Shown: positions 1 to 64,000 of the stretch, one piece after another
Position numbering within the stretch: position 1 is the first letter of the stretch
Layout: each line of letters opens with the position of its first letter
Assembly (NCBI GenBank): GCA_029858565.1
Contig: JAOUEV010000001.1
Location: forward strand, 32,001-96,000
DNA: 64,000 bases
From: Nitrospirota bacterium
GTDB taxonomy: Bacteria > Nitrospirota > UBA9217
Reading direction: 5' to 3'
Made by a program: the position numbers and the translations under genes
The notes under the pieces: model-generated
Seen by the model: the letters and a program-made list of their open reading frames with translations, nothing else
The model's database searches: none
Told to the model about the DNA's origin: nothing

Positions 1-201
1 GAACCAGAAGTGGATCCCTGCCGCAAGCAGTGCAGCGGTCAGGAGCACGAGCCAGAAGCGGGGGGAGATCTGGTAGAGGCCGTTCAGGGAAGGGAATGTC
101 AGAATGAATCCGATCGCCGCGTACAGGCACAGAAGGACCATGAAAAAGATGGCGATGCGCCAGTTCGTGCGTCGTTCGATATCAATGAAAGTGATGGGCA
201 T
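1..201 (-). CDS. 5' part of a membrane protein downstream of lemA, probably an M48/HtpX-like peptidase (runs off the window)
   Basis: Minus-strand ATG at 201 gives MPITFIDIERRTNWRIAIFFMVLLCLY...IHFWF, open to position 1, with two hydrophobic segments; LemA is commonly followed by HtpX-like genes. Confidence 0.55.
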   Translation of the reverse strand, partial: MPITFIDIERRTNWRIAIFFMVLLCLYAAIGFILTFPSLNGLYQISPRFWLVLLTAALLAAGIHFWF

Positions 202-291
202 GGAGAACCGGCAGGTGCCGGGATGCAGAATCCAGTGTCCGGGAGAGGCCGGGGATGTTCAATACGGTCGCCTCGGTCTCCCAAATCATGA

Positions 292-855
292 CTACTTGCC
301 TTTCAGGCTCAGGTTCACGCTCGGCGTGGCGCGTGCGGCCTCCTCAGCTTCAAAATATTCCTCTGGTTTGAATGAGAACAAGGAGGAAACAATGTTGTTC
401 GGGAATACCTCGATCCGGGTACGGAAGTTCGCCACCAGGTCGTTGTAAAGCTGGCGGGCGAAGGATATGCGGTTCTCCGTGGAGGTGAGCTCCTCCTGCA
501 GCTGCATGATGTTCTTGTTGCTCTTCAGGTCCGGGTAGTTCTCCATGACCGCGAACAGTTTGCCGAGCGCTTGTGTGAGCATATTCTCGGCTTCGGCCCG
601 GGAATGCGGTCCTGACGCGCCCACTGCTTTCGCGCGGGCAGAGATGACCTTTTCCAGGGTATCCTGCTCGAATTCCATGGCGCCTTTTACGGTCGCGACC
701 AGGTTTGGGATCAGGTCGTGACGCCGTTTGAGCTGCACATCGATCTGCTTCCACGATGCCTGCACATCGTTCCGCGCGGCGATCAGTCCGTTATAGATCA
801 TGACCATCCAGATGACGACTGCCGCGAGTACTCCGAGAACGATCAGTCCGACCAT
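292..855 (-). CDS. lemA: LemA family protein
   Basis: N-terminal TM helix, then YNGL...WKQIDVQLKRRHDLIPNLV and ENYPDLKSN...ENRISFARQLYN motifs; GGAGG RBS before ATG 855. Confidence 0.95.
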   Translation of the reverse strand: MVGLIVLGVLAAVVIWMVMIYNGLIAARNDVQASWKQIDVQLKRRHDLIPNLVATVKGAMEFEQDTLEKVISARAKAVGASGPHSRAEAENMLTQALGKLFAVMENYPDLKSNKNIMQLQEELTSTENRISFARQLYNDLVANFRTRIEVFPNNIVSSLFSFKPEEYFEAEEAARATPSVNLSLKGK

Positions 856-913
856 GGCCCCTCCCTGAAGCATTTCGTTGATACTAGATTATAACAGAAC
901 GGCAACTCAGGCG

Positions 914-1753
914 CTACCGGTCTACGAAGAGTTCCTGCGACGACGGGGGGAATATGCCGCGCGATTCGGCTTCCGCGATGAGCCGCCGGACCGCTGCGGT
1001 CCCTTGCTCGCCTAGGTCGAGAGAGAGGTCATTCACATACAGATCGATGTGGTTCTGCATGACCCCGGCATCCATCTCCTGACTGTGCTCTCTGCAGTAG
1101 TCGAGGACCTCGGCACGGTTCATTCTTGCATAGACCAGACTGTCCCGTATTGCCTGTTCGATACCCAGGAGTGTAGCGGCGCCAAGAGTTCTTTTTCCGA
1201 GGATGCCGCCCAGCGGGATCGGAAGGCCGGAGTAGCGCTCCCACCATTCACCGAGGTCCAGCAGCATTTCCAGGCCGTACTGCGGGTAGGTGAACCTGCT
1301 TTCATGGATAATGAGACCGGCAGCAACACGGCCCTGTGCGACTGCGTCCATGATCCGGTCAAAGGGCATGACCACGATATTCCTGATCGAGGGCTGATAC
1401 ATCCGCAGGAGCAGATAGGCTGTCGTCAGTTCTCCAGGAATGGCCAGATCGCCTTTGCCAAGGTCCGCAAGATGCGTTCCCGGACGCGCGACGATCAAGG
1501 GGCCGCAGCCTCTGCCGAGCGCTCCTCCGGAACGGAGCAGGACATACCTGTCGCGGAGATGTCCAAAGGCATGATAGGAGATCTTTGTCACGTCCAGAAC
1601 TTCTTTGCGCGCCAGATGGTTGAGCGTTTCCACGTCCTCGAGCTGTTCCTGGAAGGCCAGGCCCGGTGCCTTGACCTTGTTGTGAACGAGACCGTAGAAG
1701 ATGAAGGTGTCGTTCGGACAGGGAGAATATCCGATGGTGATGGTTCTTGTCAT
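914..1753 (-). CDS. mqnD: 1,4-dihydroxy-6-naphthoate synthase (futalosine pathway)
   Basis: GYSPCPNDTF, IIHESRFTY, PIPLGG and HIDLYVN motifs; start overlaps the mqnB stop. Confidence 0.95.
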   Translation of the reverse strand: MTRTITIGYSPCPNDTFIFYGLVHNKVKAPGLAFQEQLEDVETLNHLARKEVLDVTKISYHAFGHLRDRYVLLRSGGALGRGCGPLIVARPGTHLADLGKGDLAIPGELTTAYLLLRMYQPSIRNIVVMPFDRIMDAVAQGRVAAGLIIHESRFTYPQYGLEMLLDLGEWWERYSGLPIPLGGILGKRTLGAATLLGIEQAIRDSLVYARMNRAEVLDYCREHSQEMDAGVMQNHIDLYVNDLSLDLGEQGTAAVRRLIAEAESRGIFPPSSQELFVDR

Positions 1754-2475
1754 GGTTGCCACGATCCCAGGATATGCATGACTGCCTGCTGTGCCGCGCG
1801 GGCAGCCCGTGGTATGTCCCATCTGCTGAGATCCCGGTCCTCGACGATGTTGGAGATGCCGCGGACCTCGAGCCACGGCACATTGTGCAGTTCCGCAACC
1901 TGCGCCGCTGCCGCGCCCTCCATGTTCTCGCATAGGCCCTGATACCGTTCTTCGAGCTCACGCGCTCGTGCCGCGGTGCCCGTGCAGGTCGAAAGGGTGA
2001 TGAAGGGGCCCGCGTGCACAGTTACACTTGGCCCGCAGGACCGGAGCGCGGCGAGCGCCTGGTCCAGGACCGGGGCAGGCGCGGGGTACGTATTGAAGAT
2101 GGTCGAGTTCGTGGTCTTGAGCAGAGGGATCCCGATGAACTCTGTGTCCTTGAAACCATCATTGGTGAGCACGCCCTCATCTCCGGCGATCTCTTCCCGG
2201 GCAAGCACAACATCGCCGATCCTGGCTCCTGATGAGGGATACGCTCCACCCACGCCGAGTACGAAGAGCACGGCAGGAGCATAGCGGGTGATCATGATCG
2301 TTGCGCCATGAGCGGCATTGACCTTGCCCATTCCCGCCACACAGAGAACAACTTGTTTGCCCGCAAGCATTCCTTCAAAGACTGTCGTGGTGCCAATGGT
2401 CACTCTGTTGACGTTTTCCATGGACTGCCGGAGGATATCGGCTTCTGCATCAACGGAAGTGAGCAGCGCTATCAT
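1750..2475 (-). CDS. mqnB: Futalosine hydrolase (MTAN/PNP family)
   Basis: GMGKVNAA, GVGGAY, ENMEGAAAAQ and EVRGISN motifs; adjacent to mqnD. Confidence 0.9.
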   Translation of the reverse strand: MIALLTSVDAEADILRQSMENVNRVTIGTTTVFEGMLAGKQVVLCVAGMGKVNAAHGATIMITRYAPAVLFVLGVGGAYPSSGARIGDVVLAREEIAGDEGVLTNDGFKDTEFIGIPLLKTTNSTIFNTYPAPAPVLDQALAALRSCGPSVTVHAGPFITLSTCTGTAARARELEERYQGLCENMEGAAAAQVAELHNVPWLEVRGISNIVEDRDLSRWDIPRAARAAQQAVMHILGSWQP

Positions 2476-2644
2476 GGGACTCCCTGAATATTTTCTGCGT
2501 TAATATTATTCGGAAAATTTATCGGGTCAGCAGAAGGAACAATGAACCTGCTGTAACCATGTATAAATTGCATTATAATTCAATATGTTAAATGGTTAAT
2601 TTTTTTAGGTCAATAAAATTATTCGGACTATACCATACTTTTCA

Positions 2645-2673
2645 TTGCACTTCTACGAGAAATTTGCTATGAT
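2645..2673 (+). promoter_or_regulatory. Sigma70-like promoter for the aro operon
   Basis: TTGCAC-17 bp-TATGAT with TG extended -10, in an AT-rich divergent intergenic region. Confidence 0.6.
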
Positions 2674-2794
2674 AGGCCGGATTTCTACAGATTTTCCGAT
2701 GGTTACGATATTCGACGTAGAATCATGCAGTGAGTATTAATGTTGAACTTATTGTAATTATTGATATTTATTTTTTCTATAGAAAGGGGCTACG

Positions 2795-3991
2795 ATGTTA
2801 CGGTATTTGACCGCTGGTGAATCACACGGTGAACTTCTGCTCGGTATCCTCGAGGGAATGCCTGCCGGTCTTTTGATACGCACGACGGATATTGACAATG
2901 ATCTGGGCCGCCGCCAGATGGGCTATGGCCGTGGCGGCAGAATGAAGATCGAGAAGGACATGGTCAAGATATACACCGGAGTCCGCTGGGGTAAGACCAT
3001 GGGCGGGCCGATCGGACTATCGGTCAGGAACAAGGACTGGGACAACTGGCGCGCCAAGATGTCGCCGGACCCGGCATTCCTGAACAACGCTGACCCAGTG
3101 ACGCGGCCGCGGCCTGGCCACGCCGACCTGGCCGGCGTGCTGAAATACGGCATGACCGATGTTCGGAACATTCTGGAACGTTCCAGCGCGCGGGAGACTG
3201 CCATGCGGGTCGCCGTGGGCGCCCTGTGCAAGCGGCTTCTCGACGAGTTCGGGATCAGCATCGTGAGCCATGTCATCGACATTGGCGGCGTCTATGCCAA
3301 GGTGGGAAGCATGTCCAGCCAGGAGATAAAACGGAAGACCGAGAACTCCGAACTGCGGTGCGCTGATTACGAGGCGGAAAAGCGGATGAAGCGCAAGATC
3401 GATGAGGCCCAGGCCGCAGGCGATTCCCTGGGAGGTATTTTCGAGGTCGTTGTGTCCGGAACTCCCGTGGGTCTCGGCAGCCATGTGCACTGGGACCGGA
3501 AACTGGACGCCCGGCTTGCCATGGCGCTCATGAGCATCCAGGCAATGAAGGGCGTCGAAGTCGGATCGGGTTTCGGCGTGGCGAACAAGCCGGGGTCGCA
3601 GGTCCACGACGAGATATTCTGGACGCCCAAGAGCGGTTTCTTTCGCAAGACCAACAATGCCGGCGGGATCGAGGGAGGCATGAGCAACGGCGAGGTCATC
3701 ATCCTCCGCGCGGCCATGAAGCCGATCCCCACCCTGATGAAACCCCTGCGTTCCGTGGACCTGGAGACCAAAAAACCCTTCAAGGCGAGCGTGGAGCGTT
3801 CGGACGTCTGTGCCGTTCCCGCGGCAGCGGTAGTAGGTGAGGCCGTGGTAGCATTCGAACTGGCCGCCGCCATGATCGAGAAGTTCGGCGGGGACAGCAT
3901 GGATGAAATGAAGCGGAACTTCGAGGAATACCAGAAGCACATCAAGTTCCGGATGGGTGTGGAGGATGCCCCTGACGCGGGGACACGGTGA
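2795..3991 (+). CDS. aroC: Chorismate synthase
   Basis: [26 protein letters not shown] and ERSDVC motifs. Confidence 0.98.
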
Positions 3992-4004
3992 CGCGGGGAC
4001 ACGG
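3973..4004 (+). repeat. Perfect 16-bp tandem duplication TGACGCGGGGACACGG x2 at the aroC/aroK junction
   Basis: Copies at 3973-3988 and 3989-4004; the second supplies the aroC stop codon. Confidence 0.9.
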
Positions 4005-4007
4005 GGC

Positions 4008-4523
4008 ATGTTCAAGAATATCATCCTCACCGGATTCATGGGCGTCGGCAAAACGAGCGTAGGCACGAGGCTGGCAAAGGACCTCGGATTTACATTTATC
4101 GATACCGACAGCCTCATTGAAGCCGACCAGAAGATCTCGATCACCGAGATATTCTCCTCTTTTGGCGAACCCTACTTCCGCGACGTGGAGACCCGCATCA
4201 TCGGCCAGGTGCTCGAGAACGAGAATCAGGTCGTGTCGACCGGCGGCGGGGCCGTGATCCGCGAGGAGAACCGGGCTGCTTTCAAGGAGAAGGGCATGAC
4301 GGTCTGTCTCATGGCGCGGCCTGAGGTGATCTACGACCGCATCAAGCATGAGACGCACCGGCCGCTCCTGCAGGTGGCCGAACCCCTGGCAAAGATCCGC
4401 GAGCTCCTGGCGACCCGGGAGCCATTCTATCGCCAGGCTGATATCATCATCGACACCTCGGACAAGACCGTGGATGGGGTGATCGCCGAGATCCGGGGAA
4501 AGGTCCGGTATGCATGTTGTTAA
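4008..4523 (+). CDS. aroK: Shikimate kinase
   Basis: GFMGVGKT P-loop, GEPYFR, STGGG and RPLL motifs. Confidence 0.97.
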   Translation: MFKNIILTGFMGVGKTSVGTRLAKDLGFTFIDTDSLIEADQKISITEIFSSFGEPYFRDVETRIIGQVLENENQVVSTGGGAVIREENRAAFKEKGMTVCLMARPEVIYDRIKHETHRPLLQVAEPLAKIRELLATREPFYRQADIIIDTSDKTVDGVIAEIRGKVRYACC

Positions 4524-5592
4524 AGTCGCGCTGGGCGACCGCAGCTACGATATACTGATCAACGCGAAGCTCGACGACCTGGGCGGCCAGATGGAGAATC
4601 TCCGGCTGGGCCGCAAAGCAGCCCTGGTGACCAATCCCACGGTGAACCGCCTCTACGGCAAACGCGCGCTCGCCAGTATCACCGCAAAGCAGTTCATCGC
4701 CATGCCCATCGAGATCCCCGACGGGGAGCAGTACAAGAACCTCGACTGGGCCAATGCCATCTATACCGCGCTGCTCCTCAACGCTTTTGACCGCCGGTCG
4801 CCGCTGGTCGCGCTGGGCGGAGGGGTCATTGGAGACCTCACGGGATTCGCCGCGGCCACATACATGCGCGGGATCCCCTTCATCCAGGTGCCGACCACGC
4901 TCCTCGCCATGGTGGACAGCAGCGTTGGCGGCAAGACCGGAGTGAACCACGCCATGGGCAAGAACATGATCGGCGCGTTCTATCAGCCCCGGCTTGTGCT
5001 CATGGACCTGGAAGTGCTGAAGACCCTGCCGAAGGAAGAGTTCCTTTCGGGCATGGCCGAGGTGATCAAGTATGGCGTTATCTGGGACCGGGAGCTGTTC
5101 GACTATCTTGAGAAGAACCGCGAGAAGATCCTTGCCCTGGAACAGGGTGCGCTCAGCCACATCATCAGCCGCTCCTGCGAGATCAAGGCGGAGGTCGTGA
5201 GCAAGGACGAGCGCGAGGGCGGGCTCCGCGCCATCCTGAACTTCGGCCACACCGTGGGCCACGCTGCCGAGACCCTGGAGAACTACACCATGCGCCATGG
5301 TGAGGCCGTTGCCATCGGCATGGTCTACGCGTCCCGGTTCGGCCACCGTCTCGGGCTCTGCGACGCGAAGACCGCTGAGCGGACCGAACAGCTCATCGCC
5401 GCGTATGGCTTGCCGACCGGTCTGTCGGCTCTCAAGAAGCGTCCCACGGTCACCCAGCTCCTGGACACCATGCTCGTGGACAAGAAATCCGAGGGAGGCA
5501 CGATCAAGTTCGTGCTGCCGAAGAAGATCGGCGAGGTCGTGCTCACCAGGGAGTGGGATGAGAAGACGCTTCGAGAACTGCTTGCGGAGTGA
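4510..5592 (+). CDS. aroB: 3-dehydroquinate synthase
   Basis: GGGVIGD, PTTLLAMVDSSVGGKTGVN and LNFGHTVGHA motifs. Confidence 0.98.
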   Translation: MHVVKVALGDRSYDILINAKLDDLGGQMENLRLGRKAALVTNPTVNRLYGKRALASITAKQFIAMPIEIPDGEQYKNLDWANAIYTALLLNAFDRRSPLVALGGGVIGDLTGFAAATYMRGIPFIQVPTTLLAMVDSSVGGKTGVNHAMGKNMIGAFYQPRLVLMDLEVLKTLPKEEFLSGMAEVIKYGVIWDRELFDYLEKNREKILALEQGALSHIISRSCEIKAEVVSKDEREGGLRAILNFGHTVGHAAETLENYTMRHGEAVAIGMVYASRFGHRLGLCDAKTAERTEQLIAAYGLPTGLSALKKRPTVTQLLDTMLVDKKSEGGTIKFVLPKKIGEVVLTREWDEKTLRELLAE

Positions 5593-5613
5593 AGAGCGGA
5601 ATAGGGGGGCATC

Positions 5614-6312
5614 GTGAGCGAATATCTCTGGCACTGCCCGTTCTGCGATACCGATCAGATCGTTTCCTCAGAGGGCATGCAGGCATCCTTTTCCGACCTG
5701 ACCGCGGAAAATGCCGAAGGGCCGCGCAGGCTCGTGGTCAAGTTCGTTGTCTGTCCCAATCCCAAGTGCAGGCAATTCGCCCTTGATGCATCGCTGCATC
5801 TTCTGACCATCTCCGGGAACAGGGGGTACACGGGAAAACACCTCAAGACCTGGAACCTCGTCCCGCCTTCGCGTGCCCGCACCTTTCCTGTTTCGATACC
5901 CCGTGCAGTGCTGGAAGATTACCGCGAGGCTTGTCTGGTCGCTGAAACGAGCCCCAAGGCCGCGTCCGCATTGGCGCGGCGATGCCTGTCGGGCATGCTG
6001 CGGGACTTCTGGAGCGTGCAGCCCGGGAGTCTGAGCGACGAGTTCCGGCAGGTCAAAGGGACCGCGGATCCGCTCACCTGGGAAGCCGTCGAATCCGTGC
6101 GGAATACCGGCCTTATCGGACCGCGCATGGAGAGCGAAGGGGCTGAGATCCAGGACTCGGAGCCAGGCGAGTCGCAGCTCCTGATCGGTTTGATCGAGAC
6201 GCTTATCCATGACTGGTATGTCAACCGGGATGTACGGCGAAAACGACTGGCTGAGATCAAACAAATAGCGGAAACAGGAAGGTCGGAACCGGCTGTACCA
6301 TCGGCAGAGTGA
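5614..6312 (+). CDS. DUF4145 (HEPN-like) domain protein with N-terminal Zn-ribbon
   Basis: CPFC and CPNPKC; EDYREAC...SPKAASALARRCL typical of DUF4145; GTG start after a GGGGG RBS. Confidence 0.75.
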   Translation: MSEYLWHCPFCDTDQIVSSEGMQASFSDLTAENAEGPRRLVVKFVVCPNPKCRQFALDASLHLLTISGNRGYTGKHLKTWNLVPPSRARTFPVSIPRAVLEDYREACLVAETSPKAASALARRCLSGMLRDFWSVQPGSLSDEFRQVKGTADPLTWEAVESVRNTGLIGPRMESEGAEIQDSEPGESQLLIGLIETLIHDWYVNRDVRRKRLAEIKQIAETGRSEPAVPSAE

Positions 6313-6509
6313 CGATCGTTATGAAGATTGGTCCACTGATATTCTTGACCGCCATACTCGCTGGTACATTTCTTGGCTGCGCTTACAAGGAGTACGACCC
6401 TGCCCATCCCCGGGAATATGGCGATTTCTGGTCGGACGAAGATAACAGAAGAAACAGCGCCGCCTATCCGTTTACGAACGAGTATCGGGAGCAGCGCAGG
6501 GATCGATAA
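6309..6509 (+). CDS. Small putative lipoprotein
   Basis: Hydrophobic signal peptide with LGC lipobox; overlaps the upstream stop. Confidence 0.55.
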   Translation: MTIVMKIGPLIFLTAILAGTFLGCAYKEYDPAHPREYGDFWSDEDNRRNSAAYPFTNEYREQRRDR

Positions 6510-6562
6510 CATCTATCATCGGCATAAGAACCGAGGAAAATATGCCGGCTAGTGAAAAGAAT

Positions 6563-6604
6563 AAAAAAGGGGGATGGACATAATGTCCATCCCCCTTGCT
6601 TTTT
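6563..6604. terminator. Bidirectional intrinsic terminator
   Basis: 14-bp stem AAGGGGGATGGACA-taa-TGTCCATCCCCCTT flanked by A and T runs, between convergent genes. Confidence 0.9.
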
Positions 6605-6619
6605 CAGCAGTTCGATCTG

Positions 6620-7855
6620 CTACTTCGCCGAAGACGTATGCTTCTCGGCGCGGAGCTTGGCGGCCTCATCCTTGATCTTCTGGAGCGTTTCCTTCATGGG
6701 CGCCCAGCCGTACCAGTGCATGTAGTCCGGGTTCATGTGGAACGCTCCCTGGAAGGCGCGCATCCGGTATTCCAGGAACATGACGTAGAGGTCCTGCTCC
6801 ACGCTGCTCTTGGCTTCGTAGAACTGCAGAAGGTCGGGGGCTACGGCCCAGTCCGCGGGCTTCTTGAGCACGCCGTCCTTGTACAGAGCCTGCACCACGC
6901 GGACGGCTTCAGCCATGATCTTATCCGCTTCCTTTACCACCAGGTCCGCCTCATCCAACTGCTTCTTCGCGTAGGACGCGCCATGGCAGTTAGCGCAGAC
7001 CTTGGTCATCTTGTCGCGCTCGGCCTGGAACTCCTCGGCAGTGAGACGGGCGACCTTGCCCGCCTTCACCAGTTCAAGCCGCGCGGTGGGTTTGCCAGCT
7101 TCATCCAATACGCCCAGTGCCTGCAGGATCGCGACACGATCGTTCATCCAGTCCTTGTCGTTCTCCGGCAGCCGAAGGGCCAGGAAACCCCAGGAGGTCA
7201 TCACATTATGGTCGCCGCCGCTCATGTGGCAGGTCTGGCACGTGGGGCCGCGCTTGCTGTCCTTGCCTTCGATCGACCAGATGACGCCGTGCTTGGACGA
7301 AGACCACATCTCCCACTGGGGGTGGTCGAAGCCCATGTGGCAGGTCTGGCAGGCCCGCGGGTCCTGGGCCTCGGACTTCTTGAACGAATGCCGGGTGTGG
7401 CAGGAATCGCACTGTGCGTGACCGTAACGGATCTGCGACTTCTCCGCGTCCGACTTGACGCCGATCTTGTGGCAGCTTGAACAGCCTTTGTAGCCCTCAC
7501 CGGAAACAGCCTTGGGCTGGTGGCCCATCATGGGCATGGAGCTCGATGCTACCCACGCAAGGTTGTGCTTGCCTGCTGAGAACTGGTCAGCCTGCTTCTT
7601 GTGGCAGTTGGCACAGGTTGCGGGGGTCGGCATCTTGGCCAGCTTTGCATCGGTCATCGTTTTGTGGTCTGAACCGTGGCAGGCCGAGCAGTCGATGCCC
7701 TTCTTGCCCATCTTGCCCTCGAAGTGCTGCTGCACCACGCCGGGAGTCACTTTCTCGTGGCACTCCACGCAAGCGCTCTTTCTGGGAGCGGACCACGCCG
7801 CGGTGCTGATGAGAACAGCACAGCTCACTAGGAACAGAACTTTCAGAAACTTCAT
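6620..7855 (-). CDS. Periplasmic octaheme cytochrome c, hydroxylamine oxidoreductase (HAO)-like
   Basis: Signal peptide, eight CxxCH motifs, CHTRHSF, GFDHPQWEMW and C-terminal HMNPDYMHWYGW; AGGAGG RBS. Confidence 0.9.
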   Translation of the reverse strand: MKFLKVLFLVSCAVLISTAAWSAPRKSACVECHEKVTPGVVQQHFEGKMGKKGIDCSACHGSDHKTMTDAKLAKMPTPATCANCHKKQADQFSAGKHNLAWVASSSMPMMGHQPKAVSGEGYKGCSSCHKIGVKSDAEKSQIRYGHAQCDSCHTRHSFKKSEAQDPRACQTCHMGFDHPQWEMWSSSKHGVIWSIEGKDSKRGPTCQTCHMSGGDHNVMTSWGFLALRLPENDKDWMNDRVAILQALGVLDEAGKPTARLELVKAGKVARLTAEEFQAERDKMTKVCANCHGASYAKKQLDEADLVVKEADKIMAEAVRVVQALYKDGVLKKPADWAVAPDLLQFYEAKSSVEQDLYVMFLEYRMRAFQGAFHMNPDYMHWYGWAPMKETLQKIKDEAAKLRAEKHTSSAK

Positions 7856-7931
7856 GCAGATTTCCTCCTTGGGATGGAATAATTGCAATTTGAGAAGTCC
7901 TCGCACCCTAGCTTAACCGTAGCCTGATTGA

Positions 7932-7947
7932 TATGATCTATATCATA
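7932..7947. promoter_or_regulatory. Crp/Fnr-type palindrome upstream of the HAO-like gene
   Basis: Perfect inverted repeat TATGAT-CTAT-ATCATA resembling TTGAT-N4-ATCAA. Confidence 0.55.
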
Positions 7948-8067
7948 GTTCCGCGACAAGTGCAGGGCGGGCCGGCTGGCGTCTTGAAAAAGCAGAGTCA
8001 TAGTAGTAGGTTACAGCTCATTCGCCTAATCCGGACAAGCCTGAATTGAACCTTAACTTAATCCACC

Positions 8068-8949
8068 ATGCCGCCAACTTGGGTACTCCTCTCACTCTTA
8101 AGCGCTTTCTGTCTTGCCACGAGCGATGCGCTGACCAAACGGGTCATCACGCATGAGAACGAATATATCATCGGCTGGTTCCGGATCCTTTTCGGGATCC
8201 CCGCGCTTTTTGCCGCTCTGATGCTTTCGGGCCCTCTTCCGCTGATCGACGGGCCTTTTCTCTGGTCCTTTGCGGCGGCCCTTCCTCTTGAGATTGCAGC
8301 AATCCTGCTCTATTACAAGGCGCTTCGTCTTTCGCCGCTCAGTCTTTCCTTGCCGTTCCTTTCCTTCACTCCGGTCTTCCTGATCTTGCTGTCCTTTGTC
8401 CTCGTCGGCCAGAGGGTCTCTCCCCTGGGCGCTCTGGGCATCGCCTTGATCGGACTGGGAGGGTACACGCTGAACCTGTCAGCGTTGCGCTCCGGCTTTC
8501 TGGAACCTTTCCGTGCGGTTGCCCGTGAGCGGGGATCGCTCTATATGCTGATCATCGCGCTGATCTACAGCGTCACCTCGGCGCTCGGAAAGATCGGCGT
8601 GGACCATTCATCGCCCGCGTTCTTCGGATTCACCTACTTCCTGGCGCTTGCGGTCTGCATGCTGCCGATCCTTGTTCGTCAGTGCGGCAGAGAACGGCTG
8701 GTTCCCCTTCTGAAGAGCACTACCCGGATAGCGCTGCTGCCCGCGCTGTTCGACGTCATGGCCACGGTGGCCCATTTCTACGCCGTCAGCATGGCCAACG
8801 TGGCCTATATGATCGCGGTCAAGCGGAGCAGCCTGCTGATCGGGACGATCTATGGCTTCGTGTTGTTCCGGGAAATGAATATACGCGAGCGGCTGGTCGG
8901 TGCTGCGCTCATGTTCGCGGGCTTTGTCGTGGTGGTGATCGGGGGGTAA
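8068..8949 (+). CDS. EamA/DMT family transporter
   Basis: About 10 TM helices in two repeats; ALRLSPLSL...SFTPVF and YMIAVKR motifs. Confidence 0.9.
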   Translation: MPPTWVLLSLLSAFCLATSDALTKRVITHENEYIIGWFRILFGIPALFAALMLSGPLPLIDGPFLWSFAAALPLEIAAILLYYKALRLSPLSLSLPFLSFTPVFLILLSFVLVGQRVSPLGALGIALIGLGGYTLNLSALRSGFLEPFRAVARERGSLYMLIIALIYSVTSALGKIGVDHSSPAFFGFTYFLALAVCMLPILVRQCGRERLVPLLKSTTRIALLPALFDVMATVAHFYAVSMANVAYMIAVKRSSLLIGTIYGFVLFREMNIRERLVGAALMFAGFVVVVIGG

Positions 8950-9250
8950 TCGGGGATTTTCAGCACAATCTCGCTGCTTGCTCTTTTTCTGGCTTATAGG
9001 AGGAGCATCCTCGTGGCAGGTCTATAAGGGTTGACTGGCCGTTCGCAGCACCTCTGCGGTTCCATGAGTTGTTATAACGTGTCCCTGCCCGCTGCACAGT
9101 GAGTCTCAGCCTCTCAATGCTGCTCGTTTCCATCGCCCCTTATTTCTTCCTCCTCAGTGCGCCTCCTTTTTCTGATACAATTACGTTCATAGGTTGCATA
9201 TACCGCTGCATGCAAAAAGCGTCCTGCAACAAAATGAACAGGAGGATACC

Positions 9251-10192
9251 ATGGCAACATCGGCGATATTGCTGGAGGTCGGGACCAACGAGCTCGAGAT
9301 CCTGGAGTTCTACATCGATGAGGAACAGCCGGGCGGCGAGCGCGATCGGGTCTACTTCGGCATGAACGTGGCAAAGGTCATGCAAGTGATCGAGAATCCG
9401 GATATGCCGCCGAGCGACTATTCCCAGAACCCTTCATTCCTGGGCGTCATTCCCCTGCGCGACCATATTCTTCCGGTCATCGACCTGAGCATCTGGCTCG
9501 GTATGCACCGGGCGGCGAGCCCCTTCGACCTGATCATTGCGACCGAGTTCAGTCAGGCCGTGAACGGATTCCTCGTCTCCGGCGTGACGGAGATCCACCG
9601 GGTCGGCTGGGACCAGGTCAAACCGCCGGGCACGTTCCTTTCCCGGTTCGCCGGCGCGTCCATCATCGGCACGGTCGAGCGGCCTGATCATCTGATCCAG
9701 CTTCTGGACATGGAGAGCATCCTGACCGATCTCAATCCCGATGTCATGCGCATGGCCGCATTCAGCCAGGTGCATGCGCGGGAACACTATCCCGTGCTCG
9801 TTGCCGACGATTCCCAGCCCATTCTTGAGATGATCACCAAAAACCTGCGGGCGGCCAATTTCGAGCCCTTCACGGTCTCGAACGGCCAGGCCGCCTGGGA
9901 CGCCATCTGCCGCCTCCGCGACCGCGCAACGGCCGAGGGAGTGGACATCTACGATCTGGTGCGCATCGTGATCTCGGACATCGAGATGCCCATGCTGGAC
10001 GGATTCACGCTGACCAAGCGCATCAAGGACGACCCGGTGCTCGGGAAGATCCCGGTGATTCTCTACTCCTCAATAATTACCCGCGAACTGCACCACAAGG
10101 GGGAGTTTGTGAAGGCGGACGATCAGGTCTCGAAGCCCGAGCTGCAGGAAATGGCCAAGCGGGCCATCGCGCTGATCGAGGCTGCCGCATGA
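9251..10192 (+). CDS. cheV: Chemotaxis protein CheV (CheW plus receiver domain)
   Basis: LEVGTNELEILEF, FGMNVAKV, ADDS, SDIEMPMLDG; GGAGG RBS. Confidence 0.92.
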   Translation: MATSAILLEVGTNELEILEFYIDEEQPGGERDRVYFGMNVAKVMQVIENPDMPPSDYSQNPSFLGVIPLRDHILPVIDLSIWLGMHRAASPFDLIIATEFSQAVNGFLVSGVTEIHRVGWDQVKPPGTFLSRFAGASIIGTVERPDHLIQLLDMESILTDLNPDVMRMAAFSQVHAREHYPVLVADDSQPILEMITKNLRAANFEPFTVSNGQAAWDAICRLRDRATAEGVDIYDLVRIVISDIEMPMLDGFTLTKRIKDDPVLGKIPVILYSSIITRELHHKGEFVKADDQVSKPELQEMAKRAIALIEAAA

Positions 10193-10599
10193 GAGGCGTG
10201 ACGAAGATCGACCGGGAGGCGCTTGCGCTGTTCTGCGAGGAATCCGCGGACCGGCTCGCCAGGATATCCGACTCCCTCGACCGACTGGCAGCATCCAGGC
10301 CAATGGATGCCGAACTGCTGCACGCTGTCTTCCGGGACACCCATTCCATGAAAAGCGCGGCGAATCTGCTGGACCTCAAGCCGGTGGAGCGGCTCGCCCA
10401 CAGGCTCGAAGACATCCTGGAGAGCATCCGGAGCGGCGCTGAGCTGCCAGACCGGGAGCTCGTCGGCATCCTGAGCGCCGGGTATGGCCGGATCGCACGG
10501 CTTCTCGAAAACCTCCATCTGCTGCCGCTGATCGACGTGAGCAAGGACCTCGCAGAGATCGATCACCAGATCGCCGCCCGCCGCTCTTCAGGACGATGA
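10189..10599 (+). CDS. Stand-alone Hpt (CheA P1-like) domain protein
   Basis: FCEES...AVFRDTHSMKSAA...LAHRLEDIL; overlaps the cheV stop. Confidence 0.85.
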   Translation: MRGVTKIDREALALFCEESADRLARISDSLDRLAASRPMDAELLHAVFRDTHSMKSAANLLDLKPVERLAHRLEDILESIRSGAELPDRELVGILSAGYGRIARLLENLHLLPLIDVSKDLAEIDHQIAARRSSGR

Positions 10600-10749
10600 A
10601 AATCGCTCAACCTCAAAAGAGCAGGATCACAAGAGAGGCTACGGGGGCAGGTCCTTCCTGTCAGAGTCGCCCTTTGGTCCTGCTGAAAACATATAGCCCC
10701 GCTGCATCAAGGGCTCGAACATCTTTGGGCAAGGTCTTTGCTGTTGGCA

Positions 10750-11874
10750 TTAATCTTTTGCCATGCCGCAGAGGTTCTTGCCGATTTCCAGTTCCTTGCG
10801 TTTCGCCTCGTCGGGATCGAGCTGTCCCAGGTTCACTTTCCTGATGTCCTGGTAGCGCTGCGGATTTTCCATCAGGCTGGCTTTGATGTGGCCGAGGAAT
10901 GCCGGAAACTCCTTGATTTGGTAGAGGTCGCTATTGGTCCTGGCTTCGTCGAGCGTCATCCGCACGATGCCGTCCTTGTCCTGCTCCTTGAGCGAGAAGG
11001 CGTGGGTCGGAAGGATCACGATGCTTCCCTCCAGCTTGCCGAACCGGGTGAAGAGCGTCTCGAACAGGAGCTTTGCCCAGTCATCAGCCATGCCGCCCAG
11101 GTCCGGTCTGCCGATACTCGCTTTCATGATCGTATCGCCGGTGAAAAGGACCTTGCCGTCCAGCAGGAATGACGTGCTGCCCGGTGTGTGGCCGGGGGAA
11201 TGGATCACGTCGAGGGTGCATTTACCGAAGGTGATCCGTTCGCCGTCCTTGAGCGGCACGAAGGAATAGGCAGCGCCTGCCGCGTCAACCGGATGGATAT
11301 GGTAGGTCGCGCCGGTGCGCCTGGCGATCTCCCTGCCGCCTGATATATGGTCAGCCTGGAGATGGGTGTCGAAGACCTTGGTTATCTTTGCCTTTGCCGC
11401 GACTGCGAGGTCGATGATCTGGTCCGTGTGGCGGACCGCATCAATCACAACGGCCTCTCCTTCGGATACGATCACGTGGGTGATGCATCCCCGCGCGGAG
11501 CGGTAGATCTGGTAGATGGCCGGCCGGTCGCTTACGGTATGAGTCTCGTAAAAGTCGCTCCACGCGTCCATACCGCCCTGCAGGGTGATGGCGTCGTATC
11601 CCTTTGCCCGCAGGAGCTCGGCGGTGTATTTGGAGGAATCGCCGTGAGCGCAAATGGTCACGATCTGGCGGTCCTTGGGAAATTTGGCTAGATGGCTGTC
11701 CTCCTCGCCCACGAACTCCTCCTGGGGGATGTTCAGGGCCTCGACCTCGGTCCTGCCCTCGATCCTCCATCCCGAGAAATCCTCGCGGTTCCGGAGGTCG
11801 AAGATGAATCTGATCTCGCCGGCATCAAGTTTCTTTTTGAACTCCTGTGATGTGACGGTCACTGACTGCTGCAT
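10750..11874 (-). CDS. Rhodanese plus metallo-beta-lactamase-fold protein (persulfide dioxygenase-like)
   Basis: Rhodanese ICAHG...LQGGM; MBL THLQADH, SPGHT, TGD and GRPDL motifs. Confidence 0.88.
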   Translation of the reverse strand: MQQSVTVTSQEFKKKLDAGEIRFIFDLRNREDFSGWRIEGRTEVEALNIPQEEFVGEEDSHLAKFPKDRQIVTICAHGDSSKYTAELLRAKGYDAITLQGGMDAWSDFYETHTVSDRPAIYQIYRSARGCITHVIVSEGEAVVIDAVRHTDQIIDLAVAAKAKITKVFDTHLQADHISGGREIARRTGATYHIHPVDAAGAAYSFVPLKDGERITFGKCTLDVIHSPGHTPGSTSFLLDGKVLFTGDTIMKASIGRPDLGGMADDWAKLLFETLFTRFGKLEGSIVILPTHAFSLKEQDKDGIVRMTLDEARTNSDLYQIKEFPAFLGHIKASLMENPQRYQDIRKVNLGQLDPDEAKRKELEIGKNLCGMAKD

Positions 11875-12196
11875 ATTGCTGCTCCTCTCTTCTGTATCTG
11901 CCTGCTGTGGCTAACAGGACAACAAATATCCTCAATACAATGTACTTATCATTATGCCGCGCACGGGCGGGAATTTCAAGTGGTTTTGGCTGATACCGGG
12001 TGAAATGCGTTCTGACCACGGGTGGGACAAACAGGATTCTACCAGATAGAACCACCGTCAGTGTCGATAAAGCGAATCGCTCGGGAACTGGTCAAGGCGG
12101 ATGGGGTCTCCCGCCTTGTTCGATCAGGACAGCGCCTGGCCAACGCCAGGTACCGTGCAGGGGGAGGAGGGGATAGGCAGAGGGGATAGGCATCAC

Positions 12197-12225
12197 TTGA
12201 CAAAATATGTAACACATGCTACATT
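12197..12225 (+). promoter_or_regulatory. Sigma70 promoter with overlapping palindrome, upstream of the chromate cluster
   Basis: TTGACA-17 bp-TACATT with TGn; inverted repeat ATGTA-N8-TACAT at 12207-12224. Confidence 0.65.
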
Positions 12226-12568
12226 TCGAGCAAGAGATACATATAGAGTGCTCCCTGAAACGGCTATTGAACGAAATTCAAGATGTTTTAGCTGATGCGG
12301 CGTTGCTGGAAAGGGGAGCTGCGCTATTGCTCCCGCTCGTGTATGCGGCGTTGAGCGGGATCCATCGAGGAAAACCTGATCGAAGTGGCTTTTGCCGAAG
12401 CCGCGGATTACGACGGTATCCACAAGGCGATCCTGCGCGAGCATCGGGAGGAGCGTGATATCGCCCATTCTGACGATTACGGTCAGGGTGACGATGCGCT
12501 CTGTTTGGTGTGATCAAGCGACGATAGGGCGAGCAACATCGATCGATGCCCGATATCAGGAGCACCGC

Positions 12569-13549
12569 ATGCCTAAAAGAAATAATCAGGAATGGCTTCT
12601 TGTCTTTTACAGCGTGCCAGCCCATCCGGTAAGCGCCAGGATGAAAATATGGAGAAAGCTGGCAAAGGCCGGAGCTGTTCAACTCAAGGGAGCGGTCTAT
12701 CTGCTTCCGGCCAGCGACGAGCATGAGGAGCTTCTTCAGTGGCTCATCGGCGAGGTGCGGTCCATGGGAGGAGACGGCGCATTTGTCCGGACCGCAGAGA
12801 TCAGGACCATGGCTGAAGCGGACATCCGAAGTCTTTTCCTTCAGCAGACCGAGCAGGAAATCTCCAAGCTCGAGAAGGATCTCGTGGTCGTGGAGAGAAA
12901 GGTGCAAAGCTTCAGAAAAGGGACGAAACCAAAAGACGCCGGAAGTGTTGTCACTGCTCTGGGAAAGATCGTCAAGGAGTACGAAGGCATATCCCGCCGT
13001 GACTTCTTTTCCTCCCATTCAGTCGGGGCGCTGAAAAAGCGCCTTCAGGCGGCTGAGTCTGGTCTCAAGAGCGAGGGAGCGGGTTTCCGCGAAGTGACGG
13101 CGCCGATAGCGCTCAGGCGGGTTGAGGACTACCAGCGCCGCATCTGGGCGACCCGGAAGAATCCCTTTGTGGACCGGATGGCATCGGCCTGGCTCATTCA
13201 GCGGTTCATCGATGCGAAGGCAGCGTTCCGGTTCGTTGATGAGAAAGAGGTCCTGCGCCTCGGCCCGGGTATGGTCGCCTTTGATGTCCATGGCGGAGAG
13301 TTCACGCATCACGGAGAACTCTGCACATTTGAAGTGCTGGTGAAGGCCTTCGGGATCAAGGACAAGGCCGTCAGCAGAATCGCGGAGATCGTGCATGATC
13401 TCGATCTGAAGGATGACAAGTACCAGAGGCCGGAGACGACCGGCGTGGAGGACATCCTCGCAGGCATCCGCAGGACGGCGAAAGATGATGCCGACGGCCT
13501 GGAACGGGGCATGGCCGTGTTCGAGATGCTCTACCGATCCAGGTCGTGA
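12569..13549 (+). CDS. chrB: Chromate resistance regulator ChrB
   Basis: N-terminal RMKIWRKL..GAV.L domain; C-terminal WATRKNPFVDRMASAWLIQRFID, CTFE and IVHDLD motifs. Confidence 0.92.
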   Translation: MPKRNNQEWLLVFYSVPAHPVSARMKIWRKLAKAGAVQLKGAVYLLPASDEHEELLQWLIGEVRSMGGDGAFVRTAEIRTMAEADIRSLFLQQTEQEISKLEKDLVVVERKVQSFRKGTKPKDAGSVVTALGKIVKEYEGISRRDFFSSHSVGALKKRLQAAESGLKSEGAGFREVTAPIALRRVEDYQRRIWATRKNPFVDRMASAWLIQRFIDAKAAFRFVDEKEVLRLGPGMVAFDVHGGEFTHHGELCTFEVLVKAFGIKDKAVSRIAEIVHDLDLKDDKYQRPETTGVEDILAGIRRTAKDDADGLERGMAVFEMLYRSRS

Positions 13550-13550
13550 C

Positions 13551-13784
13551 ATGGCCGACAGAAAGAGAATATCCATGCCAGGTGAACAGATCTCCTTTCG
13601 GGACGCTTTGAAGTACTGGTTCAAGCCCGGTCTCATCGGTTATCCCCGACTCCGGCGGCTACGAATGGTACGCGCTTGTCGCTTCTCTCGCAGTATTCGC
13701 CGGGATGGCGCGATTCAAGTGGGGCATGTACCGGTCATTTTCGGATCAGCGTTTGCCGGATTCCTGTGGAAGATGATCGTTTGA
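13551..13784 (+). pseudogene. chrA: Chromate efflux transporter chrA remnant (large internal deletion plus frameshift)
   Basis: ChrA-like start ISFRDALKYWFKPGLIG joined out of frame to a C-terminal-like EWYALVASLAVFAGMARFKWGM/PVIFGSAFAGFLWKMIV*; directly after chrB. Confidence 0.75.
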
Positions 13785-13817
13785 ACATGCAATTGCAGGA
13801 ACGAAGGAGGATTGAAT

Positions 13818-14102
13818 ATGCCGCCCGTACCAGGACATGTAAAATCGAGTTTGGAAAGAACAGGGAAGGAATATAAGGAGGTTCATGAGTGGCTGGATAT
13901 GGACCCCGAGAACAAGGCCGCCCGACATGACATCACAAAGATACACGAATACGGCACGATGATCGAGCAGAAGTACGGCGTCGAAGCGCGGCAGGAATAT
14001 ATCAGGCATCTTCACGACGATATGAAGGCCAAGTTCAGCCATCTGCAGCATGATTTTGAGAAACAGATAGCCGATACGCTCGATTATTTCGGGGTGAAGT
14101 AA
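13818..14102 (+). CDS. Hypothetical protein (His-rich, chromate cluster)
   Basis: AGGAGG RBS; HEWLD, RHD and HLHDD segments. Confidence 0.75.
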   Translation: MPPVPGHVKSSLERTGKEYKEVHEWLDMDPENKAARHDITKIHEYGTMIEQKYGVEARQEYIRHLHDDMKAKFSHLQHDFEKQIADTLDYFGVK

Positions 14103-14121
14103 CCGGAGGGAGGGCGAGGCA

Positions 14122-14676
14122 ATGGGTTACGCGATAGAGAAGATAGATATCGATGTACTGCGGACAGCAGGGATGTCCGAGGAAGACATTACGCATAGTG
14201 TTCAGGTGGCTGAAAAGGCCCTCGAAATTGCCGGGCGCATCCACAACAACGAGATCGACCAGGAACTGGTGGGGAAGGGCGCGCTCTTTCATGACCTCGG
14301 CAAGGCAAAGACGCATGAGATGGAGCACGGCAAGATCGGGGCGGAGCTTGGCTGCAGGTTGGGGCTGTCCCGGGAAATATGCGACATCATGGAAAAGCAC
14401 ATCCGGGGCGGATTAACAGAGTCTGAGGCCAGGGAGCTGGGTTTACCCGTCAAGGACTACACCCTGAGCCGGCTGGAAGAGCGGATCGTGATCTATGCTG
14501 ACCGGCTGGTTGACATCATCTATGACGGGATAGCAGCGGTCAAGGCAGAGCGGGATGCCGAAGACCGATTTGAAGAGATACTCCGGGCTTATCCGAAATA
14601 CGGCAAGAACGAGGTCACGCTCACGCGGTATCTTGGTTATCACCGCGAGATCCAGGGATTGATGAAGCAAACCTAA
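14122..14676 (+). CDS. HD (HDIG) domain phosphohydrolase
   Basis: HS...LFHDLGK...HG...H...YAD HD-domain motifs. Confidence 0.9.
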   Translation: MGYAIEKIDIDVLRTAGMSEEDITHSVQVAEKALEIAGRIHNNEIDQELVGKGALFHDLGKAKTHEMEHGKIGAELGCRLGLSREICDIMEKHIRGGLTESEARELGLPVKDYTLSRLEERIVIYADRLVDIIYDGIAAVKAERDAEDRFEEILRAYPKYGKNEVTLTRYLGYHREIQGLMKQT

Positions 14677-14689
14677 AGGAGCGTGCCAC

Positions 14690-14805
14690 ATGAAAAGGAC
14701 GATCACGCGATCAATGCCGCCGAGTGGATCGTGTACGATGCGCTCTATGCCTACTGTCAGGAGATGGTCGCGAAAGGGAAGTCCCATGGCGCATTCGCGG
14801 CGTGA
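14690..14805 (+). pseudogene. Remnant of a ChrF/ChrB-C-domain-like gene (internal deletion)
   Basis: AGGAG RBS plus ATG AAA, then out-of-frame KDDHAINAAEWIVYDALYAYCQEMVAKG...*; YDALY is the typical C-terminal motif of this family. Confidence 0.65.
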
Positions 14806-15991
14806 TGTGTTGTTCCTTTTTGCCGCGCGGAGCACGCGGCTCTTTGCCTATGGCGCGATCTCGGTCGTACTCGCCCTCTATCTCCATGCCGCAGGCCTCT
14901 CGGGCGCCGAGATAGGCCTTCTTTTCACGCTGACCCTTGCAGGCGACGCCGGCATCTCGCTGTGGATCACGACCGCTGCGGACCGGATCGGGAGGAGGAA
15001 GATGCTGCTCCTCGGCGCGGGGCTCATGATCGCCGCCGGCATCGCGTTCAGTCTGACCAACAACATCGTTGTGCTGATGATCGCGGGCATCATCGGCGTC
15101 ATAAGCCCGAGCGGGAACGAGATCGGCCCGTTCCTTTCCCTGGAACAGGCGGCCCTTTCACAGCTTCTTCCCGCCGAGAACCGCACCAGGGCCTTCGGAT
15201 GGTACAACCTCGCCGGCTCGCTGGCGACGGCCTGCGGCGCGCTGACAGGGGGAGGCCTGTCCAGCGGTCTGCAGCATGCGGGCCTTTCCGAACTGGCGTC
15301 CTATCGTGCCGTGCTTCAGCTCTATGCGCTGTGCGGATTCGGCCTTGTCGCCCTGTTCCTCATGCTCTCGCCGGAAGTGGAGACCGAGGTCGCGCCGGCG
15401 CAGCAGCGTCTGTTCGGCCTCCACAGGTCAAAAGGGGTAGTTCTGCGTCTTTCCGCCCTGTTCAGCCTTGATGCGTTTGCCGGCGGATTCGTGATCCAAA
15501 GCATGGTCGCCTACTGGTTCCACGTCAAGTTCGGGCTCGACGCGGGCCTTCTGGGAGGGATCTTCTTCGGAGCCAATGTCCTTGCAGGGGTGTCGGCGCT
15601 CCTTGCAGCACGGATCGCGGCGCGGATCGGCCTGATCAACACCATGGTCTTCACCCACATACCGTCGAATGTGCTCTTGTGTCTCGTCCCGTTCATGCCC
15701 GGCCCGGGATGGGCTGTGGCGGTGCTGATGCTTCGCTTCAGCATCTCACAGATGGACGTGCCCACGCGCCAGTCCTACACCATGGCCGTGGTAGCCCCGG
15801 ACGAGCGGTCTGCCGCTTCGGGGATAACGACCATAGCCCGTTCGCTGGGTGCGGCGGTCTCGCCTTCCCTGGCGGGGGTCCTGCTTGCCAGCCCGGCGCT
15901 CCTGGCCGCGCCCTTTCTGGTCGCGGGGGGCCTCAAGATCGTCTATGACCTGCTGTTGTACAAGAGTTTCCGGGATGCAGATATTCGGTGA
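14786..15991 (+). CDS. MFS transporter (chromate-cluster type)
   Basis: ADRIGRRK MFS motif, GVISPSGNEIGPF, SQMDVPTRQSY; about 12 TM helices. Confidence 0.92.
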   Translation: MAHSRRDVLFLFAARSTRLFAYGAISVVLALYLHAAGLSGAEIGLLFTLTLAGDAGISLWITTAADRIGRRKMLLLGAGLMIAAGIAFSLTNNIVVLMIAGIIGVISPSGNEIGPFLSLEQAALSQLLPAENRTRAFGWYNLAGSLATACGALTGGGLSSGLQHAGLSELASYRAVLQLYALCGFGLVALFLMLSPEVETEVAPAQQRLFGLHRSKGVVLRLSALFSLDAFAGGFVIQSMVAYWFHVKFGLDAGLLGGIFFGANVLAGVSALLAARIAARIGLINTMVFTHIPSNVLLCLVPFMPGPGWAVAVLMLRFSISQMDVPTRQSYTMAVVAPDERSAASGITTIARSLGAAVSPSLAGVLLASPALLAAPFLVAGGLKIVYDLLLYKSFRDADIR

Positions 15992-16009
15992 GCCTGCTGA
16001 TGATTCGGT

Positions 16010-16540
16010 TCAGCGTGCGGCAAGGATGCCGTCAATGTCCGCGGCGATCTCTTTCCCGATGCCGGGCCGGAATCCGGGGTAGGTGGTCCTGATGAGGTGG
16101 CTGCGGTCAATAATGACGGTCGCGGGAATGCGTGTGATACCATAGGCCTTGTACGCGCTGCCGTCGTCAATGAGCAGCCGATAGGTCATGCCGTGCTTGC
16201 CGGCGAATGCCTTTACCCGTGCCGTTGCATCGCTTTCCTTGTTCACGCTGATACCGATGACGACGACGCCTTTGTCTTGATACGCGCGATGGAGCGCTTC
16301 AAGCTCCGTCATTGCGTCCTTGCAGGGGCCGCACCAGGTTGCCCAGAAATCGAGCACGATCGCCTTGCCGGAGAAGTCTGTGAGCGCTACGGGGCTGCTC
16401 TCGGTGTCCCTGAGGGAGAATGCCGGTGCCGGATTGCCGGGGATCGCCGGCTGCTGCGACCCTGTCTGGGTGCAGCCGAGCAGGAGGATCAGTGCGGAAA
16501 GGAAAATGGTTCTTCCGGTTGATCTGTATCGAAGGTTCAT
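16010..16540 (-). CDS. TlpA family thiol-disulfide oxidoreductase (lipoprotein)
   Basis: LLGC lipobox; DFWATWCGPC. Confidence 0.92.
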   Translation of the reverse strand: MNLRYRSTGRTIFLSALILLLGCTQTGSQQPAIPGNPAPAFSLRDTESSPVALTDFSGKAIVLDFWATWCGPCKDAMTELEALHRAYQDKGVVVIGISVNKESDATARVKAFAGKHGMTYRLLIDDGSAYKAYGITRIPATVIIDRSHLIRTTYPGFRPGIGKEIAADIDGILAAR

Positions 16541-16632
16541 GGTTAACCATATACCACGGGGAAAAAAAGACAAGCACATCGACTGCCGCGAATTCAATTG
16601 CATTTCCTTGCATCACTCGGTAGAATTCCCCA

Positions 16633-18084
16633 ATGCTTTTTCAATGGACATACGGCTTCCTCCTCTCCGCTATCCTGCTCCTGACTGGATGCGGTGCCGG
16701 CTATCGTATCGGCGCTGCTGATCCGGGGGACAGCACGCTCGCGGCCAACGGGGATCCCGCTGCACTGGAGACCGGCGGTCCGGCCGATCCTGCGGCCATG
16801 CAGAACGGGAACAATGGCGCTGATGCTCCGGCTATCGACGCGGTAACAGCCGCGGACGGCGTTGTGGAGAGCGATGATGATGGCACGGCCGAGGAAGGTC
16901 CGCTCGATACTGCGCTGGAACTGGTCGAATCTGCCCGCGAACTCTGGGCCGGCGGCGACCGCGATCGCGCCATGGAAGCCCTTGACCAGGCCTATTCAGG
17001 GCTGTTGAACGCGCCGGTAGACGGTAACGACAAGGAGCTTCAGCAGCAGAAGGACGACCTCCGGTTCATGATCTCAAAGCGCCTGACGGAGATCTACTCC
17101 ACGCGCTATACCACGGCGAACGGTACGCACAAGGCGATACCGATCGTGGTGAACGAGCATGTGGAACGGGAGATCCGGTTGTTCCAGACGCTGGAAAGGG
17201 ATTTCTTCCTGGAATCCTACCAGCGGTCAGGCAGATACCGCGACATGATCCTCAAGATGCTCCGTGAGGCAGGAGTGCCCGAGGACATCGCCTGGCTGCC
17301 GCTCATTGAGAGCGGCTTCAAGGTGCGGGCGCTCTCGCGGGCGCGGGCGCTGGGACTCTGGCAGTTCATCCCGTCCACAGGATACAAGTTCGGCCTGAAG
17401 CGTACGGATTGGGTCGATGAACGCCTGGACCCGGAAAAGGCGACTGCGGCGGCCATTGCCTATTTGAAGGAACTGCACCAGATGTTCGGTGACTGGGCCA
17501 CGGTGCTTGCCGCATACAACTGCGGTGAGGGCGCGGTACTCCGGGCCATCCGCACGCAGAAGGTAAACTACCTGGATAATTTCTGGGATCTCTACGAGCG
17601 TCTGCCGCGCGAGACCGCGCGGTATTACCCGCGGTTCCTGGCGACCATTGCGATCATCAAGGAACCGGAGAAATACGGATTCACACTCGGCGAGCTTGAA
17701 CGTCCCGTCCCATTTGAGGTCGTTCCCATTTCCAAGCCGGTAAACCTGCAAAAACTGGCGGAGAAGATCGACTGTTCCGTCGAGGACCTGTCAGCGCTCA
17801 ATCCCGAGCTGCGCTATCTGGCGACGCCGGGCGCTTCCTACGATCTCAAGGTCCCGGTCGGGAAGGCAGCGCTCACCATCGCATCGGTAGACGCCCTTCC
17901 CAAGTACTCGCCGCCCAAGCCCGCCTATGTTGTTCATCGGGTAAGGCGGGGAGAGACGCTCTCGACAATTGCCCACCGCTATCGCACCAGTGTCCAGCGC
18001 ATTATGGACGCGAACAACCTCCGTTCGGGCCGCATGATCCGCGCGGGCAGGAAGCTCAAGATCCCCCTTACGCACGCGTCATAA
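16633..18084 (+). CDS. mltD: Membrane-bound lytic murein transglycosylase D-like (SLT plus LysM)
   Basis: LTGC lipobox; IESGF, GLWQF, AAYNCG, ET.RY; C-terminal LysM VRRGETLSTIA. Confidence 0.9.
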   Translation: MLFQWTYGFLLSAILLLTGCGAGYRIGAADPGDSTLAANGDPAALETGGPADPAAMQNGNNGADAPAIDAVTAADGVVESDDDGTAEEGPLDTALELVESARELWAGGDRDRAMEALDQAYSGLLNAPVDGNDKELQQQKDDLRFMISKRLTEIYSTRYTTANGTHKAIPIVVNEHVEREIRLFQTLERDFFLESYQRSGRYRDMILKMLREAGVPEDIAWLPLIESGFKVRALSRARALGLWQFIPSTGYKFGLKRTDWVDERLDPEKATAAAIAYLKELHQMFGDWATVLAAYNCGEGAVLRAIRTQKVNYLDNFWDLYERLPRETARYYPRFLATIAIIKEPEKYGFTLGELERPVPFEVVPISKPVNLQKLAEKIDCSVEDLSALNPELRYLATPGASYDLKVPVGKAALTIASVDALPKYSPPKPAYVVHRVRRGETLSTIAHRYRTSVQRIMDANNLRSGRMIRAGRKLKIPLTHAS

Positions 18085-18211
18085 TAATCTCCAGGACATT
18101 CAACGCGGTTTTGCGCAGAACTTACGATGATTTCCTGTGAAAGCGCTTACAGCATTCACCAGGACAGGATCATCATCTTGTGTCGGTGTTGAGGATCCCT
18201 TTTTTTGCAGA

Positions 18212-19390
18212 TCACGCATATTCTCCTGCGGCATGGGCTGAGGCCCAGGCCCAGTGCAGGTTATATCCTCCCAGCTCTCCTGTCACATCCATCACCTCTC
18301 CGATAAAGTAAAGCCCCGGCACTTTTTTTGCTTCCATGGTCTTTGATGACAGCTCATCGGTATGCACGCCGCCTGCGGTAACTTCCGCGATCCTGTATCC
18401 CTCGGTTCCCGCCGGTATGATCTTCCAGTTATGGAGACGGTCGGCAAGTTCCCGCAGATCCTTGTTCGAGCATTCGGTGATCGGCCATGCCGCGAACGAT
18501 GGGTCGAGCCAGGTCTGGACGAACCGTTTTGGAAGCAATTGACCAAGAAAATTTCCTACAGCCATGCGGCTTTGGCGCTTATCCTGAAAGCGCTCGTAAA
18601 TATCCCGGTCCGGAAGAAGGTTGATGTTCACCGGTGCGTTCGGTTCCCAGTAGAGCGATGCCTGGAGCACTGCAGGACCGCTCAGCCCCTTGTGCGTGAA
18701 CAGTATATTGCCCCGATAGGTCTTGCCCCCGCAGGCAACGGAAGCGTCCAGGGAAATACCCGCGCATTCTCTGAACCGTTTTTGCGCCGGGCCGGGGAAA
18801 AGCAGTGGCACGAGCGCGGGCCGGGGAGGAACCAGCTCAAGGCCGAATTGCCGGGCGATCTCATGGCCAAATGAGCTTGCACCGAGGTTTTCATAGGACA
18901 GACCTCCGGTGGCGATGACAAGCGACCGTGATTGAAACGCGCCCTTTCCGGTTGTGACCGTGAAACCCCCTTCTTGAACAATACGATGAACAGGACAGTC
19001 GAGATTGATCACAACGCCTGCGGAAGTGCATTCCCGTTCAAGCATGGCGATAATATCCTTTGCACTATCCCGGCAGAACATCTGACCCGCCTCTTTTTCA
19101 TAGTAGGCGATATGGTGCAGGGCAACGAGTGACAGCATGTCCCGGGGCGTGAACCGGGCAAGGGCTGATTTGCAGAAATTGGGATTTCTGGATCGATAAT
19201 GCTCTGCCGCAGCGTTCAGGTTCGTAAAGTTGCATCGACCCCCTCCTGAGATCCGCACCTTGGACCCTGTGCGGCTGGCATGATCCAGCACCAGCACGGA
19301 CCGGCCCCGTCCGGCGCAAAGAGCGGCACAGAACATCCCGGCTGCGCCGGCGCCGATGATGATAACGTCGCTTTTCTCATCTGCCTTCAT
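18212..19390 (-). CDS. BaiN/YhiN (HI0933) family NAD(P)/FAD-dependent oxidoreductase
   Basis: GAGAAG, ISGGGRCNFTN, LFTHKGLSGP and GELGGYNL; AGGAG RBS before ATG 19390. Confidence 0.93.
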   Translation of the reverse strand: MKADEKSDVIIIGAGAAGMFCAALCAGRGRSVLVLDHASRTGSKVRISGGGRCNFTNLNAAAEHYRSRNPNFCKSALARFTPRDMLSLVALHHIAYYEKEAGQMFCRDSAKDIIAMLERECTSAGVVINLDCPVHRIVQEGGFTVTTGKGAFQSRSLVIATGGLSYENLGASSFGHEIARQFGLELVPPRPALVPLLFPGPAQKRFRECAGISLDASVACGGKTYRGNILFTHKGLSGPAVLQASLYWEPNAPVNINLLPDRDIYERFQDKRQSRMAVGNFLGQLLPKRFVQTWLDPSFAAWPITECSNKDLRELADRLHNWKIIPAGTEGYRIAEVTAGGVHTDELSSKTMEAKKVPGLYFIGEVMDVTGELGGYNLHWAWASAHAAGEYA

Positions 19391-19552
19391 GCCGCTCCTC
19401 CTGGGTCTGGTCAACCTACCGCTAACGAGCAGTATCATAGCCCTTTCGGCAACCCTTGACAAGGCACCCGTTGACAGAAGTTGACCGGAGACTGTCAGGT
19501 TACGCAGAAATATGGTATTATAGAATCCATACATCATATCCAGGAGGACGTT

Positions 19553-19954
19553 ATGGCTTTTGAATGGACCACGGATCTTGCCACGGGTAATTCGGATATC
19601 GACAGACAGCACCAGGAGATGTTCAAACGTATCAACAATCTGCTCGATGCCTGCACCCAGCAGAAGGGGAAGGAAGAGATCGGGAAATTCTTGGGTTTTC
19701 TCGAGGATTATGTGGTAGAGCATTTTAATGCCGAGGAAAAAGTCATGACCGAACGTCACTATCCCGGTCTTGCCGCTCACAAGCAGGAGCATGAGCATTT
19801 CAAGCAGAGGATCGCCACGATCAAGAAGGAGTTCGTGGAATTCGGTGCGACCATCCATGTGGTCTTGCTGGCGATCCGGACCGCAGGCGACTGGCTGATC
19901 TCGCATATTCGAAAGACTGATAAGGCAATGGGCGCTTTTCTCAAGGGCGCATAA
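19553..19954 (+). CDS. Bacteriohemerythrin
   Basis: IDRQHQE, HFNAEE, HKQEH and WLISHI...D motifs; GGAGG RBS. Confidence 0.93.
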   Translation: MAFEWTTDLATGNSDIDRQHQEMFKRINNLLDACTQQKGKEEIGKFLGFLEDYVVEHFNAEEKVMTERHYPGLAAHKQEHEHFKQRIATIKKEFVEFGATIHVVLLAIRTAGDWLISHIRKTDKAMGAFLKGA

Positions 19955-20146
19955 GCAGGTCCCTGCAGTGTTCCAGAACGTATACCAAGCCGCTGAACAG
20001 GTTCTGTTCCGCGGCTTTTTCATTCAGCCCGAAATTCTCCATCATCTCGTTGCTTCGATCGGCCTTTTATGCTACCGTAGCCGCGTGACCCCTGCTGAAC
20101 CTGCGTTGGCAAGCGATGAGGAGGTTGAATCATGTTCGTTCCCTGC

Positions 20147-21103
20147 ATGAGAACTAAGTTTCAGACAGCCACGTTGTTCCTGCTCCTGGCTGCAGTCACA
20201 GGATGCGCTCCCTCGGTCATGTTCCAGCAGATCCAGCCGGGCCATCTGGGGGCCGGCCGCGACCTCGGCATTGCGGTCAGCGCGCCGGATTTCGAGGTCA
20301 ACCTGGACCTTGCGGGCTTGCGGGAACTCGCCGCGGTCAGAAAGAAGAACTCCCAGAACCAGGGAACTCCTGCGGATACCGAGCTTTTCGCTCCCCTGGT
20401 GGAGCGTGAGATGATGAAGAATATCACGGCCAATCCGGTCATCCGGCTGTCGACCTCGATCACCCACACGATCGCGGTCTCAGGCGCGCTCTATGTTCGC
20501 GATATCACGACCATACAGAAGGACGAGATCAAGCTCGAGAACCGGGTCGTTGACGTACGGGAGACCGCCACGGTGGACCGGGTGTTCGAACTGACATTGA
20601 ACTATCAGGTCATATCAGCCGCCACGGGGACCACGATATTCTCGGGAAAGCAGGAGGGCGTGCGATCGCAACGCGGCCAGGGAAAGACCGCGCAGGAGGC
20701 GGTCGAACGGTTCGAACCCTGGGAAGATGTGCTCGAAAGTCTTATTGCGCAGGAATCCGGAAAGATGCTGAGCAAGGTCCTTCCCCGCCAGGTCACGGTC
20801 ACGCGCAAGCTCAAGGAAGGCTCGTCAAAGGCGCTCCGGGCGTCGGTCGAGGTTGCAGTAAAGGAAGGGCTGGATCGCGCGTGGCCCCTCTGGCAAGCGA
20901 TCAAGGACAGCGGTGAACAGCTAGCTCCTGCCGACAGGTCCGCTCTATTCCACAACATGGGGGTCTATTATGAATCCAAGGATGATCTGGTCAACGCCCG
21001 GCTGTTCTTCGAACAATGCCTGGCTGCACAGGATGAGGAGTTGTGCCGCAAAGGTCAGGAACGGATAAAGAGCAGGGAAGAGGCTTTGGACACAGTAAGA
21101 TAA
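20147..21103 (+). CDS. Putative lipoprotein with C-terminal TPR-like helices
   Basis: VTGC lipobox; HNMGVYYE...ARLFFEQCL TPR-like segment. Confidence 0.65.
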   Translation: MRTKFQTATLFLLLAAVTGCAPSVMFQQIQPGHLGAGRDLGIAVSAPDFEVNLDLAGLRELAAVRKKNSQNQGTPADTELFAPLVEREMMKNITANPVIRLSTSITHTIAVSGALYVRDITTIQKDEIKLENRVVDVRETATVDRVFELTLNYQVISAATGTTIFSGKQEGVRSQRGQGKTAQEAVERFEPWEDVLESLIAQESGKMLSKVLPRQVTVTRKLKEGSSKALRASVEVAVKEGLDRAWPLWQAIKDSGEQLAPADRSALFHNMGVYYESKDDLVNARLFFEQCLAAQDEELCRKGQERIKSREEALDTVR

Positions 21104-21190
21104 CCCAGGCCAAGAAGTCTAGACGAAGGGATTTTTGTTTGCATATCCGGGTGGTGCGGCCATGCAGGATCGCGTCCGCGCGGTCTGCAA

Positions 21191-22099
21191 CTATTTTGGG
21201 AATCCCGCATCTGCAAGTGCCCGCAAGGGGCCGGTGCTTCTGAGCACTTCCAGCTGCTCCTTATCACGCACAAAGAACGAGCCGGCATAGGCCAGTGAAT
21301 TGAGCGATATGCCTTCCACATGTTCCCGGGAGCGCGGGACCAGCAGCATCCATGTTCGCGTCACGATCATGCAGTAGGGCAGCGACTGGCGGGTCAGTTC
21401 TCCGGGGACCGGCGGTTCGATCCCGACGCGTCCGAGCAGATGTCCGTAGAGATCGTAGGAGCGTTCCGCAGCTTCCCGGGCATCCTGCCACAGTGAACGA
21501 TCAATCCAGCTGAAGGCATGTTTGAAAGAAAAGGCGGGTATCGATCCGATCCCGTCCCGGTCGATTACTGCATCCCGCAGCAGCGGCTCCATGGGCACCG
21601 CAGGGCCCTGGGGATCCAGGGGGAGCGGAACGAACTGCAAATGCTTATGCTCCTGGCTTGCCCCGCCTTCCGGCCCGCCGTTGTAAAATCCCAGCCCGTC
21701 ATATTCCGCCATGCAGACCCAGAGGGCTTCGAAGTCCCGGACCGTCAGCAATGTTTCCTGATGCTCGAACCGGCGCGTGATGATCAGCAGATGATGCTCG
21801 ACCACGTTGAACTTGTTCAGGACGGCGATGTGGCTGTCGGTCACGTCAGACACGACCAGGTCGGTTTCGGGAGGGAGAAAGGGGTTGACCTTCAGGCCGG
21901 CGCGTTCGGCCTTGCTCTGCTCTTTCCGTGCCTCATCTTTGCGGCGCAGGCCGGCAAGGACCCGGACGAGGAACCGGACTCCCTGATCATTGATCACCGC
22001 ATGGTCCGTGGGAATTGGTAAAAGCACGCCGCTTGCCAGCGCGCGTTCAGTTGTCCGGAGCAAATGGTCCCGGAGGGTCCCTTTTTGCAAGAGTGTCAT
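21191..22099 (-). CDS. ATP adenylyltransferase / Ap4A phosphorylase
   Basis: NPFLP, LNKFNV, FYNGG..GASQEHKHLQ HIT-like motif, VPRS. Confidence 0.9.
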   Translation of the reverse strand: MTLLQKGTLRDHLLRTTERALASGVLLPIPTDHAVINDQGVRFLVRVLAGLRRKDEARKEQSKAERAGLKVNPFLPPETDLVVSDVTDSHIAVLNKFNVVEHHLLIITRRFEHQETLLTVRDFEALWVCMAEYDGLGFYNGGPEGGASQEHKHLQFVPLPLDPQGPAVPMEPLLRDAVIDRDGIGSIPAFSFKHAFSWIDRSLWQDAREAAERSYDLYGHLLGRVGIEPPVPGELTRQSLPYCMIVTRTWMLLVPRSREHVEGISLNSLAYAGSFFVRDKEQLEVLRSTGPLRALADAGFPK

Positions 22100-22279
22100 A
22101 GAGAGTGATCACTTACCATTCGGCAGGATTATACCATATCCGAAGGACAGGGTTCATTGTCAAAAAAGACCGTTGCAAAGTCGGTATGTGCATTCCGTTC
22201 CTGCTCTTGCCGCGTGAGGAAGCGCTTGCCCAGAAACCTTCGCCCGGGGTATCATGCACAGGCGGTAAGGAGAAAGCGC

Positions 22280-23137
22280 ATGATCGATCTCGCGAAAACA
22301 ACAGATGAAAAACTCATCGAACTTCTGTACACCGAAGGAGACAGGCTTTCTCGGACGGTCGTGGAGGAGATCACCGGGCGGCAGGGCATGGTGACGCGTC
22401 TGGCGGGGATAGTTTCCGATCCATGTAACTGGAACGAACCGCTGCCCGCGTGGTGGGCGCCTGTGCACGCTGTTTACGCCCTGGGCGCGATCGGCACGGC
22501 TGATACCGTGCTTCCGCTCTGCCGCGCACTGCGGTATGCCGAGGCCTGCGAGAACGACTGGGTCACCGAGGACCTTCCTTCCATCTTCGGCCGCATCGGG
22601 AACGCTGCGTCAAAGCTTATTCAGACCATGGCCTTTGACCGGACCTCCGGGTGGCTGGTCCGCACGATCTGTCTCGAAGGCCTGGCGGCCATGACCCTTC
22701 GCGATCCTTCTTCGCAGGCAAAGGTCTTCAGCCTTGTGCATGCCGTCTTTGTCGATCCCGGCGAGGACCTGACGCTCCGGCAGAACGCGGGCAGCATCCT
22801 GCTCGATCTCCTGAGGCAGGAATACCGCGCTGACCTCATTGCCTTCGGTGCTCTGGAGCGGGCGAGGGCGGACAAGGACCCCTCGGTCAAGGTGTTGTTC
22901 ACTGACCGGGAAGTCGAAAAGGACTTCGCGAGGGGCGTGATGGCCCGGGAGCATTATGAGCGGGACTGGCTCCGGTTCTATGAACCCGACGCGATCGCTG
23001 AACGGCAGCGGCGGTGGGACAAGGAACAGCTGGAAAAGGCCGCGCAGCCCGAACATCGCACCCCCCAGGAACTTTGCCCCCTGGCACAGGACAAGAACCA
23101 TCGGAAGTGCTGTTTGGGGAAGGTGGGGCTGGCGTGA
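22280..23137 (+). CDS. DUF1186-like HEAT-repeat protein with degenerate SEC-C tail
   Basis: DWVTEDLPSIF; C-terminal ELCPLAQDKNHRKCC resembles SEC-C; AGGAG RBS. Confidence 0.6.
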   Translation: MIDLAKTTDEKLIELLYTEGDRLSRTVVEEITGRQGMVTRLAGIVSDPCNWNEPLPAWWAPVHAVYALGAIGTADTVLPLCRALRYAEACENDWVTEDLPSIFGRIGNAASKLIQTMAFDRTSGWLVRTICLEGLAAMTLRDPSSQAKVFSLVHAVFVDPGEDLTLRQNAGSILLDLLRQEYRADLIAFGALERARADKDPSVKVLFTDREVEKDFARGVMAREHYERDWLRFYEPDAIAERQRRWDKEQLEKAAQPEHRTPQELCPLAQDKNHRKCCLGKVGLA

Positions 23138-23246
23138 GGATCAGCCGGCAGGCCGTAAGCGATAAAGGAGCAAGCACGAGAAAAGCTCATGAATCAGATA
23201 CGTGCTATTGCAGCCGGATCTGCGAACTCGAAAGGAAAGAATTGCC

Positions 23247-23432
23247 GTGGTACCCAATATCGATTACAGCCTCTGCCAGGGATGCGGAGGATGCGCTGAA
23301 GCTTATCCCCAGTTCTTCAAAATGCATGAGGAGAAGGCCTGGATCATTAATGCCGAAAAGTTCGATGCAGAGCGGGACAAGGGCGTTCTTCTGGTCTGTC
23401 CCTACTATGCGATCTCGATCGAAAAGGGATAG
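23247..23432 (+). CDS. Small single-cluster ferredoxin
   Basis: CQGCGGC plus distal CPYYAISI; likely GTG start at 23247. Confidence 0.8.
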   Translation: MVPNIDYSLCQGCGGCAEAYPQFFKMHEEKAWIINAEKFDAERDKGVLLVCPYYAISIEKG

Positions 23433-23459
23433 AGCGCAGTCCGGGCCTGTCCCGTTAGC

Positions 23460-24383
23460 TTAACTCGACGGGCATTCCTTGCCGCTGGCCTTTGTTTCCC
23501 AAAGCCGCTTTGCAATACGCTCGGTCCTCTCTCCGTTCTCAACGGTCTCCTGCCATTGCGACGGAATACCCTCGATGCCATAGCGAGCGCCGGCGATAGC
23601 TCCGGTCATGGCGCAGAGTGTGTCGTCCGTCGTACCGCCCAACTCGGCTGCGTTGAGCAGCGCGCTCTTGAAATCCTTGTTCGCCAGGACAGTGTAGATC
23701 GCCGTGGGCACAGAGTTCAGTGCCGATCCCCCGTTTCCCAACTGCTCGACAACATCCTTCTTCGAACAACCTTCTTCAAGGAACCGGAAGACCAACTTAA
23801 GCTTTTCCTGGTAGGGCGGTGAATTGGTGATCAAACGGAGCAGCGCAAGGAATTCCGAGGGGATGATCTCGCCGGATTCGGAAAGGACCGAGAGGGCGAT
23901 CGCGCATGCATGAACGACCGCTCCTTCAAGCGCCAGCTCATGGCTGTGGGTGATCGACGCGCAGTGGTATGCGATATCGCGAAGGGTGCGCGGATCGTCA
24001 TGGTATAGGAGGCCCACCGGAGAGACGCGGACGACCGCACCGTTCCCATAGGAGCCCTCAGGGAAGATGTCCCGGTCCAGCATGCCGAAGCCCAGCCGCC
24101 CGTTGCGCATCATGCGGAAGACCCGGGAGACCGTGTTGCCGTACCTTCGCCAGGGCTCCTGTTCGTAATATCTGATCAGGTTCTCGGTCATGTGCCAGTA
24201 ATGGAACTCGCCGAGGTCGGCAAGCGACTCCGCGACCCCCAGGGACAGGACCGTATCGTCGCTGTACCGGGGAGCCAGGTCCGCGGCTTCAGCGCCTGCG
24301 GCTCCCTGCCGCCGAGCGCCGAGCGAATCGCCTACAGCTAAACCGACAAGACATCCCTTGAATTTTGAGAGTTTTCTTTCCAT
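23460..24383 (-). CDS. ADP-ribosylglycohydrolase (DraG-like)
   Basis: GLAVGDSLG, YSDDT, GSYGNGAVVR, ITH and GAIAGA motifs. Confidence 0.9.
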   Translation of the reverse strand: MERKLSKFKGCLVGLAVGDSLGARRQGAAGAEAADLAPRYSDDTVLSLGVAESLADLGEFHYWHMTENLIRYYEQEPWRRYGNTVSRVFRMMRNGRLGFGMLDRDIFPEGSYGNGAVVRVSPVGLLYHDDPRTLRDIAYHCASITHSHELALEGAVVHACAIALSVLSESGEIIPSEFLALLRLITNSPPYQEKLKLVFRFLEEGCSKKDVVEQLGNGGSALNSVPTAIYTVLANKDFKSALLNAAELGGTTDDTLCAMTGAIAGARYGIEGIPSQWQETVENGERTERIAKRLWETKASGKECPSS

Positions 24384-24543
24384 CACAAGAGAAAATCCTG
24401 GCAAATGCCGTGCATGAGGCTTGCGCAGGCCCGGGTGGGGCAGGAAAATAACCCGGGTCGTTGGTGCGGGGATATTATAAGAAGTTGGCTCCGGGGAAAG
24501 CAAGGGACGAAAACGGCCGGGGAGGTACAGAGCAATAGTAGAT

Positions 24544-26670
24544 TTAGCTGACCACCTGGCTGATAAAATCATCCCTCGACATCTCAAAGAGCGATTTCGG
24601 CGGGGAGAAACGGTCACCTAGACGTTTCGCGAGATCGTCAAGTTTCTCAACGATCTCCTTTGCGCCTGCATCATCCGCGAATTTGAGCAGCCCTCCGCGG
24701 AAAGGCGGGAACCCGATTCCGAAGACCAGGGCCGCATCAAGCAGGTCAGGCCGGTCAATGATCCCTTCCTCGATACAAAGTGCGGCTTCCTTGATCATCA
24801 GCAGTATTGTCCGGTCAATGATCTCCTGATCCGGGATCGTCTTTGAATGCCCGTTCGTGGACGCGATCAGGCTGAGCACAACAGGGTCCGGACCTTTTCG
24901 CTCCCTGCCCTCGTAGCAATAGAAGCCCTTTCCATTCTTTTTCCCGTAATAGCCTTCCTTATATAACCGCTTGAGCAGGTCCGGCGGTGCCACGCGGTCG
25001 CCGAGTCCTTTGTGCAGGATGCCTGCAACCTTATAGGCGACGTCGATGCCGATCTCATCGAGGAGGACGAACGCTCCCATGGGCATGCCGAACTTCATCA
25101 GCACACTGTCGATATGATCGATGGACTCACCTTCCTCGAGCATTCTCGCTGCTTCGGTCAGGAATGGCATCAAAATGCGGTTCACCAGGAATCCCGGCCC
25201 ATCGTTCACAACCACCGGGAGCTTGCCGAGTTTGACAGAGAGCGCGGATATGGCCGCCACAACAGCGGGATCGGTCTGCTTGCCCCGAACGATCTCCACG
25301 AGCGGCATCTTTTCAACAGGATTGAAGAAATGCATGCCAACTACCCGTCCGGGGCGCTGTGCCGCTGATGCAAGCTCGGTGACCGAAAGCGACGAGGTGT
25401 TTGTCGCGAAGATCGCGTCTGGCCTTGCAACGGTCTCAAAGTCGCGGAGCACTTGTTTTTTCACATCCATGTTCTCGATGACCGCTTCTATCGTCAGGTC
25501 TGCCTGCGCGAAGCCGGCAAGATCGGGACCGCCGGCGATCCGGTCCATGCCGTCCCGTGCCTGAATTGCAGTGACAATGCCTTTTTTCATCCTTTTGCGG
25601 AAGATATCATGCGCGGTCCTGAGACCTGCGCCAACAGCTTTGGTGTTCACGTCCCTGAGCCGGACGGAAAGCCCTTTTTCCGCAAGAAGCTGGGCAATAC
25701 CCGCGCCCATGATCCCCGCGCCGGTGACAGCGGCATGATCGATCGAGACAGCAGAGGTTCGCGCTTCTTTCTTGAGGATCTCGCTGAGGTAATAGACATG
25801 GATAAGGTTCTTGGCAACAGGTGAGGCGATCAGTTGACCGATCAGCAGTGCTTCATGTGCATAGCCTGCCCTTTTCCCATGAATCAGGCCATGGCGTACG
25901 GCATCGAGCGCCGCAAGCGGCGCAGGATAATTGCCGCGGGTCTCTTTGCGGATCTCATTTTCAGCTTTCCTATATATAAACGAGCGGGTCAGAGGGTTGC
26001 TTTCGAGCACCTTCATCGCCAAGGGCCTGCGCGCCCTGATCTTCTTCGGCGCCGCGGTGTCAATGGCCTTTTTAGCCAAGGCAACAGCGGCAGGGAGCAG
26101 ATTCTCCTTATAGGTGACCTCGTCGGCAAGGCCGATCCGCTTTGCCTTCCTTGGATATACGGATTTCCCGGTAAGGATCATGTCCAGGGAATTCGCAAGG
26201 CCGACGAGTCGGGGCAGACGCTGGGTGCCGCCGAAGCCGGGGATGATGCCGAGCTTCACCTCCGGCAGACCAAGAACGGTCCTGGGCCCGCTGCTGACGA
26301 CACGATAGCGGCATGCAAGGGCCAGTTCCAGTCCTCCGCCAAGGCAGGCGCCGTTGATCGCGGCAACTGTGGGGAAGGGCAGGTCCTCGATCTTCTGCAG
26401 GACCTCCTGGCCGTTCCTGCTCAGCTCTTCGCCGAGATCGGCATCAGTGATGTTTCGGATCTCGGAAATATCAGCTCCGGCGATGAAATTGTCCGGCTTC
26501 CCGCTCCTGATAACGAGCGCCTTGATCGTTCTACTTATGGATAGATCGTCAAGAATCCGCGACAGTTCATCCATGACCGCTGTGGTGAGCTTGTTCACCT
26601 TCTCGTCAGGCAGGTCGAAGGTCAGGACGGCGATGCCGTGGCTATCTATTTCATAATGAAATGCCGACAT
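24544..26670 (-). CDS. fadJ: Fatty-acid oxidation complex alpha subunit (enoyl-CoA hydratase / 3-hydroxyacyl-CoA dehydrogenase)
   Basis: AGADI, GGGLELAL, PEVKLG, GAGIMG, NTSSL, HFFNP and PGFLVNR motifs. Confidence 0.9.
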   Translation of the reverse strand: MSAFHYEIDSHGIAVLTFDLPDEKVNKLTTAVMDELSRILDDLSISRTIKALVIRSGKPDNFIAGADISEIRNITDADLGEELSRNGQEVLQKIEDLPFPTVAAINGACLGGGLELALACRYRVVSSGPRTVLGLPEVKLGIIPGFGGTQRLPRLVGLANSLDMILTGKSVYPRKAKRIGLADEVTYKENLLPAAVALAKKAIDTAAPKKIRARRPLAMKVLESNPLTRSFIYRKAENEIRKETRGNYPAPLAALDAVRHGLIHGKRAGYAHEALLIGQLIASPVAKNLIHVYYLSEILKKEARTSAVSIDHAAVTGAGIMGAGIAQLLAEKGLSVRLRDVNTKAVGAGLRTAHDIFRKRMKKGIVTAIQARDGMDRIAGGPDLAGFAQADLTIEAVIENMDVKKQVLRDFETVARPDAIFATNTSSLSVTELASAAQRPGRVVGMHFFNPVEKMPLVEIVRGKQTDPAVVAAISALSVKLGKLPVVVNDGPGFLVNRILMPFLTEAARMLEEGESIDHIDSVLMKFGMPMGAFVLLDEIGIDVAYKVAGILHKGLGDRVAPPDLLKRLYKEGYYGKKNGKGFYCYEGRERKGPDPVVLSLIASTNGHSKTIPDQEIIDRTILLMIKEAALCIEEGIIDRPDLLDAALVFGIGFPPFRGGLLKFADDAGAKEIVEKLDDLAKRLGDRFSPPKSLFEMSRDDFISQVVS

Positions 26671-26672
26671 GG

Positions 26673-27956
26673 TTATATCCGTTCCACGATCATCGCCCCT
26701 CCCTGGCCGCCGCCGATGCACATGGTGGCAAGTCCGGTCGCAAGATTTCTCCGCTCCATTTCCTTGAGCAGCGTGATCACGATACGCATCCCCGATGATC
26801 CCACTGGATGGCCAAGGGCGATTGCTCCGCCGTTCACGTTCATGATGTCCCTCCGGAACTCGCCGATCGGCTGCTCACCGGGAAGATGTCTCCGGAAGAA
26901 CTGTTCAGATGCAGCGGCCTTTTCGCAGGCGATGACCTGGGCAGCGAATGCTTCGTTCAGTTCGATCAGCTCCATGTCTGACAGCTTCATTCCCGCCAGC
27001 TTCAGCACTTTATTTGTGGCAAATACAGGTCCGAGCCCCATGCGTGAGGGATCGTTCCCCGCAAACGCATAGGCCCTGATCCTGCCCAGGGGCTTCAGGC
27101 CCAATTCCCGGGCGCGGTCTCCGCTCATCACAAGGGCCGCGGCAGCCCCGTCGGTAATGGGCGATGAGTTTCCGGGCGTCACGGTGCCGGTCTTTCTATC
27201 AAAATAGGGCTTCAGTTTTTCCAGATCGTCCATGGTCTGGTGCTTGCGAGGCCCCACGTCCTCTTCAACTGCCTCGAACTTCGGCGGGACATAAAAGGGA
27301 GCGATCTCGTTCCTGAACTTTCCCGCTTCGTTCGCGGCCGACCATTTCTGATGGCTCCAGAGGGAGAACTCATCCTGCTCTTTTCGCGAGATAGCGAAGT
27401 CCTGTACCAGATTTTCCGCGGTCTGGCCCATATTAAAGCCCGACACCGGGTCAGTGAGCCCCAGGGTGAGCCCGACGACCGGCACAAGGTCCGGCGGCCT
27501 GATGGCCAGACCGGCGATGACCTTTTCCCAGAGGGTCTTGGACCTGCCGATGGCCGTGAATATGTCTTTCAGCCGCTTGGTGGTGTAGAACCCGAAGTTG
27601 GACATGGATTCAACGCCTGCGGTCAACACTACATCCGATAGACCGGAAACGATCTGGGCATATGCGCTCGACAGGGCCTGCATGCCGGACGCGCAGTTCC
27701 GTTGCACGCTGTAGGCGGGGATGGGCTGCGGGATCCCTGCGCGCAACGCGATCACCCGCGCGATGTTCGCGGCTTCAGCGGGCATGCCCGCATTTCCCAC
27801 GATCACCTCGTCCACGATCTTGGGATCAATGCCCGTTCGAGCAACGATCTCTTTTATCACAAAGGCCCCAAGCGTGTCAGCGGTCACGTTCTTGAGAACA
27901 GTGCCGGATTTCGCGTAGGGAGTTCTTACCCCGTCTATGATGACGATGTTCTTCAT
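26673..27956 (-). CDS. fadI: Acetyl-CoA C-acyltransferase (thiolase)
   Basis: NCASG, NEAFAAQ, GHPVG and CIGGGQG motifs. Confidence 0.9.
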   Translation of the reverse strand: MKNIVIIDGVRTPYAKSGTVLKNVTADTLGAFVIKEIVARTGIDPKIVDEVIVGNAGMPAEAANIARVIALRAGIPQPIPAYSVQRNCASGMQALSSAYAQIVSGLSDVVLTAGVESMSNFGFYTTKRLKDIFTAIGRSKTLWEKVIAGLAIRPPDLVPVVGLTLGLTDPVSGFNMGQTAENLVQDFAISRKEQDEFSLWSHQKWSAANEAGKFRNEIAPFYVPPKFEAVEEDVGPRKHQTMDDLEKLKPYFDRKTGTVTPGNSSPITDGAAAALVMSGDRARELGLKPLGRIRAYAFAGNDPSRMGLGPVFATNKVLKLAGMKLSDMELIELNEAFAAQVIACEKAAASEQFFRRHLPGEQPIGEFRRDIMNVNGGAIALGHPVGSSGMRIVITLLKEMERRNLATGLATMCIGGGQGGAMIVERI

Positions 27957-29674
27957 CAGATCTTCTCCCTGATCCCCAGCTTCGCCCGCTCCTCGTCCCG
28001 CAGCACCCGCCGCAGGACCTTGCCGACCAGGGTCTTGGGCAGTTGGTCGCGGAACTCCACTTCCTTCGGCACTTTGAATTTCGATAGTTCCTGACGGCAG
28101 TATTCGATGATCTCATCGGGCGTTGCAGTGACACCTTCCTTGAGAACGATGTATGCCTTTATCTTCTCCCCCAGGAACTCTTCGTGAGGCACGCCCACGA
28201 CAACCGCTTCCTTGACCTTGGGATGGCTGTAAAGCACCTCTTCCACCTCGCGGGGATAAACATTTTCGCCAACGGTCTTGATCATGTCCTTGATCCGGTC
28301 CACGATCATGAAATAGCCGTCCTCATCGCGCTTCGCGATGTCGCCCGTATGGAGCCAGCCGCCCCGCAGCGCCTGGGCGGTCTCTTCCGGCTTGTTCCAG
28401 TATCCCTGCATCATCTGGGGTCCCCGGACCACCAGTTCTCCGACCTCGCCCACGGCCAGTTCCCGGAGCCCGGTCTCGAGATCCATGATACGGGCATCCG
28501 TGTCAGGCCAGGGAAGTCCGATGGTGCCCGGTTTTCTTCTGCCGAAAATGGGATTGGCATGGGTCACCGGAGAGGCCTCGGACAAGCCATAGCCTTCCAC
28601 GATGCGCGATTTCGTCAGTTGCTCGAACCGCTCCTGCACTTCCTTCATAAGCGGACCGGCCCCGCTGATGGCGGCCTTGATGGACGTGAGATCGTAATTA
28701 TGTGTCTTCATGTAGTTCCCGATGGCGAGGTACATCGCCTGGATCCCCGGGAAGATGGTCGGCCGTTTCTTGTGGACGACCTGCAGCACCTCCTTGGTAT
28801 GGAACTTGGGAAGCAGGATCAGTTCGGCCCCGATGGTGATCCCGAAGTTCATGGCCGTGGTCATGCCGTAAACGTGGAAGAAGGGGATCACCGAGAGTAT
28901 GCGCTCCTCGCCTTCGTTCCGGATGGTGAGCCAGGCGCGGCATTGCGTCGCGTTCACGACCAGGTTCCGGTGGGTCAGGACCGCGCCCTTCGGAATACCG
29001 GTGGTGCCGCCGGTGTATTGCAGGATCGCGATGTCATCGGCCTTTACCACGGCAGCGGGCGCGGTGTCGTATCCTGATCTGACCAGCTGCAAAAAATCAT
29101 GGATCGGAGCAATGCGCTTCACCGGCACCCACTGCTTCTCCAGCATTGCCTTGAGCGGATAGAGCAGGTTGAGCGGGAAGGGCAGGTAATCCTTGATGCC
29201 GCAGAGGACCAGGGCCTTTACCGCGACCCGGGGGAGCACCGGTGCGATGACGGGGTAGAACATGTCCACGGCTACCAGCACCTTCGCGCCGCTGTCACGG
29301 AGCTGAACCTCGAGCTCATGGGAATGGTACAGGGGATTCGTAGCGACCGCGATGGCGCCGATCCGGAGCGTTGCGTAATAGGCAATGACCATCTGCGGGA
29401 TGTTCGGCAGCATAAGAGCGACACGATCGCCCTTGGATACGCCAAGGTGCATCAGTCCGTGCGCGAAACGGTTCACCAGGCGGTCGAGCTCCTGGTAGGT
29501 GATCCTGGCACCGAAGAAGGAAAGTGCCGTATGGTCAGGGAACTTTCGAGCGGTCTCGGCAAGTACGCCGCCCAGAGACAGATCAGGATACACAAGCGAT
29601 CCGCTGATACCGGGTTCGTAGAAATTCACCCACGGTCGGTCGGTTCTGGTCTCCAGGGCTGTCATCGTATCCAC
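27956..29674 (-). CDS. fadD: Long-chain fatty acid-CoA ligase
   Basis: YTGGTTGIPKG, EGYGLSE, WLHTGD and GKVLRR motifs. Confidence 0.93.
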   Translation of the reverse strand: MDTMTALETRTDRPWVNFYEPGISGSLVYPDLSLGGVLAETARKFPDHTALSFFGARITYQELDRLVNRFAHGLMHLGVSKGDRVALMLPNIPQMVIAYYATLRIGAIAVATNPLYHSHELEVQLRDSGAKVLVAVDMFYPVIAPVLPRVAVKALVLCGIKDYLPFPLNLLYPLKAMLEKQWVPVKRIAPIHDFLQLVRSGYDTAPAAVVKADDIAILQYTGGTTGIPKGAVLTHRNLVVNATQCRAWLTIRNEGEERILSVIPFFHVYGMTTAMNFGITIGAELILLPKFHTKEVLQVVHKKRPTIFPGIQAMYLAIGNYMKTHNYDLTSIKAAISGAGPLMKEVQERFEQLTKSRIVEGYGLSEASPVTHANPIFGRRKPGTIGLPWPDTDARIMDLETGLRELAVGEVGELVVRGPQMMQGYWNKPEETAQALRGGWLHTGDIAKRDEDGYFMIVDRIKDMIKTVGENVYPREVEEVLYSHPKVKEAVVVGVPHEEFLGEKIKAYIVLKEGVTATPDEIIEYCRQELSKFKVPKEVEFRDQLPKTLVGKVLRRVLRDEERAKLGIREKI

Positions 29675-29821
29675 CCCCCATTCCGAGCGCCGGCACCCAC
29701 GAGGCTACCGGTGTTGATCGAAGATAAATATTGTCCTCGATATCTATTCCTAGTATAGCACAGCGCGGTCTCAAATTGCGATCAACGCAAAGTGCAAAGC
29801 CCTGCTCATCGCAGCGCCTAG

Positions 29822-31379
29822 GAGTCTGTCGGACTTAGCAATCTGATCCGACGACTGTTTGAACCAATTTCTAGAATCATCAGCCTTATGATCGGTTCTC
29901 TTTGATCAAATATGGTTCTGATTTGTTCTTTCTTATCGATTCAACTCAAGGTATGCAGCCTTTTTAAGTTCCAGGCGATGCAAACGAGGTCCCATTCGCC
30001 TTGTACGGCTACGAAACCGCGCAGCAGGAACTGCCGGAAGCCCATAACCGCTTTGATGATGCCGAAGACCGGTTCCACCGTGCTCTTGCGTTTGGCATAG
30101 ACCTTTTTGCCTGCTTGAGTCCGGAGACGATGCTTCATCCTGGTGACCGCATCGGCATCAGGCGGCGGTGGCAACGGTTCACGGAACCGATCCAAGAGCG
30201 GCTGGTTATGCTGATCCCGGCCAAAAGCAAGGTACGGCGTAATCTTGTTCTTCTCGCAGGCACCGACGTTGGCTTCGCTGTAGAAACCGTTGTCGGTGAT
30301 AATTGCATCCACCGTGCCGAGTTCTTCGGGTAATGCAGCGAGGTTTTCGATTGTCGGTTCCACTTCGCGCTTATCGTTTGTCTGTTGGGTTACATGGCTG
30401 GCGACGATCATCATGGATTCGATATCAACACCAGCCTGAGCATTGTAAGCCTGTTCAAAGCCGCCGCCGGACTTCTTCATGATCCGGGATTCGCCGTCCG
30501 TCAGGTTGACCTGGTCTTTGCCTTGGATACCGGGTTCGGGAGGTTCCGGTTTTCGGCCACGAGACTTTTTGCCGGTTTGCTGTTCTTTTTCAGCGCGCTC
30601 GGCCAGCTTTTTATCATAGGCTTCTTTTTCCTGGGCAAAACGCTCTGCGGCCCGCCGTTCGATCTCGGCTTTGGCGTTGGCTATGGCCTTGAGACGCTCG
30701 GTCCGCCGGGATAGTTCTTCCGGGATGCTAATTCCATCCGGTAGATCAGCCTGATCAGCTGCTTCGGCCTGGCGGAGAAGCTCGGCAACTTCTGCCTTGA
30801 GCTGTTCTTCGAGTTTGCATGCGTGGGCATAGCTCAGGGCTTTATGCTTCGAGGCATTTGCCTTGACCTTGGTCCCGTCAAGACTGACAGTGCCCAGCTT
30901 CAAGACCCCCGCCTGTCCGGCGATCAGGAGGATCTGGACGAACAGCGGCTTGAGCTGCGACAGAAACCGCTTCCGGAAAACGGCGATAGTGTCATGATCC
31001 GGATGCGTATTTGCAGCAATGAATCGGAAGGCAACCGAATCATAGGTGCTCCGCTCCAGTTTCCGGCTGGAGAACACCCCAGTGGCGTATCCATAGAACA
31101 GAAGGGCCAGAAGCATCTCGGGATTATATGGCTGGGAACCGCGCCCCGCATATGCGGCTTTCAAAGAGCTGAGATCGAGCTGATCCAAGATCTCGACGAC
31201 GAATCGGGCCAGGTGATCTTCGGGCAGCCAGTCCTGAAGCGACGGCGGCAGCAAATAGAGTGTTGATTGATCGTAATTGATAAACTTTGCGCTCATTTCT
31301 GTTCAACCTCGCTACGTGCGATTGAATAGCTGAGCGGACTATAACATATTTGATTTAGTCGGGAAAGTCCGACAGACTC
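29822..31379 (-). mobile_element. IS1182-family insertion sequence, intact
   Basis: Perfect terminal inverted repeats GAGTCTGTCGGACTT / AAGTCCGACAGACTC, flanked by CTAG on both sides (29818-29821 and 31380-31383). Confidence 0.92.
29941..31296 (-). CDS. IS1182-family DDE transposase
   Basis: SSRKLE, PDHDTIA.FR, DGTKVKANAS, YNAQ, DNGF and VEPVFGIIK motifs. Confidence 0.95.
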   Translation of the reverse strand: MSAKFINYDQSTLYLLPPSLQDWLPEDHLARFVVEILDQLDLSSLKAAYAGRGSQPYNPEMLLALLFYGYATGVFSSRKLERSTYDSVAFRFIAANTHPDHDTIAVFRKRFLSQLKPLFVQILLIAGQAGVLKLGTVSLDGTKVKANASKHKALSYAHACKLEEQLKAEVAELLRQAEAADQADLPDGISIPEELSRRTERLKAIANAKAEIERRAAERFAQEKEAYDKKLAERAEKEQQTGKKSRGRKPEPPEPGIQGKDQVNLTDGESRIMKKSGGGFEQAYNAQAGVDIESMMIVASHVTQQTNDKREVEPTIENLAALPEELGTVDAIITDNGFYSEANVGACEKNKITPYLAFGRDQHNQPLLDRFREPLPPPPDADAVTRMKHRLRTQAGKKVYAKRKSTVEPVFGIIKAVMGFRQFLLRGFVAVQGEWDLVCIAWNLKRLHTLS

Positions 31380-31478
31380 CTAGGCAGTTGATAGCATGGC
31401 TTTATTTCGTATATCGAGTGGTGCAGATTGCGTTGCAGATGACTTCCGGGGCAGGAAAAGAATGACGAGCCGAAATGA

Positions 31479-32741
31479 TCAGCGTGATGGTCTGCGGGGC
31501 GGGCGGCCTCCGCCCGGACCCGAGCGGTGCCGGGGCGGGGGAGCGCTCTGCCGCTTTTGTTCAGCCTGTTGGCGTTCTTCGGCAGTGCGACGGATCTCCT
31601 TATGGTACATATCGTCGGTCGCCCAGCCCGTAGGGACTTTCTGGCCGATGTACGCTTCGATGGCTTCGAGGGAATAGACATACTCTTCGCAGGCAAGACT
31701 GATCGCTTTGCCCTCGGCACCGGCCCGGCCGGTCCTGCCGATGCGGTGCACATAGTCCTCGGCGTCCTGGGGAAGGTCGTAATTGATGACGTGGGTGATG
31801 CCTTCGACATGGATACCCCGGCTCGCGACATCGGTAGCCACGAGGACCGGCAGCCGGCCACCCTTGAAATCGTCGAGAAGCTTGAGGCGCTTCTTCTGAA
31901 GTATCTCCCCGGTGATCGCGGCGGCCTTCCAATTGTTCCTGATGAGGCGCTCAACGACCATTTCAGCTGCGCGGCGCGTGTTCACGAAGACGATCGCGCG
32001 CTCGGGTTTTTCCCGGGAGAGAATGCCCAGCAGCAGGGGGACCTTTTCATGCTTGCCCACGTGGTACAGGATCTGGTCAACTTTTTCCACCGTGACCTGC
32101 TCGGGAGTGATCGAGATCTTTTCCGGCAGGTTCATGAACTCGTAGGCCAGTTCCATGACCCGGTAGGAGAGCGTTGCGGAAAAGAGCATGGATTGGCGTT
32201 TGGAGTAGTCGGGGAGCTTGCGAAGCAGGTAGCGGAGGTCATCGATGAAGCCCATGTCGAACATGCGGTCCGCTTCGTCGATCACCAGGTACCGGGTTTT
32301 CTTGAGGCTGTAGACGTGCTGTTTGTAATAATCAATGAGCCTGCCCGGCGTGCCGATCAGGACATCGACTCCCTTGGACAGCGTATCGCGTTGTTTTTCG
32401 TAGTCAATGCCGCCGTACACGGCGAGGAAGCGGAAACCGGTGAATTTCCCGAGCCGCTCAGCTTCGTGGAATATCTGGTCGGCCAACTCACGCGTGGGCG
32501 CGATGATCAGCGCCTGCGGGGAATCGCCGGGGTCCACCACCGGATTGCGGGTCATGCGGGAGAAAAGGGAAATGAGGAAGGCCGCGGTCTTTCCCGTCCC
32601 GGTCTGCGACTGCGCGGCGACATCTTCGCCTCGCACGGCGCGGGGGATTACCTGCTCCTGAACCTGCGTGCAGGTCGTAAAGCCGGAATGCTCGATGCCT
32701 TGTTGTACTTCGTAGGGAAGATCAAAATCGCTGAAGTTCAT
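31479..32741 (-). CDS. rhlB: DEAD-box RNA helicase (RhlB-like)
   Basis: Q motif, TGTGKT, PTRELA, DEAD, SAT and HRIGRTGR. Confidence 0.88.
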   Translation of the reverse strand: MNFSDFDLPYEVQQGIEHSGFTTCTQVQEQVIPRAVRGEDVAAQSQTGTGKTAAFLISLFSRMTRNPVVDPGDSPQALIIAPTRELADQIFHEAERLGKFTGFRFLAVYGGIDYEKQRDTLSKGVDVLIGTPGRLIDYYKQHVYSLKKTRYLVIDEADRMFDMGFIDDLRYLLRKLPDYSKRQSMLFSATLSYRVMELAYEFMNLPEKISITPEQVTVEKVDQILYHVGKHEKVPLLLGILSREKPERAIVFVNTRRAAEMVVERLIRNNWKAAAITGEILQKKRLKLLDDFKGGRLPVLVATDVASRGIHVEGITHVINYDLPQDAEDYVHRIGRTGRAGAEGKAISLACEEYVYSLEAIEAYIGQKVPTGWATDDMYHKEIRRTAEERQQAEQKRQSAPPPRHRSGPGGGRPPRRPSR

Positions 32742-33198
32742 GGGTCCGATCGTTGCGAAGACATTTTGTCAATGATTGTCGGCCACTACTATACCATAAA
32801 TGCTGGAGACGACAAAGGGAAAAGAACAGGTGCGATCGTCATCAGCGATACAGACTGTTGACTAAAGTGACTATAAGGACAGATACGCTCCCCTATTGTT
32901 GTTCCGTTAAATGGTGTGATGTCATGCTCATTCCGTGAAAGGACGATGTGCTTCCTGCCGGAGCGCACAGCGGAGTTTGGCGGGAAAAACAGCATTTTCT
33001 CGTCTACGATCGCCAGGATCATGCGATTCGGCCGCGATGAAGTGAAAAAGCGCATAATAATTTCATGATGAAGAGAACAAGTATAATTGTGAATAATCCG
33101 CATAAAACAAAAAAATAAAGTACACATTTTAATTGGTGTTGATATAACTGTTGATAAATTGTCTAACATGAGGAAAGATAATTTTTTATTTTTTTCTG

Positions 33199-33245
33199 TT
33201 GACAAATTATGAACTCTTGTTGTATATTTGTCCACGAGGTGAACA
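33199..33245 (+). promoter_or_regulatory. Promoter with operator-like palindrome upstream of the wHTH-MNT gene
   Basis: TTGACA-18 bp-TATATT; TGTCCAC-gag-GTGAACA inverted repeat (33229-33245) over the predicted +1 and RBS. Confidence 0.6.
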
Positions 33246-33249
33246 GAAG

Positions 33250-33816
33250 TTGCTATCGAAACTCTTCTCTTCAACGAGAGCCGAACTTCTGAGCCTGTTC
33301 TTTAACAATCCGGACGAGAAGTTCTACCTCAGGGAGATCGCCCGGCATATCGGCAAGGACGCGGCCGGTATCAAGCGGGAGCTCGATACCCTGGTGAAGA
33401 TCGGGCTCCTGGCCTGGGAAAAGCGGGGAGTGCAGAAGTACTACTTCGCAGACAAAGGCTCCCCGATCTTCTCGGAAATGAAAGGCCTGATCTTCAAGAC
33501 CACGGGCGTGCAGGGCGCGATCAAGGCGGCGCTCACGAGGCTCAAAGGGGTGCAGGCGGCATTCATCTACGGCTCCTTTGCCAAGGGTTCGGAAAAAGAG
33601 GACAGCAATATCAACCTGATGGTGATCGGCCAGGTGAACATCACGGAACTGAACGACGTGGTGGTAGGGCTCGAAGAGAAGCTGAAACGCGAGATCGACT
33701 ACCTGGCCTTTGACGAGCAGGAATACCGGAAACGGAAGGAAACGAAGGACCCCTTCATCCGGGAGATCGTGAAAGGAAAAAAGCTCATCCTGCTGGGCAA
33801 GGACGATGACGTATGA
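33250..33816 (+). CDS. wHTH plus minimal nucleotidyltransferase (MNT) domain protein with degenerate catalytic motif
   Basis: LFSSTRAELL...YLREIAR...IKREL wHTH; IYGSFAKGSEKEDSNINL in place of GSx10DxD; TTG start after GAGGT. Confidence 0.85.
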   Translation: MLSKLFSSTRAELLSLFFNNPDEKFYLREIARHIGKDAAGIKRELDTLVKIGLLAWEKRGVQKYYFADKGSPIFSEMKGLIFKTTGVQGAIKAALTRLKGVQAAFIYGSFAKGSEKEDSNINLMVIGQVNITELNDVVVGLEEKLKREIDYLAFDEQEYRKRKETKDPFIREIVKGKKLILLGKDDDV

Positions 33817-34288
33817 AGCGCTCCAAGAGATGGGGCTGGAGGAGCGGGCACCTGAGATCGCCGAAGTAATGGGTCTGATGATACGGGCCGAGCGCGATCT
33901 GGCAACGGCCCGGTTGCTCCAGGACAAGGACGAGGAATGGTCCTACGCCGCGGCGTATCAAGCCATGGCCCGGTCCGGGAGAGCGCTCATCATGTCCGAG
34001 GGATACCGGCCCAAGGGGCCCCGGAGCAGGGATACCCATAAGACAGTAGTGACCGCTTCGGGAGTGATCCTGGGCGATAAGTTCAAGAGCCTGATCAATA
34101 AGTTCGACCGGATGCGCAGGAAGTACCAGAACTTCATGGTCGAGAGCGTAAGCATGGTATCCCGTTATGAAGCAGGGCAGGCCATCAAGGACGCGGAAGA
34201 GCTCTTCGGGATCGTAAGTTCACGGCTGCGGGAAAAGTACTCGCAGATGTCATTGCTGAACGATGTACCTCAGCTCGTATCCAGATAA
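33806..34288 (+). CDS. HEPN-domain protein with degenerate RNase motif
   Basis: AERDL..A, AYQAM...ALI..EGYRP, HKTVV, FDRMRRK(YQNFMVE); overlaps the MNT gene. Confidence 0.8.
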   Translation: MTYEALQEMGLEERAPEIAEVMGLMIRAERDLATARLLQDKDEEWSYAAAYQAMARSGRALIMSEGYRPKGPRSRDTHKTVVTASGVILGDKFKSLINKFDRMRRKYQNFMVESVSMVSRYEAGQAIKDAEELFGIVSSRLREKYSQMSLLNDVPQLVSR

Positions 34289-34333
34289 AGGCCGCTTGAA
34301 TCGAATGCGGTGACCGAAAGGGGGTGGACAACA

Positions 34334-34393
34334 ATGCCGGCGAAGAAGAAAGCTGCCAAGAAGAAGGCGAAGAAAAAGGCGAAGAAAAAGTAG
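34334..34393 (+). CDS. 19-aa Lys/Ala-rich micropeptide MPAKKKAAKKKAKKKAKKK
   Basis: Strong RBS AAGGGGGTG, ATG...TAG, followed by a hairpin; paralog 195 bp downstream. Confidence 0.75.
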   Translation: MPAKKKAAKKKAKKKAKKK

Positions 34394-34423
34394 TCTTTGA
34401 ATACATTGCCCCGAGATGGGGAA

Positions 34424-34447
34424 ACGCCGGGGGATCTCCCCCGGCGT
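34424..34447 (+). terminator. GC-rich hairpin after the first micropeptide
   Basis: ACGCCGGGGG-atct-CCCCCGGCGT followed by a weak AT-rich tail. Confidence 0.6.
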
Positions 34448-34528
34448 CATTTAATCAATAATTCGTCCGCAGTCGAGGACGTTTTCCAGGGCTTCGCCCC
34501 TAACCTAAGCAAGGAAGGAGATCGAAAC

Positions 34529-34588
34529 ATGCCCGCAAAGAAAAAAGCCCCGGCCAAGAAGGCCAAGAAGACCACGAAGAAGAAATAG
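34529..34588 (+). CDS. 19-aa Lys/Ala-rich micropeptide MPAKKKAPAKKAKKTTKKK
   Basis: RBS AAGGAG, ATG...TAG; same MPAKKKA start as the first copy but with synonymous codon differences. Confidence 0.75.
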   Translation: MPAKKKAPAKKAKKTTKKK

Positions 34589-34638
34589 CTGTGCCGAGCC
34601 TGTCAGGACGGCCATGCTCAAAAGCCATGAATATGGTT

Positions 34639-34672
34639 ACCACGAAGGACGTCTTCGTGGTTTTGTTTTTTT
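34639..34672 (+). terminator. Intrinsic terminator after the second micropeptide
   Basis: ACCACGAAG-gacgt-CTTCGTGGT followed by TTTGTTTTTTT. Confidence 0.85.
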
Positions 34673-34846
34673 ATGGGAAGAAGAAAGAGCGGTTCAGAAC
34701 ACCCGTCGAGCCGAACACACGTTGTGGTACGGAGACGGACGTGAACGTGCTCTTCTGTCCGGTGAGGTCTTCGCGCGGATGATCTGACCTCCCCACATTT
34801 GAAATATCCGGCCGCTTGCTCTATAATGCGGTCGGATGGCTGAATT

Positions 34847-35185
34847 ATGGCAAGACGAAACTATGTACGGACCCCCCGCAGTCTGAAACGCACGGCCGGC
34901 AGGAAGAAACTGGTGATTGCCGCGGCCGTGGTAGCCGGGATTGCTTTGCTCTGGTCCCTGGTAATGGGAGAGATGGGGCTGGTGAAGTACTTGCGGATGA
35001 AGAACCAGGAGAATGCCCTGCGCGTCGAGATCGATCACCTGACCCAGGACAACCGCCGCCTGCTGCAGGAGGTCAAGGCGCTCAAGTACGATGCCGCGTA
35101 TCTGGAGCGTCTTGCCCGGGACAAGATCGGCCTCGCCCGTCCCGGCGAGATCGTCTATTATTATGGCGATGTGGAGGTGCGGTAA
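34847..35185 (+). CDS. ftsB: Septum formation initiator FtsB/DivIC
   Basis: TM helix, coiled coil, LERLARDKIGLARPGEIVY. Confidence 0.88.
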   Translation: MARRNYVRTPRSLKRTAGRKKLVIAAAVVAGIALLWSLVMGEMGLVKYLRMKNQENALRVEIDHLTQDNRRLLQEVKALKYDAAYLERLARDKIGLARPGEIVYYYGDVEVR

Positions 35186-35301
35186 CTCTCCTTTTGGCGG
35201 TCTGCAGTATACTGTCGATCATTCCTCGGGTTCCAATATTCGTTTGACACCTCTTCCCCCCGCTTGTATCATTAGAGACATACTGTTCCCGTGACCAAAC
35301 C

Positions 35302-37506
35302 ATGTCTGATCATCCTCTTTCCATAGCCTTTGTCTGGCACATGCACCAGCCCTACTACAAGGACGACCTGACGGGCTCGTACATCCTGCCCTGGGTGCGC
35401 ATGCACGGCATCAAGGACTACTACGACATGCCGGCCATGCTCCGGGACTTTCCCGCGGTGCACCAGACCTTCAACCTCGTTCCCTCACTGATCAAACAGA
35501 TCCAGGACTACGTGGAGAACAACGCCACGGACAAGTTCCTGGACCTGACGATCAAGCCCGCGGAGAGCCTGACGCAGGAAGAGAAGCTATTCCTGCTCAA
35601 GAACTCATTCATGGCGAACTGGGACACCATGATCAGGCCCTACCAGGCCTACTGGATGCTGCTCGATCGCCGGGGGAGGAGCGTGTCACCCCGGGACTTG
35701 GAGAGCGCCACGCGCTATTTCACGGTCCAGGACTACCGGGACCTGCAGGTGTGGTTCAACCTCACCTGGTTCGATCCTCTTTTCAAACAGGGAGATCCGC
35801 TCGTAAAGGGGCTGATCGAGAAGGGAAGCGGTTTCACCGAGGAGGAAAAATTGCTCCTGGTGAAGAAACAGCGCGAAGTGATGGGCCTGATCATCCCCGA
35901 GTACCGCCACCTGGCGGCGTTGGGAACGATCGAGCTCACGACCACTCCTTTTTACCATCCCATCATGCCCTTGTTGTTCGATACGGATCTGGCCAAGGTC
36001 GCTGAACCGAACATCAGTCTGCCTCAGAACCGGTTCTGCCATCCCGAGGATGTGCGCGTGCAGGTGGAGCGCGCCCTGGCCTATCATGAGAGATTCTTCG
36101 GATCCCGGCCCACGGGCATGTGGCCTTCCGAGGGCTCTGTTGCCGAGGAGATCATCCCGCTCCTGGCCGATGCGGGCATCAAATGGATCGGCACTGACGA
36201 GGGTGTTCTTGCCCGTTCCCTGGGCGTAACGATCGAACGGGACTTCGGCGGGGTCATGAAGCATCCGGACCTGCTCTGCAAACCCTACCGCGCGGGCAAA
36301 GGCGACAAGAACCTATCAGTGATATTCCGCGACCACACCCTGTCTGACCTCGTGGGTTTCGTCTATTCCAAGTGGGATTACAAGAACGCGGTGAACGACC
36401 TCATCGAGCGGCTGCACCGCATCCGGAAAGGCGTGGGGAACACGCCGCACCTGGTCTCTATCATCCTGGACGGCGAGAACGCCTGGGAGTACTACCAGAA
36501 CGACGGACGGGATTTCTTTCTCGCGCTTTACGAGCGGCTGAGCAGGGAGCAGGGGCTCAAATGCGTTACCGTGGGCGAGTATCTGAAGGACCATCCGCCC
36601 GCGGACGGGATCGACCGGTTGCACGCGGGCTCCTGGATCTCGGCGAACTACCGCGTCTGGATCGGTCACGAGGAGGACAACCGGGCCTGGGACCTCCTGG
36701 GCCAGACCCGCGACGCGCTGGTGCAGTTCGCCAACAGCAACGGCGACGCCGGGGCGGTCGAGCAGGCCTGGGAGGAGATCTACATCGCAGAGGGCAGTGA
36801 TTGGTGCTGGTGGTACGGGGACGACCATTTTTCCGAGAACGACCAGGAGTTCGACCTTCTGTTCCGGACGCACCTCATGAACGTCTACCGGATCATCGGC
36901 CTCGACGTGCCTGACGAACTGCACATCCCGATCCTGCGCGAGGACCGGGAAGCGCGGCCCACGGTGGAGCTGACCGCCCTGATCTCTCCGTCCATCGACG
37001 GCCAGGTCACCAACTATTTCGAATGGCTCTCCGCGGGCTACTACGACGTTGCGCGCGGCGGCGGCGCCATGCACCGGGGCGACAGCATCATCAGCCATAT
37101 CTATTACGGTTTCGACCTTCGCAACCTTTTCCTCCGGCTGGACCCGAGCCAGAGCCTGCAGGACGACAAGGTGGCGGACCTGACGTTCTATGTAAACTTC
37201 CTGTCGCCAAAGGGACTGGACGCGGAGATCCGGCTCGCGCCGCAACAGCGCAGGGTGACCGCAGCCCTGTTCCGGGGAAGGAACGGCGAGCGCAGCCGGG
37301 TCGCGGCACTCGACATGATCTCCGCCAACGAGATAATCGAACTGGCGATCCCCTTTGAATCGCTCGGTGTGAAGCCGGGCAGCGGCGTCCATTTCTTTGT
37401 CACCGTGGAGCGAAAGGGTTCCGAAGTGGAAAAATGGCCCTTCCGCGGCTTCATTCAGGTGACCGTACCGAACGACGATTTTGAAGCCACCATGTGGCAG
37501 GTCTAG
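35302..37506 (+). CDS. Glycoside hydrolase family 57 (amylopullulanase-like)
   Basis: WHMHQP, HPIMP, WPSE, DGEN and AEGSDWCWW conserved regions. Confidence 0.93.
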   Translation: MSDHPLSIAFVWHMHQPYYKDDLTGSYILPWVRMHGIKDYYDMPAMLRDFPAVHQTFNLVPSLIKQIQDYVENNATDKFLDLTIKPAESLTQEEKLFLLKNSFMANWDTMIRPYQAYWMLLDRRGRSVSPRDLESATRYFTVQDYRDLQVWFNLTWFDPLFKQGDPLVKGLIEKGSGFTEEEKLLLVKKQREVMGLIIPEYRHLAALGTIELTTTPFYHPIMPLLFDTDLAKVAEPNISLPQNRFCHPEDVRVQVERALAYHERFFGSRPTGMWPSEGSVAEEIIPLLADAGIKWIGTDEGVLARSLGVTIERDFGGVMKHPDLLCKPYRAGKGDKNLSVIFRDHTLSDLVGFVYSKWDYKNAVNDLIERLHRIRKGVGNTPHLVSIILDGENAWEYYQNDGRDFFLALYERLSREQGLKCVTVGEYLKDHPPADGIDRLHAGSWISANYRVWIGHEEDNRAWDLLGQTRDALVQFANSNGDAGAVEQAWEEIYIAEGSDWCWWYGDDHFSENDQEFDLLFRTHLMNVYRIIGLDVPDELHIPILREDREARPTVELTALISPSIDGQVTNYFEWLSAGYYDVARGGGAMHRGDSIISHIYYGFDLRNLFLRLDPSQSLQDDKVADLTFYVNFLSPKGLDAEIRLAPQQRRVTAALFRGRNGERSRVAALDMISANEIIELAIPFESLGVKPGSGVHFFVTVERKGSEVEKWPFRGFIQVTVPNDDFEATMWQV

Positions 37507-37557
37507 GCAACTGCTCTTCCCGCATCCATCCCGAAGTCACCTTCACTGTGACGCGCC

Positions 37558-38985
37558 ATGAACGTTCTTATCATCAGCACCAACCGGAACCGCTTTCCCA
37601 TGCCCGTGATGCCCATCGGTGCGTGTCTTGTCGCTGAATCTGCCGAGCGGATGGGACACCGCGTCGCTTTCCTTGACATGATGTTCCTGCAGGATCCGCT
37701 GGGATCGGTCACCGCGGCGATCAAAGAGACCCGGCCCGACGTGATCGGCATTTCGGTCAGGAACATTGACAATAACGACCGTGCCGGCCCGGTCTTTTTC
37801 ATTGATGCCTTGCGCCCTCTCATGGCCGCGATTCGGCGGGAAACGGACGCCGTGACGATCCTCGGCGGAGCAGCAGTATCGGTCATGCCCGGCGAGATCC
37901 TCGAAGCGACAGGAGCGGACGCCGCGGCAACGGGCGACGGTGAGATGCTCTTTCCGCAACTGCTGGACCGCATCTCGACGAACAGGTCCTATGATGATCT
38001 GCCCGGCGTAGTCGTTCCGGGGGGCTCGCCGGTGCATCATGCTCCGCGCAGCCCAGCGGGACTGGGCAGCGAGTGCCTCGCGCCCGCTTACTCCCGATGG
38101 ATCGATGTGCGGGCCTATCAGGAACAGATGGCGACCGCGCCGGTCCAGAGCAAGCAGGGCTGCCCGTTCCAGTGCGTGTACTGCACCTATCGGAAGATCG
38201 AGGGAAGGACCTTTCGCACTGCCGATCCCGCTGCTGTGGCCGACCGGGTCGCGGAGCTTGCAGCACGCGGGACCAGGGATATCGAATTTGTGGACAGCGT
38301 GTTCAACGCACCGGCAGACCATGCGATGGAGGTCTGTGAAGTCCTGGCGCGTACGCGGCACAAGGCGCGGATCCAGAGCCTGGAGCTGAATCCCACGTTC
38401 TTCAACGACGGCCTTCTCACGACCATGGAGCGGGCGGGCTTTGTCGGATACGGCCTGACGGTCGAGAGTGCTTCGGACCCGGTGCTCGCGGGGCTCAGGA
38501 AAGGATTCACCGCTGCCGAAGTACAGAATGCGGCAGATATTGTTAGAAGGCACAAGCTGCCCTGCGCGTGGATATTTTTACTCGGCGGGCCGGGAGAGAC
38601 GCAGGAAACCGTTCGCGAGACGCTCAGGTTCGCCGAACGGTCCATCCGAAAAAGCGATGTGGTATTCTTCAACATCGGTATCCGTATCTATCCCGCCACC
38701 GGACTGGACAATATCGCTCGCAGCCAGGGGCTTCTTGACCTGCAGCGCGAAGATATGCTCGCACCGGTGTTCTATCTTTCTCCTGAGGTGGATGGCGGCT
38801 GGCTTGTTTCCGAGGTGCGGGGATTCATGGCCGGTCACATGAATGTGATCAATGCAGACACGCTGAGCCTGCCGATCTTGCCGATGGTCAACCGCGCAGG
38901 GTTCCGGCTGGGATTACGTCCGCCGCTGTGGAAACATACTCGGTTCATCCGGCGAGGGCTGCGCATGGCGGGCATGGATGTGTGA
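37558..38985 (+). CDS. B12-binding radical SAM protein (lipid-biosynthesis-associated type)
   Basis: N-terminal cobalamin-binding domain (PDVIGISVRNIDN, LGG, GDGE); CPFQCVYC; GGPGET. Confidence 0.9.
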   Translation: MNVLIISTNRNRFPMPVMPIGACLVAESAERMGHRVAFLDMMFLQDPLGSVTAAIKETRPDVIGISVRNIDNNDRAGPVFFIDALRPLMAAIRRETDAVTILGGAAVSVMPGEILEATGADAAATGDGEMLFPQLLDRISTNRSYDDLPGVVVPGGSPVHHAPRSPAGLGSECLAPAYSRWIDVRAYQEQMATAPVQSKQGCPFQCVYCTYRKIEGRTFRTADPAAVADRVAELAARGTRDIEFVDSVFNAPADHAMEVCEVLARTRHKARIQSLELNPTFFNDGLLTTMERAGFVGYGLTVESASDPVLAGLRKGFTAAEVQNAADIVRRHKLPCAWIFLLGGPGETQETVRETLRFAERSIRKSDVVFFNIGIRIYPATGLDNIARSQGLLDLQREDMLAPVFYLSPEVDGGWLVSEVRGFMAGHMNVINADTLSLPILPMVNRAGFRLGLRPPLWKHTRFIRRGLRMAGMDV

Positions 38986-39170
38986 ATGAAAACAAGAGCA
39001 TCTTACCGCAGAGGACGCAGAGAAAAGCCAATGTAAGATCTTCTGTGAGGAGAGCAGCTCGCTTTTTTAGATAAAAAGCGGGCAGCGTGGCGGTTGTGCA
39101 CACTTGGTTTCGGCCAGGATCGAAGAGTCAGCGGTTAACCAAGTTTGGGAAATAAATGAGGAAAGAATAG

Positions 39171-40232
39171 ATGGTCGAGAGCACGAGAGCGTACATCGCA
39201 TCCGTCGCCACTGCAGTGCCGGAATACTCGGCTGACCAGCAGTTTGCCGAGGAATTCATGAAAAAACACTATGGCCCCCGTCTGAACCGGCGGAGCATGG
39301 GTCTGATCAGCACGGTCTTTTCCCATCCCAGCATCCGAAAGCGCCACTTTGCTTTTGATGATCCGGCAAGACTAGTGCAGGAAACGCCTGACGAGCGTGT
39401 TGCCCGGTTCACGGAACGGTCGATCGAACTTGCCGTCAGTGCCATCAGGAATGCGCTGGACAAAGCCCGAGTCACCGTGCATGATGTCCGCGGACTGGTC
39501 GTGAACACCTGTACCGGCTACATATGTCCGGGAATAGCGACCTATCTGGTCGAGCGATTGGGGCTGGCACGGGACATCCGGCTTTACGACCTTGTGGGGA
39601 GCGGATGCGGCGGTGCTATCCCCAATCTCCAGGTGGCGGAGTCGCTGCTCCCTAGGGCTCCTGAAGGCGTGGTTGTGAGCGTTTCCGTGGAGATCTGCAG
39701 CGCGACCTTTGAGATGGACAATGACCTGAGCCTTATCCTGTCGAACGCGCTCTTCGGCGACGGAGCTGCCGCTGCCGTGCTCTGGACCAGGCCCGAGGGA
39801 CTGGAGATCGCCGGCACCGGGGCATGGTACGCTCCCGAGCATCGCGAGGCCATCCGGTTCGTGCACAAGGAAGGGAGGCTCCGCAATCAGCTATCACTCC
39901 GGCTCCCTGAACTCGTGGCGGCGGCGGCATCGGCGGTCAGCCGAGACGTCCTGGGCCATGCATCAGTCGAGGCGGCCGCGGTGTCCCACTGGGCCCTCCA
40001 CACAGGAGGTGAAAAGATCCTCAACGCTGTGCGCGACGAGCTCAAGATACCCGAGGACAGGCTTTGGGCGAGCCGCAAGGTCCTGGGCGAATATGGGAAT
40101 ATGTCGTCGCCAACGGTCTGGTTCGTGCTGGAGGAGATACTAAAGCGCGGCATGGGAGCAGGCGAGACCTGTCTCATGCTTGCCTACGGCGCGGGCATGT
40201 CGGCACACGGTGCCCTGCTCAGGAAAAAATGA
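39171..40232 (+). CDS. Type III polyketide synthase (chalcone-synthase-like)
   Basis: Catalytic triad GSGC, HTGG and GNMSS; LFGDGAAA; YGAG. Confidence 0.93.
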   Translation: MVESTRAYIASVATAVPEYSADQQFAEEFMKKHYGPRLNRRSMGLISTVFSHPSIRKRHFAFDDPARLVQETPDERVARFTERSIELAVSAIRNALDKARVTVHDVRGLVVNTCTGYICPGIATYLVERLGLARDIRLYDLVGSGCGGAIPNLQVAESLLPRAPEGVVVSVSVEICSATFEMDNDLSLILSNALFGDGAAAAVLWTRPEGLEIAGTGAWYAPEHREAIRFVHKEGRLRNQLSLRLPELVAAAASAVSRDVLGHASVEAAAVSHWALHTGGEKILNAVRDELKIPEDRLWASRKVLGEYGNMSSPTVWFVLEEILKRGMGAGETCLMLAYGAGMSAHGALLRKK

Positions 40233-40396
40233 GTGGTCAACACTCTGATAGTCACAGAAAAGACCGCAAAGTATGTATTTGAGATCGCCAGGCGCTTCCT
40301 GTTCTTGAAGAGCCGCATGGACCGTGGCACCTGCACCAGGCATGGAAAGGGCTTCTGATCCGGCGCGCACAGCTGACCGGCCACGCGATTCCCTTT

Positions 40397-40687
40397 GTGA
40401 CGGTAAAACAACATCGCAGGCTCGGGCCGATCGCAGCCTTCCTGGCGATAGCGGGTTATCTTGCCGGTATCTCCCTGGTCCTTTTTGATAAGGGATCTGT
40501 TTATGAATACCCCCTGCACCTCGCTGTCGGGAGCGCGATGCTGGCTTCCCTCGTGACCACGGTGGTCCTCTCTCGAATGATCAAAGGGACCTTGCAATCG
40601 ATCCGGACCTGGCACTTCCGGTTCGGCATTGTCACCCTTGGTCTCTTGATCATCGAGGCGATCCTCGGTCTCGATATCCTGCTCTGA
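40397..40687 (+). CDS. Small membrane protein, DUF4079-like, possibly 5'-truncated
   Basis: Three TM segments with His residues (QH, PLH, WH); the frame extends upstream without a good start. Confidence 0.45.
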   Translation: MTVKQHRRLGPIAAFLAIAGYLAGISLVLFDKGSVYEYPLHLAVGSAMLASLVTTVVLSRMIKGTLQSIRTWHFRFGIVTLGLLIIEAILGLDILL

Positions 40688-40742
40688 ATCCCTTCAAGTC
40701 AGAATAACTATCTATAAATCCTTCAAATAACCCCATATTTCC

Positions 40743-40770
40743 TTGACAACATAGGCTGTTTTTGTATAAT
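40743..40770 (+). promoter_or_regulatory. Consensus sigma70 promoter for glyQS
   Basis: TTGACA-16 bp-TATAAT. Confidence 0.75.
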
Positions 40771-40820
40771 AACTAGCTGCTTTTTCTGTTTCCAAATATC
40801 ATTTCACCGAGGGCAATCAT

Positions 40821-41690
40821 TTGACATTTCAGGAGCTTATACTGACGCTCCAGGACTACTGGGCTTCCAAGGGCTGCGTGATCCATCAGCCCTATGACCT
40901 GGAGGTCGGCGCGGGAACGTTCCATCCCGCAACGTTCCTGCGCGTGCTCGGGCCCGAGCCCTGGAGCACCGCCTATGTCCAGCCCTCCCGCAGGCCGACC
41001 GACGGCCGCTACGGCGAGAACCCCAACCGTTTGCAGCACTACTACCAGTTCCAGGTCATCCTGAAGCCCCATCCGCAGAACGTCCAGGAACTCTACCTCG
41101 AAAGCCTCCAGAAGCTTGGCATCAACCCCCTGAAGCACGATATCCGGTTCGTTGAGGACGATTGGGAGTCTCCGACTCTCGGCGCCTGGGGCCTGGGTTG
41201 GGAGGTCTGGCTGAACGGCATGGAAGTGACCCAGTTCACCTATTTTCAGCAGGTGGGCGGCATTGATCTCAAGCCGGTCTCGGCAGAGCTTACCTACGGT
41301 ATCGAGCGGCTTGCCATGTATCTTCAGGGCGTCAACAATGTGTACGATCTCGCCTGGACCAAGGACGTGAAGTACGGCGACGTGCATCATGAGACCGAGG
41401 TGCAGTTCTCGAAATACAACTTCGAACTGTCTGACCGGGAGATGCTCTTCCGGCAGTTCGAGTCCTATGAAAAAGAATGCGAGAAACTGATCAAGGCGGG
41501 AGTGGTCTATCCTGCCTATGATTACTGCCTCAAGTGTTCGCACACCTTTAACCTTCTGGACGCGGCCGGCGCCATCAGCGTGACCGAGCGCACGGGCTAC
41601 ATCGGACGGGTGCGGAAACTCGCGCGGCTCTGCGCCCATGCCTATCTGGCGGACCGGGAAGCGAAGGGGTTTCCGATGCTGAAGCGCTAG
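40821..41690 (+). CDS. glyQ: Glycine-tRNA ligase alpha subunit
   Basis: [32 protein letters not shown] and ELTYGIERL. Confidence 0.98.
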
Positions 41691-41702
41691 GCGCTTCAGC
41701 AT

Positions 41703-41935
41703 GAATGCGGAGTGCGGAATTCGGAATGCGGAGTTAACGACAAAAGCTTGTTTCGCGCGGAGACGCCGAGCTCGCAGAGGAAGGCAAAGGACCAAGTAAA
41801 AGGGAAGTTTTTTTGAAGTAGTTTTTCTCTGCGTACTCTGCGCCCCTGCGCGAAAAATGGTTTTTGAATTTGTTTTGTTGGTTCATCCGTGGTTAAGAAG
41901 CAGTTGACTTCATCTGCGTTAATCTGTGGTTGATA
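41703..41935. repeat. Intergenic repeat cluster: heptamer tandem repeats and REP-like imperfect palindromes
   Basis: GAATGCG/GAGTGCG/GAATTCG/GAATGCG (41703-41730); CGCGCGGAGACGCCGAG..CGCAGAG pairing with CTCTGCG..CTCTGCGCCCCTGCGCG. Confidence 0.7.
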
Positions 41936-41960
41936 AGCAGTCGCTTTTATCGAGGTTATT

Positions 41961-44039
41961 TTGGCGAAAGAGTTCTTCTTAGAGATCGGCACCGAAGAGA
42001 TCCCGTCGCGGTTCATCCAGCCTGCGCTGGAGAAGATGAAGGAGCTGTTCGTTCAGCTCCTGGCCAACGGCCGGATTGCGTCGGAAGGCGACGTCCGGGT
42101 CTTCGGCACGCCGCGCAGGCTGATCCTTACTGCCTCGGCGCTCGACGAGTCGCAGGCCGATGAATGCCGCGAGGTGGTCGGTCCGCCAAAGAAGATCGCC
42201 TATGATGCTGAGGGGAAGCCGACAAAGGCCGCGACGGTGTTCGCTGAAAAGAACAAGATCGCGATCGAGGCGCTTACCTTCAAGACCACGGACAAGGGCG
42301 AGTACGTTGTGGCGCGGATCGATGAAAAAGGCGGGGACACGCTTCTTTGGCTCGCTCAATCCATGCCCGGGTATATCCTTTCGATCCCCTTCCCCAAGTC
42401 CATGCGCTGGATGGACAAGGACATACGCTTCGCCCGGCCGATCCACTGGGTCGCCTGCATTTATGGCGGCGAGACCGTTGCCTTTGATCTGGGCGGCATC
42501 AAGAGCAGCAACCTTTCACGGGGCCATCGGTTCATGAGCCCCGGCGCGTTCCTGGTGAAGGATTTCAAGTCCTACCAGTCCCAGGCAGAACCGAACTATA
42601 TTGTCATCGATCCCGAGGTGCGGAAGCAGCGCATTGTGAAGCAGACCGCGGACCTGGCCACAGAGAAGGGCGGCAAGGTGCTCGAGGACGCCGGCCTGGT
42701 GGACGAGGTCGCGAACCTGGTGGAATATCCGGTCCCGGTCATGGGGACCTTCAGCAAGGACTTCCTGCGCGTTCCCAAGGAAGTGCTGATCACGGCCATG
42801 CGCGAGCATCAGCGTTACTTCAGCGTGGTGGACAACCGGGGCGAGCTGCTTCCCTGCTTCATCACGATCAGCAACACCCGGGCCGAGGACATGGAAGTGG
42901 TCCGGGCCGGGAACGAACGGGTGCTGACGGCCCGTCTTTCCGACGCGGCCTACTTCTTTGACCATGACATCCAGGTGAAGCTCGCTGACCGCGTCGAGGG
43001 GCTCAAAAAAGTCACCTACCAGGAAAAGCTCGGGTCGGTCCATGACAAGATCGATCGGGTGAAGAAGCTTTCAATCTACGTTGCCGGGTTGTTCGGCGCT
43101 GACGCGAATGCTGCCGAACGGGCAGCCCATCTTTCCAAGGCCGACCTGACCACGGGCGTGGTGGGAGAATTCCCCAAGCTCCAGGGCGTGATGGGCAGGC
43201 ACTACGCGCTGCTGACCGGTGAAAGTCCGCTGGTCGCGGACGCAATTGCTGAACACTACATGCCGAGGTTCGCCGGCGACAGCCTCCCGAAAACAGCCGA
43301 AGGCATGTGCGTGGGCATAGCGGACCGCATCGATACGATCACGGGCTGCTTTTCCGCGGGCCTGATCCCGAGCGGTTCCGAGGACCCCTACGGCCTCAGG
43401 CGGCAGTCCATCGCGATCCTGGCCATGCTGTTCCACAAGGGCAGGGGAATGTCCCTTTCCGGCCTGGTGAACGAGGCTTGCAGCGCCTATGGCCTCAAGT
43501 CAGGCGAAGCAAAAAAGATTTCCGCTGATGTGCTTGACTTCCTGCGCCAGCGGCTTGCGGGCATCCTGACGGGCGAGGGATTCCGTGCTGATGTGGTGGA
43601 TGCGGCGCTCCTGGTAAACTTCGACGATCCCCTTATTGCCAAGGAAAAAGTGAAGGCCATCGATGCCTGGCGGGCTTCCGAGGACTACCAGCCCCTGGTC
43701 ACGGCGCTCAAAAGGGCGGGCAACATCGTACCCAGGGAGTTCGGCGGCAAGGTAAAGGAATCTCTGCTCACGGAAGACGCGGAAAAGGCGCTCTTTAGCG
43801 CATTCCAGGAGATCCGGGACCGGGTAAAGGACAAGACCGAGAAGCTGGATTTCCGGGGAGCTCTGGCGGATATTGCGTCGCTGCGCAAGCAGGTGGACGG
43901 TTTTTTTGATAAAGTAATGGTGATGGACAAGGACGAAGCGGTTAAGAACAACCGGCTGGCGCTGCTCGCGGCCATCACCGGCCTGTTCTACGGCATCGCG
44001 GATTTCAGCCGGCTTGAACTGAGCACGGATAAGAAGTAA
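41961..44039 (+). CDS. glyS: Glycine-tRNA ligase beta subunit
   Basis: EIGTEEIP, TPRR, FARPIHW, GNERV.ARL.DA, EFPKLQG and DPYGLRR. Confidence 0.98.
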   Translation: MAKEFFLEIGTEEIPSRFIQPALEKMKELFVQLLANGRIASEGDVRVFGTPRRLILTASALDESQADECREVVGPPKKIAYDAEGKPTKAATVFAEKNKIAIEALTFKTTDKGEYVVARIDEKGGDTLLWLAQSMPGYILSIPFPKSMRWMDKDIRFARPIHWVACIYGGETVAFDLGGIKSSNLSRGHRFMSPGAFLVKDFKSYQSQAEPNYIVIDPEVRKQRIVKQTADLATEKGGKVLEDAGLVDEVANLVEYPVPVMGTFSKDFLRVPKEVLITAMREHQRYFSVVDNRGELLPCFITISNTRAEDMEVVRAGNERVLTARLSDAAYFFDHDIQVKLADRVEGLKKVTYQEKLGSVHDKIDRVKKLSIYVAGLFGADANAAERAAHLSKADLTTGVVGEFPKLQGVMGRHYALLTGESPLVADAIAEHYMPRFAGDSLPKTAEGMCVGIADRIDTITGCFSAGLIPSGSEDPYGLRRQSIAILAMLFHKGRGMSLSGLVNEACSAYGLKSGEAKKISADVLDFLRQRLAGILTGEGFRADVVDAALLVNFDDPLIAKEKVKAIDAWRASEDYQPLVTALKRAGNIVPREFGGKVKESLLTEDAEKALFSAFQEIRDRVKDKTEKLDFRGALADIASLRKQVDGFFDKVMVMDKDEAVKNNRLALLAAITGLFYGIADFSRLELSTDKK

Positions 44040-44055
44040 GAACCGAAGGACGGTT

Positions 44056-44135
44056 TCACCACAGAGGCGCAGAGTGCACAGAGAAATCAAAGGCAATGGC
44101 TTGTGTCGTTCTCTGTGTCTCCGTGTCTCTGTGGT
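44056..44135. repeat. REP-like inverted repeat
   Basis: ACCACAGAGGCGCAGAG..CACAGAG...CTCTGTGTCTCCGTGTCTCTGTGGT; related half at about 39005. Confidence 0.7.
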
Positions 44136-44182
44136 AGATCAGATTTTCGCATTTCAGATTCCTATTTAGGGAGGAAAGCATC

Positions 44183-46867
<2,685 letters not shown>

Positions 46868-46887
46868 ATTTTATCGAGAACTGATCG

Positions 46888-46918
46888 AAGGGCGGCCGAA
46901 AGGCCGCCCTTTGTGTTT
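46888..46918 (+). terminator. Intrinsic terminator of ppdK
   Basis: AAGGGCGGCC-gaaa-GGCCGCCCTT followed by TGTGTTT. Confidence 0.85.
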
Positions 46919-47068
46919 GCGCGAAGCGAAAAAAGAACGTTTGTAACGGAAGGATCGGATAGAGGCAGATCTTGCTTTGCAGCGAATCCTGTCGTAATGG
47001 TCTATCCGCCGTTATCAGGCATTTATCCGCATCTTCCGTGTCGAGGATCCTGTCAGTAGGTTCGACCG

Positions 47069-47482
47069 ATGGACTCTTCAAAACTCAACCTCTCGAACAT
47101 CCGCTTCGATGCCGTCATCGTCGGCGCTATCGTCGATAACATCACCACCATGTCTTTGATGCTGCTCCTGATGTCTGCCATGTCCGCAACGGGCATCCCC
47201 CAGGACGAGGTCATCAGCCGGATGAAAACCCTGAGCGGCCTGCTCCTCAGCCTGATGCTGGGACTGGGATGCACGGCGTTCGGAGGGTACGTCGCTGCGC
47301 GGATGGCGAAGAAGTCCGAAATCCTCCATGGCGCTTGGGTCGGGGGCTTCGGTATCGTCCTTGCCCTGGTCTTCCGGGAAGAAGGGCTCCCCCTCTGGTA
47401 TCACGTTGCCGGATTTATCTGCATGCTGCCTGCGGGAATGGCCGGCGGGCATCTGGCGCGCCATGGTCAGGTGAAGAGTTAA
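47069..47482 (+). CDS. Small 4-TM membrane protein (paralog of 56059-56469)
   Basis: Four hydrophobic segments; GGYVAAR...E.LHG motif. Confidence 0.8.
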   Translation: MDSSKLNLSNIRFDAVIVGAIVDNITTMSLMLLLMSAMSATGIPQDEVISRMKTLSGLLLSLMLGLGCTAFGGYVAARMAKKSEILHGAWVGGFGIVLALVFREEGLPLWYHVAGFICMLPAGMAGGHLARHGQVKS

Positions 47483-47508
47483 GGAATGTCAATGCAGGGA
47501 GGTGTACG

Positions 47509-49278
47509 GTGAAGCGAGAGAACGCATTGAGTATTGCCATGGTTCTGTTCGGCGTGATTACGGGAATTGCCGTGGTGGTCCTGCTGATGGCGATAGCGGC
47601 ACCGTCAACCAGCCAGTACCTGCTTACGCATGCGGAAAAGGCGGACTACGACAGGATCGACGGCTATTCCCGGATCCTGTCCGGCGCCGGTTCCTGGATC
47701 GCCTATGGTCTTTTTTTTGCTGCTTTGGGCCTGGCGGTCTCTTTTTTCCTGACACTGCTCAATCCGTCTTTCAACATAAAAAAGGCTTCATCGGACCGAA
47801 AAATGGCTGCAGGGACAAGAGCCCTTGTGTTTCTTGCAGCCGCTGCCGGCTGGATCTACGGGACAGCATTCCTTCTTGATCTGCTTTTCCCAGGAGGGCC
47901 ATCCCGGGCGATCCAGTTCCTTTTCTACGTTGTCCTGTTCGCCGGTGTCTGGTTCATTATCGGCCGACAGGGGTGGGCAGGGGACCTCTCGTCCTGGAAA
48001 GTTCAGAAGAATGCCCGGCTCATGAGAACCGCTTTGCTCGGAGCCGCTGTTGGCGCCGTTGTATTCCTGATCTATTGGCTCTTTGACTGGTCGTTCAGGC
48101 AGTACTTCACCCTTGTATCCGAGGTGCTTGACCAATCAGGGGAGACCTCGTTTCTGGGATTTGTCCAGCTTGCGTTCGGAGCGGTCATCTGCCTTGGAGT
48201 CGCTTTTCCCCTTGCCGCCGGCTTTGTGGCAGCTCTTGCACCGGTGGAGCAGGAGAACCGGGAAATCCTGCGCAGACTCATGATCCCTGGAGCGGCATTC
48301 CTGGTTATCGCAGTCCTGCTGGCAGCGGCATATTGGTATGCCGGTGCTGTCTATGACCTGAATAAGAAGGATCTCGCAACAGCTGTCGGCATTCCCGCCA
48401 GGGCGAAGGAGAGCCGTACGATCGTCGCTCTTGTCGCCTCTAAGGGTCTTCCGGTGACGGTCCAGGAATGGCCGCTTGAGGCTTCTTCATCGGGATTCAT
48501 GTCCCAGAATACCATCGAATTGTCAGTGGAGAATCTTCAAAAGGTGGAGAGCTACCTGGCAGCCCATCCCCAGGGGACAGTGTTCACCTATCCCGGCCGG
48601 GAGATCCTTGTGAAGGGGTATTACGGCCTCTGGGACAGGGAGAACGGTCTGGCCTGGCAGGTCAGGGCAGCGGAGTCCCAGCTTCTCCAGCGACAACTGC
48701 TGCTCACCCGGTTCCGCTCCATGGCTGTGACGCAGGAGAACCTGAAACTGCTCGAGTCGTACAGCGACGAGAAGGTTTGGCGCGTGGGAGGCAAGTCAGC
48801 GCTCTACCTTTCCCAGGGGTATCAGCACTTCGGAAAAGCAGCGGAAGCGGCAAAATGGCTTGAAAAAGCGATCGCGCTCGGCACGGATATTTCGAAAGCC
48901 GATTTTGTGAAGGACCCGATCATTACTTATGGCTCTTTACAGGGAAGGATACTTCTGAATGGAAAGCCTTTGTCAGGAGTAAAGGTCGGGCTGCTGAGCC
49001 ATCGCGCTGATATGATGGGAAAGGAAAGTTTCAAATTAACGGATTTCAGCTTCCCCAGAATGCTCGTTGATGTGAGGCAGGCAGGGAAGGACGGCAGATT
49101 CGCGTTCTCCTCGCTCGGCACGGGCAGATATCTGATCGCGGTCATGACGGATAAAGAGACCATGCCTTATGATCTGAAGCCGGGCACCATCACGGCGAGT
49201 AACGTGCCCGGGATAATTTCGCTCGGCGCTGTTGCCTCGCGCGACCTGGGGACCATCGCGATCGTGAAAAAGCAGTAG
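47509..49278 (+). CDS. Multi-TM membrane protein with C-terminal carboxypeptidase-regulatory-like beta domain
   Basis: About 7 TM helices, then GSLQGRILLNGKP...GRFAFSSL.TGRY; GGGAGG RBS and GTG start. Confidence 0.7.
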   Translation: MKRENALSIAMVLFGVITGIAVVVLLMAIAAPSTSQYLLTHAEKADYDRIDGYSRILSGAGSWIAYGLFFAALGLAVSFFLTLLNPSFNIKKASSDRKMAAGTRALVFLAAAAGWIYGTAFLLDLLFPGGPSRAIQFLFYVVLFAGVWFIIGRQGWAGDLSSWKVQKNARLMRTALLGAAVGAVVFLIYWLFDWSFRQYFTLVSEVLDQSGETSFLGFVQLAFGAVICLGVAFPLAAGFVAALAPVEQENREILRRLMIPGAAFLVIAVLLAAAYWYAGAVYDLNKKDLATAVGIPARAKESRTIVALVASKGLPVTVQEWPLEASSSGFMSQNTIELSVENLQKVESYLAAHPQGTVFTYPGREILVKGYYGLWDRENGLAWQVRAAESQLLQRQLLLTRFRSMAVTQENLKLLESYSDEKVWRVGGKSALYLSQGYQHFGKAAEAAKWLEKAIALGTDISKADFVKDPIITYGSLQGRILLNGKPLSGVKVGLLSHRADMMGKESFKLTDFSFPRMLVDVRQAGKDGRFAFSSLGTGRYLIAVMTDKETMPYDLKPGTITASNVPGIISLGAVASRDLGTIAIVKKQ

Positions 49279-49331
49279 GGGCAACCCCGCGTGGTTGCCC
49301 ATTCCGGGCGTCCACATAGGGCCGCTCCTAC
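49275..49331. repeat. GTAG-type REP element (RAYT-associated class)
   Basis: GTAGGGGCAACC-ccgcgt-GGTTGCCC...GGGCG..CAC...GCTCCTAC. Confidence 0.65.
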
Positions 49332-49385
49332 GCAAGCATGTCAAAGTCTGCCTGCATCTTGCGCGCAGTTAATCAGGAGTGCGCG

Positions 49386-49844
49386 ATGATAACGATCACC
49401 TGGATTGCTGTATTCGGGGGTGTTTTTCTCTGGTCCGCTGTTCACCCCAAGGACTATTTCACCTGGTTCATGGAAGTGGCGCCGGCGATCACGGCATTCG
49501 TGATCCTGTTCTTTACCAGGAAACGCTTTCCCCTCGCCAATCTCGCATATGCCCTGATCCTTGTTCACAGCATGATCCTACGGAAGGAAGAGGTACAGCG
49601 CGGGCCATGGCTCTTCTTTATCGTTGTCTCGATATGCCTTGCCTTGAGCGCGTGCTACGAGTTCATCGAATGGTGGACCGCGGCGCTGACCAACGAGGCG
49701 GCCGAGGCGTTCCTCGGCACCCAGGGGTATCAGTGGGATACCCAGTCGGATATGCTGTTCGCGTTCATCGGCGCGATAGCGGCTATGACATTTCTGAGCA
49801 GGTTCCATGACCGGCAACTGGCTTCAGTCGACAAGCCTGTCTAG
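49386..49844 (+). pseudogene. DUF2238/YjdF membrane protein with an apparent in-frame internal deletion
   Basis: TWFMEVAP and YEFIEWW...FLGTQGYQWDTQSDM are present, but the usual GGHYTYAEVP...RNHYDR.GH block is absent (HSMIL|RKEEV). Confidence 0.65.
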
Positions 49845-49922
49845 TATTGCTGCGCCGATTTTTCCTCTTTACTTCACGGCGAACGATGTTATAATCAGGT
49901 TATAACAAGCGGGGAGGCGGCC

Positions 49923-50171
49923 ATGCATCGGAAAGTCGTATCCATCGGGAACAGTACAGGCGTTTCCATCCCGGTCAACATTCTTGAGAAACTTGAGTTG
50001 TCAGCTGGATCAGAGGTCGATATCGAACTCGATGAGGAACGCGGCCGGATCGTGATCGAGCCGGTCAGAAAAAAGCAGAAGGTCAAAGGCATCGACAAGG
50101 AGTTCGTCGGCCAGGTCAACGAGTTTATTGCCAAGTATCGCCCTGCCTTGAAGGAACTCGCGAAAAAGTGA
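49923..50171 (+). CDS. AbrB/MazE-family antitoxin
   Basis: RKVVSIGNSTGVSIP; C-terminal YRPALKELAK typical of Doc partners; GTTATAA repeats upstream. Confidence 0.9.
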   Translation: MHRKVVSIGNSTGVSIPVNILEKLELSAGSEVDIELDEERGRIVIEPVRKKQKVKGIDKEFVGQVNEFIAKYRPALKELAKK

Positions 50172-50554
50172 AGTATCTCTCCCCGGAGCAGGTCCTTTTC
50201 ATTCATTCACGGCTTATCGACGAAACCGGCGGCAGCCACGGCCTGAGGGACGCGGGCCTGCTCGCGTCCGCGGTCGCGCGTCCGCAAGCGACATTTGAAG
50301 GGAAAGATCTCTATCCTGATATATTTCGGAAGGCTGCTGCGCTCATGGAATCGCTGATCAAGAGCCATCCCTTTGTTGACGGGAACAAACGAACGGCGGT
50401 CACTTCGGCGGGCATTTTCCTACAAATGAACGGGTTTTCACTGGAAGTTCCTCAAAAAGAGCTTGTACGATTTGCGGTCGCTTATGCTGCTAAGAACCTG
50501 TCGTTCGATGAAGCTGTTGTATGGTTTATGAACCAGACGCGTCGGGACAAATAG
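50168..50554 (+). CDS. doc: Doc/Fic family toxin
   Basis: HPFVDGNKRTA Fic motif; GLRD.GLL.SA..RP; overlaps the antitoxin stop. Confidence 0.92.
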   Translation: MKYLSPEQVLFIHSRLIDETGGSHGLRDAGLLASAVARPQATFEGKDLYPDIFRKAAALMESLIKSHPFVDGNKRTAVTSAGIFLQMNGFSLEVPQKELVRFAVAYAAKNLSFDEAVVWFMNQTRRDK

Positions 50555-50598
50555 CGGGTCCGCGGTCCGCGAATGACCGGTGTGAAAGGAACGAGTGC

Positions 50599-51687
50599 AT
50601 GACTGAAAGTGATAGCAAACCCAAGGCGATCAGGGAAATACGCATCAATCCGGTCGTTCCCGCGGAGTCGGTGCTCGTTGCAACTGCGCGGAGTCTCAGG
50701 CCCAAGAAAGAGGAGCCGCCCGCACCCCATGACGCGCGTCCGCACGTGGAGACCTGTCCCTTCTGCAGGGGGAACGAGTCAAAGACGCCGCCGCCGATCG
50801 CCGAGGTTCCCGGGCCGGGGGACTGGAGCATCCGGATCGTGGAGAACCTCTACCCGGTGCTGGATGATGACCAAAGGAATCCCAACCTTGCCATCGGCCT
50901 GCAGCAGACAATCGACGGCTACGGCAGGCACGAAGTGGTGATCGACCATTCCTTTCACGGTATCCGCATCCACGAGATGAGCGAAGAGCATCTCAGCCTG
51001 CTGTTCTCGACCTACCGTTCCCGCGTCCGGGAGCTGTTCAAAACGAATCCCTCGGTCCGGTCGGTGCTTGTGTTCAAGAACTTCGGCCCTGCGGCGGGCG
51101 CGAGCATTGCCCACAGCCACAGCCAGATCGTTGCCATGCCTGTGGTCCCCGCGAATATCGACGCCGAGGTACAGCAGAGCGCAGCCTACCACCAGAAGAC
51201 CGGCTCCTGCATCTTCTGCGGCCTGATCAACGAGGCGCTCACCTTTGAGGCGGCGATCTACGACCGGGAATCGGGAATTGTGCGGCGCAAGTTCGATGTA
51301 GGACAGTACGTGATAGAGCGGGGGAAGAAGTTCATCGCTATCAAGCCCTTTGCGAGCCGGTTTGAGTGGGAGGTGCAGGTCCTGCCGCTCTGCCACGAGG
51401 CGGACTTCGCGAACCTGGCTGACGAAGATCTGGCGGACCTTGCGCGGGTGTTCCAACGCGCCATGGCGCGGCTCAATAGCGTGCTCGGCGGCGTACAGTA
51501 CAACTTCTTCATCCATTCGCTGCCCCGCGGCCCGGTCTATGATGGGAACCGCGAGTCCTATCACTGGCATATCGAGATCTGCCCGCGCACGAGCGTGCCA
51601 ACTGGCTTCGAACTGGGCTCCGGATTGTTCGTGAACACCATCAGCCCCGAGGACGCGGCTGCCAGGCTCAGGGCAGTGGAGCTTTAG
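50599..51687 (+). CDS. galT: Galactose-1-phosphate uridylyltransferase family protein
   Basis: CPFC.GNE, N.YP, HEVV, KNFG..AGASIAHSHSQ, CIFC, HWH and GFELG. Confidence 0.85.
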   Translation: MTESDSKPKAIREIRINPVVPAESVLVATARSLRPKKEEPPAPHDARPHVETCPFCRGNESKTPPPIAEVPGPGDWSIRIVENLYPVLDDDQRNPNLAIGLQQTIDGYGRHEVVIDHSFHGIRIHEMSEEHLSLLFSTYRSRVRELFKTNPSVRSVLVFKNFGPAAGASIAHSHSQIVAMPVVPANIDAEVQQSAAYHQKTGSCIFCGLINEALTFEAAIYDRESGIVRRKFDVGQYVIERGKKFIAIKPFASRFEWEVQVLPLCHEADFANLADEDLADLARVFQRAMARLNSVLGGVQYNFFIHSLPRGPVYDGNRESYHWHIEICPRTSVPTGFELGSGLFVNTISPEDAAARLRAVEL

Positions 51688-51689
51688 CT

Positions 51690-51719
51690 GTCATTGCGAG
51701 CCATTGGCGAAGCAATCTC
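51690..51719 (+). repeat. REP-like left half (GTCATTGCGAG...CGAAGCAATCTC)
   Basis: The last 12 bp are the exact reverse complement of 56012-56023. Confidence 0.65.
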
Positions 51720-52023
51720 GTAGTTGCCTTATTATCCTTCTCCCCCTGACTCCTGTTGTCTCACCCCTACCCGAAAGGGTAGTCACGACAAAACTCACCA
51801 GAAAGAACAGGCAAAGCCAGTTATTGCTTGCAATTTGCAGTTATCTGTAATAGATTCGTTTTGGACGGATGCAGTAAGTCCCATGGAGTCCCGGAAAAGC
51901 ATCTCACGTATCAACGTCCCGCAAGTTTGCGGGGGGAATTTTATAGTGACGGTGTTTTTTAGCGTCTGCGCTTCTTTCTTATCTGGGATGACATGAAAGT
52001 AGACCTGGCCCCATGGGGTCCGC

Positions 52024-53148
52024 ATGCGCGGCCATGGGCTGATGCAGGCGATTGCGCGTGTGAACCGGGTGTTCCGTGACAAACCAGGCGGTCTCGTGGT
52101 TGATTACCTAGGTTTGGCAGACCAACTCAGAAATGCCCTGGCTGCGTACACAGAAAGCGGTGGTACCGGCGAGACTGCTATTGATCAGGCAAAGGCTGTT
52201 GCTTTCATGCTCGAAAAATATGAGATATGCCTCGGGATGTTCCATGGTTTCGATTGGTCAGCATGGAAGACCGGCAAGGCTGCGGCCCAGCTTTCGGTCC
52301 TTCCTCCGGCGCAGGAGCATATCCTGAAACAGGAAGATGGCAAGTCTCGACTGGTCAGGGCGGTCGTCGATCTGTCCAAGGCCTTTGCCCTATCCGTACC
52401 CCATGAGGAGGCAATCCGCATCCGTGACGATGTTTCCTTCTTCCAGGCGGTCAAGGCAGCCTTGGTCAAGAGCGAGTCCACAGGGGGTAAGACCGAAGAA
52501 GAAATGAACCTCGCTATCCAGCAGATCGTCTCGCGGGCTATTGCACCGGGCGAGGTGATCGATATCTTTGCCGCGGCAGGGCTCAAGAAACCGGATATAT
52601 CGATCCTGTCCGACGAGTTCCTTGCCGAGGTCCGGGGATTGCCGCAGAAGAACCTGGCTGTGGAATTGCTCCGGAAACTCCTGAATAACGAAATCAAGAC
52701 CAGAGCAAAACGGCATCTTGTCCAAGCCCGTTCATTCGCCGAAATGCTGGAGACGGCTATCCGGCGTTACCAAAATCGCGCTATCGAGACAGCCCAGATC
52801 ATCGAGGAATTGATCGATCTTGCCAAGGATATGCGGCAGGCTGAGAACCGGGGTGTGGATCTGGGGCTGAACGACGATGAGGTAGCTTTTTATGAAGCTC
52901 TGGAAGTGAACGATAGCGCGGTAAAAGTTCTCGGCGATGAAACCCTCAAGACCATTGCCCGGGAACTGGTGGATACCGTTCGCAAGAATACGTCGATCGA
53001 CTGGACGGTCAAGGAATCGGTAAAAGCCAAGCTGCGGGTGATCGTGAAACGGATTCTTCGGAAATATGGATATCCACCGGATAAGCAGGAACGGGCGACG
53101 CTTACTGTGTTGCAGCAGGCGGAACTGTTAGCGCCTGAGTGGGCGTAA
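52024..53148 (+). pseudogene. hsdR: C-terminal remnant of type I restriction subunit HsdR (DUF3387 region)
   Basis: Begins at [16 protein letters not shown] (helicase motif VI) and ends [10 protein letters not shown]; nuclease and ATPase motifs missing; no hsdM or hsdS nearby. Confidence 0.88.
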
Positions 53149-53221
53149 TGTTATCGATATGATCAATCAAGAAAAGATTATTGTCTGAAATTCATCAGCA
53201 TTTGAGGTAGCGGCTAATTTT

Positions 53222-53518
53222 ATGACAATTACGCGGCTCTTTGCGAAACGAGTCAGGTGTCTGTTAATGTCGCTAGCTTTATTAGCTGCTGTGGTGAGCT
53301 GTGCCGAAAATCCGCGCCTTGAAATCCAAACGTTCGATCAAGAAGCCGTCGTTGTTCAGTTTAATATGGGTCCTTTTATTAAAGAGGTTGATCTCGACAA
53401 TGCTATGAATAGTTATTGCGGCTCGTTGAAACCGAAGATCATCCGAGAAGAGCGAAAACAGTTGCCTGGTCAATATAGATTTCAGAAGAAGATCGAGTTC
53501 AAATGCGTTGCTCAATAA
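53222..53518 (+). CDS. Small putative lipoprotein (AT-rich)
   Basis: LALLAAVVSC lipobox; paired Cys residues. Confidence 0.6.
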   Translation: MTITRLFAKRVRCLLMSLALLAAVVSCAENPRLEIQTFDQEAVVVQFNMGPFIKEVDLDNAMNSYCGSLKPKIIREERKQLPGQYRFQKKIEFKCVAQ

Positions 53519-53709
53519 TTGAATTGCGGGAAGACGACATCCGGCGCAGATTTCTTCCCGTAGTTGAGATTCCATAAATTGGATCACGACTGCAGGTTAC
53601 TACGCGAAACGTATATGTCACCGGCTACTGAAGCATTTCTAGGATAAATGATACTGCGGAGGTTTTGAGGTTCGCAGAGTTTCAATCTGATTGATGAGGA
53701 CAGATTATA

Positions 53710-54345
53710 ATGAAATTCAAAAAGTGGGTTCGATGGTTCAATATTATTAATCACAACATACTAACTATGCAGATGTCATATCAATGCTACACCGATTTGG
53801 ACGCATACGTTCAATCTAAAGCGAATGGTTTTTATAAGATTCTGCAATTATGGTATTCAGATCACATGGTAATGTCAGTTAGGCGACAAATAAAAGCAGG
53901 GAGGGAGAGCGTGTCATTTCTTCGTTTGCTGCGCGAGATGGCGTCAGCTCCTCAAGCTATAACAAGAAGTCGATACGAAGCAGCTTTTGACGATAAAATG
54001 AAAGCAAATAGTATTTTTGATAAGTTTGCTGGGTCTGGTAATGGGTCGCTAGATAAGATGAGAATTGAGGTAGATATACAAGGGATTCAAGAAGTTTCAT
54101 CAAATATTGAAGCCTTCGCAGACAGATTTGTTGCACATTTAGATGGAAGAGGATTGCCAACCGATAGAATGCCATCTTATAGAGAGCTAGAGGAGGCATT
54201 ACTCCGCCTAGAGCAGCTTAGAGAGAAGTATGCTGAACTATTCTATGTGGCTCAATCAACGACAAACATAATTACATTTCGCTCACCAAGATTCAATATT
54301 GAGATCGAGAGCTTCGTAAAAAAAGCAGCAAAGCGCCTGAGTTGA
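53710..54345 (+). CDS. Hypothetical protein, HEPN AbiU2-like
   Basis: AT-rich ORF; VMSVRR...SVSF..LL and ADRFVAHLD segments resemble AbiU2 HEPN. Confidence 0.5.
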   Translation: MKFKKWVRWFNIINHNILTMQMSYQCYTDLDAYVQSKANGFYKILQLWYSDHMVMSVRRQIKAGRESVSFLRLLREMASAPQAITRSRYEAAFDDKMKANSIFDKFAGSGNGSLDKMRIEVDIQGIQEVSSNIEAFADRFVAHLDGRGLPTDRMPSYRELEEALLRLEQLREKYAELFYVAQSTTNIITFRSPRFNIEIESFVKKAAKRLS

Positions 54346-54456
54346 ATATTTGAGTTCGTCATAGGCAGTGCGGAGATCTTCCTTAACAAGTTCTTCTGAA
54401 ATATTCAATAGAATGTATATATAAACTCCGCATTAAGGCCCTGGAGTAAATAGATT

Positions 54457-54777
54457 ATGACAATTGATTTTGATCGGATCAAAGGCATTGCTCTCAGTGG
54501 CATCCGAAGGGCAGCAGTTTTTCTAGGCTTAGGTGTGAATGGGGCACGGAATGACTCGCTTACAGAGTATGATTTAGCAGAAACTCGCATCAAACTCCTT
54601 CCTGAAAAGTTGTCGGCACAAGAACTGAAAGATATCAAGCAAAACTTTGAGAAATGGATTATATGGAACAGTCTACGGGAGCTGATTGAAAGTTTTGGTA
54701 TATTCCTTGATGCGATTCACCAGTCCGGGAGAACGAGGGGGACGTTGGTTCCTACGGTGCATAACGTGAATGCATAG
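54457..54777 (+). CDS. Hypothetical protein, likely 3'-truncated
   Basis: AT-rich ORF whose tail changes composition after DAIHQS. Confidence 0.45.
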   Translation: MTIDFDRIKGIALSGIRRAAVFLGLGVNGARNDSLTEYDLAETRIKLLPEKLSAQELKDIKQNFEKWIIWNSLRELIESFGIFLDAIHQSGRTRGTLVPTVHNVNA

Positions 54778-55165
54778 AGAATGACCGACCATGAAAGCGA
54801 GGAGGGGATGTGCCACGCAACTTCCTAGGGTCACGTCTATTGAATTGGTGTCGGCTGTTCTTTGGAACTTCCTAGGGATCGTCGCGGGTCAGGCTTAATT
54901 ATTTAGATTCATCTAGGGAAAACACGCGGGTTTGCCCGGAGCTGTTGAGTTGTTTGAATACTGGCAAGGCCGGAGGAAACGCTCTCCGGCCCTTTGCTTT
55001 GCAGTGCCGGCTTTGGGCAGATGGGAACTTTCCAGGGTCCGGTCATTTGACATTTGCTCCTGATCAGCCTTTCCTCTGAACAATTTATATCTCTCCACGA
55101 TTTGAGCACTCTTTGCGTTGATAATGCGCATGCAATTACATTATAATTACGAGTGGAGGTGCAGT

Positions 55166-55414
55166 GTGAAAGCGACGATCATCCTCATTGGTAATTCCAG
55201 GGCCATCAAAATTCCCAAGGCGGTCCTGGAGCAGTGTCATATCGACAAAGAGGCGATTATGGAAATAGAAAAAGGGGCAATCATCATTAAACCGGCAAAG
55301 AAGGAAGCGCGGACCGGATGGGATGAGTCATTCAAGGAAATACGACGGTTCAAAGAGGATAACCTTCTTGTCTCCGGCAATGTCGACTCGGATTTTAAGG
55401 AGTGGGCATGGTAG
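55166..55414 (+). CDS. mazE: AbrB/MazE-family antitoxin
   Basis: IGNSRAIKIPK..LEQC, R.GW..F and DF.EW.W; GGAGGT RBS and GTG start. Confidence 0.85.
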   Translation: MKATIILIGNSRAIKIPKAVLEQCHIDKEAIMEIEKGAIIIKPAKKEARTGWDESFKEIRRFKEDNLLVSGNVDSDFKEWAW

Positions 55415-55482
55415 TCCAGCAGTACGACATCGTTCTCATCAACTTCGATAAGGATACTTGCCATGCAATCACTCGAATATAA
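55408..55482 (+). pseudogene. mazF: Truncated PemK/MazF toxin N-terminus
   Basis: MVVQQYDIVLINFD overlapping the mazE stop, then unrelated sequence and a stop. Confidence 0.7.
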
Positions 55483-55963
55483 GAACGCCTTTCTGTATGT
55501 CATTATCAGGCCGGAAGACGGAGCCGTCCCGGGCAGGTACATTTTCTATAGCGGTATTAATACGAAATGGTTCTGCAGGCTTGCCTGGAAAAAAGCCGGC
55601 ATCTGCTCCAACCCGGCTGTCCGGGGGATCCAGCTGCTCCGCACGCATGTGTCCGAATTCGTCGCCAAGCAGGGCATGATTGCCGATAAAGCGGACGGCA
55701 TCGAAGCATTTGCCATTGATCGCGGCGACGGATGGTGGAATGAGAATCCGCTCAGAATCGAAGGGGCTTCAGCTGAAAAAGTACGCGAACTGCTCGAATT
55801 CAGCGTCATGGACCTGGTGAAGACCGTGCTGGTCGTCTGCGTTCCCGGCGTCCAGGTTCCCGCGGGCTTTCTGGACCAGGCAGCGATGCAGAAGTTCCTC
55901 GAGTCGCTGTCGGTGGCCGAGGAGCGCGAGCGGGTGATGGCTTTTGAAAAGGAAAACTGTTGA
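55463..55963 (+). CDS. Hypothetical protein
   Basis: 166-aa ORF with host-like codon usage. Confidence 0.6.
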   Translation: MQSLEYKNAFLYVIIRPEDGAVPGRYIFYSGINTKWFCRLAWKKAGICSNPAVRGIQLLRTHVSEFVAKQGMIADKADGIEAFAIDRGDGWWNENPLRIEGASAEKVRELLEFSVMDLVKTVLVVCVPGVQVPAGFLDQAAMQKFLESLSVAEERERVMAFEKENC

Positions 55964-56011
55964 GAAATGCCGAATAGGGAGTGCTTGTAGTTAAGAAATT
56001 CAAGCAAGTAA

Positions 56012-56035
56012 GAGATTGCTTCGTCGCTTTCGCTC
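56012..56035 (+). repeat. REP-like right half (GAGATTGCTTCGTCGCTTTCGCTC)
   Basis: Reverse complement of 51708-51719. Confidence 0.6.
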
Positions 56036-56058
56036 TTCATCAACGGAGGACAAACCAT

Positions 56059-56469
56059 ATGCCAAGACTTTCCGACATCAAGTTCAAGGCCGTGATCCTC
56101 GGCGCTGTTGTGGACAACATGGGCACCCTGGTGATCATGTCGGTCCTGGCGGCATTGCTCGTGAAAACAGGTTTGTCCGAGGACGAGGTCATGGCCAGGC
56201 TCAGGAGCACGAACGGACTTCTCCTGGGGCTGATCCTCGGCATGGGCTGCACGCTCGGAGGCTCCTACCTGGCCGGCAGGATGGCGGCCAGGGCCGAGGT
56301 ACTGCACGGAGCGCTGGTCGCGGTGATCGGCACGGTGCTTTCAATGGTCTTCCATGAGAGCGGCACCCCGCTCTGGTTCGATATCGCCGGTTTTACCTTC
56401 ATCCTTCCCGCGGGCATGGCCGGCGGGTATCTGGCGCGGAAGCATCGTATCGCTCCTCCGGCAGCGTAG
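56059..56469 (+). CDS. Small 4-TM membrane protein (paralog of 47069-47482)
   Basis: AVILGAVVDN, GCT.GG.Y.A.RMA, LHG, PLW and LPAGMAGG shared with 47069; GGAGG RBS. Confidence 0.8.
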   Translation: MPRLSDIKFKAVILGAVVDNMGTLVIMSVLAALLVKTGLSEDEVMARLRSTNGLLLGLILGMGCTLGGSYLAGRMAARAEVLHGALVAVIGTVLSMVFHESGTPLWFDIAGFTFILPAGMAGGYLARKHRIAPPAA

Positions 56470-56593
56470 GGCCGGTCTGCCGTACCGTTCCTTCCCCCTG
56501 CCAATCAGCGTGCGCCGCTCAGGAGGTTGTCGTTGACAGCGAACGGCCAATTCCCTTATCATAAGCCCTCGGAATGAGTCCCAAAGGAATCCC

Positions 56594-57700
56594 ATGACGA
56601 ACAGATCCCTTGATGAACAATACATGGACCTGGCCCTGCAGCTGGCCGCGAAAGCCAAAGGCAGGACGAGCCCGAACCCCCTGGTCGGCGCGGTGGTGGT
56701 GAAGAACGGCAAGGTGATCGCCAGCGGCTGGCACCAAAAAGCGGGGGAACCCCACGCCGAGGCGATCGCGCTCAGGAAAGCGGGAAAAGCGGCACAGGGC
56801 GCCACGCTCTATGTGACGCTCGAACCGTGCTCGCACACGAACAAGCGCACGCCGCCCTGCGCACCGCTGGTGATCACGAGCGGAGTGAAGCGCGTTGTGG
56901 TAGCCATGATCGATCCCAATCCCCAGGTGTCCGGCGGAGGACTGAAGGCGATCAAGCGAGCGGGCATCAAGGTCACGACCGGCGTGCTCAAGGACGAGGC
57001 GGAGAAGCTGAACGAGGCCTTTGTCAAGCGCATGGCGACCGGCCTGCCTTTCGTGACCATGAAGATCGCCCAGACCCTTGACGGCAAGATCGCGACGGCA
57101 AAAGGCGAGTCCAAGTGGATAACCGGACCTGACGCGCGCGAGGCCGGCCACTATTTGCGCGACACTCATGACGCGATCCTCGTTGGCATCAATACCGTGC
57201 TGAAGGACGATCCGAGCCTCACCACGCGCATTCCCGGCGGCCGTGACCCGATCCGGGTGGTCGTGGACAGTTCGCTGCGGATCCCGATGAAAGCGAAGAT
57301 CATCACGCAGCGTTCCTCCGCCAGAACGATCGTTGCCACGGTCGACGGCGCTTCGGAAAGCAAGCTCCGGAAGCTCGAAGCAGCGGGTGTCGAGGTCGTT
57401 ATCACGAGGGCGGCTCAGGGCAGGGTGGACCTCAAGGACCTGATGAAGAAGCTCGGTATGAGAAGCATCATGTCCCTCCTGATCGAGGGCGGGGCCGAGG
57501 TCCATGCATCAGCGCTCAAGGCTGGGATCGTGGACAAGGCCGTGATCTTCATCGCGCCGATGCTCATGACCGGCAAAGACTCGCTCTGCTCCATCGGCGG
57601 CAGATCGCCGGCCAAACTTGCTCAAGCGGTCAAGTTCAGCGAGGCTGAGGTGGATACGGTCGGCGATGACCTGATGGTGGAAGGGTACATTCAGCGATAA
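56594..57700 (+). CDS. ribD: Riboflavin biosynthesis deaminase/reductase
   Basis: PNPLVG, HAE, LEPC...PPC, LDGKIA and IEGG. Confidence 0.97.
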   Translation: MTNRSLDEQYMDLALQLAAKAKGRTSPNPLVGAVVVKNGKVIASGWHQKAGEPHAEAIALRKAGKAAQGATLYVTLEPCSHTNKRTPPCAPLVITSGVKRVVVAMIDPNPQVSGGGLKAIKRAGIKVTTGVLKDEAEKLNEAFVKRMATGLPFVTMKIAQTLDGKIATAKGESKWITGPDAREAGHYLRDTHDAILVGINTVLKDDPSLTTRIPGGRDPIRVVVDSSLRIPMKAKIITQRSSARTIVATVDGASESKLRKLEAAGVEVVITRAAQGRVDLKDLMKKLGMRSIMSLLIEGGAEVHASALKAGIVDKAVIFIAPMLMTGKDSLCSIGGRSPAKLAQAVKFSEAEVDTVGDDLMVEGYIQR

Positions 57701-57766
57701 GCAATAAGTTGTAAGGGGTAAGTAAAGCAGGAGCACTGTATTCCTCCCATTCGTACTTTACAAATC

Positions 57767-58444
57767 ATGCATCCCACTGTTCACGATATCAAAGAAGCCC
57801 TCAAAAGCAACGCCATCACCCACGTCCTGCTCGACATGGATGGCACGCTCCTGGACAAATACTTTGATGACTACTTCTGGGAGCATCTGGTGCCGGAGAA
57901 ATACGCGGACAAGCACAAGATCACCTTCGGGAAAGCAAAGGAAGAACTGCTCAGGAAGTACAAGTCTCACGAAGAGACGCTCAACTGGACGGACATTGAT
58001 TTCTGGTCCCGGGAACTGGGGCTCGAGATCATGGCGCTCAAGGAGCAGATCCGGCACCTTATCGAAATCCATCCCCATGTGGAGGAGTTCCTGGGCCTTA
58101 TGCGTTCAAGGAGGAAGAAGGTCTATATTGCCACGAACGCCCACGACCGGGTGCTGGCCATGAAGATGAAAAAGACCGAACTCGGCAAATATCTCACCGG
58201 AACGATCACGTCAGCTGAGATGGGATATCCCAAGGAGCATCAGGAGTTCTGGCACCGGCTGGAGAAAAAGCTCGGATTCTCCAGGGACTCGGCGCTCTTT
58301 GTGGATGACACGCTCGCGGTGCTCCGGTCCGCGAGGAAGTACGGGATCAAGTACCTTGTGTACAAGGCAAAAGGGAACTCGAAGGTCCCGCCGGGAAAGA
58401 GCGATGAATTCGCCACGGTGATGGATTTCAACGAACTGATGTAA
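57767..58444 (+). CDS. HAD-superfamily nucleotidase (YrfG-like)
   Basis: DMDGTLLD..FD.YFW, TNAH, PKE..EFW and FVDD. Confidence 0.88.
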   Translation: MHPTVHDIKEALKSNAITHVLLDMDGTLLDKYFDDYFWEHLVPEKYADKHKITFGKAKEELLRKYKSHEETLNWTDIDFWSRELGLEIMALKEQIRHLIEIHPHVEEFLGLMRSRRKKVYIATNAHDRVLAMKMKKTELGKYLTGTITSAEMGYPKEHQEFWHRLEKKLGFSRDSALFVDDTLAVLRSARKYGIKYLVYKAKGNSKVPPGKSDEFATVMDFNELM

Positions 58445-58504
58445 CGCTCGGCATGGTTGAGCGTCAATGGCGCTCAACGCTGTTTCTGGTATACTCAAAT
58501 CACC

Positions 58505-59554
58505 ATGAATCCTTTCCGAAAAAAGACCCTCACGGGAATGTCCCGCACCTGCGGCTGAGCAGCCAAGATCGGTCCGGCGGACCTGTCGGACGTGCTTTCC
58601 TCGATCTGTCCTGTTCATGATCCCAACCTGCTGGTGGGGTTCGACACCAGCGACGACGCGGCGGTCTACCGTCTCACGCCCGAAGTCGCGGTGATCAGCA
58701 CCGTTGACTTCATCACGCCTCCGGTGGACGATCCGGTCTGGTTCGGCAGGATCGCCGCCGCGAACGCCCTTTCCGATGTCTATGCCATGGGCGGCAAACC
58801 CGTGGTCGCGCTGAACCTGGTGATGTTCCCGTCAAAGAAGCTGGACAAGGGACTGCTCAGGGACATGCTGAGCGGCGGATTCGAGAAGGTCCAGGAGTCA
58901 GGCGCCGCCCTGGCTGGGGGGCATTCGGTCGATGACCTGGAGCCCAAGTACGGTTTGGCGGTGACCGGCACGGTCCACCCTGACCGGGTCCTGACGAACT
59001 GCAACGCAAAGCCCGGTGACGCCTTGGTCCTGACCAAACTGCTCGGCACCGGCGTGCTGTTCAATGCCTGTAGATCAAAGAAACTTCCCTATCGCGACCT
59101 GGAGCCCATTCTTCCCAAGGTTGCCGAGCTGAACCGCGCTGCGATCGAGACCGCCCTAACTTTCGAGATCCACTCCTGTACGGACATTACGGGGTTCGGG
59201 TTCCTTGGCCACGCGCTTGAGATGGCGCGCGGGAGCAAGGTCCGGATCGAGGTGGCCTTCGGCAGGCTGCCGGTCCATCCTTATGTGTTCGACATGTACC
59301 GCAAAGGCGAGACTACCGGGAGCAACAAAGCGAACCGGAAGATGGCCCAAGGCTGGTGGGAACAGCAACGAAAGCTTTCTCATCCTGAGCAGGAACTGCT
59401 GTTCGATCCCCAGACATCGGGCGGCCTGCTGTTGTCCCTTCCCGGTCCGCAGGCAGGGGAACTGGTGCAGAAGCTGAAAGAGGCTGGTGTCGAGGACGCA
59501 GTCGTGATCGGTGAGGTGCTCGCGTCCGGGCAGCCGGGCATCGTCATAATCTGA
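58505..59554 (+). CDS. selD: Selenide, water dikinase (selenoprotein, Sec at codon 18)
   Basis: ATG 58505 gives ...RTCG-UGA(58556-58558)-AAKIGP in frame with DDAAVY, DFITP, ANALSDVYAMGG, GGHS, DITGFG and DPQTSGGLL. Confidence 0.95.
58568..58587 (+). promoter_or_regulatory. Putative bacterial SECIS element
   Basis: Hairpin GGTCC-ggc-GGACC starting 12 nt after the UGA, with G in the apical loop. Confidence 0.6.
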
Positions 59555-59599
59555 TAATTAGTTCTGTTACTTCCATTCTGTTTCTTTCCGCACGTGTCC

Positions 59600-60190
59600 T
59601 CAACTTCCGATCAGTTTTACCAGCCCCGTTCTGATCATCTTTACCGCGAATGCTGCAAGGATAAGCGCCGCGACCTTGGCAAATGCCCGGGAGCCGTTGA
59701 TGCCTACGGTCCGGATGATCCGGTCGGACAAGGCGAAGATGAGCCAGGCAATGACCAGATTGAGCACGAGGGATATCATCACCGGAAGATACCCATAGGT
59801 GCCGTGGAGCACCATGGTCGTTGTGAGCACGGCCGGACCCGCGATGATCGGCGTTCCCAGGGGTACCACGCCGAAGGTGGGGCTCGGCACCGGTCGTTTT
59901 TCTCCGGCCCGCACGATATCCACGGTAGCGATAATGAGCAGCAAGATGCCACCGGCGATCATGAAGTCTTCGACCAGGATGCCGAGGGCGTCGAAGATCG
60001 CCCTGCCGACCAGCACGAAACCGGCGGTGACGAGGAATGCGGTGACGATGGACTGGCGGACGATCCTCTTGCGTTCCGGCCGCTTCATGCCCTCGGTCAT
60101 TCCCACAAAGATCGGCAGCGTACCCGGAGCGTCCATGGCGACCATGATGGGAATGAAGCATACCAGAAAGCTGTTCACCAGTTCGTTCAT
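59600..60190 (-). CDS. MarC family membrane protein
   Basis: MDAPG..P.F, IAGGILL and VPLGTPIIAGP. Confidence 0.93.
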   Translation of the reverse strand: MNELVNSFLVCFIPIMVAMDAPGTLPIFVGMTEGMKRPERKRIVRQSIVTAFLVTAGFVLVGRAIFDALGILVEDFMIAGGILLLIIATVDIVRAGEKRPVPSPTFGVVPLGTPIIAGPAVLTTTMVLHGTYGYLPVMISLVLNLVIAWLIFALSDRIIRTVGINGSRAFAKVAALILAAFAVKMIRTGLVKLIGS

Positions 60191-60384
60191 GAGAGGCCCT
60201 TTTCCCTTCCCGTGGTACTAGTATATAGCAGAAGCCCGGAGCTGTCCAGAAGACATCCCGTTGTTGTCATCCCGTTGTTCCACCTGGGTTCGGCAGTATT
60301 CCGTCGTCCGCGAAACCGGCCCGTTTCACGCGCGCAGGTTGCACAGGTATGCAAATATTATTGTGCGAGAAATGGGAAAGAGTC

Positions 60385-60413
60385 TTGACATGCCGGAATT
60401 GGGACCATATAAT
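60385..60413 (+). promoter_or_regulatory. Perfect consensus sigma70 promoter
   Basis: TTGACA-17 bp-TATAAT upstream of the REC-PilZ gene. Confidence 0.8.
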
Positions 60414-60469
60414 TCATCGGATTTATCGAAATGCCTGCAGGGGCATTTGTTCGCTTCCGGGGGGAATGC

Positions 60470-61144
60470 ATGCGGAAACCGCGGGTCGTGATCTTCGATG
60501 ATGAATCGCTCATCCTCGGCATGTTGCGGGACTACTTCAACATGCGGGGATACGAGGTCCTGTCCTATGCCGAGCCTACGAACGTCTGTCCGCTCTACGG
60601 CAAGGACGGCGACGTGTGCTCCTATTTCGATCCCTGCGCGGATGTCATCCTCACCGATTTCAATATGCCCGGCCTGAACGGCGTAGAACTTCTGGAACAC
60701 CAGCACCGCAAGGGCTGTCCGCTCGACAACAGGAACAAGGCAGTCATGTCCGGTCTCCTCGAAGACCAGTTCCGGCGCAGGATCGAGGAGCGGGGATACC
60801 AATTTCTGCAAAAACCCTTCACCATCTTCAAGCTCTCCGAGTGGCTTTCCCAGTGCGAGCAGCGTATGGACCTGGGCAGACAGCTGGCGACGCGGCGGCA
60901 GGAAGAGCGGTTCGACAGCTTCCGCGAGGTTACGTTCCGGGTCCCGACGCAGGACCGGACCTTCACGGGCGTTGCCGTGAACATCAGCCGATCCGGTCTA
61001 TGCCTCAAGGTCCCTATGCCGCTTCAGCGGGAGGAGACCCTGCATATCGATGCCGGTCACTTCTCAACATGCCGGCAGGCTTCGGTGCGCTGGGTCCAGC
61101 CGGCCGATAACGGTTCCTACCTTGCCGGCCTGCACTGCTGCTGA
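60470..61144 (+). CDS. Response-regulator receiver plus PilZ domain protein
   Basis: FDDE, TDFNMP and KPF; PilZ RQEERF and NISRSG motifs. Confidence 0.88.
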   Translation: MRKPRVVIFDDESLILGMLRDYFNMRGYEVLSYAEPTNVCPLYGKDGDVCSYFDPCADVILTDFNMPGLNGVELLEHQHRKGCPLDNRNKAVMSGLLEDQFRRRIEERGYQFLQKPFTIFKLSEWLSQCEQRMDLGRQLATRRQEERFDSFREVTFRVPTQDRTFTGVAVNISRSGLCLKVPMPLQREETLHIDAGHFSTCRQASVRWVQPADNGSYLAGLHCC

Positions 61145-61319
61145 TCACACAGGATCCTTCCCCTTCCAGGATGTCCTTATTTCTTAATGCGGATTTCCCG
61201 TTAGTTATTCCATGCGATGCCGGGTTTATCAGGTAGAAGGCTGAAGGTTTATGGTTGGGGCCTGAAGACGAAAGGCCGTTTCACAACACGGTCAGTCTTC
61301 AGGCGATATCTGCTGCTCC

Positions 61320-61667
61320 TCAGCAGGTGATGTGGAAGGCGGCAATGACCTTGTCTTTGGAGGTCGCGAGAAGGGTGTTGAACATGTCAACGGCCTTGAC
61401 GGTCTTGTCGACCCGCACTTCAATGCCTTTAGAAGTAAGAAAGTTGCGGATCTGGTCGGGGATGGACATGACGCCTGCGTAACCGGTCCCGATGATCAGG
61501 ATGTCCGGCGCAGCCTGGACGATATCGGCGAACTCGCTGATCTGCGGGCGATGTTCTTCCTCCCGGACCCAGGCGTCCTGGACGCGATCAGGGTAGACGA
61601 TTACATCAGTGGTGAATGTTTTCCCCGCGATGGTTATCTTGCCGAAGGAAAAAGAATCGACTTTCAT
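61320..61667 (-). CDS. Mth938-like (DUF498) protein
   Basis: SFGKITI.G..F..DV, IIGTG..G and AAFHITC. Confidence 0.9.
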   Translation of the reverse strand: MKVDSFSFGKITIAGKTFTTDVIVYPDRVQDAWVREEEHRPQISEFADIVQAAPDILIIGTGYAGVMSIPDQIRNFLTSKGIEVRVDKTVKAVDMFNTLLATSKDKVIAAFHITC

Positions 61668-61929
61668 CCAATCACTCCAAAAGGATAGGATTATCATCAA
61701 AAACAGGCCGGTTGCTCCTGGCCTGCTTGTATTGGCCGATAGTATACCAAAAGATTATAGTTTTATGAACAGGTTTTTTAGGTAATTTTCCCTAACCTCA
61801 AGGTCCGGAACAGCGCAGCGAGGAACGAACGTCCTGTCCAGAGCATGGTGGCAAGCCGTATCTGAGGGTATTCCGGGAGGCAGGAGCCCTGCCATTCGTG
61901 GTATAGTACTGCATAATGGTAGTGAACGC

Positions 61930-62388
61930 ATGAACAGATTACCTCAGCAACCTTCCCGTTTGCCGCATGGAATTCTCCTGGCGGTCATGGGACTTTTTCT
62001 CTGTTGTTCTCCGGCCTGTGCGCCGAAGAAGGCCGGAACGCTTCCGCCGGACCTTTTGCGGAATCTGGTGTGCAGGATCGTCACGTTCACCGATGGACCG
62101 GTACGGTCCATAGAACCGCTGATCGACAGGAATCTGGACACCTTGAGCAACGATCCGGCGGACCAGTCCCTCGGCACGGTGATCCACGATGGGAGAACGC
62201 TTGCGGCACGGGTGCAGCATGTGAGCGTGGCTTTGCCGCGCGAGCGATTCAACGTGGAAGTAACGGTCGATGGCGCGACCTACATCAGGATCAACCACAT
62301 GGACCTCGATATCTATCTTGAAACGACAGTGCAGGGCAGAGTATACGCGCTCCATTGCTTCCCGCCGTTCGCGGAGGTCCGGGACTAG
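61930..62388 (+). CDS. Hypothetical exported protein or lipoprotein
   Basis: Hydrophobic N-terminus with Cys residues. Confidence 0.55.
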   Translation: MNRLPQQPSRLPHGILLAVMGLFLCCSPACAPKKAGTLPPDLLRNLVCRIVTFTDGPVRSIEPLIDRNLDTLSNDPADQSLGTVIHDGRTLAARVQHVSVALPRERFNVEVTVDGATYIRINHMDLDIYLETTVQGRVYALHCFPPFAEVRD

Positions 62389-62390
62389 GC

Positions 62391-63353
62391 ATGGAGAGCG
62401 GAAGTATCATCGGTCCTAATAGGACCTTTGTTCATCATGACGGCGCCCTGGGAGATGTCCTCCTGTCGCTTGCGGTGCTTCGGGAGATCAGGAACAGAAG
62501 TTCGATGCTCCACTTCGCCGGACGGCCCGACATGGGCATCCTTTTCCGCGAATGCGGGCTGGCCGATGAAATATCGCCCGCAGGAGCAGCCAGATACGCG
62601 CCGCTCCACAGCGGCCGGATAGGCAACGACCTCACAGGATTCTTTCGCGCATTCGATCATGCGGTCCTGTTCACGGTTGATCCGTCGGCACAGCTGGGAA
62701 CGTCGCTGTCCTCATACATTCCAGAGACGGCCGTCATCCTAACCATCCCTCCACGCGACAAGAGCATACACGTGTCGGACTTCCGCTCACAGCAGTTCCT
62801 GCAGCTGCACCCCCCGGCGGATGGAAGGCTGCTTCCGGTCCCCCGTGAATATCAGGAACTTGCCGGAGCCTTGCTCGGCCGCCTGGGATATGACGGGTCC
62901 GCGCCGGTGATCGCCGTGCATCCGGGCAGCGGGAGCAGGGAGAAGTCATGGCCGCTCGAGCGGTTTTTCGCTGTGATCGACCGCCTGAGGGCCGCAAATG
63001 ATCCTTTTATGCTTCTGCTGAGCGGCCCGGCAGAAGATGAGGCGCTGAAGGACCGGATCGAGGCGTTCTCGCGGTCCCGGCAGGGCATCGCGCACCTGTC
63101 CGACCCGGACCTGGTCACGGTCGCCGCTCTTTTAAGCGCCAGTGACCTGTTCATCGGGAACGACTCCGGCGCTGGACATCTTGCTGCCGCGGCGGGTTGT
63201 CCGGTCCTGGCGCTTTTCGGTCCGACCGATCCCGTGCTCTGGAGGCCCCGCGGACGCAGGGTCGAGGTTCTTGCTGCTCCGGCACTTGCGGAGATCGAGG
63301 TCTCCCAGGTATATTCACGTGCACTGTCCATGCTTGCGCCGGAGAAATCATGA
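62391..63353 (+). CDS. Glycosyltransferase family 9 (heptosyltransferase-like)
   Basis: GALGDV, HPGSG..K.WP, GNDSG..HLAAA and LFGPT. Confidence 0.9.
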   Translation: MESGSIIGPNRTFVHHDGALGDVLLSLAVLREIRNRSSMLHFAGRPDMGILFRECGLADEISPAGAARYAPLHSGRIGNDLTGFFRAFDHAVLFTVDPSAQLGTSLSSYIPETAVILTIPPRDKSIHVSDFRSQQFLQLHPPADGRLLPVPREYQELAGALLGRLGYDGSAPVIAVHPGSGSREKSWPLERFFAVIDRLRAANDPFMLLLSGPAEDEALKDRIEAFSRSRQGIAHLSDPDLVTVAALLSASDLFIGNDSGAGHLAAAAGCPVLALFGPTDPVLWRPRGRRVEVLAAPALAEIEVSQVYSRALSMLAPEKS

Positions 63354-63979
63354 GATTCAAGATCGATCTGCACGTTCATACCAGCAACAGCGGTGATAAT
63401 GACGCCGATCCCGAGGAGATGATCGAGCGCGCCATAGCGCGGGGCCTCGACGGCATCGCCATCACGGAGCATTACACCTTTGAGGCCTCGGAGCATGTTG
63501 AAAAGCTGCGCGAGAAATTCCGCGGTGTCATCCTGATCGTCCGGGGCGTGGAATTCTCGGCGCGGGAAGGCCACTGTCTGGTCTTTGGCGTTGATACGGA
63601 CCGACTAGAGCTGAGATCGGCGCCGGCCGCTGATGTCGTACGCGCTGTTTCCGAGCGGGGAGGCGTTGTGATCCCCTCGCACCCCTATCGGAGCGTCAAC
63701 AGCCTGGGGGACCTGGTGAGGCAGCTCCCGGGGATCGTCGGGCTCGAAGGGTACAACGGCGCTAACATGCATGCAATGAACGTGAAGGCCATCGAGACCG
63801 CCGGCACGCTCAACCTCCCCTTTACCGGCGGATCGGACGCCCACAGTCCCGCTGAGGTCGGGTCCTGCTACACCGAATTCGATGTCCCCCTGTCCCAGGA
63901 TTCCTTTCTTGATCACCTGCGCAGCGGCAGTTACCGGGGCGTCGATACCAGGAAAATATCGCGCGCCCTTGTTCTCTAA
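63350..63979 (+). CDS. PHP-domain metallophosphoesterase
   Basis: DLHVHT, AITEH, GVE, HPYR and GGSDAH. Confidence 0.9.
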   Translation: MRFKIDLHVHTSNSGDNDADPEEMIERAIARGLDGIAITEHYTFEASEHVEKLREKFRGVILIVRGVEFSAREGHCLVFGVDTDRLELRSAPAADVVRAVSERGGVVIPSHPYRSVNSLGDLVRQLPGIVGLEGYNGANMHAMNVKAIETAGTLNLPFTGGSDAHSPAEVGSCYTEFDVPLSQDSFLDHLRSGSYRGVDTRKISRALVL

Positions 63980-64000
63980 CTTCCACTCCCAAACGAACAG

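Follow-up and report, generated by a model that had tools for sequence, protein, structure and literature searches.

The closest described relatives of the locus analysed here are MntA/HepT (type VII) and PDC-M05, which have the same two folds in the same order, encoded by overlapping genes. PDC-M05 is presented, in the part of its description drawn on here, as a nucleotidyltransferase paired with a HEPN protein, toxin-antitoxin-like and with an unconfirmed antiviral role (PMC12988326). The present locus lies in a window of 64,000 nt of DNA from a Nitrospirota bacterium and differs from both systems in that the DxD and HEPN signatures are lost, the module is inherited vertically in core synteny, and HEPN is dispensable. 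Canonical MNT/HEPN paralogues carry promoter palindromes too, but the present module always includes one to three polylysine micro-ORFs, and none is found in 29/29 canonical loci examined.

Lysine-rich proteins resembling histone H1 are known from bacteria and include Chlamydia Hc1/Hc2, Pseudomonas AlgP and the tails of mycobacterial HupB. Low-complexity K/A/P/T repeats (AKKK, PAKKA) are common to these proteins and to the peptides of the module, the 19-residue peptides resemble a histone H1 tail, and a HEPN-less clade has longer members, of 54 and 74 aa, that are similar in appearance to H1-type repeat proteins. In most lineages, however, the peptides are only 12-30 aa long and have no globular domain, and they are encoded as tandem copies behind a dedicated regulator, with a nucleoid role that is predicted. 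For three of the longer relatives, L134, L139 and L145, the Hc2 models (Pfam PF07382 and NCBIfam NF038052) gave best E-values of 0.012-9.3 and 6-16 bits, against cut-offs of 40 and 135 bits, and L135 had no match; HC2 itself reached E 0.04-5.8, well short of its threshold. The 19-aa peptides of the window are too short for family-model tools, and relatives of the peptides had no match among curated families. ArsR/SmtB autorepressors share with the module an N-terminal fold and a dyad over their own promoter, binding to which is predicted here, but the winged helix-turn-helix (wHTH) of the module is fused to an MNT-fold domain that takes the place of the usual dimerisation helix. In leader-peptide attenuators, a short ORF precedes the gene that it regulates, and terminator and antiterminator form as alternative structures; here the ORFs occupy the 3' part of the unit, with a terminator and then ftsB's own promoter behind them, and in other clades the downstream genes vary or converge. 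Annotation names the module proteins only as 'predicted nucleotidyltransferase', 'hypothetical protein' or 'predicted transcriptional regulator', and a literature search, mostly at title and abstract level, returned nothing linking MNT/HEPN or wHTH-nucleotidyltransferases to lysine-rich small ORFs.

The wHTH-MNT and HEPN genes and the micro-ORFs

The module consists, in order, of an AT-rich region, a promoter, a wHTH-MNT gene, an overlapping HEPN gene, two 19-codon polylysine ORFs and a terminator (Table 1). The AT-rich control region of the original prediction is evident from a GC content well below that of the surroundings (~0.57; genome 0.570), and the region upstream of the promoter is still AT-rich in relatives; the HEPN gene and the terminator after peptide 2 were likewise recovered as predicted.

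Table 1. Features of the module, with positions in the window
Feature	Positions	Strand	Sequence or support
AT-rich region, A/T tract directly 5' of the -35	33040..33198		GC 0.315 at 33000-33299
Candidate operator, inverted repeat with 18 nt between arms	33198..33235		GTTGACAAAT (33198-33207) / ATTTGTCCAC (33226-33235); one arm at the -35, the other directly past the -10
Sigma-70-type promoter	33199..33228	+	TTGACA-18-TATATT; 11/12 consensus matches
ArsR-type wHTH fused to a minimal nucleotidyltransferase (MNT), judged catalytically degenerate	33250..33816	+	TTG start; PADLOC PDC-M05A 4e-54
HEPN-domain partner	33806..34288	+	PF05168 4.7e-9; PADLOC PDC-M05B 4e-17
Hairpin without T-run, between HEPN stop and peptide 1 Shine-Dalgarno site	34291..34311	+	GCCGC-N11-GCGGT; weak support
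Extended Shine-Dalgarno site of peptide 1	34316..34327	+	GAAAGGGGGTGG; conserved before peptide ORFs of all clades; overlaps GTGGACA
Polylysine micro-ORF 1, 19 aa	34334..34393	+	MPAKKKAAKKKAKKKAKKK; sequence and coding signature
GC-rich hairpin 3' of peptide 1, short T-run	34424..34447	+	9-pair stem
Shine-Dalgarno site of peptide 2	34511..34520	+	AAGGAAGGAG; relatives have GAAAGGGGGTGA there
Polylysine micro-ORF 2, 19 aa	34529..34588	+	MPAKKKAPAKKAKKTTKKK; sequence and coding signature
Intrinsic terminator, end of unit	34639..34671	+	10-pair stem 34639-34661, then T-run TTTGTTTTTT

The assignment of the first gene as a wHTH-MNT is borne out by matches to Pfam Polbeta (PF18765, 3e-9) and to the HVO_A0114 wHTH (3.8e-6), the latter scoring 27.0 bits and thus just below its 27.6-bit cut-off; NCBIfam ArsR models also scored under their cut-offs on the wHTH. 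An AF2 model of the protein (pLDDT 84.8) has folds that match ArsR/SmtB repressors and MntA/MNT antitoxins, with Foldseek matching the N-terminal ~85 residues to SqrR (6o8k, 3e-4), SmtB (1r22), HlyU and CzrA, and the MNT part to MntA (7bxo) and MNT (8xeo). No solved structure sharing the two-domain wHTH-MNT architecture was present among the Foldseek matches.

Catalytic nucleotidyltransferases carry the motif GSx(n)[DE]x[DE]. In the window the motif reads GS..SNINL, as opposed to S-D-[IV]-D in canonical paralogues, and alignment to PDB 2rff places N at both D positions, in agreement with the predicted NxN motif. Across the clade the motif appears as SNINL, SDVNL, GTIDL, PIRL, AIDV and PYAEGED..VDL, a pattern which, as read from the alignments, makes it degenerate, with different kinds of decay in different lineages. 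DID is retained in L082, and catalysis may therefore persist in some members. All clades have an acidic loop at the degenerate active site, so the peptide may yet be a ligand of the regulator, an idea disfavoured by charge only, the MNT proteins being basic (pI 9.2-9.9).

The HEPN gene shares 11 nt with the end of the MNT gene, an overlap that points to translational coupling. HEPN RNases are characterised by an Rx4-6H motif at a conserved helix. At the homologous place this motif is absent from the window, which has KYQNFMV where canonical paralogues carry KR[NH]xx[IT]Y, with Y in place of H. The RSRDTH sequence of the window's family lies within a lineage-specific three-residue insertion, and its H is changed to Q in L020. 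As the strict motif is missing even from the canonical paralogues, the case for a dead HEPN is less firm than that for a dead MNT.

Peptide ORFs across clades range from 12 to 74 aa (mostly 12-30 aa) and occur in one to three copies, and two paralogous types of peptide stay distinct in sequence. In an example group, nucleotide diversity at codon positions 1, 2 and 3 is 0.106, 0.039 and 0.359, and five peptides are encoded by 20 distinct DNA sequences; third positions are 3-9 times more variable than first and second positions, and the peptides are therefore under selection as peptides. Selection for slippery poly-A tracks was considered and rejected, given that lysine codon use is ordinary (AAG 0.72 versus 0.68 genome-wide) and that the longest A-runs are mostly 5-6 nt. 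Peptide 1 begins 45 nt past the HEPN stop, as originally described, and no terminator is called between the two, but a hairpin without a T-run is present. Its stem is invariant and its loop variable in sequence and length in 37/37 aligned relatives, and it is weakly supported because covariation is lacking. The stem 3' of peptide 1, on the other hand, shows compensatory changes in 5/9 pairs among 37 relatives, and this hairpin may stabilise the mRNA or terminate transcription in part.

Dense runs of lysine codons with a hairpin beside each ORF would also suit micro-ORFs that act in cis, as leader-peptide-like sensors of Lys-tRNA or of stalling that determine the fate of the mRNA or of downstream genes such as ftsB. 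This explanation is highly improbable, given that the ORFs come last in the unit with terminators behind them, that ftsB has its own promoter (34799-34827), that the genes downstream vary by clade or are convergent (lpxC), that lysine codon choice is ordinary, and that the sequences of the two paralogous types of peptide have stayed distinct.

Linkage and inheritance of the module

The original prediction held that the MNT/HEPN pair and the peptides belong together, and a gene-neighbourhood survey bears this out. DNA of the module is present in 23/24 genomes of the same family, and K-rich micro-ORFs follow HEPN in 24/24 loci of that family and f6. Across Nitrospirota and Methylomirabilota, one to three polylysine ORFs follow HEPN in all 72 loci with at least 145 nt of sequence after HEPN; in these ~6.5-kb loci, the filter was passed by only one other ORF on the plus strand and by none on the minus strand. 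HEPN is absent from 14/14 loci of one subclade, and all 14 keep a K-rich ORF after the MNT gene (13 to 74 aa), at a distance of 40-76 nt in the 11 measured loci and no more than ~120 nt away in the remaining three. A polylysine ORF is also present in six out of six additional Methylomirabilota loci belonging to the clade, whereas canonical paralogues with an intact DxD carry none (0/6 and 0/23, or 0/29 together). The regulator genes and the polylysine micro-ORFs are one conserved unit, and their link is beyond chance.

On a phylogenetic tree, 37 polylysine-linked MNTs split from six canonical ones with support of 96/91, and by this topology the linked clade is of a single origin. Synteny with the DEAD helicase, ftsB and GH57 is kept in 22/22 loci of the window's family, and HEPN-less loci have a convergent lpxC in 11/11 scanned. 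MNT identity across genera is 81-93%, compared with 53-64% for FtsB. The context is thus one of core genes, and the patchy, mobile distribution typical of toxin-antitoxin or defence systems was not seen; the window's genome contains a single strong PDC-M05A match. The proposed association with a cell-division gene is correct insofar as ftsB adjoins the module here, but it is specific to one family, and a terminator and a separate promoter lie between. The DEAD-box helicase is a divergent neighbour in the window's family and is missing in other clades.

Vertical inheritance in core synteny, together with lineage-specific catalytic decay, indicates a domesticated module and not an active toxin-antitoxin or defence system, in line with the predicted repurposing of a toxin-antitoxin pair. 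An ordinary active MNT/HEPN pair (type VII-like, PDC-M05) serving as a toxin-antitoxin or phage-defence system, to which the small ORFs are incidental, would account for the PADLOC matches and the overlapping genes. It would not account for the NxN in place of DxD and the motif's degeneracy elsewhere in the clade, the lost HEPN signature, the non-mobile locus or the purifying selection on the ORFs, and it is largely refuted by the linkage counts (72/72, 14/14 and 6/6 versus 0/29), leaving it the least probable of the explanations considered.

Promoter dyad and transcription unit

The predicted promoter is found in place, and its TTGACA...TGTTGTATA core is kept across the polylysine-linked clades. 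The inverted repeat that brackets it has at least 8/10 complementary positions in 49 of 78 distinct promoters, most of them from one family and hence not independent, compared with 25/3900 shuffles; it is also found outside the family, in L078, L082, L093, L098 and L149. An inner dyad around the -10 has 5/7 positions in the window itself and at least 6/7 in 16/78 promoters versus 221/3900 shuffles, a modest excess that is regarded as secondary.

The operator had originally been placed at a palindrome, TGTCCAC-N3-GTGAACA, over the first ribosome-binding site. This sequence exists (33229-33245), but its arms are not those of the operator: the right arm is the Shine-Dalgarno site (GAGGTGA), insertions separate TGTCCAC from GTGAACA in relatives L004, L012 and L014, and TTTGTCCAC pairs with the -35 region GTTGACAAA and not with the Shine-Dalgarno site. 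Similarly, the half-site GTGGACA is present at 34324-34330 but belongs to the extended Shine-Dalgarno sequence GAAAGGGGGTGGA, a conserved element ahead of each peptide ORF. As a 7-mer, GTGGACA has 12 copies in the window versus 6.1 +/- 2.9 expected. Long-range RNA pairing of UGUCCAC in the 5' UTR with the GUGGACA before peptide 1 was rejected because relatives break the pairing without compensation. Autoregulation was thus assigned to the wrong arms, but a dyad that brackets the promoter is as expected for it, and the dyad is the putative target of an autorepressor predicted to bind its own promoter.

RNA-library contigs (four runs from three studies) give weak evidence on the extent of the unit, with starts at 33242-33253 and with contigs that span HEPN and peptide 1, such as 33889-34366 and 34176-34412; that none covers 33040-33198 and none extends past ~34615 is a weak hint. 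A single transcript is presumed; the contigs are also compatible with DNA carry-over and with an internal promoter or processing site near 34235-34290. RNA depth is 10-40 times higher over the peptide ORFs, a signal that was discarded because contigs from other organisms add to it where the sequence is of low complexity. The word shares of the RNA runs (0.04-0.14) are small, and the runs were left out of habitat inference. A search of the entire window against Rfam at the gathering threshold gave no matches.

Proposed role of the peptides and its significance

The MNT/HEPN pair is proposed to descend from a PDC-M05-type toxin-antitoxin module and to have become part of an old, vertically inherited operon, driven by a strong promoter within an inverted repeat. 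A domesticated MNT/HEPN autorepressor would bind the dyad that covers the -35 as well as the start site; autorepression would set the dose of the peptides, whose two micro-ORFs would be read from the same transcription unit, each with a near-perfect Shine-Dalgarno site and flanked by hairpins. The peptides would be abundant polycations whose targets are polyanions of the cell, most likely DNA or the nucleoid, and RNA, ribosomes, polyphosphate or the envelope may be targets instead. The chromatin-like or stress function of the original prediction is likewise hypothetical. The model as a whole has about an even chance of being correct.

Two further explanations give the peptides other roles. In the first, the peptides are toxins, for instance as polycations capable of condensing DNA or harming membranes, and the wHTH-MNT is their repressor or antitoxin, so that an old toxin-antitoxin system would have given rise to a new kind. 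As in type II systems, a DNA-binding regulator precedes a small effector and a dyad lies over the promoter, the ancestry lies in the toxin-antitoxin-like family PDC-M05, and the peptide stayed where HEPN was lost. Such a role is nevertheless improbable in a module inherited vertically within core synteny in two phyla, with only one strong PDC-M05A match in the genome; duplicated ORFs behind near-perfect Shine-Dalgarno sites are unexpected for a toxin, and the basic MNT disfavours direct neutralisation of a polycation. In the second, the peptides are micro-proteins associated with ribosomes or RNA, supplied in step with growth by the regulator. Very basic small ribosomal proteins are known, among them bS22, bL37 and eL41, and the extreme basicity of the peptides, the strong Shine-Dalgarno sites, the compact hairpin-flanked mRNA units and the helicase next to the module in the window's family are consistent with such a function. 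The helicase is missing in other clades, however, and a length of 12-74 aa in one to three copies is unlike a protein with a fixed ribosomal site, and this role is judged as improbable as that of a toxin.

A more specific form of the preferred model, in which dose-controlled peptides act on polyanions, is put forward tentatively and is itself unlikely, though less so than these alternatives. The 12-30-residue peptides would be minimal 'protamine/H1-tail' micro-proteins that coat or compact the nucleoid or form condensates with RNA or polyphosphate, under a homeostat in which the wHTH-MNT/HEPN pair and the AT-rich dyad promoter sense free polycation and tune the dose of peptide accordingly, and the arrangement would predate the split of Nitrospirota and Methylomirabilota. 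If true, this would constitute a chromatin-like dosage circuit with a previously unseen class of peptide that is invisible to gene callers.

The micro-ORFs encode conserved, selected micro-proteins of 12-30 residues that are probably missed by automatic annotation, because gene callers usually set their length limits above the ~60 nt of these ORFs. The module also clearly exemplifies the conversion of a system of toxin-antitoxin or defence type into a housekeeping regulator, with independent decay of catalytic residues. PADLOC still scores the clade as PDC-M05, and censuses of defence systems will therefore count it among immunity genes. Finally, the module provides a testable handle on the biology of the nucleoid and of polyanions in the mostly uncultured Nitrospirota and the methane-oxidising Methylomirabilota, both of which are environmentally important.

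Linkage of the MNT/HEPN regulator and polylysine micro-ORFs

The AT-rich region, promoter, wHTH-fused minimal nucleotidyltransferase (MNT) gene, HEPN gene, two peptide ORFs and final terminator of the original prediction were each located in the window sequence. The AT-rich stretch (33000-33299) has a GC content of 0.315, against approximately 0.57 around it and 0.570 in the whole genome.

Features of the MNT/HEPN-micro-ORF unit and the adjacent ftsB gene; hairpins were analysed in 37 of 52 distinct stretches
Feature	Coordinates	Details
Candidate operator dyad	33198-33207 / 33226-33235	Arms GTTGACAAAT (includes -35) and ATTTGTCCAC (just past -10), 18 nt between
Sigma-70-type promoter	33199-33228	TTGACA-18-TATATT, 11/12 consensus matches
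wHTH-MNT gene	33250-33816	TTG start, Shine-Dalgarno GAGGTGA ahead of it
HEPN gene	33806-34288	HEPN domain 4.7e-9; shares 11 nt with MNT gene end
Hairpin GCCGC-loop-GCGGT	34291-34311	Stem invariant, loop freely variable in 37/37 relatives
Micro-ORF 1	34334-34393	19 codons, MPAKKKAAKKKAKKKAKKK; 45 nt past HEPN stop; preceded by GAAAGGGGGTGG
GC-rich hairpin 3' of peptide 1	34424-34447	9 pairs, compensatory changes at 5
Micro-ORF 2	34529-34588	19 codons, MPAKKKAPAKKAKKTTKKK; preceded by AAGGAAGGAG
Intrinsic terminator	34639-34671	10-pair stem and T-run, ends unit
ftsB	34847-35185	DivIC 1e-15; own promoter TTGAAA-17-TATAAT at 34799-34827

When 41 relatives were searched at the DNA level, the module turned up in 23 of the 24 same-family genomes, with 71-84% identity over approximately 1300 nt, and weakly in both genomes of family f6. 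K-rich micro-ORFs directly follow HEPN in all 24 loci (22 from the family and two from f6), each behind GAAAGGGGGTG. A scan of public genomes with the MNT alignment as query and one genome per species returned 77 loci labelled Nitrospirota and Methylomirabilota (NC10), in which the MNT is as little as 43% identical; some lie on the same contigs as the family loci, so the two sets overlap. HEPN is present in 73 of the 77 loci, the other four being truncated by a contig end, and the predicted linkage holds in 72 of these 73, in which the 900 nt that follow HEPN contain one to three polylysine ORFs, each 12-30 aa long; the sole exception, L072, has just 67 nt of sequence left after HEPN. Elsewhere in the approximately 6.5-kb loci, the same filter returned one trivial ORF on the plus strand and none on the minus strand.

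The window's own genome (3.9 Mb) contains only one other Shine-Dalgarno-led polylysine micro-ORF, outside the window on contig C116 (approximately 2364-2465, minus strand). This lysine-rich ORF (MACGTKGCGIKKAAKKKTAKKAVKKAAKKKAKKK) has a Cys-containing motif at its start and its own terminator, and is flanked by ORFs that resemble ribF and tyrS, an assignment made by eye on the translations; an MNT was not found nearby. A second kind of polycationic protein is encoded past the window end on contig C14 (96226-96867) by a 213-aa ORF with a Lys/Ala-rich, H1-like C-terminal tail (...KKAAKKAVKKTVKKAAAKPKKKTAAKKTKKKR).

The window pair scores as the PADLOC candidate defence system PDC-M05 (PDC-M05A 4e-54, PDC-M05B 4e-17), and at E<=1e-5 PDC-M05A has matches in 258 of the 401 Nitrospirota genomes. 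A further sample from the Nitrospirota search comprised 20 added places and two loci supplied by the search itself. HEPN is absent from 14 loci with an MNT 38-45% identical, all of which possess a K-rich ORF just past the MNT stop (40-76 nt in the 11 measured, at most approximately 120 nt in three others), three of the 14 ORFs having been missed by the initial filter and identified by eye alone. Their lengths start at 13 aa and reach 74 aa in L135, with 54 aa in L139. Polylysine ORFs are also present in L148 and L149, which possess HEPN, and in none of six paralogues with intact GS...S-D-[IV]-D. In Methylomirabilota, the PDC-M05 model matches 55 of 151 genomes at 1e-20 (53 of 149 without the unpublished G450 and G461), and 30 loci were returned, of which L174 (G461) was left out. 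None of the 23 canonical loci possesses a polylysine ORF, S-D-[IV]-D having been recognized by pattern in 18 and not in the other five, and all six loci of the non-canonical clade possess one to three. A maximum-likelihood tree of 43 MNTs splits 37 polylysine-linked sequences from six canonical ones (support 96/91) and recovers the HEPN-less subclade (100/98). HEPN is an optional part of the unit.

Degeneracy and genomic neighbourhood of the regulator

The MNT is basic (pI 9.2-9.9) and has a Pfam match to Polbeta nucleotidyltransferases (3e-9, residues 108-197 of the longer ORF), preceded by an N-terminal HVO_A0114-type winged helix that scores slightly below its cut-off (3.8e-6, 27.0 versus 27.6 bits). 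In its AlphaFold2 model (mean pLDDT 84.8), the predicted N-terminal half resembles ArsR/SmtB repressors (SqrR, SmtB, HlyU) and the C-terminal half MNT antitoxins (8xeo, MntA 7bxo, HI0073).

The nucleotidyltransferase motif of the polylysine-linked clade varies by lineage, reading SNINL in the window's family and SDVNL, SDINL, GTIDL, GPIRL, AIDV/AIDL, PLEL or PYAEGED..VDL in others. Such lineage-specific decay points to relaxed selection on catalysis following a single change of function. The MNT of L082, within the clade, retains DID. The textbook HEPN motif is Rx4-6H, and RSRDTH in the family's HEPN formally matches Rx4H; it sits in a family-only three-residue insertion, and its H is not conserved. 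The corresponding helix reads KR[NH]xx[IT]Y in canonical paralogues versus KYQNFMV (window's family), RRAQALD or KGQHFLE in the polylysine-linked clade. As the canonical proteins themselves have Y rather than H at the motif, HEPN appears to be inactive less firmly than the MNT.

A divergent DEAD-box helicase gene lies upstream of the MNT gene, and the order helicase, MNT, HEPN is conserved in 22/22 family loci, and the sequence retrieved shows ftsB and GH57 next in 15 of them. Within the family, identity is higher for MNT (81-93%) than for HEPN (64-90%) and much lower for FtsB (53-64%). The unit is convergent with lpxC in f6 and in all 11 HEPN-less loci scanned, pmbA coming next in 10 of these 11; lptC lies downstream in two of four NC10 loci. 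The module is not mobile.

Outer-membrane lipid genes form a recurring neighbourhood: lpxC is always convergent with the regulator-peptide unit in L134-L146, L152 and L024, with pmbA/tldD beyond in most, and lptC or lptA is downstream in two NC10 loci. In the window, a DDE transposase ORF (DDE_Tnp_1, DUF772; 29941-31296, minus strand) adjoins the helicase gene, a mobile element beside an otherwise conserved core locus.

Transcription unit and candidate operator

No terminator was called between HEPN and peptide 1, in agreement with the original prediction. In four RNA libraries from three studies, contigs start at 33242, 33243 and 33253, cover both genes and span the HEPN-peptide 1 junction (33889-34366, 34176-34412, 34223-34362 and 34265-34362); no contig was seen 5' of 33229 or past approximately 34615. 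Since these are contigs rather than reads and DNA carry-over is possible, they give just a weak hint of a transcription unit at approximately 33240-34660.

The palindrome TGTCCAC-N3-GTGAACA, originally noted as covering the first RBS, exists, but its role as an operator does not stand: the Shine-Dalgarno site forms its right arm, and in relatives the two arms are separated by insertions. Similarly, GTGGACA before peptide 1, taken as a matching half-site, belongs to an extended Shine-Dalgarno site; the window contains 12 copies of this 7-mer, versus 6.1 +/- 2.9 expected. The dyad spanning the -35 and post-10 positions is at least 8/10 complementary in 49 of 78 distinct promoters of the polylysine-linked clades, most of them from one family and not independent, versus 25 of 3900 shuffles. 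Outside the window's family, the symmetry is kept with other letters, such as GTTGACAAGT / TCTTTTCAAC. The conserved dyad is read as a candidate operator of a dimeric wHTH protein, which would occlude RNA polymerase. Some NC10 loci have a perfect inner dyad around the -10 (CCTTTGATG-N9-CATCAAAGG), which is only 5/7 in the window and modest overall (at least 6/7 in 16 of 78 promoters versus 221 of 3900 shuffles). Promoter palindromes also occur in canonical paralogues. A second element conserved in the family, TTGATAAATTGTCTAAC (33140-33160), lies in the AT-rich region approximately 90 nt 5' of the MNT start and could be a second promoter or an extra binding site.

Coding evidence and proposed function of the micro-ORFs

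Polylysine ORFs are unbroken in every locus with enough sequence, and their length differences are whole codons. The 18-aa type-2 group comprises five peptides encoded by 20 distinct DNA sequences, with nucleotide diversity of 0.106/0.039/0.359 at codon positions 1/2/3, and the four remaining equal-length groups exhibit a three-fold to six-fold third-position excess. These groups bear the signature of coding sequences, by which the micro-ORFs are judged to be translated genes. A role as leader peptides was rejected, given that the micro-ORFs come last in the unit, at its 3' end. Micro-ORFs 1 and 2 are 73% identical in DNA, and the two paralogous peptide types, AKKK repeats and APAKKAKKTTKKK, stay distinct throughout the window's family. 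Lysine codons are ordinary (AAG 0.72 in 132 ORFs versus 0.68 in the genome's long ORFs). The 132 ORFs (L027-L103) end in TAG (80) or TAA (52) and never in TGA, the pattern expected when a single change turns a lysine codon, AAG or AAA, into a stop; it would also make termination mostly dependent on RF1-type recognition. A C-terminal cysteine is conserved in the first peptide of f6 and part of Methylomirabilota (...KKGKC, ...KKKKRC, ...GGRGC, ...GKGC; after HEPN in L079-L081, L082-L083, L086-L087 and L181), and peptides of the window's family lack Cys.

No curated family fits the peptides, and HC2 models fall far under their cut-offs on longer relatives. The best reading is that a former toxin-antitoxin pair has been domesticated as an autorepressor that would set the dosage of polycationic peptides translated at a high level; judged solely by their composition, these peptides would bind polyanions, most plausibly DNA. 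Less likely rival readings are a toxic-peptide module, association of the peptides with ribosomes or RNA, a cis-acting sensor and an active toxin-antitoxin pair.

Literature searches found no description of an MNT/HEPN layout with polylysine micro-ORFs. The module is to be filed as an MNT/HEPN variant that differs from its kind in its loss of catalysis, vertical fixation and added, obligatory polylysine micro-ORFs. PMC12988326 presents PDC-M05 as a toxin-antitoxin-like candidate defence system with an unconfirmed antiviral role. As the housekeeping-looking pair at 33250-34288 is scored as PDC-M05, defence censuses of Nitrospirota and Methylomirabilota probably include the polylysine-linked clade.

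Follow-up and report, generated by a model that had tools for sequence, protein, structure and literature searches.

The window analysed here, 64,000 nucleotides from a Nitrospirota bacterium, contains two overlapping plus-strand genes that look like an MNT-HEPN toxin-antitoxin (TA) pair in which both catalytic centres have been replaced. Among predicted TA modules of prokaryotes, HEPN/MNT is described as the most abundant (PMC7641770, in the sections cited here), and censuses count PDC-M05, whose models these genes match, as a candidate defence system (PMC12988326, likewise in the part cited). The question is whether such a pair is still a working TA module, is a decaying remnant, or has been domesticated for another role.

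Both genes are intact and both catalytic motifs are replaced

The first gene (33250 to 33816, plus strand) encodes a 188-residue protein that starts at TTG and combines a predicted wHTH (approximately residues 1 to 70) with a pseudo-nucleotidyltransferase, or MNT-like, domain (approximately residues 90 to 188). From the sequence, we read a Shine-Dalgarno GAGGTGA (33236 to 33242, plus strand) 7 nt before this TTG, and class orthologues have TTG or GTG at the aligned place. We rejected a 205-residue ORF starting at 33199 because its TTG belongs to the −35 hexamer of a promoter (TTGACA-N18-TATATT), GAGGTGA precedes 33250, and most orthologues are 188 residues long. The second gene (33806 to 34288, plus strand) encodes a 160-residue pseudo-HEPN partner of the PF05168 type. 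It overlaps the MNT-like gene by 11 nt (ATGACGTATGA), through which the two are translationally coupled; the overlap is −11 nt in 27 of 30 class loci and −14 nt in 2, and the remaining locus has the same geometry by tblastn. Full-length overlapping frames and host-like codons (GC3 0.79 and 0.74 for the pair versus 0.76 to 0.83 in the neighbours) are as the initial annotation described them.

Profile searches bore out the assignment of the pair to MNT and HEPN families in both Pfam and PADLOC. The MNT-like protein matched Pfam Polbeta PF18765 (37.3 bits, cut-off 26.9) and PADLOC PDC-M05A model PDLC04368 (1e-54); PF01909 fell just below its cut-off (20.9 bits, cut-off 21), and NCBIfam MntA_antitoxin scored 25.8 bits against a cut-off of 60. 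Its MNT-like profile matched the MNT structures 9xbd_E, 8xeh, 2rff, and 5yep. For the wHTH, the HVO_A0114 family PF25212 reached 27.0 bits against a cut-off of 27.6, the remaining HTH families were also under cut-off, and the profile matched ArsR/SmtB structures with E values from 1.4e-4 to 1e-3. The HEPN protein had PF05168 as its sole HEPN Pfam match (36.9 bits, cut-off 22) and matched PADLOC PDC-M05B model PDLC04374 (3.9e-17). A profile search of the PDB found AF0298 (2hsb, E 2e-4), and a single-sequence search of the PDB with the HEPN protein gave chance-level matches only. A search of the ESM Atlas confirmed the family level and nothing finer.

The MNT motif, YGSFAKGSEKEDSNINL, reads GS-x10-N-x-N (G108-S109, N120-I-N122), where the wHTH-MNT family has GS-x10-DxD. 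The S-N-I-N at 33604 to 33615 (plus strand) replaces the S-D-x-D metal-binding pair of the family; its codons AAT (33607 to 33609, codon 120) and AAC (33613 to 33615, codon 122) are both in frame and each is one transition from an Asp codon, so this claim of the initial annotation stands. Profile alignment to 5yep places N120 and N122 on the MntA D39 and D41 columns and D150, within R-E-I-D-Y (33688 to 33702, plus strand), on that of D71, the third metal ligand, which is described as a Mg ligand in MntA (PMC7641770, section cited). The family residue at the D150 column is Asn (REINY) in 122 of 146 representatives; D150 is kept in 30/30 class loci, with codons GAT in 22 and GAC in 8.

The former RNase and acceptor motif of the HEPN protein, DRMRRKYQNFMVE (34106 to 34144, plus strand; residues 101 to 113), was said to have neither R-x4-6-H nor a nearby downstream Tyr, and we found neither. 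Relative to the nearest canonical motif, FNRMRxKRHDFIYE, it has Y107 for Arg, Q108 for His, and V112 for Tyr. The V112 column is Tyr in FNRMRxKRHDFIY, in LREESDY (2hsb), and in LRNRSDY (9xbd_A), and in a set of canonical partners, assembled from Nitrospirota paralogues and the results of a protein search, His is present in 117/120 and Tyr in 118/120. Across the 30 class loci D-R-M-R-R-K is invariant, residue 107 is Y in 28 and H in 2, residue 108 is Q in all 30, and the former Tyr site is E in 21, V in 7, A in 1, and L in 1. PF05168-type (class II) HEPN partners are described as having no RX4H but a conserved Tyr (PMC7641770, section cited). Because class II HEPN proteins generally lack RX4H, the telling losses are that of the Tyr and those of the Arg and His that are present in the nearest relatives.

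The replacements are conserved in a core, single-copy gene pair

DxD occurs in none of the 120 closest homologues of the MNT-like protein: the second motif position is N in 120/120, and the first is N in 110, S in 5, D in 3, and G in 2. In the wider wHTH-MNT family, GS and DxD are both present in 137 of 146 cluster representatives, a contrast that exceeds chance. NxN is found in 30/30 class loci, each Asn codon being AAC in 22 and AAT in 8, which is synonymous variation. Frames are intact in all 30 class loci fetched, and dN/dS is 0.056 for the MNT-like gene and 0.110 for the HEPN gene, compared with 0.083 for the neighbouring helicase and 0.213 for ftsB. The conservation of NxN and of the YQ that the initial annotation had singled out, together with the dN/dS values and the lack of any close homologue with DxD, supports its proposal of domestication over decay or a lone relaxed copy.

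The pair sits between a DEAD-box helicase gene and an FtsB/DivIC gene, within a wider neighbourhood of beta-oxidation genes, a GH57 gene, and a radical SAM protein gene; these are housekeeping surroundings without defence embedding. The gene is present in 58/64 class genomes and in 32/32 high-quality class genomes, at the same position. Each class genome gives one full-length match, and second rows occur only in genomes G209 and G227, where the copies are apparently broken. The order helicase-MNT-HEPN holds in 29/30 class loci, the 30th locus being truncated. The divergence of the pair correlates with helicase divergence (Spearman 0.57 and 0.74, from related genomes that are not independent). 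Both catalytic-site replacements are fixed under strong purifying selection, in genes that are single-copy and syntenic.

Orthologues in other Nitrospirota classes

Degenerate orthologues also occur in other Nitrospirota classes, where the cassette lies convergent with lpxC in 20/20 loci. The synteny with rhlB and ftsB that the initial annotation pointed to thus holds within the class and fails outside it, and the ancestral neighbour is lpxC, not rhlB/ftsB. In these orthologues the MNT motif is DxN in families f6 and f14, GS is lost in f2, and the solo clade reads GP and x-V-[DN] and has lost 2 residues. The residues at the HEPN His and Tyr positions vary by sister family (W/D, A/D, E/K). We regard these genes as orthologues on the strength of the convergent lpxC and of the Lys-rich ORFs that follow the cassette. 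Because the catalytic residues degenerate differently among orthologues, the shared function cannot need these residues.

Many orthologues in other classes are without any HEPN gene. With the query used, HEPN was not detected in f13 (0/5 genomes), f20 (0/4), f24 (0/5), f26 (0/7), or f27 (0/5), and in f11 it was found, as a weak match, in 1/23 genomes. Matched loss in both partners, as first proposed, describes the class but not these lineages, which lost HEPN altogether. Conservation across all lineages is highest in the wHTH. Paralogues with canonical DxD and RH-Y motifs occur in Nitrospirota sporadically and at other positions; in an unrooted tree the canonical and core lineages are separated at an SH-aLRT of only 87.

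A candidate operator brackets the promoter

Upstream of the pair lies a sigma-70-type promoter (33199 to 33228, plus strand) with TTGACA, an 18-nt spacer, and TATATT (11/12 consensus matches), which is conserved in 29 aligned class loci. It is one of only two plus-strand promoter-like sites in 32700 to 34900, the second lying at 34799, before ftsB. The upstream palindrome mentioned in the initial annotation was found over this promoter, as an inverted repeat (33198 to 33235, plus strand) with arms GTTGACAAAT (33198 to 33207) and ATTTGTCCAC (33226 to 33235) that are 10 nt long, 90% complementary, and 18 nt apart. This candidate operator brackets the promoter and has one match in the 3.9-Mb genome. 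All 29 class loci show a palindrome-like pattern; in other families it is perfect in f2 (TGTTGACAA-N21-TTGTCAACA) and 10/11 in f14, and in f6 the right arm is not evident. Because the left half is the −35 box, only the right arm counts as independent evidence. Promoter and palindrome are conserved although synonymous sites are saturated (median dS 1.3).

Farther upstream, a conserved box, GTTGATAAATTGTCTAAC (33150 to 33167, plus strand), reads as a compact imperfect palindrome built from the half-site that the candidate operator has. Its columns are at least 95% conserved in 29 class loci, within an otherwise unalignable 500-nt spacer; a regular expression for it matches 28/29 class loci, and no further match with up to 3 substitutions was found across the 3.9-Mb genome. 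The candidate half-sites are GTTGACAA, TTGTCCAC, and the box at 33150.

An intrinsic terminator-like hairpin with a T-run (34639 to 34671, plus strand; 10-bp stem with 5 GC pairs, tail TTTGTTTTTT) is the only plus-strand terminator-like site in 32700 to 34900 and probably marks where the transcription unit ends. A search of Rfam with 32700 to 34900 returned only sX6 (E 0.67; 14.4 bits against a gathering score of 40), which we took as chance. Among RNA-library contigs, none spans 33100 to 33207. Contigs from two studies start at 33242 to 33243, and we did not count this as a transcription start.

Lysine-rich mini-ORFs downstream of the pair

Two Lys-rich mini-ORFs lie between the HEPN gene and the hairpin: mini-ORF 1 (MPAKKKAAKKKAKKKAKKK; 34334 to 34393, plus strand), with Shine-Dalgarno GGGGGTGG upstream, and mini-ORF 2 (MPAKKKAPAKKAKKTTKKK; 34529 to 34588, plus strand), with Shine-Dalgarno AAGGAAGGAGA. 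Each encodes 19 residues. They belong to the conserved unit and were absent from the initial annotation. No other such Lys-rich ORFs occur in the 3.9-Mb genome. One to three Lys-rich ORFs passed our filter downstream of the cassette in 48/50 loci, and the other 2 loci have them by eye, ending in ...KKKKC; the same filter found 0/50 upstream, 0/50 on the opposite strand, and 0/13 at paralogue loci. The MNT-like gene stays linked to Lys-rich ORFs even where the cassette has moved or HEPN has been lost.

Mini-ORF 1 begins 45 nt past the HEPN stop, and our scan found no plus-strand promoter-like or terminator-like site in between. In relatives, RNA-library contigs extend over both genes and run from HEPN into mini-ORF 1, which does not by itself prove a single transcript. 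From the absent scan hits and these contigs, we infer that the mini-ORFs are co-transcribed with the pair. The summed RNA depth over mini-ORF 1 is very high and unusable as an expression level, because the sequence is of low complexity and draws many loose-ended contigs from other organisms. Third-position codon bias in the mini-ORFs is partly circular as evidence of translation, because a protein pattern had been used to choose the rows. We also considered the Lys-rich ORFs as attenuator leader peptides and rejected this, since lpxC is convergent in 20/20 loci outside the class and there is therefore nothing downstream for them to attenuate. A literature search on small lysine-rich Nitrospirota proteins listed no relevant work.

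Interpretation and alternatives

We put the probability at roughly 0.6 that the locus is an exapted, catalytically inert class II HEPN/MNT (PDC-M05-like) module, now passed on vertically as a housekeeping operon within part of the Nitrospirota. Judging from the sequences, the pair is most likely a DNA-binding regulator and not a toxin system, because both catalytic centres are lost yet the core operon is strictly conserved, always with the Lys-rich genes, and the module probably autoregulates an operon whose cargo is poly-lysine mini-proteins. In the mechanism that we propose, a dimer of the wHTH-pseudoMNT protein would bind the GTTGACAA...TTGTCAAC palindrome bracketing its own promoter, plus the upstream box. 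This binding would autoregulate one transcript that encodes pseudoMNT, pseudoHEPN, and the Lys-rich mini-proteins and ends at the 34639 terminator. The surface through which the MNT-like domain dimerises and binds its partner would be retained, as perhaps would nucleotide binding, and AMP transfer would be lost; the pseudo-HEPN would be a non-catalytic co-regulator or sensing subunit that is dispensable in sister lineages. The conserved output of the cassette would be the poly-lysine mini-protein or mini-proteins, probably nucleic-acid binders.

A bolder version, which we hold only tentatively, is that a TA or defence module was captured deep in the Nitrospirota and rebuilt as a housekeeping switch. 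The dead pair would be a sensor of a nucleotide or of some other signal and would control or chaperone an undescribed family of poly-lysine (AKKK-repeat) mini-proteins of 15 to 75 residues. These would be H1-like nucleoid or RNA binders, and the function of the locus would rest with them and not with the enzyme relics.

How much chemistry survives in the MNT-like domain bears on these readings. Asn can ligate Mg, as in protein kinases. A one-carboxylate metal or nucleotide site may survive, because G108-S109 and S119 are retained and the class has D150 where the family has Asn. The domain could still bind nucleotides or be a weak enzyme with a rearranged triad, N120/N122/D150, serving as a ligand-sensing switch or acting on a new substrate; G-S and S119 are conserved in the protein while their codons vary synonymously, the two motif sites specifically keep Asn, and the D-for-N swap at the MntA D71 position is fixed in 30/30 loci. 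Orthologues in the same lpxC and Lys-ORF context nevertheless lose GS, delete 2 loop residues, or carry a non-polar first site, and DxD-to-ExE substitutions are described as abolishing AMP transfer by MntA (PMC7641770, section cited), all of which makes a rearranged triad unlikely. We find it somewhat harder still to accept that the proteins are not transcription factors but partners of the Lys-rich mini-proteins, serving a polycationic nucleic-acid binder as its chaperone, antidote, or assembly factor. Such a role would fit the persistence of the MNT-like/Lys-ORF linkage through relocation and HEPN loss, and the fact that the only two such ORFs of the genome sit at the window locus, but the wHTH is the best conserved part and the promoter carries a conserved palindrome. 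A role of this kind can coexist with autoregulation.

That the pair is a working TA or defence module is improbable. The HEPN protein would have to be toxic via a non-canonical site (e.g., R102-x-R104-R105-K106) and the MNT-like protein would neutralise it by binding, as in type II systems, not by AMPylation. The layout of a TA operon (gene order, 11-nt overlap, wHTH autoregulator), the strong PADLOC PDC-M05 matches, the invariance of the basic D-R-M-R-R-K in 30/30 loci, and the description of class II HEPN partners as generally without RX4H (PMC7641770, section cited) all speak for this reading. However, the pair is a single full-length copy at a fixed housekeeping position in 32/32 high-quality class genomes, its dN/dS is as low as that of the helicase, sister classes keep the "antitoxin" under selection without a HEPN that the query used could detect (apart from the weak match in f11), and canonical DxD/RH-Y paralogues are sporadic elsewhere in the same phylum. 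Decay of a TA remnant under relaxed selection, on its way to pseudogenes, would explain why both catalytic motifs are gone, but we give it a negligible chance given frames intact in 30/30 loci, dN/dS of 0.06 and 0.11, and replacing residues that are themselves conserved.

Under the preferred reading of an exapted, inert module, the locus is a clear case of lineage-wide exaptation: dead catalytic centres in core, syntenic genes under selection of helicase strength. Defence and TA counts based on HMMs will take in such non-defence genes. Because some sister lineages have HEPN and others do not, the locus is also a natural experiment on what MNT and HEPN folds can do once catalysis is gone. Poly-lysine mini-ORFs are strictly linked to the cassette, which suggests that very small basic proteins of a class not yet annotated have a regulator of their own. 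New here are this linkage, the conserved palindrome around a near-consensus promoter, and lpxC as the ancestral neighbour.

Comparison with known systems

Class II HEPN/MNT modules are defined as a PF05168 HEPN beside an MNT of the PF01909 clan (Yao et al. 2020, PMC7641770, in the sections cited here). The window pair resembles them in its Pfam families, its MNT-first order, its overlapping genes, and a HEPN without the class I RX4HXY. It has the adjacent MNT-domain and PF05168 HEPN genes of that class and lacks two of its marks: class II antitoxins, as described there, keep GSX10DXD, whereas the window pair has GSx10NxN, and class II HEPN partners keep the Tyr that is replaced in the window HEPN. 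The window pair is, moreover, a core, syntenic, single-copy operon and not a sporadic module. Our literature search, in titles and abstracts, found no bacterial example of a pseudo-MNT/HEPN pair.

The likeness to type VII HepT/MntA lies in the MNT fold signature, which aligns at GS and at the D39/D41/D71 columns, and in a HEPN-domain partner. The window MNT differs in carrying a fused N-terminal wHTH, the HEPN is PF05168 rather than PF01934 or PF08780, and D39, D41, and Y104-type residues are all absent. Two sequence marks of type VII (class I) are thus absent, GSX10DXD (defined with a third Asp) in the antitoxin and a PF01934/PF08780 HEPN bearing RX4HXY.

In PADLOC, adjacent genes match both PDC-M05 models. 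PDC-M05 is presented as an unvalidated, guilt-by-embedding defence candidate with an unconfirmed antiviral role (PMC12988326, in the part cited), and the window locus differs in lying among housekeeping genes, in vertical inheritance, and in being without catalytic residues. A PDC-M05 call at this locus is probably a false positive for defence.

The MNT-like protein resembles ArsR/SmtB autoregulators in its predicted N-terminal wHTH, which matches their structures, and in the palindrome over its own promoter; in place of a metal-binding helix it has a dead nucleotidyltransferase fold as effector domain, and its HEPN partner is dead too. Solitary or domesticated antitoxins can act as regulators, and eukaryotes have pseudo-nucleotidyltransferases in MiD49/51 and NF45/NF90. 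The latter belong to lineages and contexts unrelated to the window pair, but they likewise have a Pol-beta-type nucleotidyltransferase fold without catalytic carboxylates, reused for binding or scaffolding.

A conserved MNT-HEPN gene pair

Reading of the ORFs places two overlapping genes on the + strand: an MNT gene (33250-33816), encoding a 188-aa protein that we call protein 1, and a HEPN gene (33806-34288), encoding the 160-aa protein 2. The MNT gene starts with a TTG codon, with GAGGTGA and a near-consensus promoter upstream. We rejected a longer MNT ORF from 33199 as an artefact because its TTG start doubles as the promoter's -35 box. Pfam assigns protein 1 to the nucleotidyltransferases of the Pol-beta/MNT type (PF18765, 37.3 bits) and its N-terminus to a winged-helix family, slightly under the cut-off (PF25212, 27.0 bits; cut-off 27.6); protein 2 falls in the HEPN family (PF05168, 36.9 bits). 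A profile built from homologues of protein 1 matches the solved MNT structures 9xbd_E, 8xeh, 2rff, and 5yep (the antitoxin MntA), and its N-terminal part matches ArsR/SmtB regulators; the protein 2 profile matches the HEPN proteins AF0298 (2hsb) and 9xbd_A. In PADLOC, both proteins match the candidate defence system PDC-M05 (1e-54 for protein 1, 3.9e-17 for protein 2), and the NCBIfam MntA equivalog scores well under its cut-off on protein 1 (25.8 versus 60 bits). Across 30 loci from the Nitrospirota class that holds the source genome, the spacing of the two genes is -11 nt in 27, -14 nt in 2, and of the same geometry in the remaining one. GC3 values of 0.79 (MNT) and 0.74 (HEPN) resemble those of neighbour genes. 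The initial annotation's description of full-length, overlapping ORFs with host-like codons holds.

Replacement of catalytic residues in both proteins

Direct reading of the MNT motif, Y-G-S-F-A-K-G-S-E-K-E-D-S-N-I-N-L, confirmed the G-S-x10-N-x-N pattern first noted, with Asn codons AAT at 33607 and AAC at 33613. In profile alignment, the family consensus S-D-I-D columns fall on S38-D39-I-D41 of MntA and the family R-E-I-N-Y column aligns with D71; PMC7641770 gives D39, D41, and D71 as the Mg ligands of MntA. The family search returned 5,427 proteins at E ≤ 1e-3, and GS plus DxD are present in 137 of 146 cluster representatives (the longest among the best 150). None of the best 120 protein 1 homologues (77 to 95% identity; Nitrospirota wherever named) has DxD: the second site is Asn in all 120, and the first is N in 110, S in 5, D in 3, and G in 2. 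Because protein 1 keeps G108-S109 and S119, and because the class has fixed an Asn-to-Asp change at the column equivalent to D71, the sequence leaves room for the MNT-like domain to bind nucleotide or metal without transfer.

The HEPN motif D101-R-M-R-R-K-Y107-Q108-N-F-M-V112-E aligns to F-N-R-M-R-x-K-R-H-D-F-I-Y-E of the closest canonical partners; of 120 such partners, 117 have the His and 118 the Tyr. By this alignment, the Arg, His, and Tyr are therefore all replaced in the window, in agreement with the missing RNase motif and Tyr of the initial annotation. The Tyr column is also that of the Tyr in LREESDY (AF0298) and LRNRSDY (9xbd_A). According to Yao et al. (PMC7641770), class II (PF05168) partners already lack RX4H yet keep a conserved Tyr, so Tyr loss is the cleanest departure. 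All of the best 120 protein 2 homologues carry FDRMRRKYQN, and Q108 is invariant in the 30 class loci; the replaced Tyr site varies freely (E 21, V 7, A 1, L 1). The variability of the class II motif is illustrated by canonical MNT-HEPN paralogues elsewhere in Nitrospirota genomes (L053, 1012-1599; L061/L063), whose HEPN motifs are of other types (RNKRNQAIY, LREDADY).

Conservation and selection within the class

Whole-genome searches (E ≤ 1e-20) detected the MNT gene in 58 of 64 class genomes and in all 32 of high quality (completeness ≥ 90%, contamination ≤ 5%); the genomes compared are kin, and p-values for correlations among them carry no meaning. Each of the 32 has a single full-length match; second matches arose only in two assemblies, where the copies seem broken. 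At G209:C6:919392-920430 and G227:C1:47211-48251, both genes look split or frame-shifted, with stops within the match; these assemblies have few contigs and low completeness (77% and 71%), and the broken copies may reflect assembly error rather than true decay.

Median dN/dS (Nei-Gojobori, pairs with dS < 1.5) was 0.056 for the MNT gene and 0.110 for the HEPN gene; the helicase fragment gave 0.083 and ftsB 0.213. Both Asn codons vary synonymously among the 30 class loci (each AAC in 22, AAT in 8), and the residue is constant. The window pair is thus neither a lone relaxed copy, whose close orthologues would keep DxD, nor decaying: the low dN/dS values and the Asn residues fixed despite synonymous variation bear out the earlier rejection of decay.

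The gene order divergent DEAD-box helicase-MNT-HEPN is found in 29 of 30 class loci, and the thirtieth begins at the MNT gene; ftsB comes next in 23, within loci that extend only about 1.5 kb per side. The wider surroundings are housekeeping genes and one IS transposase. Between 24 and 42 kb, the part examined for context, a single mobile-element gene was seen: a DDE transposase ORF (PF01609, PF05598; 29941-31296, - strand) directly downstream of the helicase.

Promoter, palindrome, and transcripts

The 508-nt spacer upstream of the MNT gene is AT-rich (GC 0.40) and contains a near-consensus promoter, TTGACA-N18-TATATT (33199-33228, + strand). Only four spacer blocks are shared by 95% or more of 29 aligned class loci: GTTGATAAATTGTCTAAC (33150-33167), a second, T-rich block, TGTTGACAAA, and ACTCTTGTTGTATATTTGTCCAC. 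Synonymous sites among the same genomes are close to saturation (median dS 1.3). The upstream palindrome proposed initially corresponds to an inverted repeat around the promoter, with arms GTTGACAAAT and ATTTGTCCAC; it and the 33150-33167 box are each unique in the genome. Among other Nitrospirota families, f2 has a perfect version of the repeat and f14 a nearly perfect one; none is evident in f6. Both promoter and palindrome are conserved.

A simple scan of the + strand found no promoter-like sites in 33228-34799 and no terminator-like sites before 34639, and therefore one transcription unit, running from the promoter to a terminator past the second of two Lys-rich mini-ORFs, is plausible from sequence. 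RNA-library contigs of relatives (four libraries, three studies) cover both genes at 85 to 99% likeness, and three contigs (records 4, 19, and 32) run from the 3' end of the HEPN gene on into mini-ORF 1; such contigs document presence in RNA libraries rather than a single transcript.

Lys-rich mini-ORFs linked to the cassette

Two Lys-rich mini-ORFs with strong Shine-Dalgarno sequences follow the pair on the + strand: mini-ORF 1, MPAKKKAAKKKAKKKAKKK (34334-34393), and mini-ORF 2, MPAKKKAPAKKAKKTTKKK (34529-34588). They are the sole ORFs of this kind in the 3.9-Mb genome. A tiny Lys-rich ORF comes after the pair, or after a solo MNT gene (one without a HEPN gene), on the same strand. Of 50 loci, 48 passed a composition filter for such an ORF no more than 1.3 kb downstream, and none of the 50 passed it upstream or on the opposite strand; at 13 paralogue loci the filter gave nothing on either strand. 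The other two loci, both from f2, have ORFs ending in KKKKRC and KKKKC at the equivalent place. The linkage is obligatory. Each degenerate cassette (window; L003-L051) has one to three Lys/Ala-rich ORFs with AKKK-type repeats and strong Shine-Dalgarno sequences, 12 to 73 residues long; long AKK[KT] repeats are frequent in the solo clade. These ORFs may represent an unannotated family of polycationic mini-proteins.

A GC-rich hairpin between the mini-ORFs (CGGGGGATCTCCCCCG, 34428-34445), without a T-run, may serve in processing or stabilisation, or may terminate transcription weakly. In Rfam, a weak hit to sX6, an sRNA of proteobacteria, overlaps mini-ORF 1 (34337-34462; 14.4 bits versus a gathering score of 40, E 0.67) and is probably due to chance on purine-rich sequence.

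Orthologues in other Nitrospirota families

The MNT gene was matched in 143 of 301 sampled phylum genomes. It is present in every genome, or nearly so, of f2 (6/6), f4 (5/5), f6 (3/3), f11 (23/23), f13 (5/5), f20 (4/4), f24 (5/5), f26 (7/7), and f27 (4/5), at 40 to 55% identity; in the same sample it is missing or nearly so from f3 (0/12), f5 (0/7), f9 (1/50), and f10 (0/28). Searches with the one HEPN query detected that gene in 58 of 63 genomes of f1 (the window's class), 5/6 of f2, 3/3 of f6, and 1/1 of f14, and essentially none in the remaining families; in the loci with a solo MNT gene, no HEPN ORF comes after it.

The active sites of the non-class orthologues are degenerate in differing ways. 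Families f14 and f6 have the MNT motif GS...S-D-[IV]-N, f2 has G-[AI]-S...[DE]-I-D, and the others have G-P...x-V-[DN] together with a deletion of two residues. Among the families with a HEPN gene, the window's class included, the replaced His/Tyr positions of HEPN read Q/V, W/D, A/D, or E/K, family by family. The C-terminal acidic tail of the MNT protein, G-K/R-E/D-D-E/D-x, occurs in HEPN-paired forms and is absent from the solo clade; it may be a HEPN contact or merely the overlap region. Some of these genomes also carry canonical DxD / RH-Y pairs, at other, variable positions. A quick unrooted ML tree has a branch (SH-aLRT 87) that sets 53 rows, comprising canonical representatives, paralogues, and 4 degenerate representatives that stray among them, apart from the core lineages; a single long canonical row, L057, falls with the latter, at the root as drawn. 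The tree recovers the solo clade as monophyletic (100).

The initial annotation had placed the pair between helicase and ftsB, which stands within the class but not elsewhere: lpxC is convergent and immediately downstream of the cassette in 20 of 20 non-class loci, and therefore the helicase/ftsB position is a relocation specific to the window's class. The lpxC neighbour and the Lys-rich ORF show that the cassettes are orthologous. The cassette relocated as one unit, and the mini-ORFs stayed when the HEPN gene was lost. At one of these loci (L047 in G013, 4466-8294), translations alone suggest Sua5/YrdC-like and fliD-like genes upstream of the cassette.

Proposed mechanism and comparison with known systems

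The pair has lost its catalytic and acceptor residues, is under strong constraint, and is core and vertically inherited. We infer that the wHTH-pseudoMNT protein would act as a dimeric autoregulator binding the palindrome, with the pseudo-HEPN as a dispensable partner without catalysis and the Lys-rich mini-proteins, probably nucleic-acid binders, as the functional cargo. The pair would work like a TA-derived autoregulator. In the literature covered, largely abstracts, no account turned up of an MNT/HEPN pair that is core yet catalytically dead, nor of poly-lysine ORFs linked to one. The window pair shares homology with class II HEPN/MNT and PDC-M05 but lacks their defining catalytic features, and compared with MntA, protein 1 has N-x-N at the D39/D41 columns.

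Follow-up and report, generated by a model that had tools for sequence, protein, structure and literature searches.

A conserved tandem pair of lysine-rich micropeptide genes with histone H1-tail-like composition in a family of Nitrospirota

Introduction

Bacterial H1-like proteins rich in lysine, alanine, and proline are described in the available excerpts of PMC9239181, PMC2848022, and PMC3643593. Members of this group, such as AlgP of Pseudomonas, Hc1 and Hc2 of Chlamydia, the mycobacterial HupB tail, and the H1-like domain of Streptomyces DdbA, range from about 100 to several hundred residues, in most cases as long arrays or as fusions to a folded or repeated domain. Eukaryotic H1 tails and the bacterial AlgP, Hc2, and HupB tails share the same Lys/Ala/Pro/Thr-type composition. 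Small basic proteins are also found in ribosomes, where bS22, eL41, mS38, bL37, and bTHX have about 24 to 35 residues, more than half of them basic, and are often missed by gene callers. Among these, bS22 has about 30 residues, of which 61% are lysine plus arginine, was unannotated in Borrelia, and is expected by its authors in more bacteria (excerpt of PMC10618245). Very short open reading frames (ORFs) with a run of codons for a single amino acid, followed by a hairpin, are the mark of the attenuator leaders of his, trp, and thr, which precede cognate amino-acid genes, and an AAG-containing leader peptide upstream of abrB in Bacillus subtilis responds to tRNA-Lys modification (excerpt of PMC13733827).

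The locus described here lies in a window of 64,000 nucleotides from a Nitrospirota bacterium (GCA_029858565.1, contig JAOUEV010000001.1) and contains two genes for 19-residue peptides, named pepA (type A) and pepB (type B). Their products share with the H1-like proteins the AKKK and PAKK units, a large excess of lysine over arginine, and the lack of acidic and hydrophobic residues, and by analogy they would be expected to act in a similar way, through disordered, multivalent contacts with DNA or polyphosphate. In contrast to those proteins, the products of pepA and pepB and their relatives have mostly 17 to 22 residues and come as a tandem of two conserved types, with a separate ribosome-binding site for each, and no sequence model connects them to the H1-like proteins. 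They also differ from bS22- and eL41-type proteins, in which arginine occurs alongside lysine, a small number of hydrophobic residues is conserved, and the chain folds as a defined helix within a pocket of the rRNA (in part from the excerpt of PMC10618245), whereas the pepA and pepB products have no arginine. Unlike attenuator leaders, the two genes are located at the 3′ end of an operon, with a terminator after them, and their peptide sequences are conserved as two types.

Results

Organization of the locus. The features of the locus, all on the forward strand, are as follows.

33199..33816, + strand, winged-helix-turn-helix (wHTH) plus Pol-beta-type nucleotidyltransferase (MntA-like), 205 aa (Pfam Polbeta, 3.1e-09; HVO_A0114, 3.8e-06)
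33806..34288, + strand, HEPN-domain protein, 160 aa (Pfam HEPN, 4.7e-09)
34291..34311, + strand, conserved short stem-loop (arms GCCGC and GCGGT around an 11-nt loop) in the gap that separates the HEPN stop from the pepA ribosome-binding site
34316..34327, + strand, extended Shine-Dalgarno sequence of pepA, GAAAGGGGGTGG, 6 nt 5′ of the ATG at 34334
34334..34393, + strand, pepA, ATG at 34334 and TAG at 34391-34393, product MPAKKKAAKKKAKKKAKKK, 19 aa
34409..34447, + strand, two-hairpin element 3′ of pepA, a small CCCC/GGGG hairpin (34409-34421) followed by a GC-rich stem of 10 bp (34424-34447)
34511..34521, + strand, Shine-Dalgarno sequence of pepB, AAGGAAGGAGA, by sequence reading
34529..34588, + strand, pepB, ATG at 34529 and TAG at 34586-34588, product MPAKKKAPAKKAKKTTKKK, 19 aa
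34639..34671, + strand, intrinsic terminator ACCACGAAG-loop-CTTCGTGGT, then TTTGTTTTTT (stem-loop at 34639-34661, 10 pairs, T-run)
34799-34827, + strand, promoter-like site of the next gene (promoter match, 11/12)
34847-35185, + strand, ftsB/divIC-like gene (Pfam DivIC, 1.1e-15)

The original prediction of two unannotated 19-aa genes, each with a Shine-Dalgarno sequence and a downstream hairpin, was confirmed by the sequence, the ORF list, and folding. The pepA product contains 12 lysines, 5 alanines, and 1 proline in 19 residues (63% lysine), and the pepB product contains 10 lysines, 4 alanines, 2 prolines, and 2 threonines (53% lysine). Lysine is the sole charged residue of both, and methionine, alanine, and proline are the only hydrophobic ones; by sequence reading, the pepA product is devoid of serine, threonine, and tyrosine. 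The H1-tail-like composition that had been put forward is thus borne out, with lysine, alanine, proline, and threonine arranged in PAKK and AKKK units and no arginine. The common MPAKKKA start is encoded, just as quoted, by different synonymous codons (ccg gcg aag aag aaa gct versus ccc gca aag aaa aaa gcc), and the pattern ATG-CCN-GCN-AAR-AAR-AAR-GC matches twice in the window, exactly at the two starts, compared with a mean of 0.00 over 100 dinucleotide-preserving shuffles of the window. pepA had been reported as absent from the ORF track, which is largely right, as it sits only inside a 27-aa GTG-started ORF (34310-34393), while the default list shows pepB, as stated, only at the end of a 63-aa ORF with a TTG start (34397-34588).

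Complementarity between the Shine-Dalgarno sequence of pepA and the 16S 3′ end of the same genome, GGATCACCTCCTTTCT, extends over 11 bases in a row, one G-U pair included. At this site, GAAAGGGGGTGGA is identical in 22/22 family loci, and AAAGGGGGTG has only 4 occurrences on both strands of the 3.9-Mb genome. At the position of the pepB Shine-Dalgarno sequence, most family loci outside the source genus carry GAAAGGGGGTGA.

The hairpin upstream of pepA is predicted to have five pairs on 20 sequences, with a nearly invariant stem and a loop variable in sequence and length; no covariation was found in these 20 sequences. Downstream of pepA, a 67-nt stretch folds with −30 kcal/mol (z = −3.80; 1 of 200 shuffles as stable), and the two-hairpin element within it is kept in 20/20 aligned loci with variable loops. 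Its GC stem shows compensatory changes from G-C to A-U in two of the eight consensus pairs and is followed by CATTT, not by a T-run. The terminator after pepB folds with a z of −2.10 (5/200 shuffles as stable); 22/22 family loci share the stem CCACGAAG/CTTCGTGG and, apart from one locus with TTTTTTGTTT, the tail TTTTGTTTTT, again with a variable loop, and the stem occurs once in the genome, here. This terminator is likely the 3′ end of the transcription unit, as judged from the sequence. A search of positions 33000-36000 against Rfam (E up to 10) gave no family above threshold; its four matches (E, 2.2 to 8.3) are far below the gathering scores and were rejected as chance.

Conservation within the family. 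The strict type A pattern was found in 54 of the 63 other genomes of the family, whose members are uncultured, as a single copy in nearly all of them, and in 0 of 337 genomes from other families of the phylum. The type B pattern occurs in 55/63, as a single copy about 230 nt from pepA, and reversed-pattern controls gave 0 for both types. Orthologues of pepA are present in 22 of the 23 relatives' loci that were examined and mostly encode 18 to 22 aa (one first copy encodes 26 aa), while those of pepB encode 17 to 20 aa and share the core APAKKAKK-xx-KKK. All complete family loci have the order wHTH-nucleotidyltransferase, HEPN, pepA, and pepB; three relatives carry additional tandem peptide copies, and no domain is fused to the peptide ORFs in 22 family loci. 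Comparison of the loci shows types A and B to be two distinct conserved paralogues that form a fixed tandem pair. The survey of relatives by pattern and tblastn that had been proposed as a check of synteny thus found frame, length, ribosome-binding site, and gene order conserved family-wide. Absent from the original prediction were the conserved wHTH-nucleotidyltransferase/HEPN pair upstream, the distinction of A and B as paralogues, and the reach far beyond one genome.

Evidence for coding. Start, stop, frame, and length are preserved among the orthologues, and length changes inside the ORFs always involve whole codons. In same-length pairs, the third codon position takes 329 of 461 differences in type A and 679 of 999 in type B, and codon differences are mostly synonymous (256 versus 85 replacements in type A, 511 versus 253 in type B). 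The GCN, CCN, and ACN codons of the family ORFs vary at position 3 only. All 483 lysine codons of 44 family ORFs are AAG or AAA, with no AAC, AAT, or arginine codon among them, even though the long ORFs of the genome contain more arginine (66069) than lysine (37953). AAG makes up 352/483 (73%) of these codons versus 69% genome-wide, and both tRNA-Lys(CUU) and tRNA-Lys(UUU) are encoded in the genome.

Between the Shine-Dalgarno sequence and the ATG, a 1-nt indel among family loci alters the reading of any upstream extension (TERGWTT versus PKGGGQI), so that the ATG after the Shine-Dalgarno sequence is taken as the true start. The longer starts at GTG 34310 and TTG 34397 were rejected, as their extensions are conserved in neither sequence nor frame. 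Antisense coding was likewise rejected; the frames are open, but start, length, and product all differ between genomes. Taken from these substitution and indel patterns, pepA and pepB are very probably real protein-coding genes under selection. Selection on the peptide had been proposed from the synonymous divergence of the two paralogues, which by itself is a weak argument; the cross-genome comparison upholds the proposal.

Flanking genes. The HEPN gene overlaps the nucleotidyltransferase gene by 11 nt, its stop lies 45 nt 5′ of the pepA start, and there is no T-run terminator between HEPN and pepA. Adjacent Polbeta/NTP_transf_2 and HEPN genes are the arrangement of MNT/HEPN modules of the MntA/HepT type, and the HEPN translation includes R-S-R-D-T-H, which fits RX4-6H, the HEPN motif. 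The match of the 205-aa nucleotidyltransferase to the NCBIfam MntA_antitoxin model (7.6e-06, 25.8 bits) is below the cut-off of 60, a score too low to equate the protein with MntA. By tblastn, the nucleotidyltransferase is located upstream of the peptides in all relatives' loci that reach that far (20 or 21 of 21, with one locus cut by its contig end; 77 to 90% identity), and HEPN precedes pepA in 21/21 loci (64 to 90% identity). Further upstream, a divergent DEAD-box RNA helicase gene is found in 10/10 family loci reaching that far. An FtsB match lies downstream in only 16/22 family loci, while the upstream genes are constant, and this arrangement places the ftsB/divIC-like gene outside the peptide unit. 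A GH57 gene follows ftsB.

Searches for known families. Neither Pfam (E up to 0.01) nor NCBIfam (E up to 10) returned a family for the 27- and 63-aa ORF versions or a 20-aa relative, on queries so short and low in complexity that profile methods are weak. A match of a 49-aa relative to a valine-tRNA ligase tail in this search (E, 1.8) was dismissed as meaningless. Exact look-up of five forms of 20 to 63 residues, a set outside which the two 19-aa peptides fall, found none of them in a collection of 15 billion proteins, and no description of pepA/pepB-like peptides was found in the literature or databases searched.

RNA libraries. Relatives' loci are present in contigs of four metatranscriptome runs, which belong to four studies. 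The stretches covered lead from the end of HEPN into pepA, from pepA to the hairpin, and across both peptide genes, which gives a weak indication that the relatives' peptide loci are transcribed; the contigs may represent carried-over DNA, their strand, ends, and level are not readable, and their depth cannot rank expression. Positions 34464-34511 and 34608-34900 have little or no contig cover and are uninformative, and the pile-up over 34344-34391 consists largely of lysine-rich sequences of other organisms. Small word shares occur in 23 of the 24 listed runs, and no habitat is drawn from these.

Similar ORFs in other groups. Oligolysine ORFs of 10 to 40 residues with a strong ribosome-binding site occur in at least 10 other phylum-level groups, as judged from a cross-phylum scan in which at least 120 stretches matched and 80 of these were fetched. 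In a second Nitrospirota lineage, a nucleotidyltransferase homologue of 42% identity is directly upstream of one 16-aa oligolysine ORF with the same Shine-Dalgarno sequence, and HEPN is missing. In Methylomirabilota, tandem oligolysine ORFs are convergent with rpmB (5 loci) and follow an AbiEi_2-like wHTH gene; homology of the upstream wHTH genes between phyla is unsupported (BLASTP E, 4.7 and 22). In one order of small-genome bacteria, the ORFs are directly downstream of rsfS, the gene for the ribosome silencing factor, in 9/10 loci, and their length (10 to 40 aa) and sequence drift freely. Two closely similar loci labeled Planctomycetota have an oligolysine ORF upstream of lysA on the same strand, with a terminator of its own and a promoter-like site for lysA. 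Since the neighbors in other phyla include both RNA or ribosome genes (rsfS and rpmB) and DNA genes (UDG and MutS), these contexts do not decide the function. A DNA search with a third peptide gene returned mostly generic lysine-codon matches.

Discussion

The composition of the pepA and pepB products suggests, by analogy, that they are free-standing polycations similar to H1 tails, with nucleic acids or other polyanions as their ligands, a reading that we favor while giving it slightly less than an even chance. The two genes would be expressed by cotranscription with the upstream genes or by read-through from them, and efficient translation would yield two distinct polycations of 18 to 22 residues. 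Acting in trans as minimal, intrinsically disordered counter-ions of the H1-tail kind, the free peptides may bind cellular polyanions, DNA first and possibly RNA or polyphosphate, through many weak lysine-phosphate contacts, and the neutralized charge could lead to compaction or to the formation of condensates. The use of lysine over arginine would keep this binding dynamic, and lysine acylation could switch it off. The extra tandem copies in relatives and the look-alike tandems elsewhere fit a product that is needed in quantity. Against this reading, a generic counter-ion would not be expected to need two distinct, well-conserved paralogues, and the prolines kept at fixed positions and the TT found in type B may be signs of a specific partner. 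The adjacency of rsfS and rpmB in other phyla likewise speaks against a counter-ion, as it favors an RNA or ribosome target.

Such a target could be the ribosome itself, with the peptides, like bS22, eL41, bL37, and bTHX, seated in a pocket of the rRNA or taking part in the assembly or hibernation of ribosomes, an alternative that we consider unlikely, with perhaps one chance in several. It is suggested by rsfS directly upstream of the ORFs in 9/10 loci of the small-genome order, by the convergent rpmB in Methylomirabilota, by the divergent DEAD-box RNA helicase gene in all 10 family loci that reach it, and by the very strong Shine-Dalgarno sequence, which would be like those of highly expressed translation genes. 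A precedent is provided by bS22, with its roughly 30 lysine- and arginine-rich residues and its missing annotation in Borrelia (excerpt of PMC10618245). However, gene neighborhood by itself is weak evidence, the free drift of the rsfS-linked ORFs is unlike a pocket-fitted protein, and no ribosomal-protein model fits the peptides, given that none was matched in NCBIfam (E up to 10) or Pfam (0.01). Docked ribosomal micropeptides carry arginine, aromatic, or hydrophobic residues, and here arginine accounts for 0 of 483 basic codons and the aromatic or hydrophobic residues typical of docked peptides are lacking. Alternatively, it may be translation that matters, with the AAG/AAA runs sensing lysyl-tRNA charging or wobble modification, or with the strong Shine-Dalgarno sequence and a sticky nascent chain holding ribosomes and thereby controlling the fate of the mRNA or the read-through of the hairpin that follows pepA. 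The abrB leader is a precedent for such a role (excerpt of PMC13733827), a terminator-like hairpin without a T-run directly follows pepA, the consensus fold pairs the G-run of the Shine-Dalgarno sequence with a conserved CCC after the ORF, and the two Planctomycetota-labeled loci place an oligolysine ORF before lysA. We nevertheless hold this explanation to be improbable, because nothing related to lysine lies downstream in the Nitrospirota family, where a strong conserved terminator closes the unit and the next gene, FtsB in 16/22 loci, comes with a promoter-like site of its own. The lysA-linked ORFs, too, have their own terminator and lysA a promoter-like site; AAG use (73%) is close to that of the genome (69%), in which both lysine tRNAs are present; and a sensor does not need two peptide types, conserved proline, alanine, and threonine positions, or a fixed length. 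In the folds computed, two independent hairpins follow pepA and no alternative antiterminator pairing was seen; classical attenuation, for which a lysine gene downstream is lacking as well, is considered improbable.

The constant upstream pair raises the question of whether the peptides work with the wHTH-nucleotidyltransferase and HEPN proteins, as a cofactor, substrate, inhibitor, or nucleic-acid tether. The order is kept in every complete family locus, the 45-nt gap between HEPN and pepA has no terminator T-run and is bridged by RNA-library contigs, the 42%-identical nucleotidyltransferase precedes the 16-aa ORF of the second Nitrospirota lineage, and the AbiEi_2-like wHTH gene precedes the tandem peptides of Methylomirabilota. 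Yet synteny inside one family may be mere inheritance, the second lineage is without HEPN, the Methylomirabilota upstream protein has no pairwise similarity to that of Nitrospirota, and the neighbors of similar ORFs in other phyla are unrelated. Nucleotidyltransferases of the MntA kind modify serine, threonine, or tyrosine, and pepA offers none of these for such a modification. We therefore assign this partnership a small probability. A noncoding purine-rich RNA, for instance an (ARN)n tract of the Hfq type with a terminator, or a gene on the opposite strand, is very improbable indeed. The distal face of Hfq binds A-R-N triplets, a rule that the AAG/AAA repeats fit, a hairpin and U-tail close the unit, and antisense frames are open across the region; but the ATG, stop, Shine-Dalgarno sequence, and spacing are conserved, indels are of whole codons inside the ORFs and of 1 nt just outside, variation in the GCN, CCN, and ACN codons is confined to position 3, no Rfam family exceeds its threshold, and the antisense ORFs share neither start nor length across genomes and differ in their products.

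Beyond this family, the pepA and pepB genes could be the first representatives of a widespread and hitherto unrecognized class of oligolysine polycations, 10 to 40 residues long and encoded by mini-cistrons with an extended Shine-Dalgarno sequence. We offer this broader proposal with considerable reserve, as one that may well turn out to be wrong. The class would span Nitrospirota, Methylomirabilota, Planctomycetota, Omnitrophota, Patescibacteria, Acidobacteriota, Verrucomicrobiota, some Gammaproteobacteria, and DPANN archaea, and its members would serve as a tunable intracellular polycation, a minimal linker histone or peptide counterpart of polyamines, that organizes nucleic acids, ribosomes, or polyphosphate, with lysine-only composition keeping the binding liquid-like and open to cancellation by acylation. 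The family-wide conservation, the Methylomirabilota tandems, and the rsfS-linked copies suggest a common, overlooked supply of intracellular polycation, with a bearing on DNA compaction without classical histones, on charge buffering of RNA and polyphosphate, and on ribosome silencing. If the peptides are made, few of the conserved gene products known from bacteria would be smaller. Standard tools are blind to them, as gene callers skip ORFs so short and profile libraries hold no model, and trypsin would reduce them to fragments too small to identify. As a reagent, a peptide of 19 residues can be synthesized and is thereby available for testing these ideas.

The counter-ion reading leaves the conserved link to the nucleotidyltransferase, which includes the second lineage, unexplained. 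Homologues of speD and speE are adjacent in the genome, for which reason a simple replacement of polyamines by the peptides was rejected. The same genome also encodes several larger proteins with H1-like tails, among them one in which an H1-like N terminus is fused to a DksA-type zinc finger.

Two oligolysine micropeptide genes and their locus

The original prediction of two 19-residue micropeptide ORFs, each with a Shine-Dalgarno site (SD) and a 3' hairpin, holds in the window exactly as made, and conservation, coding signature, and translation signals strongly support both ORFs, named pepA (type A) and pepB (type B), as real micropeptide genes. The locus comprises the following features:

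33199-33816, + strand: gene for a 205-aa protein with a wHTH and a Pol-beta-type nucleotidyltransferase, 5' of the peptide genes
33806-34288, + strand: HEPN-domain gene, overlapping the nucleotidyltransferase gene
before ATG 34334, + strand: SD of pepA, GAAAGGGGGTGG
34334 (ATG) to 34393 (TAG), + strand: pepA, encoding MPAKKKAAKKKAKKKAKKK
3' of pepA: a small CCCC/GGGG hairpin, then a 10-bp GC-rich hairpin without a T-run (-30 kcal/mol, z -3.80)
before ATG 34529, + strand: SD of pepB, AAGGAAGGAGA
34529 (ATG) to 34588 (TAG), + strand: pepB, encoding MPAKKKAPAKKAKKTTKKK
34639-34661 (stem), tail to 34671, + strand: intrinsic terminator with T-run, of textbook form, 3' of pepB
3' of the unit: the terminator, then a promoter-like site (11/12 positions), an ftsB/divIC-like gene, and a GH57 gene

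Searched as a codon pattern across the 64-kb window, the start shared by pepA and pepB matches only at these two genes (mean of 0.00 in 100 shuffles). The 16S rRNA of the source genome ends at its 3' side in GGATCACCTCCTTTCT, so that the pepA SD is able to pair across 11 consecutive bases, with one G-U pair. The HEPN gene and pepA are 45 nt apart; a small hairpin lies between the HEPN stop and the pepA SD, no conserved promoter was found between the two genes, and an Rfam search over 33000-36000 gave no credible match. The nucleotidyltransferase/HEPN pair (33199-34288) resembles an MNT/HEPN toxin-antitoxin module; unlike a mobile module, it is kept like a core gene, at 64-90% identity and at a constant chromosomal position, throughout the host family (the Nitrospirota family of uncultured bacteria that includes the source genome).

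Conservation and coding signature

A DNA search with 34250-34900 against 40 related genomes matched 23 of the 24 genomes of the host family. Among the 23 relatives' loci read, 22 carry a type A ORF, M[PA]AKKKA(A)KKKA[KT]KKKA[KT]KKK, mostly of 18-22 aa (26 in a single first copy), and 21 carry a type B ORF, M[PA]xKK(K)APAKKAKKxxKKK, of 17-20 aa, about 200 nt past type A; three have a second type A-like copy. The single locus lacking type B only is truncated by a contig end, and the genome whose locus lacks both peptides is 87% complete. The strict type A pattern is present in 54/63 other host-family genomes and in 0/337 genomes from other families of the phylum, the type B pattern is present in 55/63 other host-family genomes, and reversed-pattern controls for both gave 0 throughout. 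Gene order is constant on the 5' side of pepA, with HEPN in 21/21 loci, the nucleotidyltransferase in 20/21 (the remaining locus is truncated by a contig end), and a DEAD-box helicase in all 10 loci extending far enough, and an FtsB match follows the peptides in only 16/22. Frame, SD, length, and 5' gene order are all kept across the relatives, the conservation by which the prediction had proposed to check the genes.

The coding signature read from these alignments is clear. Differences fall at codon position 3 in 329 of 461 cases for pepA and 679 of 999 for pepB; counted by codon, 256 are synonymous versus 85 replacement in pepA, and 511 versus 253 in pepB. All length changes are of whole codons. 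The 483 Lys codons of the family ORFs are all AAG or AAA, and these ORFs contain no Asn or Arg codons; in the long ORFs of the source genome, Arg outnumbers Lys by a factor of 1.7. Because the SD-to-ATG spacer contains a 1-nt indel, possible 5' extensions would be read differently between genomes, which places the start at the ATG behind the SD. Antisense coding was rejected: the frames are open, yet not conserved. Sequence comparison identifies pepA and pepB as Lys-only mini-ORFs that are conserved, are under selection, and carry strong translation signals.

RNA elements and transcription

The 10-mer GAAAGGGGGTGGA 5' of pepA is identical in 22/22 loci and occurs only four times genome-wide. 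Both hairpins 3' of pepA are conserved with variable loops, and the GC stem shows G-C to A-U compensatory changes in 2 of 8 consensus pairs. The terminator stem CCACGAAG/CTTCGTGG (34639-34671 with its tail) is invariant in 22/22 family loci; its T-rich tail is nearly so, and the loop and the preceding 45-70 nt vary freely. Such stem invariance is unusual, since drift would be expected in a plain terminator, and the stem may be protein bound or form the 3' terminus of some stable RNA. In the consensus fold, the G-run of the pepA SD (34320-34323) pairs with a conserved (T/C)CCC 3' of the ORF (34410-34412; columns 38-41 with 137-140 of alignment A1). This predicted pairing could sequester the ribosome-binding site; both of its sides are invariant, so that covariation provides no test.

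Four metatranscriptome runs, one from each of four studies, have contigs over the loci of close relatives. Some lead from within the HEPN gene into pepA (34203-34374, 34203-34366, and 34269-34393), others lead from pepA into the hairpin (34345-34468 and 34323-34446), and one holds pepA and pepB with a differing spacer. This cover fits cotranscription of HEPN and pepA in relatives, from libraries that may contain DNA and contigs that reveal no strand and no ends. Other organisms account for much of the pile-up over the Lys codons.

Similar ORFs beyond the host family

About 186,000 species genomes were scanned for a strong SD with M-x-x-KKK-A-(x)-KKK behind it; at least 120 stretches matched, and 80 loci among them were examined.

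Labels of the 80 loci examined, among at least 120 matches (tally of record titles; uncultured bins may be mislabelled)
Nitrospirota: 33
Methylomirabilota: 11
Planctomycetota: 9
Patescibacteria: 6
Archaea: 4
Acidobacteriota: 4
Omnitrophota: 3
Gammaproteobacteria: 3
Verrucomicrobiota: 2
Eremiobacterota: 1
Deferrimicrobiaceae: 1
unclassified: 3

Among the matches listed, 77 of 82 ORFs have at most 40 residues and 68 at most 25, and Lys makes up 61% of their residues, Ala 23%, and Arg 1.9%. The pattern fixed the first 10-11 residues only, so the early stop is an observation; shortness alone is weak proof because a random continuation would also end after about 20 codons, and what counts is Lys richness up to the stop together with recurrence.

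Two lineages support oligolysine ORFs independently. In most of the 14 Methylomirabilota-type loci examined, an AbiEi_2-like gene precedes a 23-24-aa basic ORF (MPKRKKAVKKGGKKKATKKGKRK) and a 13-aa ORF, MAKKKKAAKKKKK, for which the codons differ; two G/C-rich hairpins come next, with a convergent rpmB in five loci (Pfam Ribosomal_L28 match). The anatomy of this tandem, seen in L046, L048, L051, L063, L067, L075, L079, L108, L111, and other loci (labelled Methylomirabilota and otherwise), is close to that of pepA/pepB. One locus has the 13-aa ORF in two copies. With near-identical flanks, MAKKKKAAKKKKK also appears under the titles of other phyla (Acidoferrum, Deferrimicrobiaceae, and Nitrosotalea), where binning errors may be the cause. 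The second lineage is the order of small-genome bacteria (0.9-2.5 Mb) that includes genome G401, where 10/61 genomes match a pattern set without an SD requirement and all 10 carry an AGGAGGTG-type SD. Nine of these ORFs lie directly downstream of rsfS, the gene for the ribosome silencing factor, at 140-200 nt (L162-L170, in genomes G401-G404, G431, G444, G445, G459, and G460), with a riboflavin synthase gene downstream in seven; identity between the RsfS proteins and the query is only 50-64%. Length (10-40 aa) and sequence of the rsfS-linked ORFs vary freely, and position and strong SD are kept.

Within Nitrospirota, a relaxed pattern matched 55/63 genomes of the host family, 5/7 of family f4, and 1/1 of family f14, and was rare elsewhere. 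Another Nitrospirota lineage has a 42%-identical nucleotidyltransferase homologue directly 5' of a single 16-aa ORF with the SD of the pepA/pepB locus and no HEPN gene.

Two closely similar loci with Planctomycetota label, L097 (719-772, + strand) and L098 (- strand), place a 17-22-aa oligolysine ORF upstream of, and on the same strand as, lysA (diaminopimelate decarboxylase; partial TIGR01048 match). Since a separate terminator serves the ORF and lysA carries a promoter-like site, lysine attenuation here is possible, not evident. In L042, labelled "bacterium," a 31-aa Lys/Arg/Val-rich ORF lies immediately 5' of a PCC (PPC/DUF296) gene on the same strand; plant proteins join this domain to AT-hook DNA-binding motifs.

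Possible function of the peptides

No Pfam or NCBIfam model matches longer ORF versions of the peptides or a 20-aa relative, five natural versions of 20-63 aa have no exact match in a collection of about 15 billion proteins, and the open-access literature covered has nothing on free-standing oligolysine peptides in prokaryotes. PAKK and AKKK units occur in the tails of AlgP, Hc2, and HupB. The products would be free polycations, and the leading candidate reading makes them H1-tail-like, dynamic polyanion binders reduced to free-standing micropeptides. This reading is favored by the complete absence of Arg from the peptides in an Arg-rich proteome, by the units that they have in common with those tails, and by larger proteins with such tails in the same genome. 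A purely generic role is disfavored by the existence of two distinct conserved paralogues, by the conserved link to the nucleotidyltransferase gene, and by the ribosome-related neighbors of look-alikes elsewhere.

The peptides may also be ribosome-bound micro-proteins like bS22 (PMC10618245), but they have no model match and differ from bS22 in residue make-up. They may likewise be Lys-codon-sensing ORFs, for which there is a precedent (PMC13733827), but no regulated gene lies downstream of pepA/pepB. Simple polyamine replacement was ruled out, as the genome has speD and speE. Alongside the H1-tail-like reading, there is a fair chance that pepA and pepB stand for a broad, undescribed class.

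Other Lys-rich ORFs are found in the source genome, outside the window. A third micropeptide family of 22-34 aa (C116:2361-2465, - strand; also L175, L180, and L178) begins with M-[AS]-C-G-x-x-(G)-C-G, continues in a Lys/Ala-rich tail, and comes with a separate terminator and an SD of the GGAGGAGGTG type; it is conserved in four host-family genomes, mostly of the source genus. On contig C40 (39290-39361, - strand; L173), the 23-aa basic ORF MAQSRQGAKKETKKPKKSKTDKK, with SD AGGAGGTGA, precedes, by about 60 nt, an ORF with a C-terminal part that by eye resembles HU. Contig C30 (9992-10609, + strand) encodes a 205-aa protein with a histone-H1-like Lys/Ala N terminus and a C-terminal CxxC...CxxC part that reads as DksA/TraR-like, an architecture that would match the one reportedly described for Streptomyces DdbA. 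Its N terminus (MAVKKKA...) has matches in several host-family genomes.
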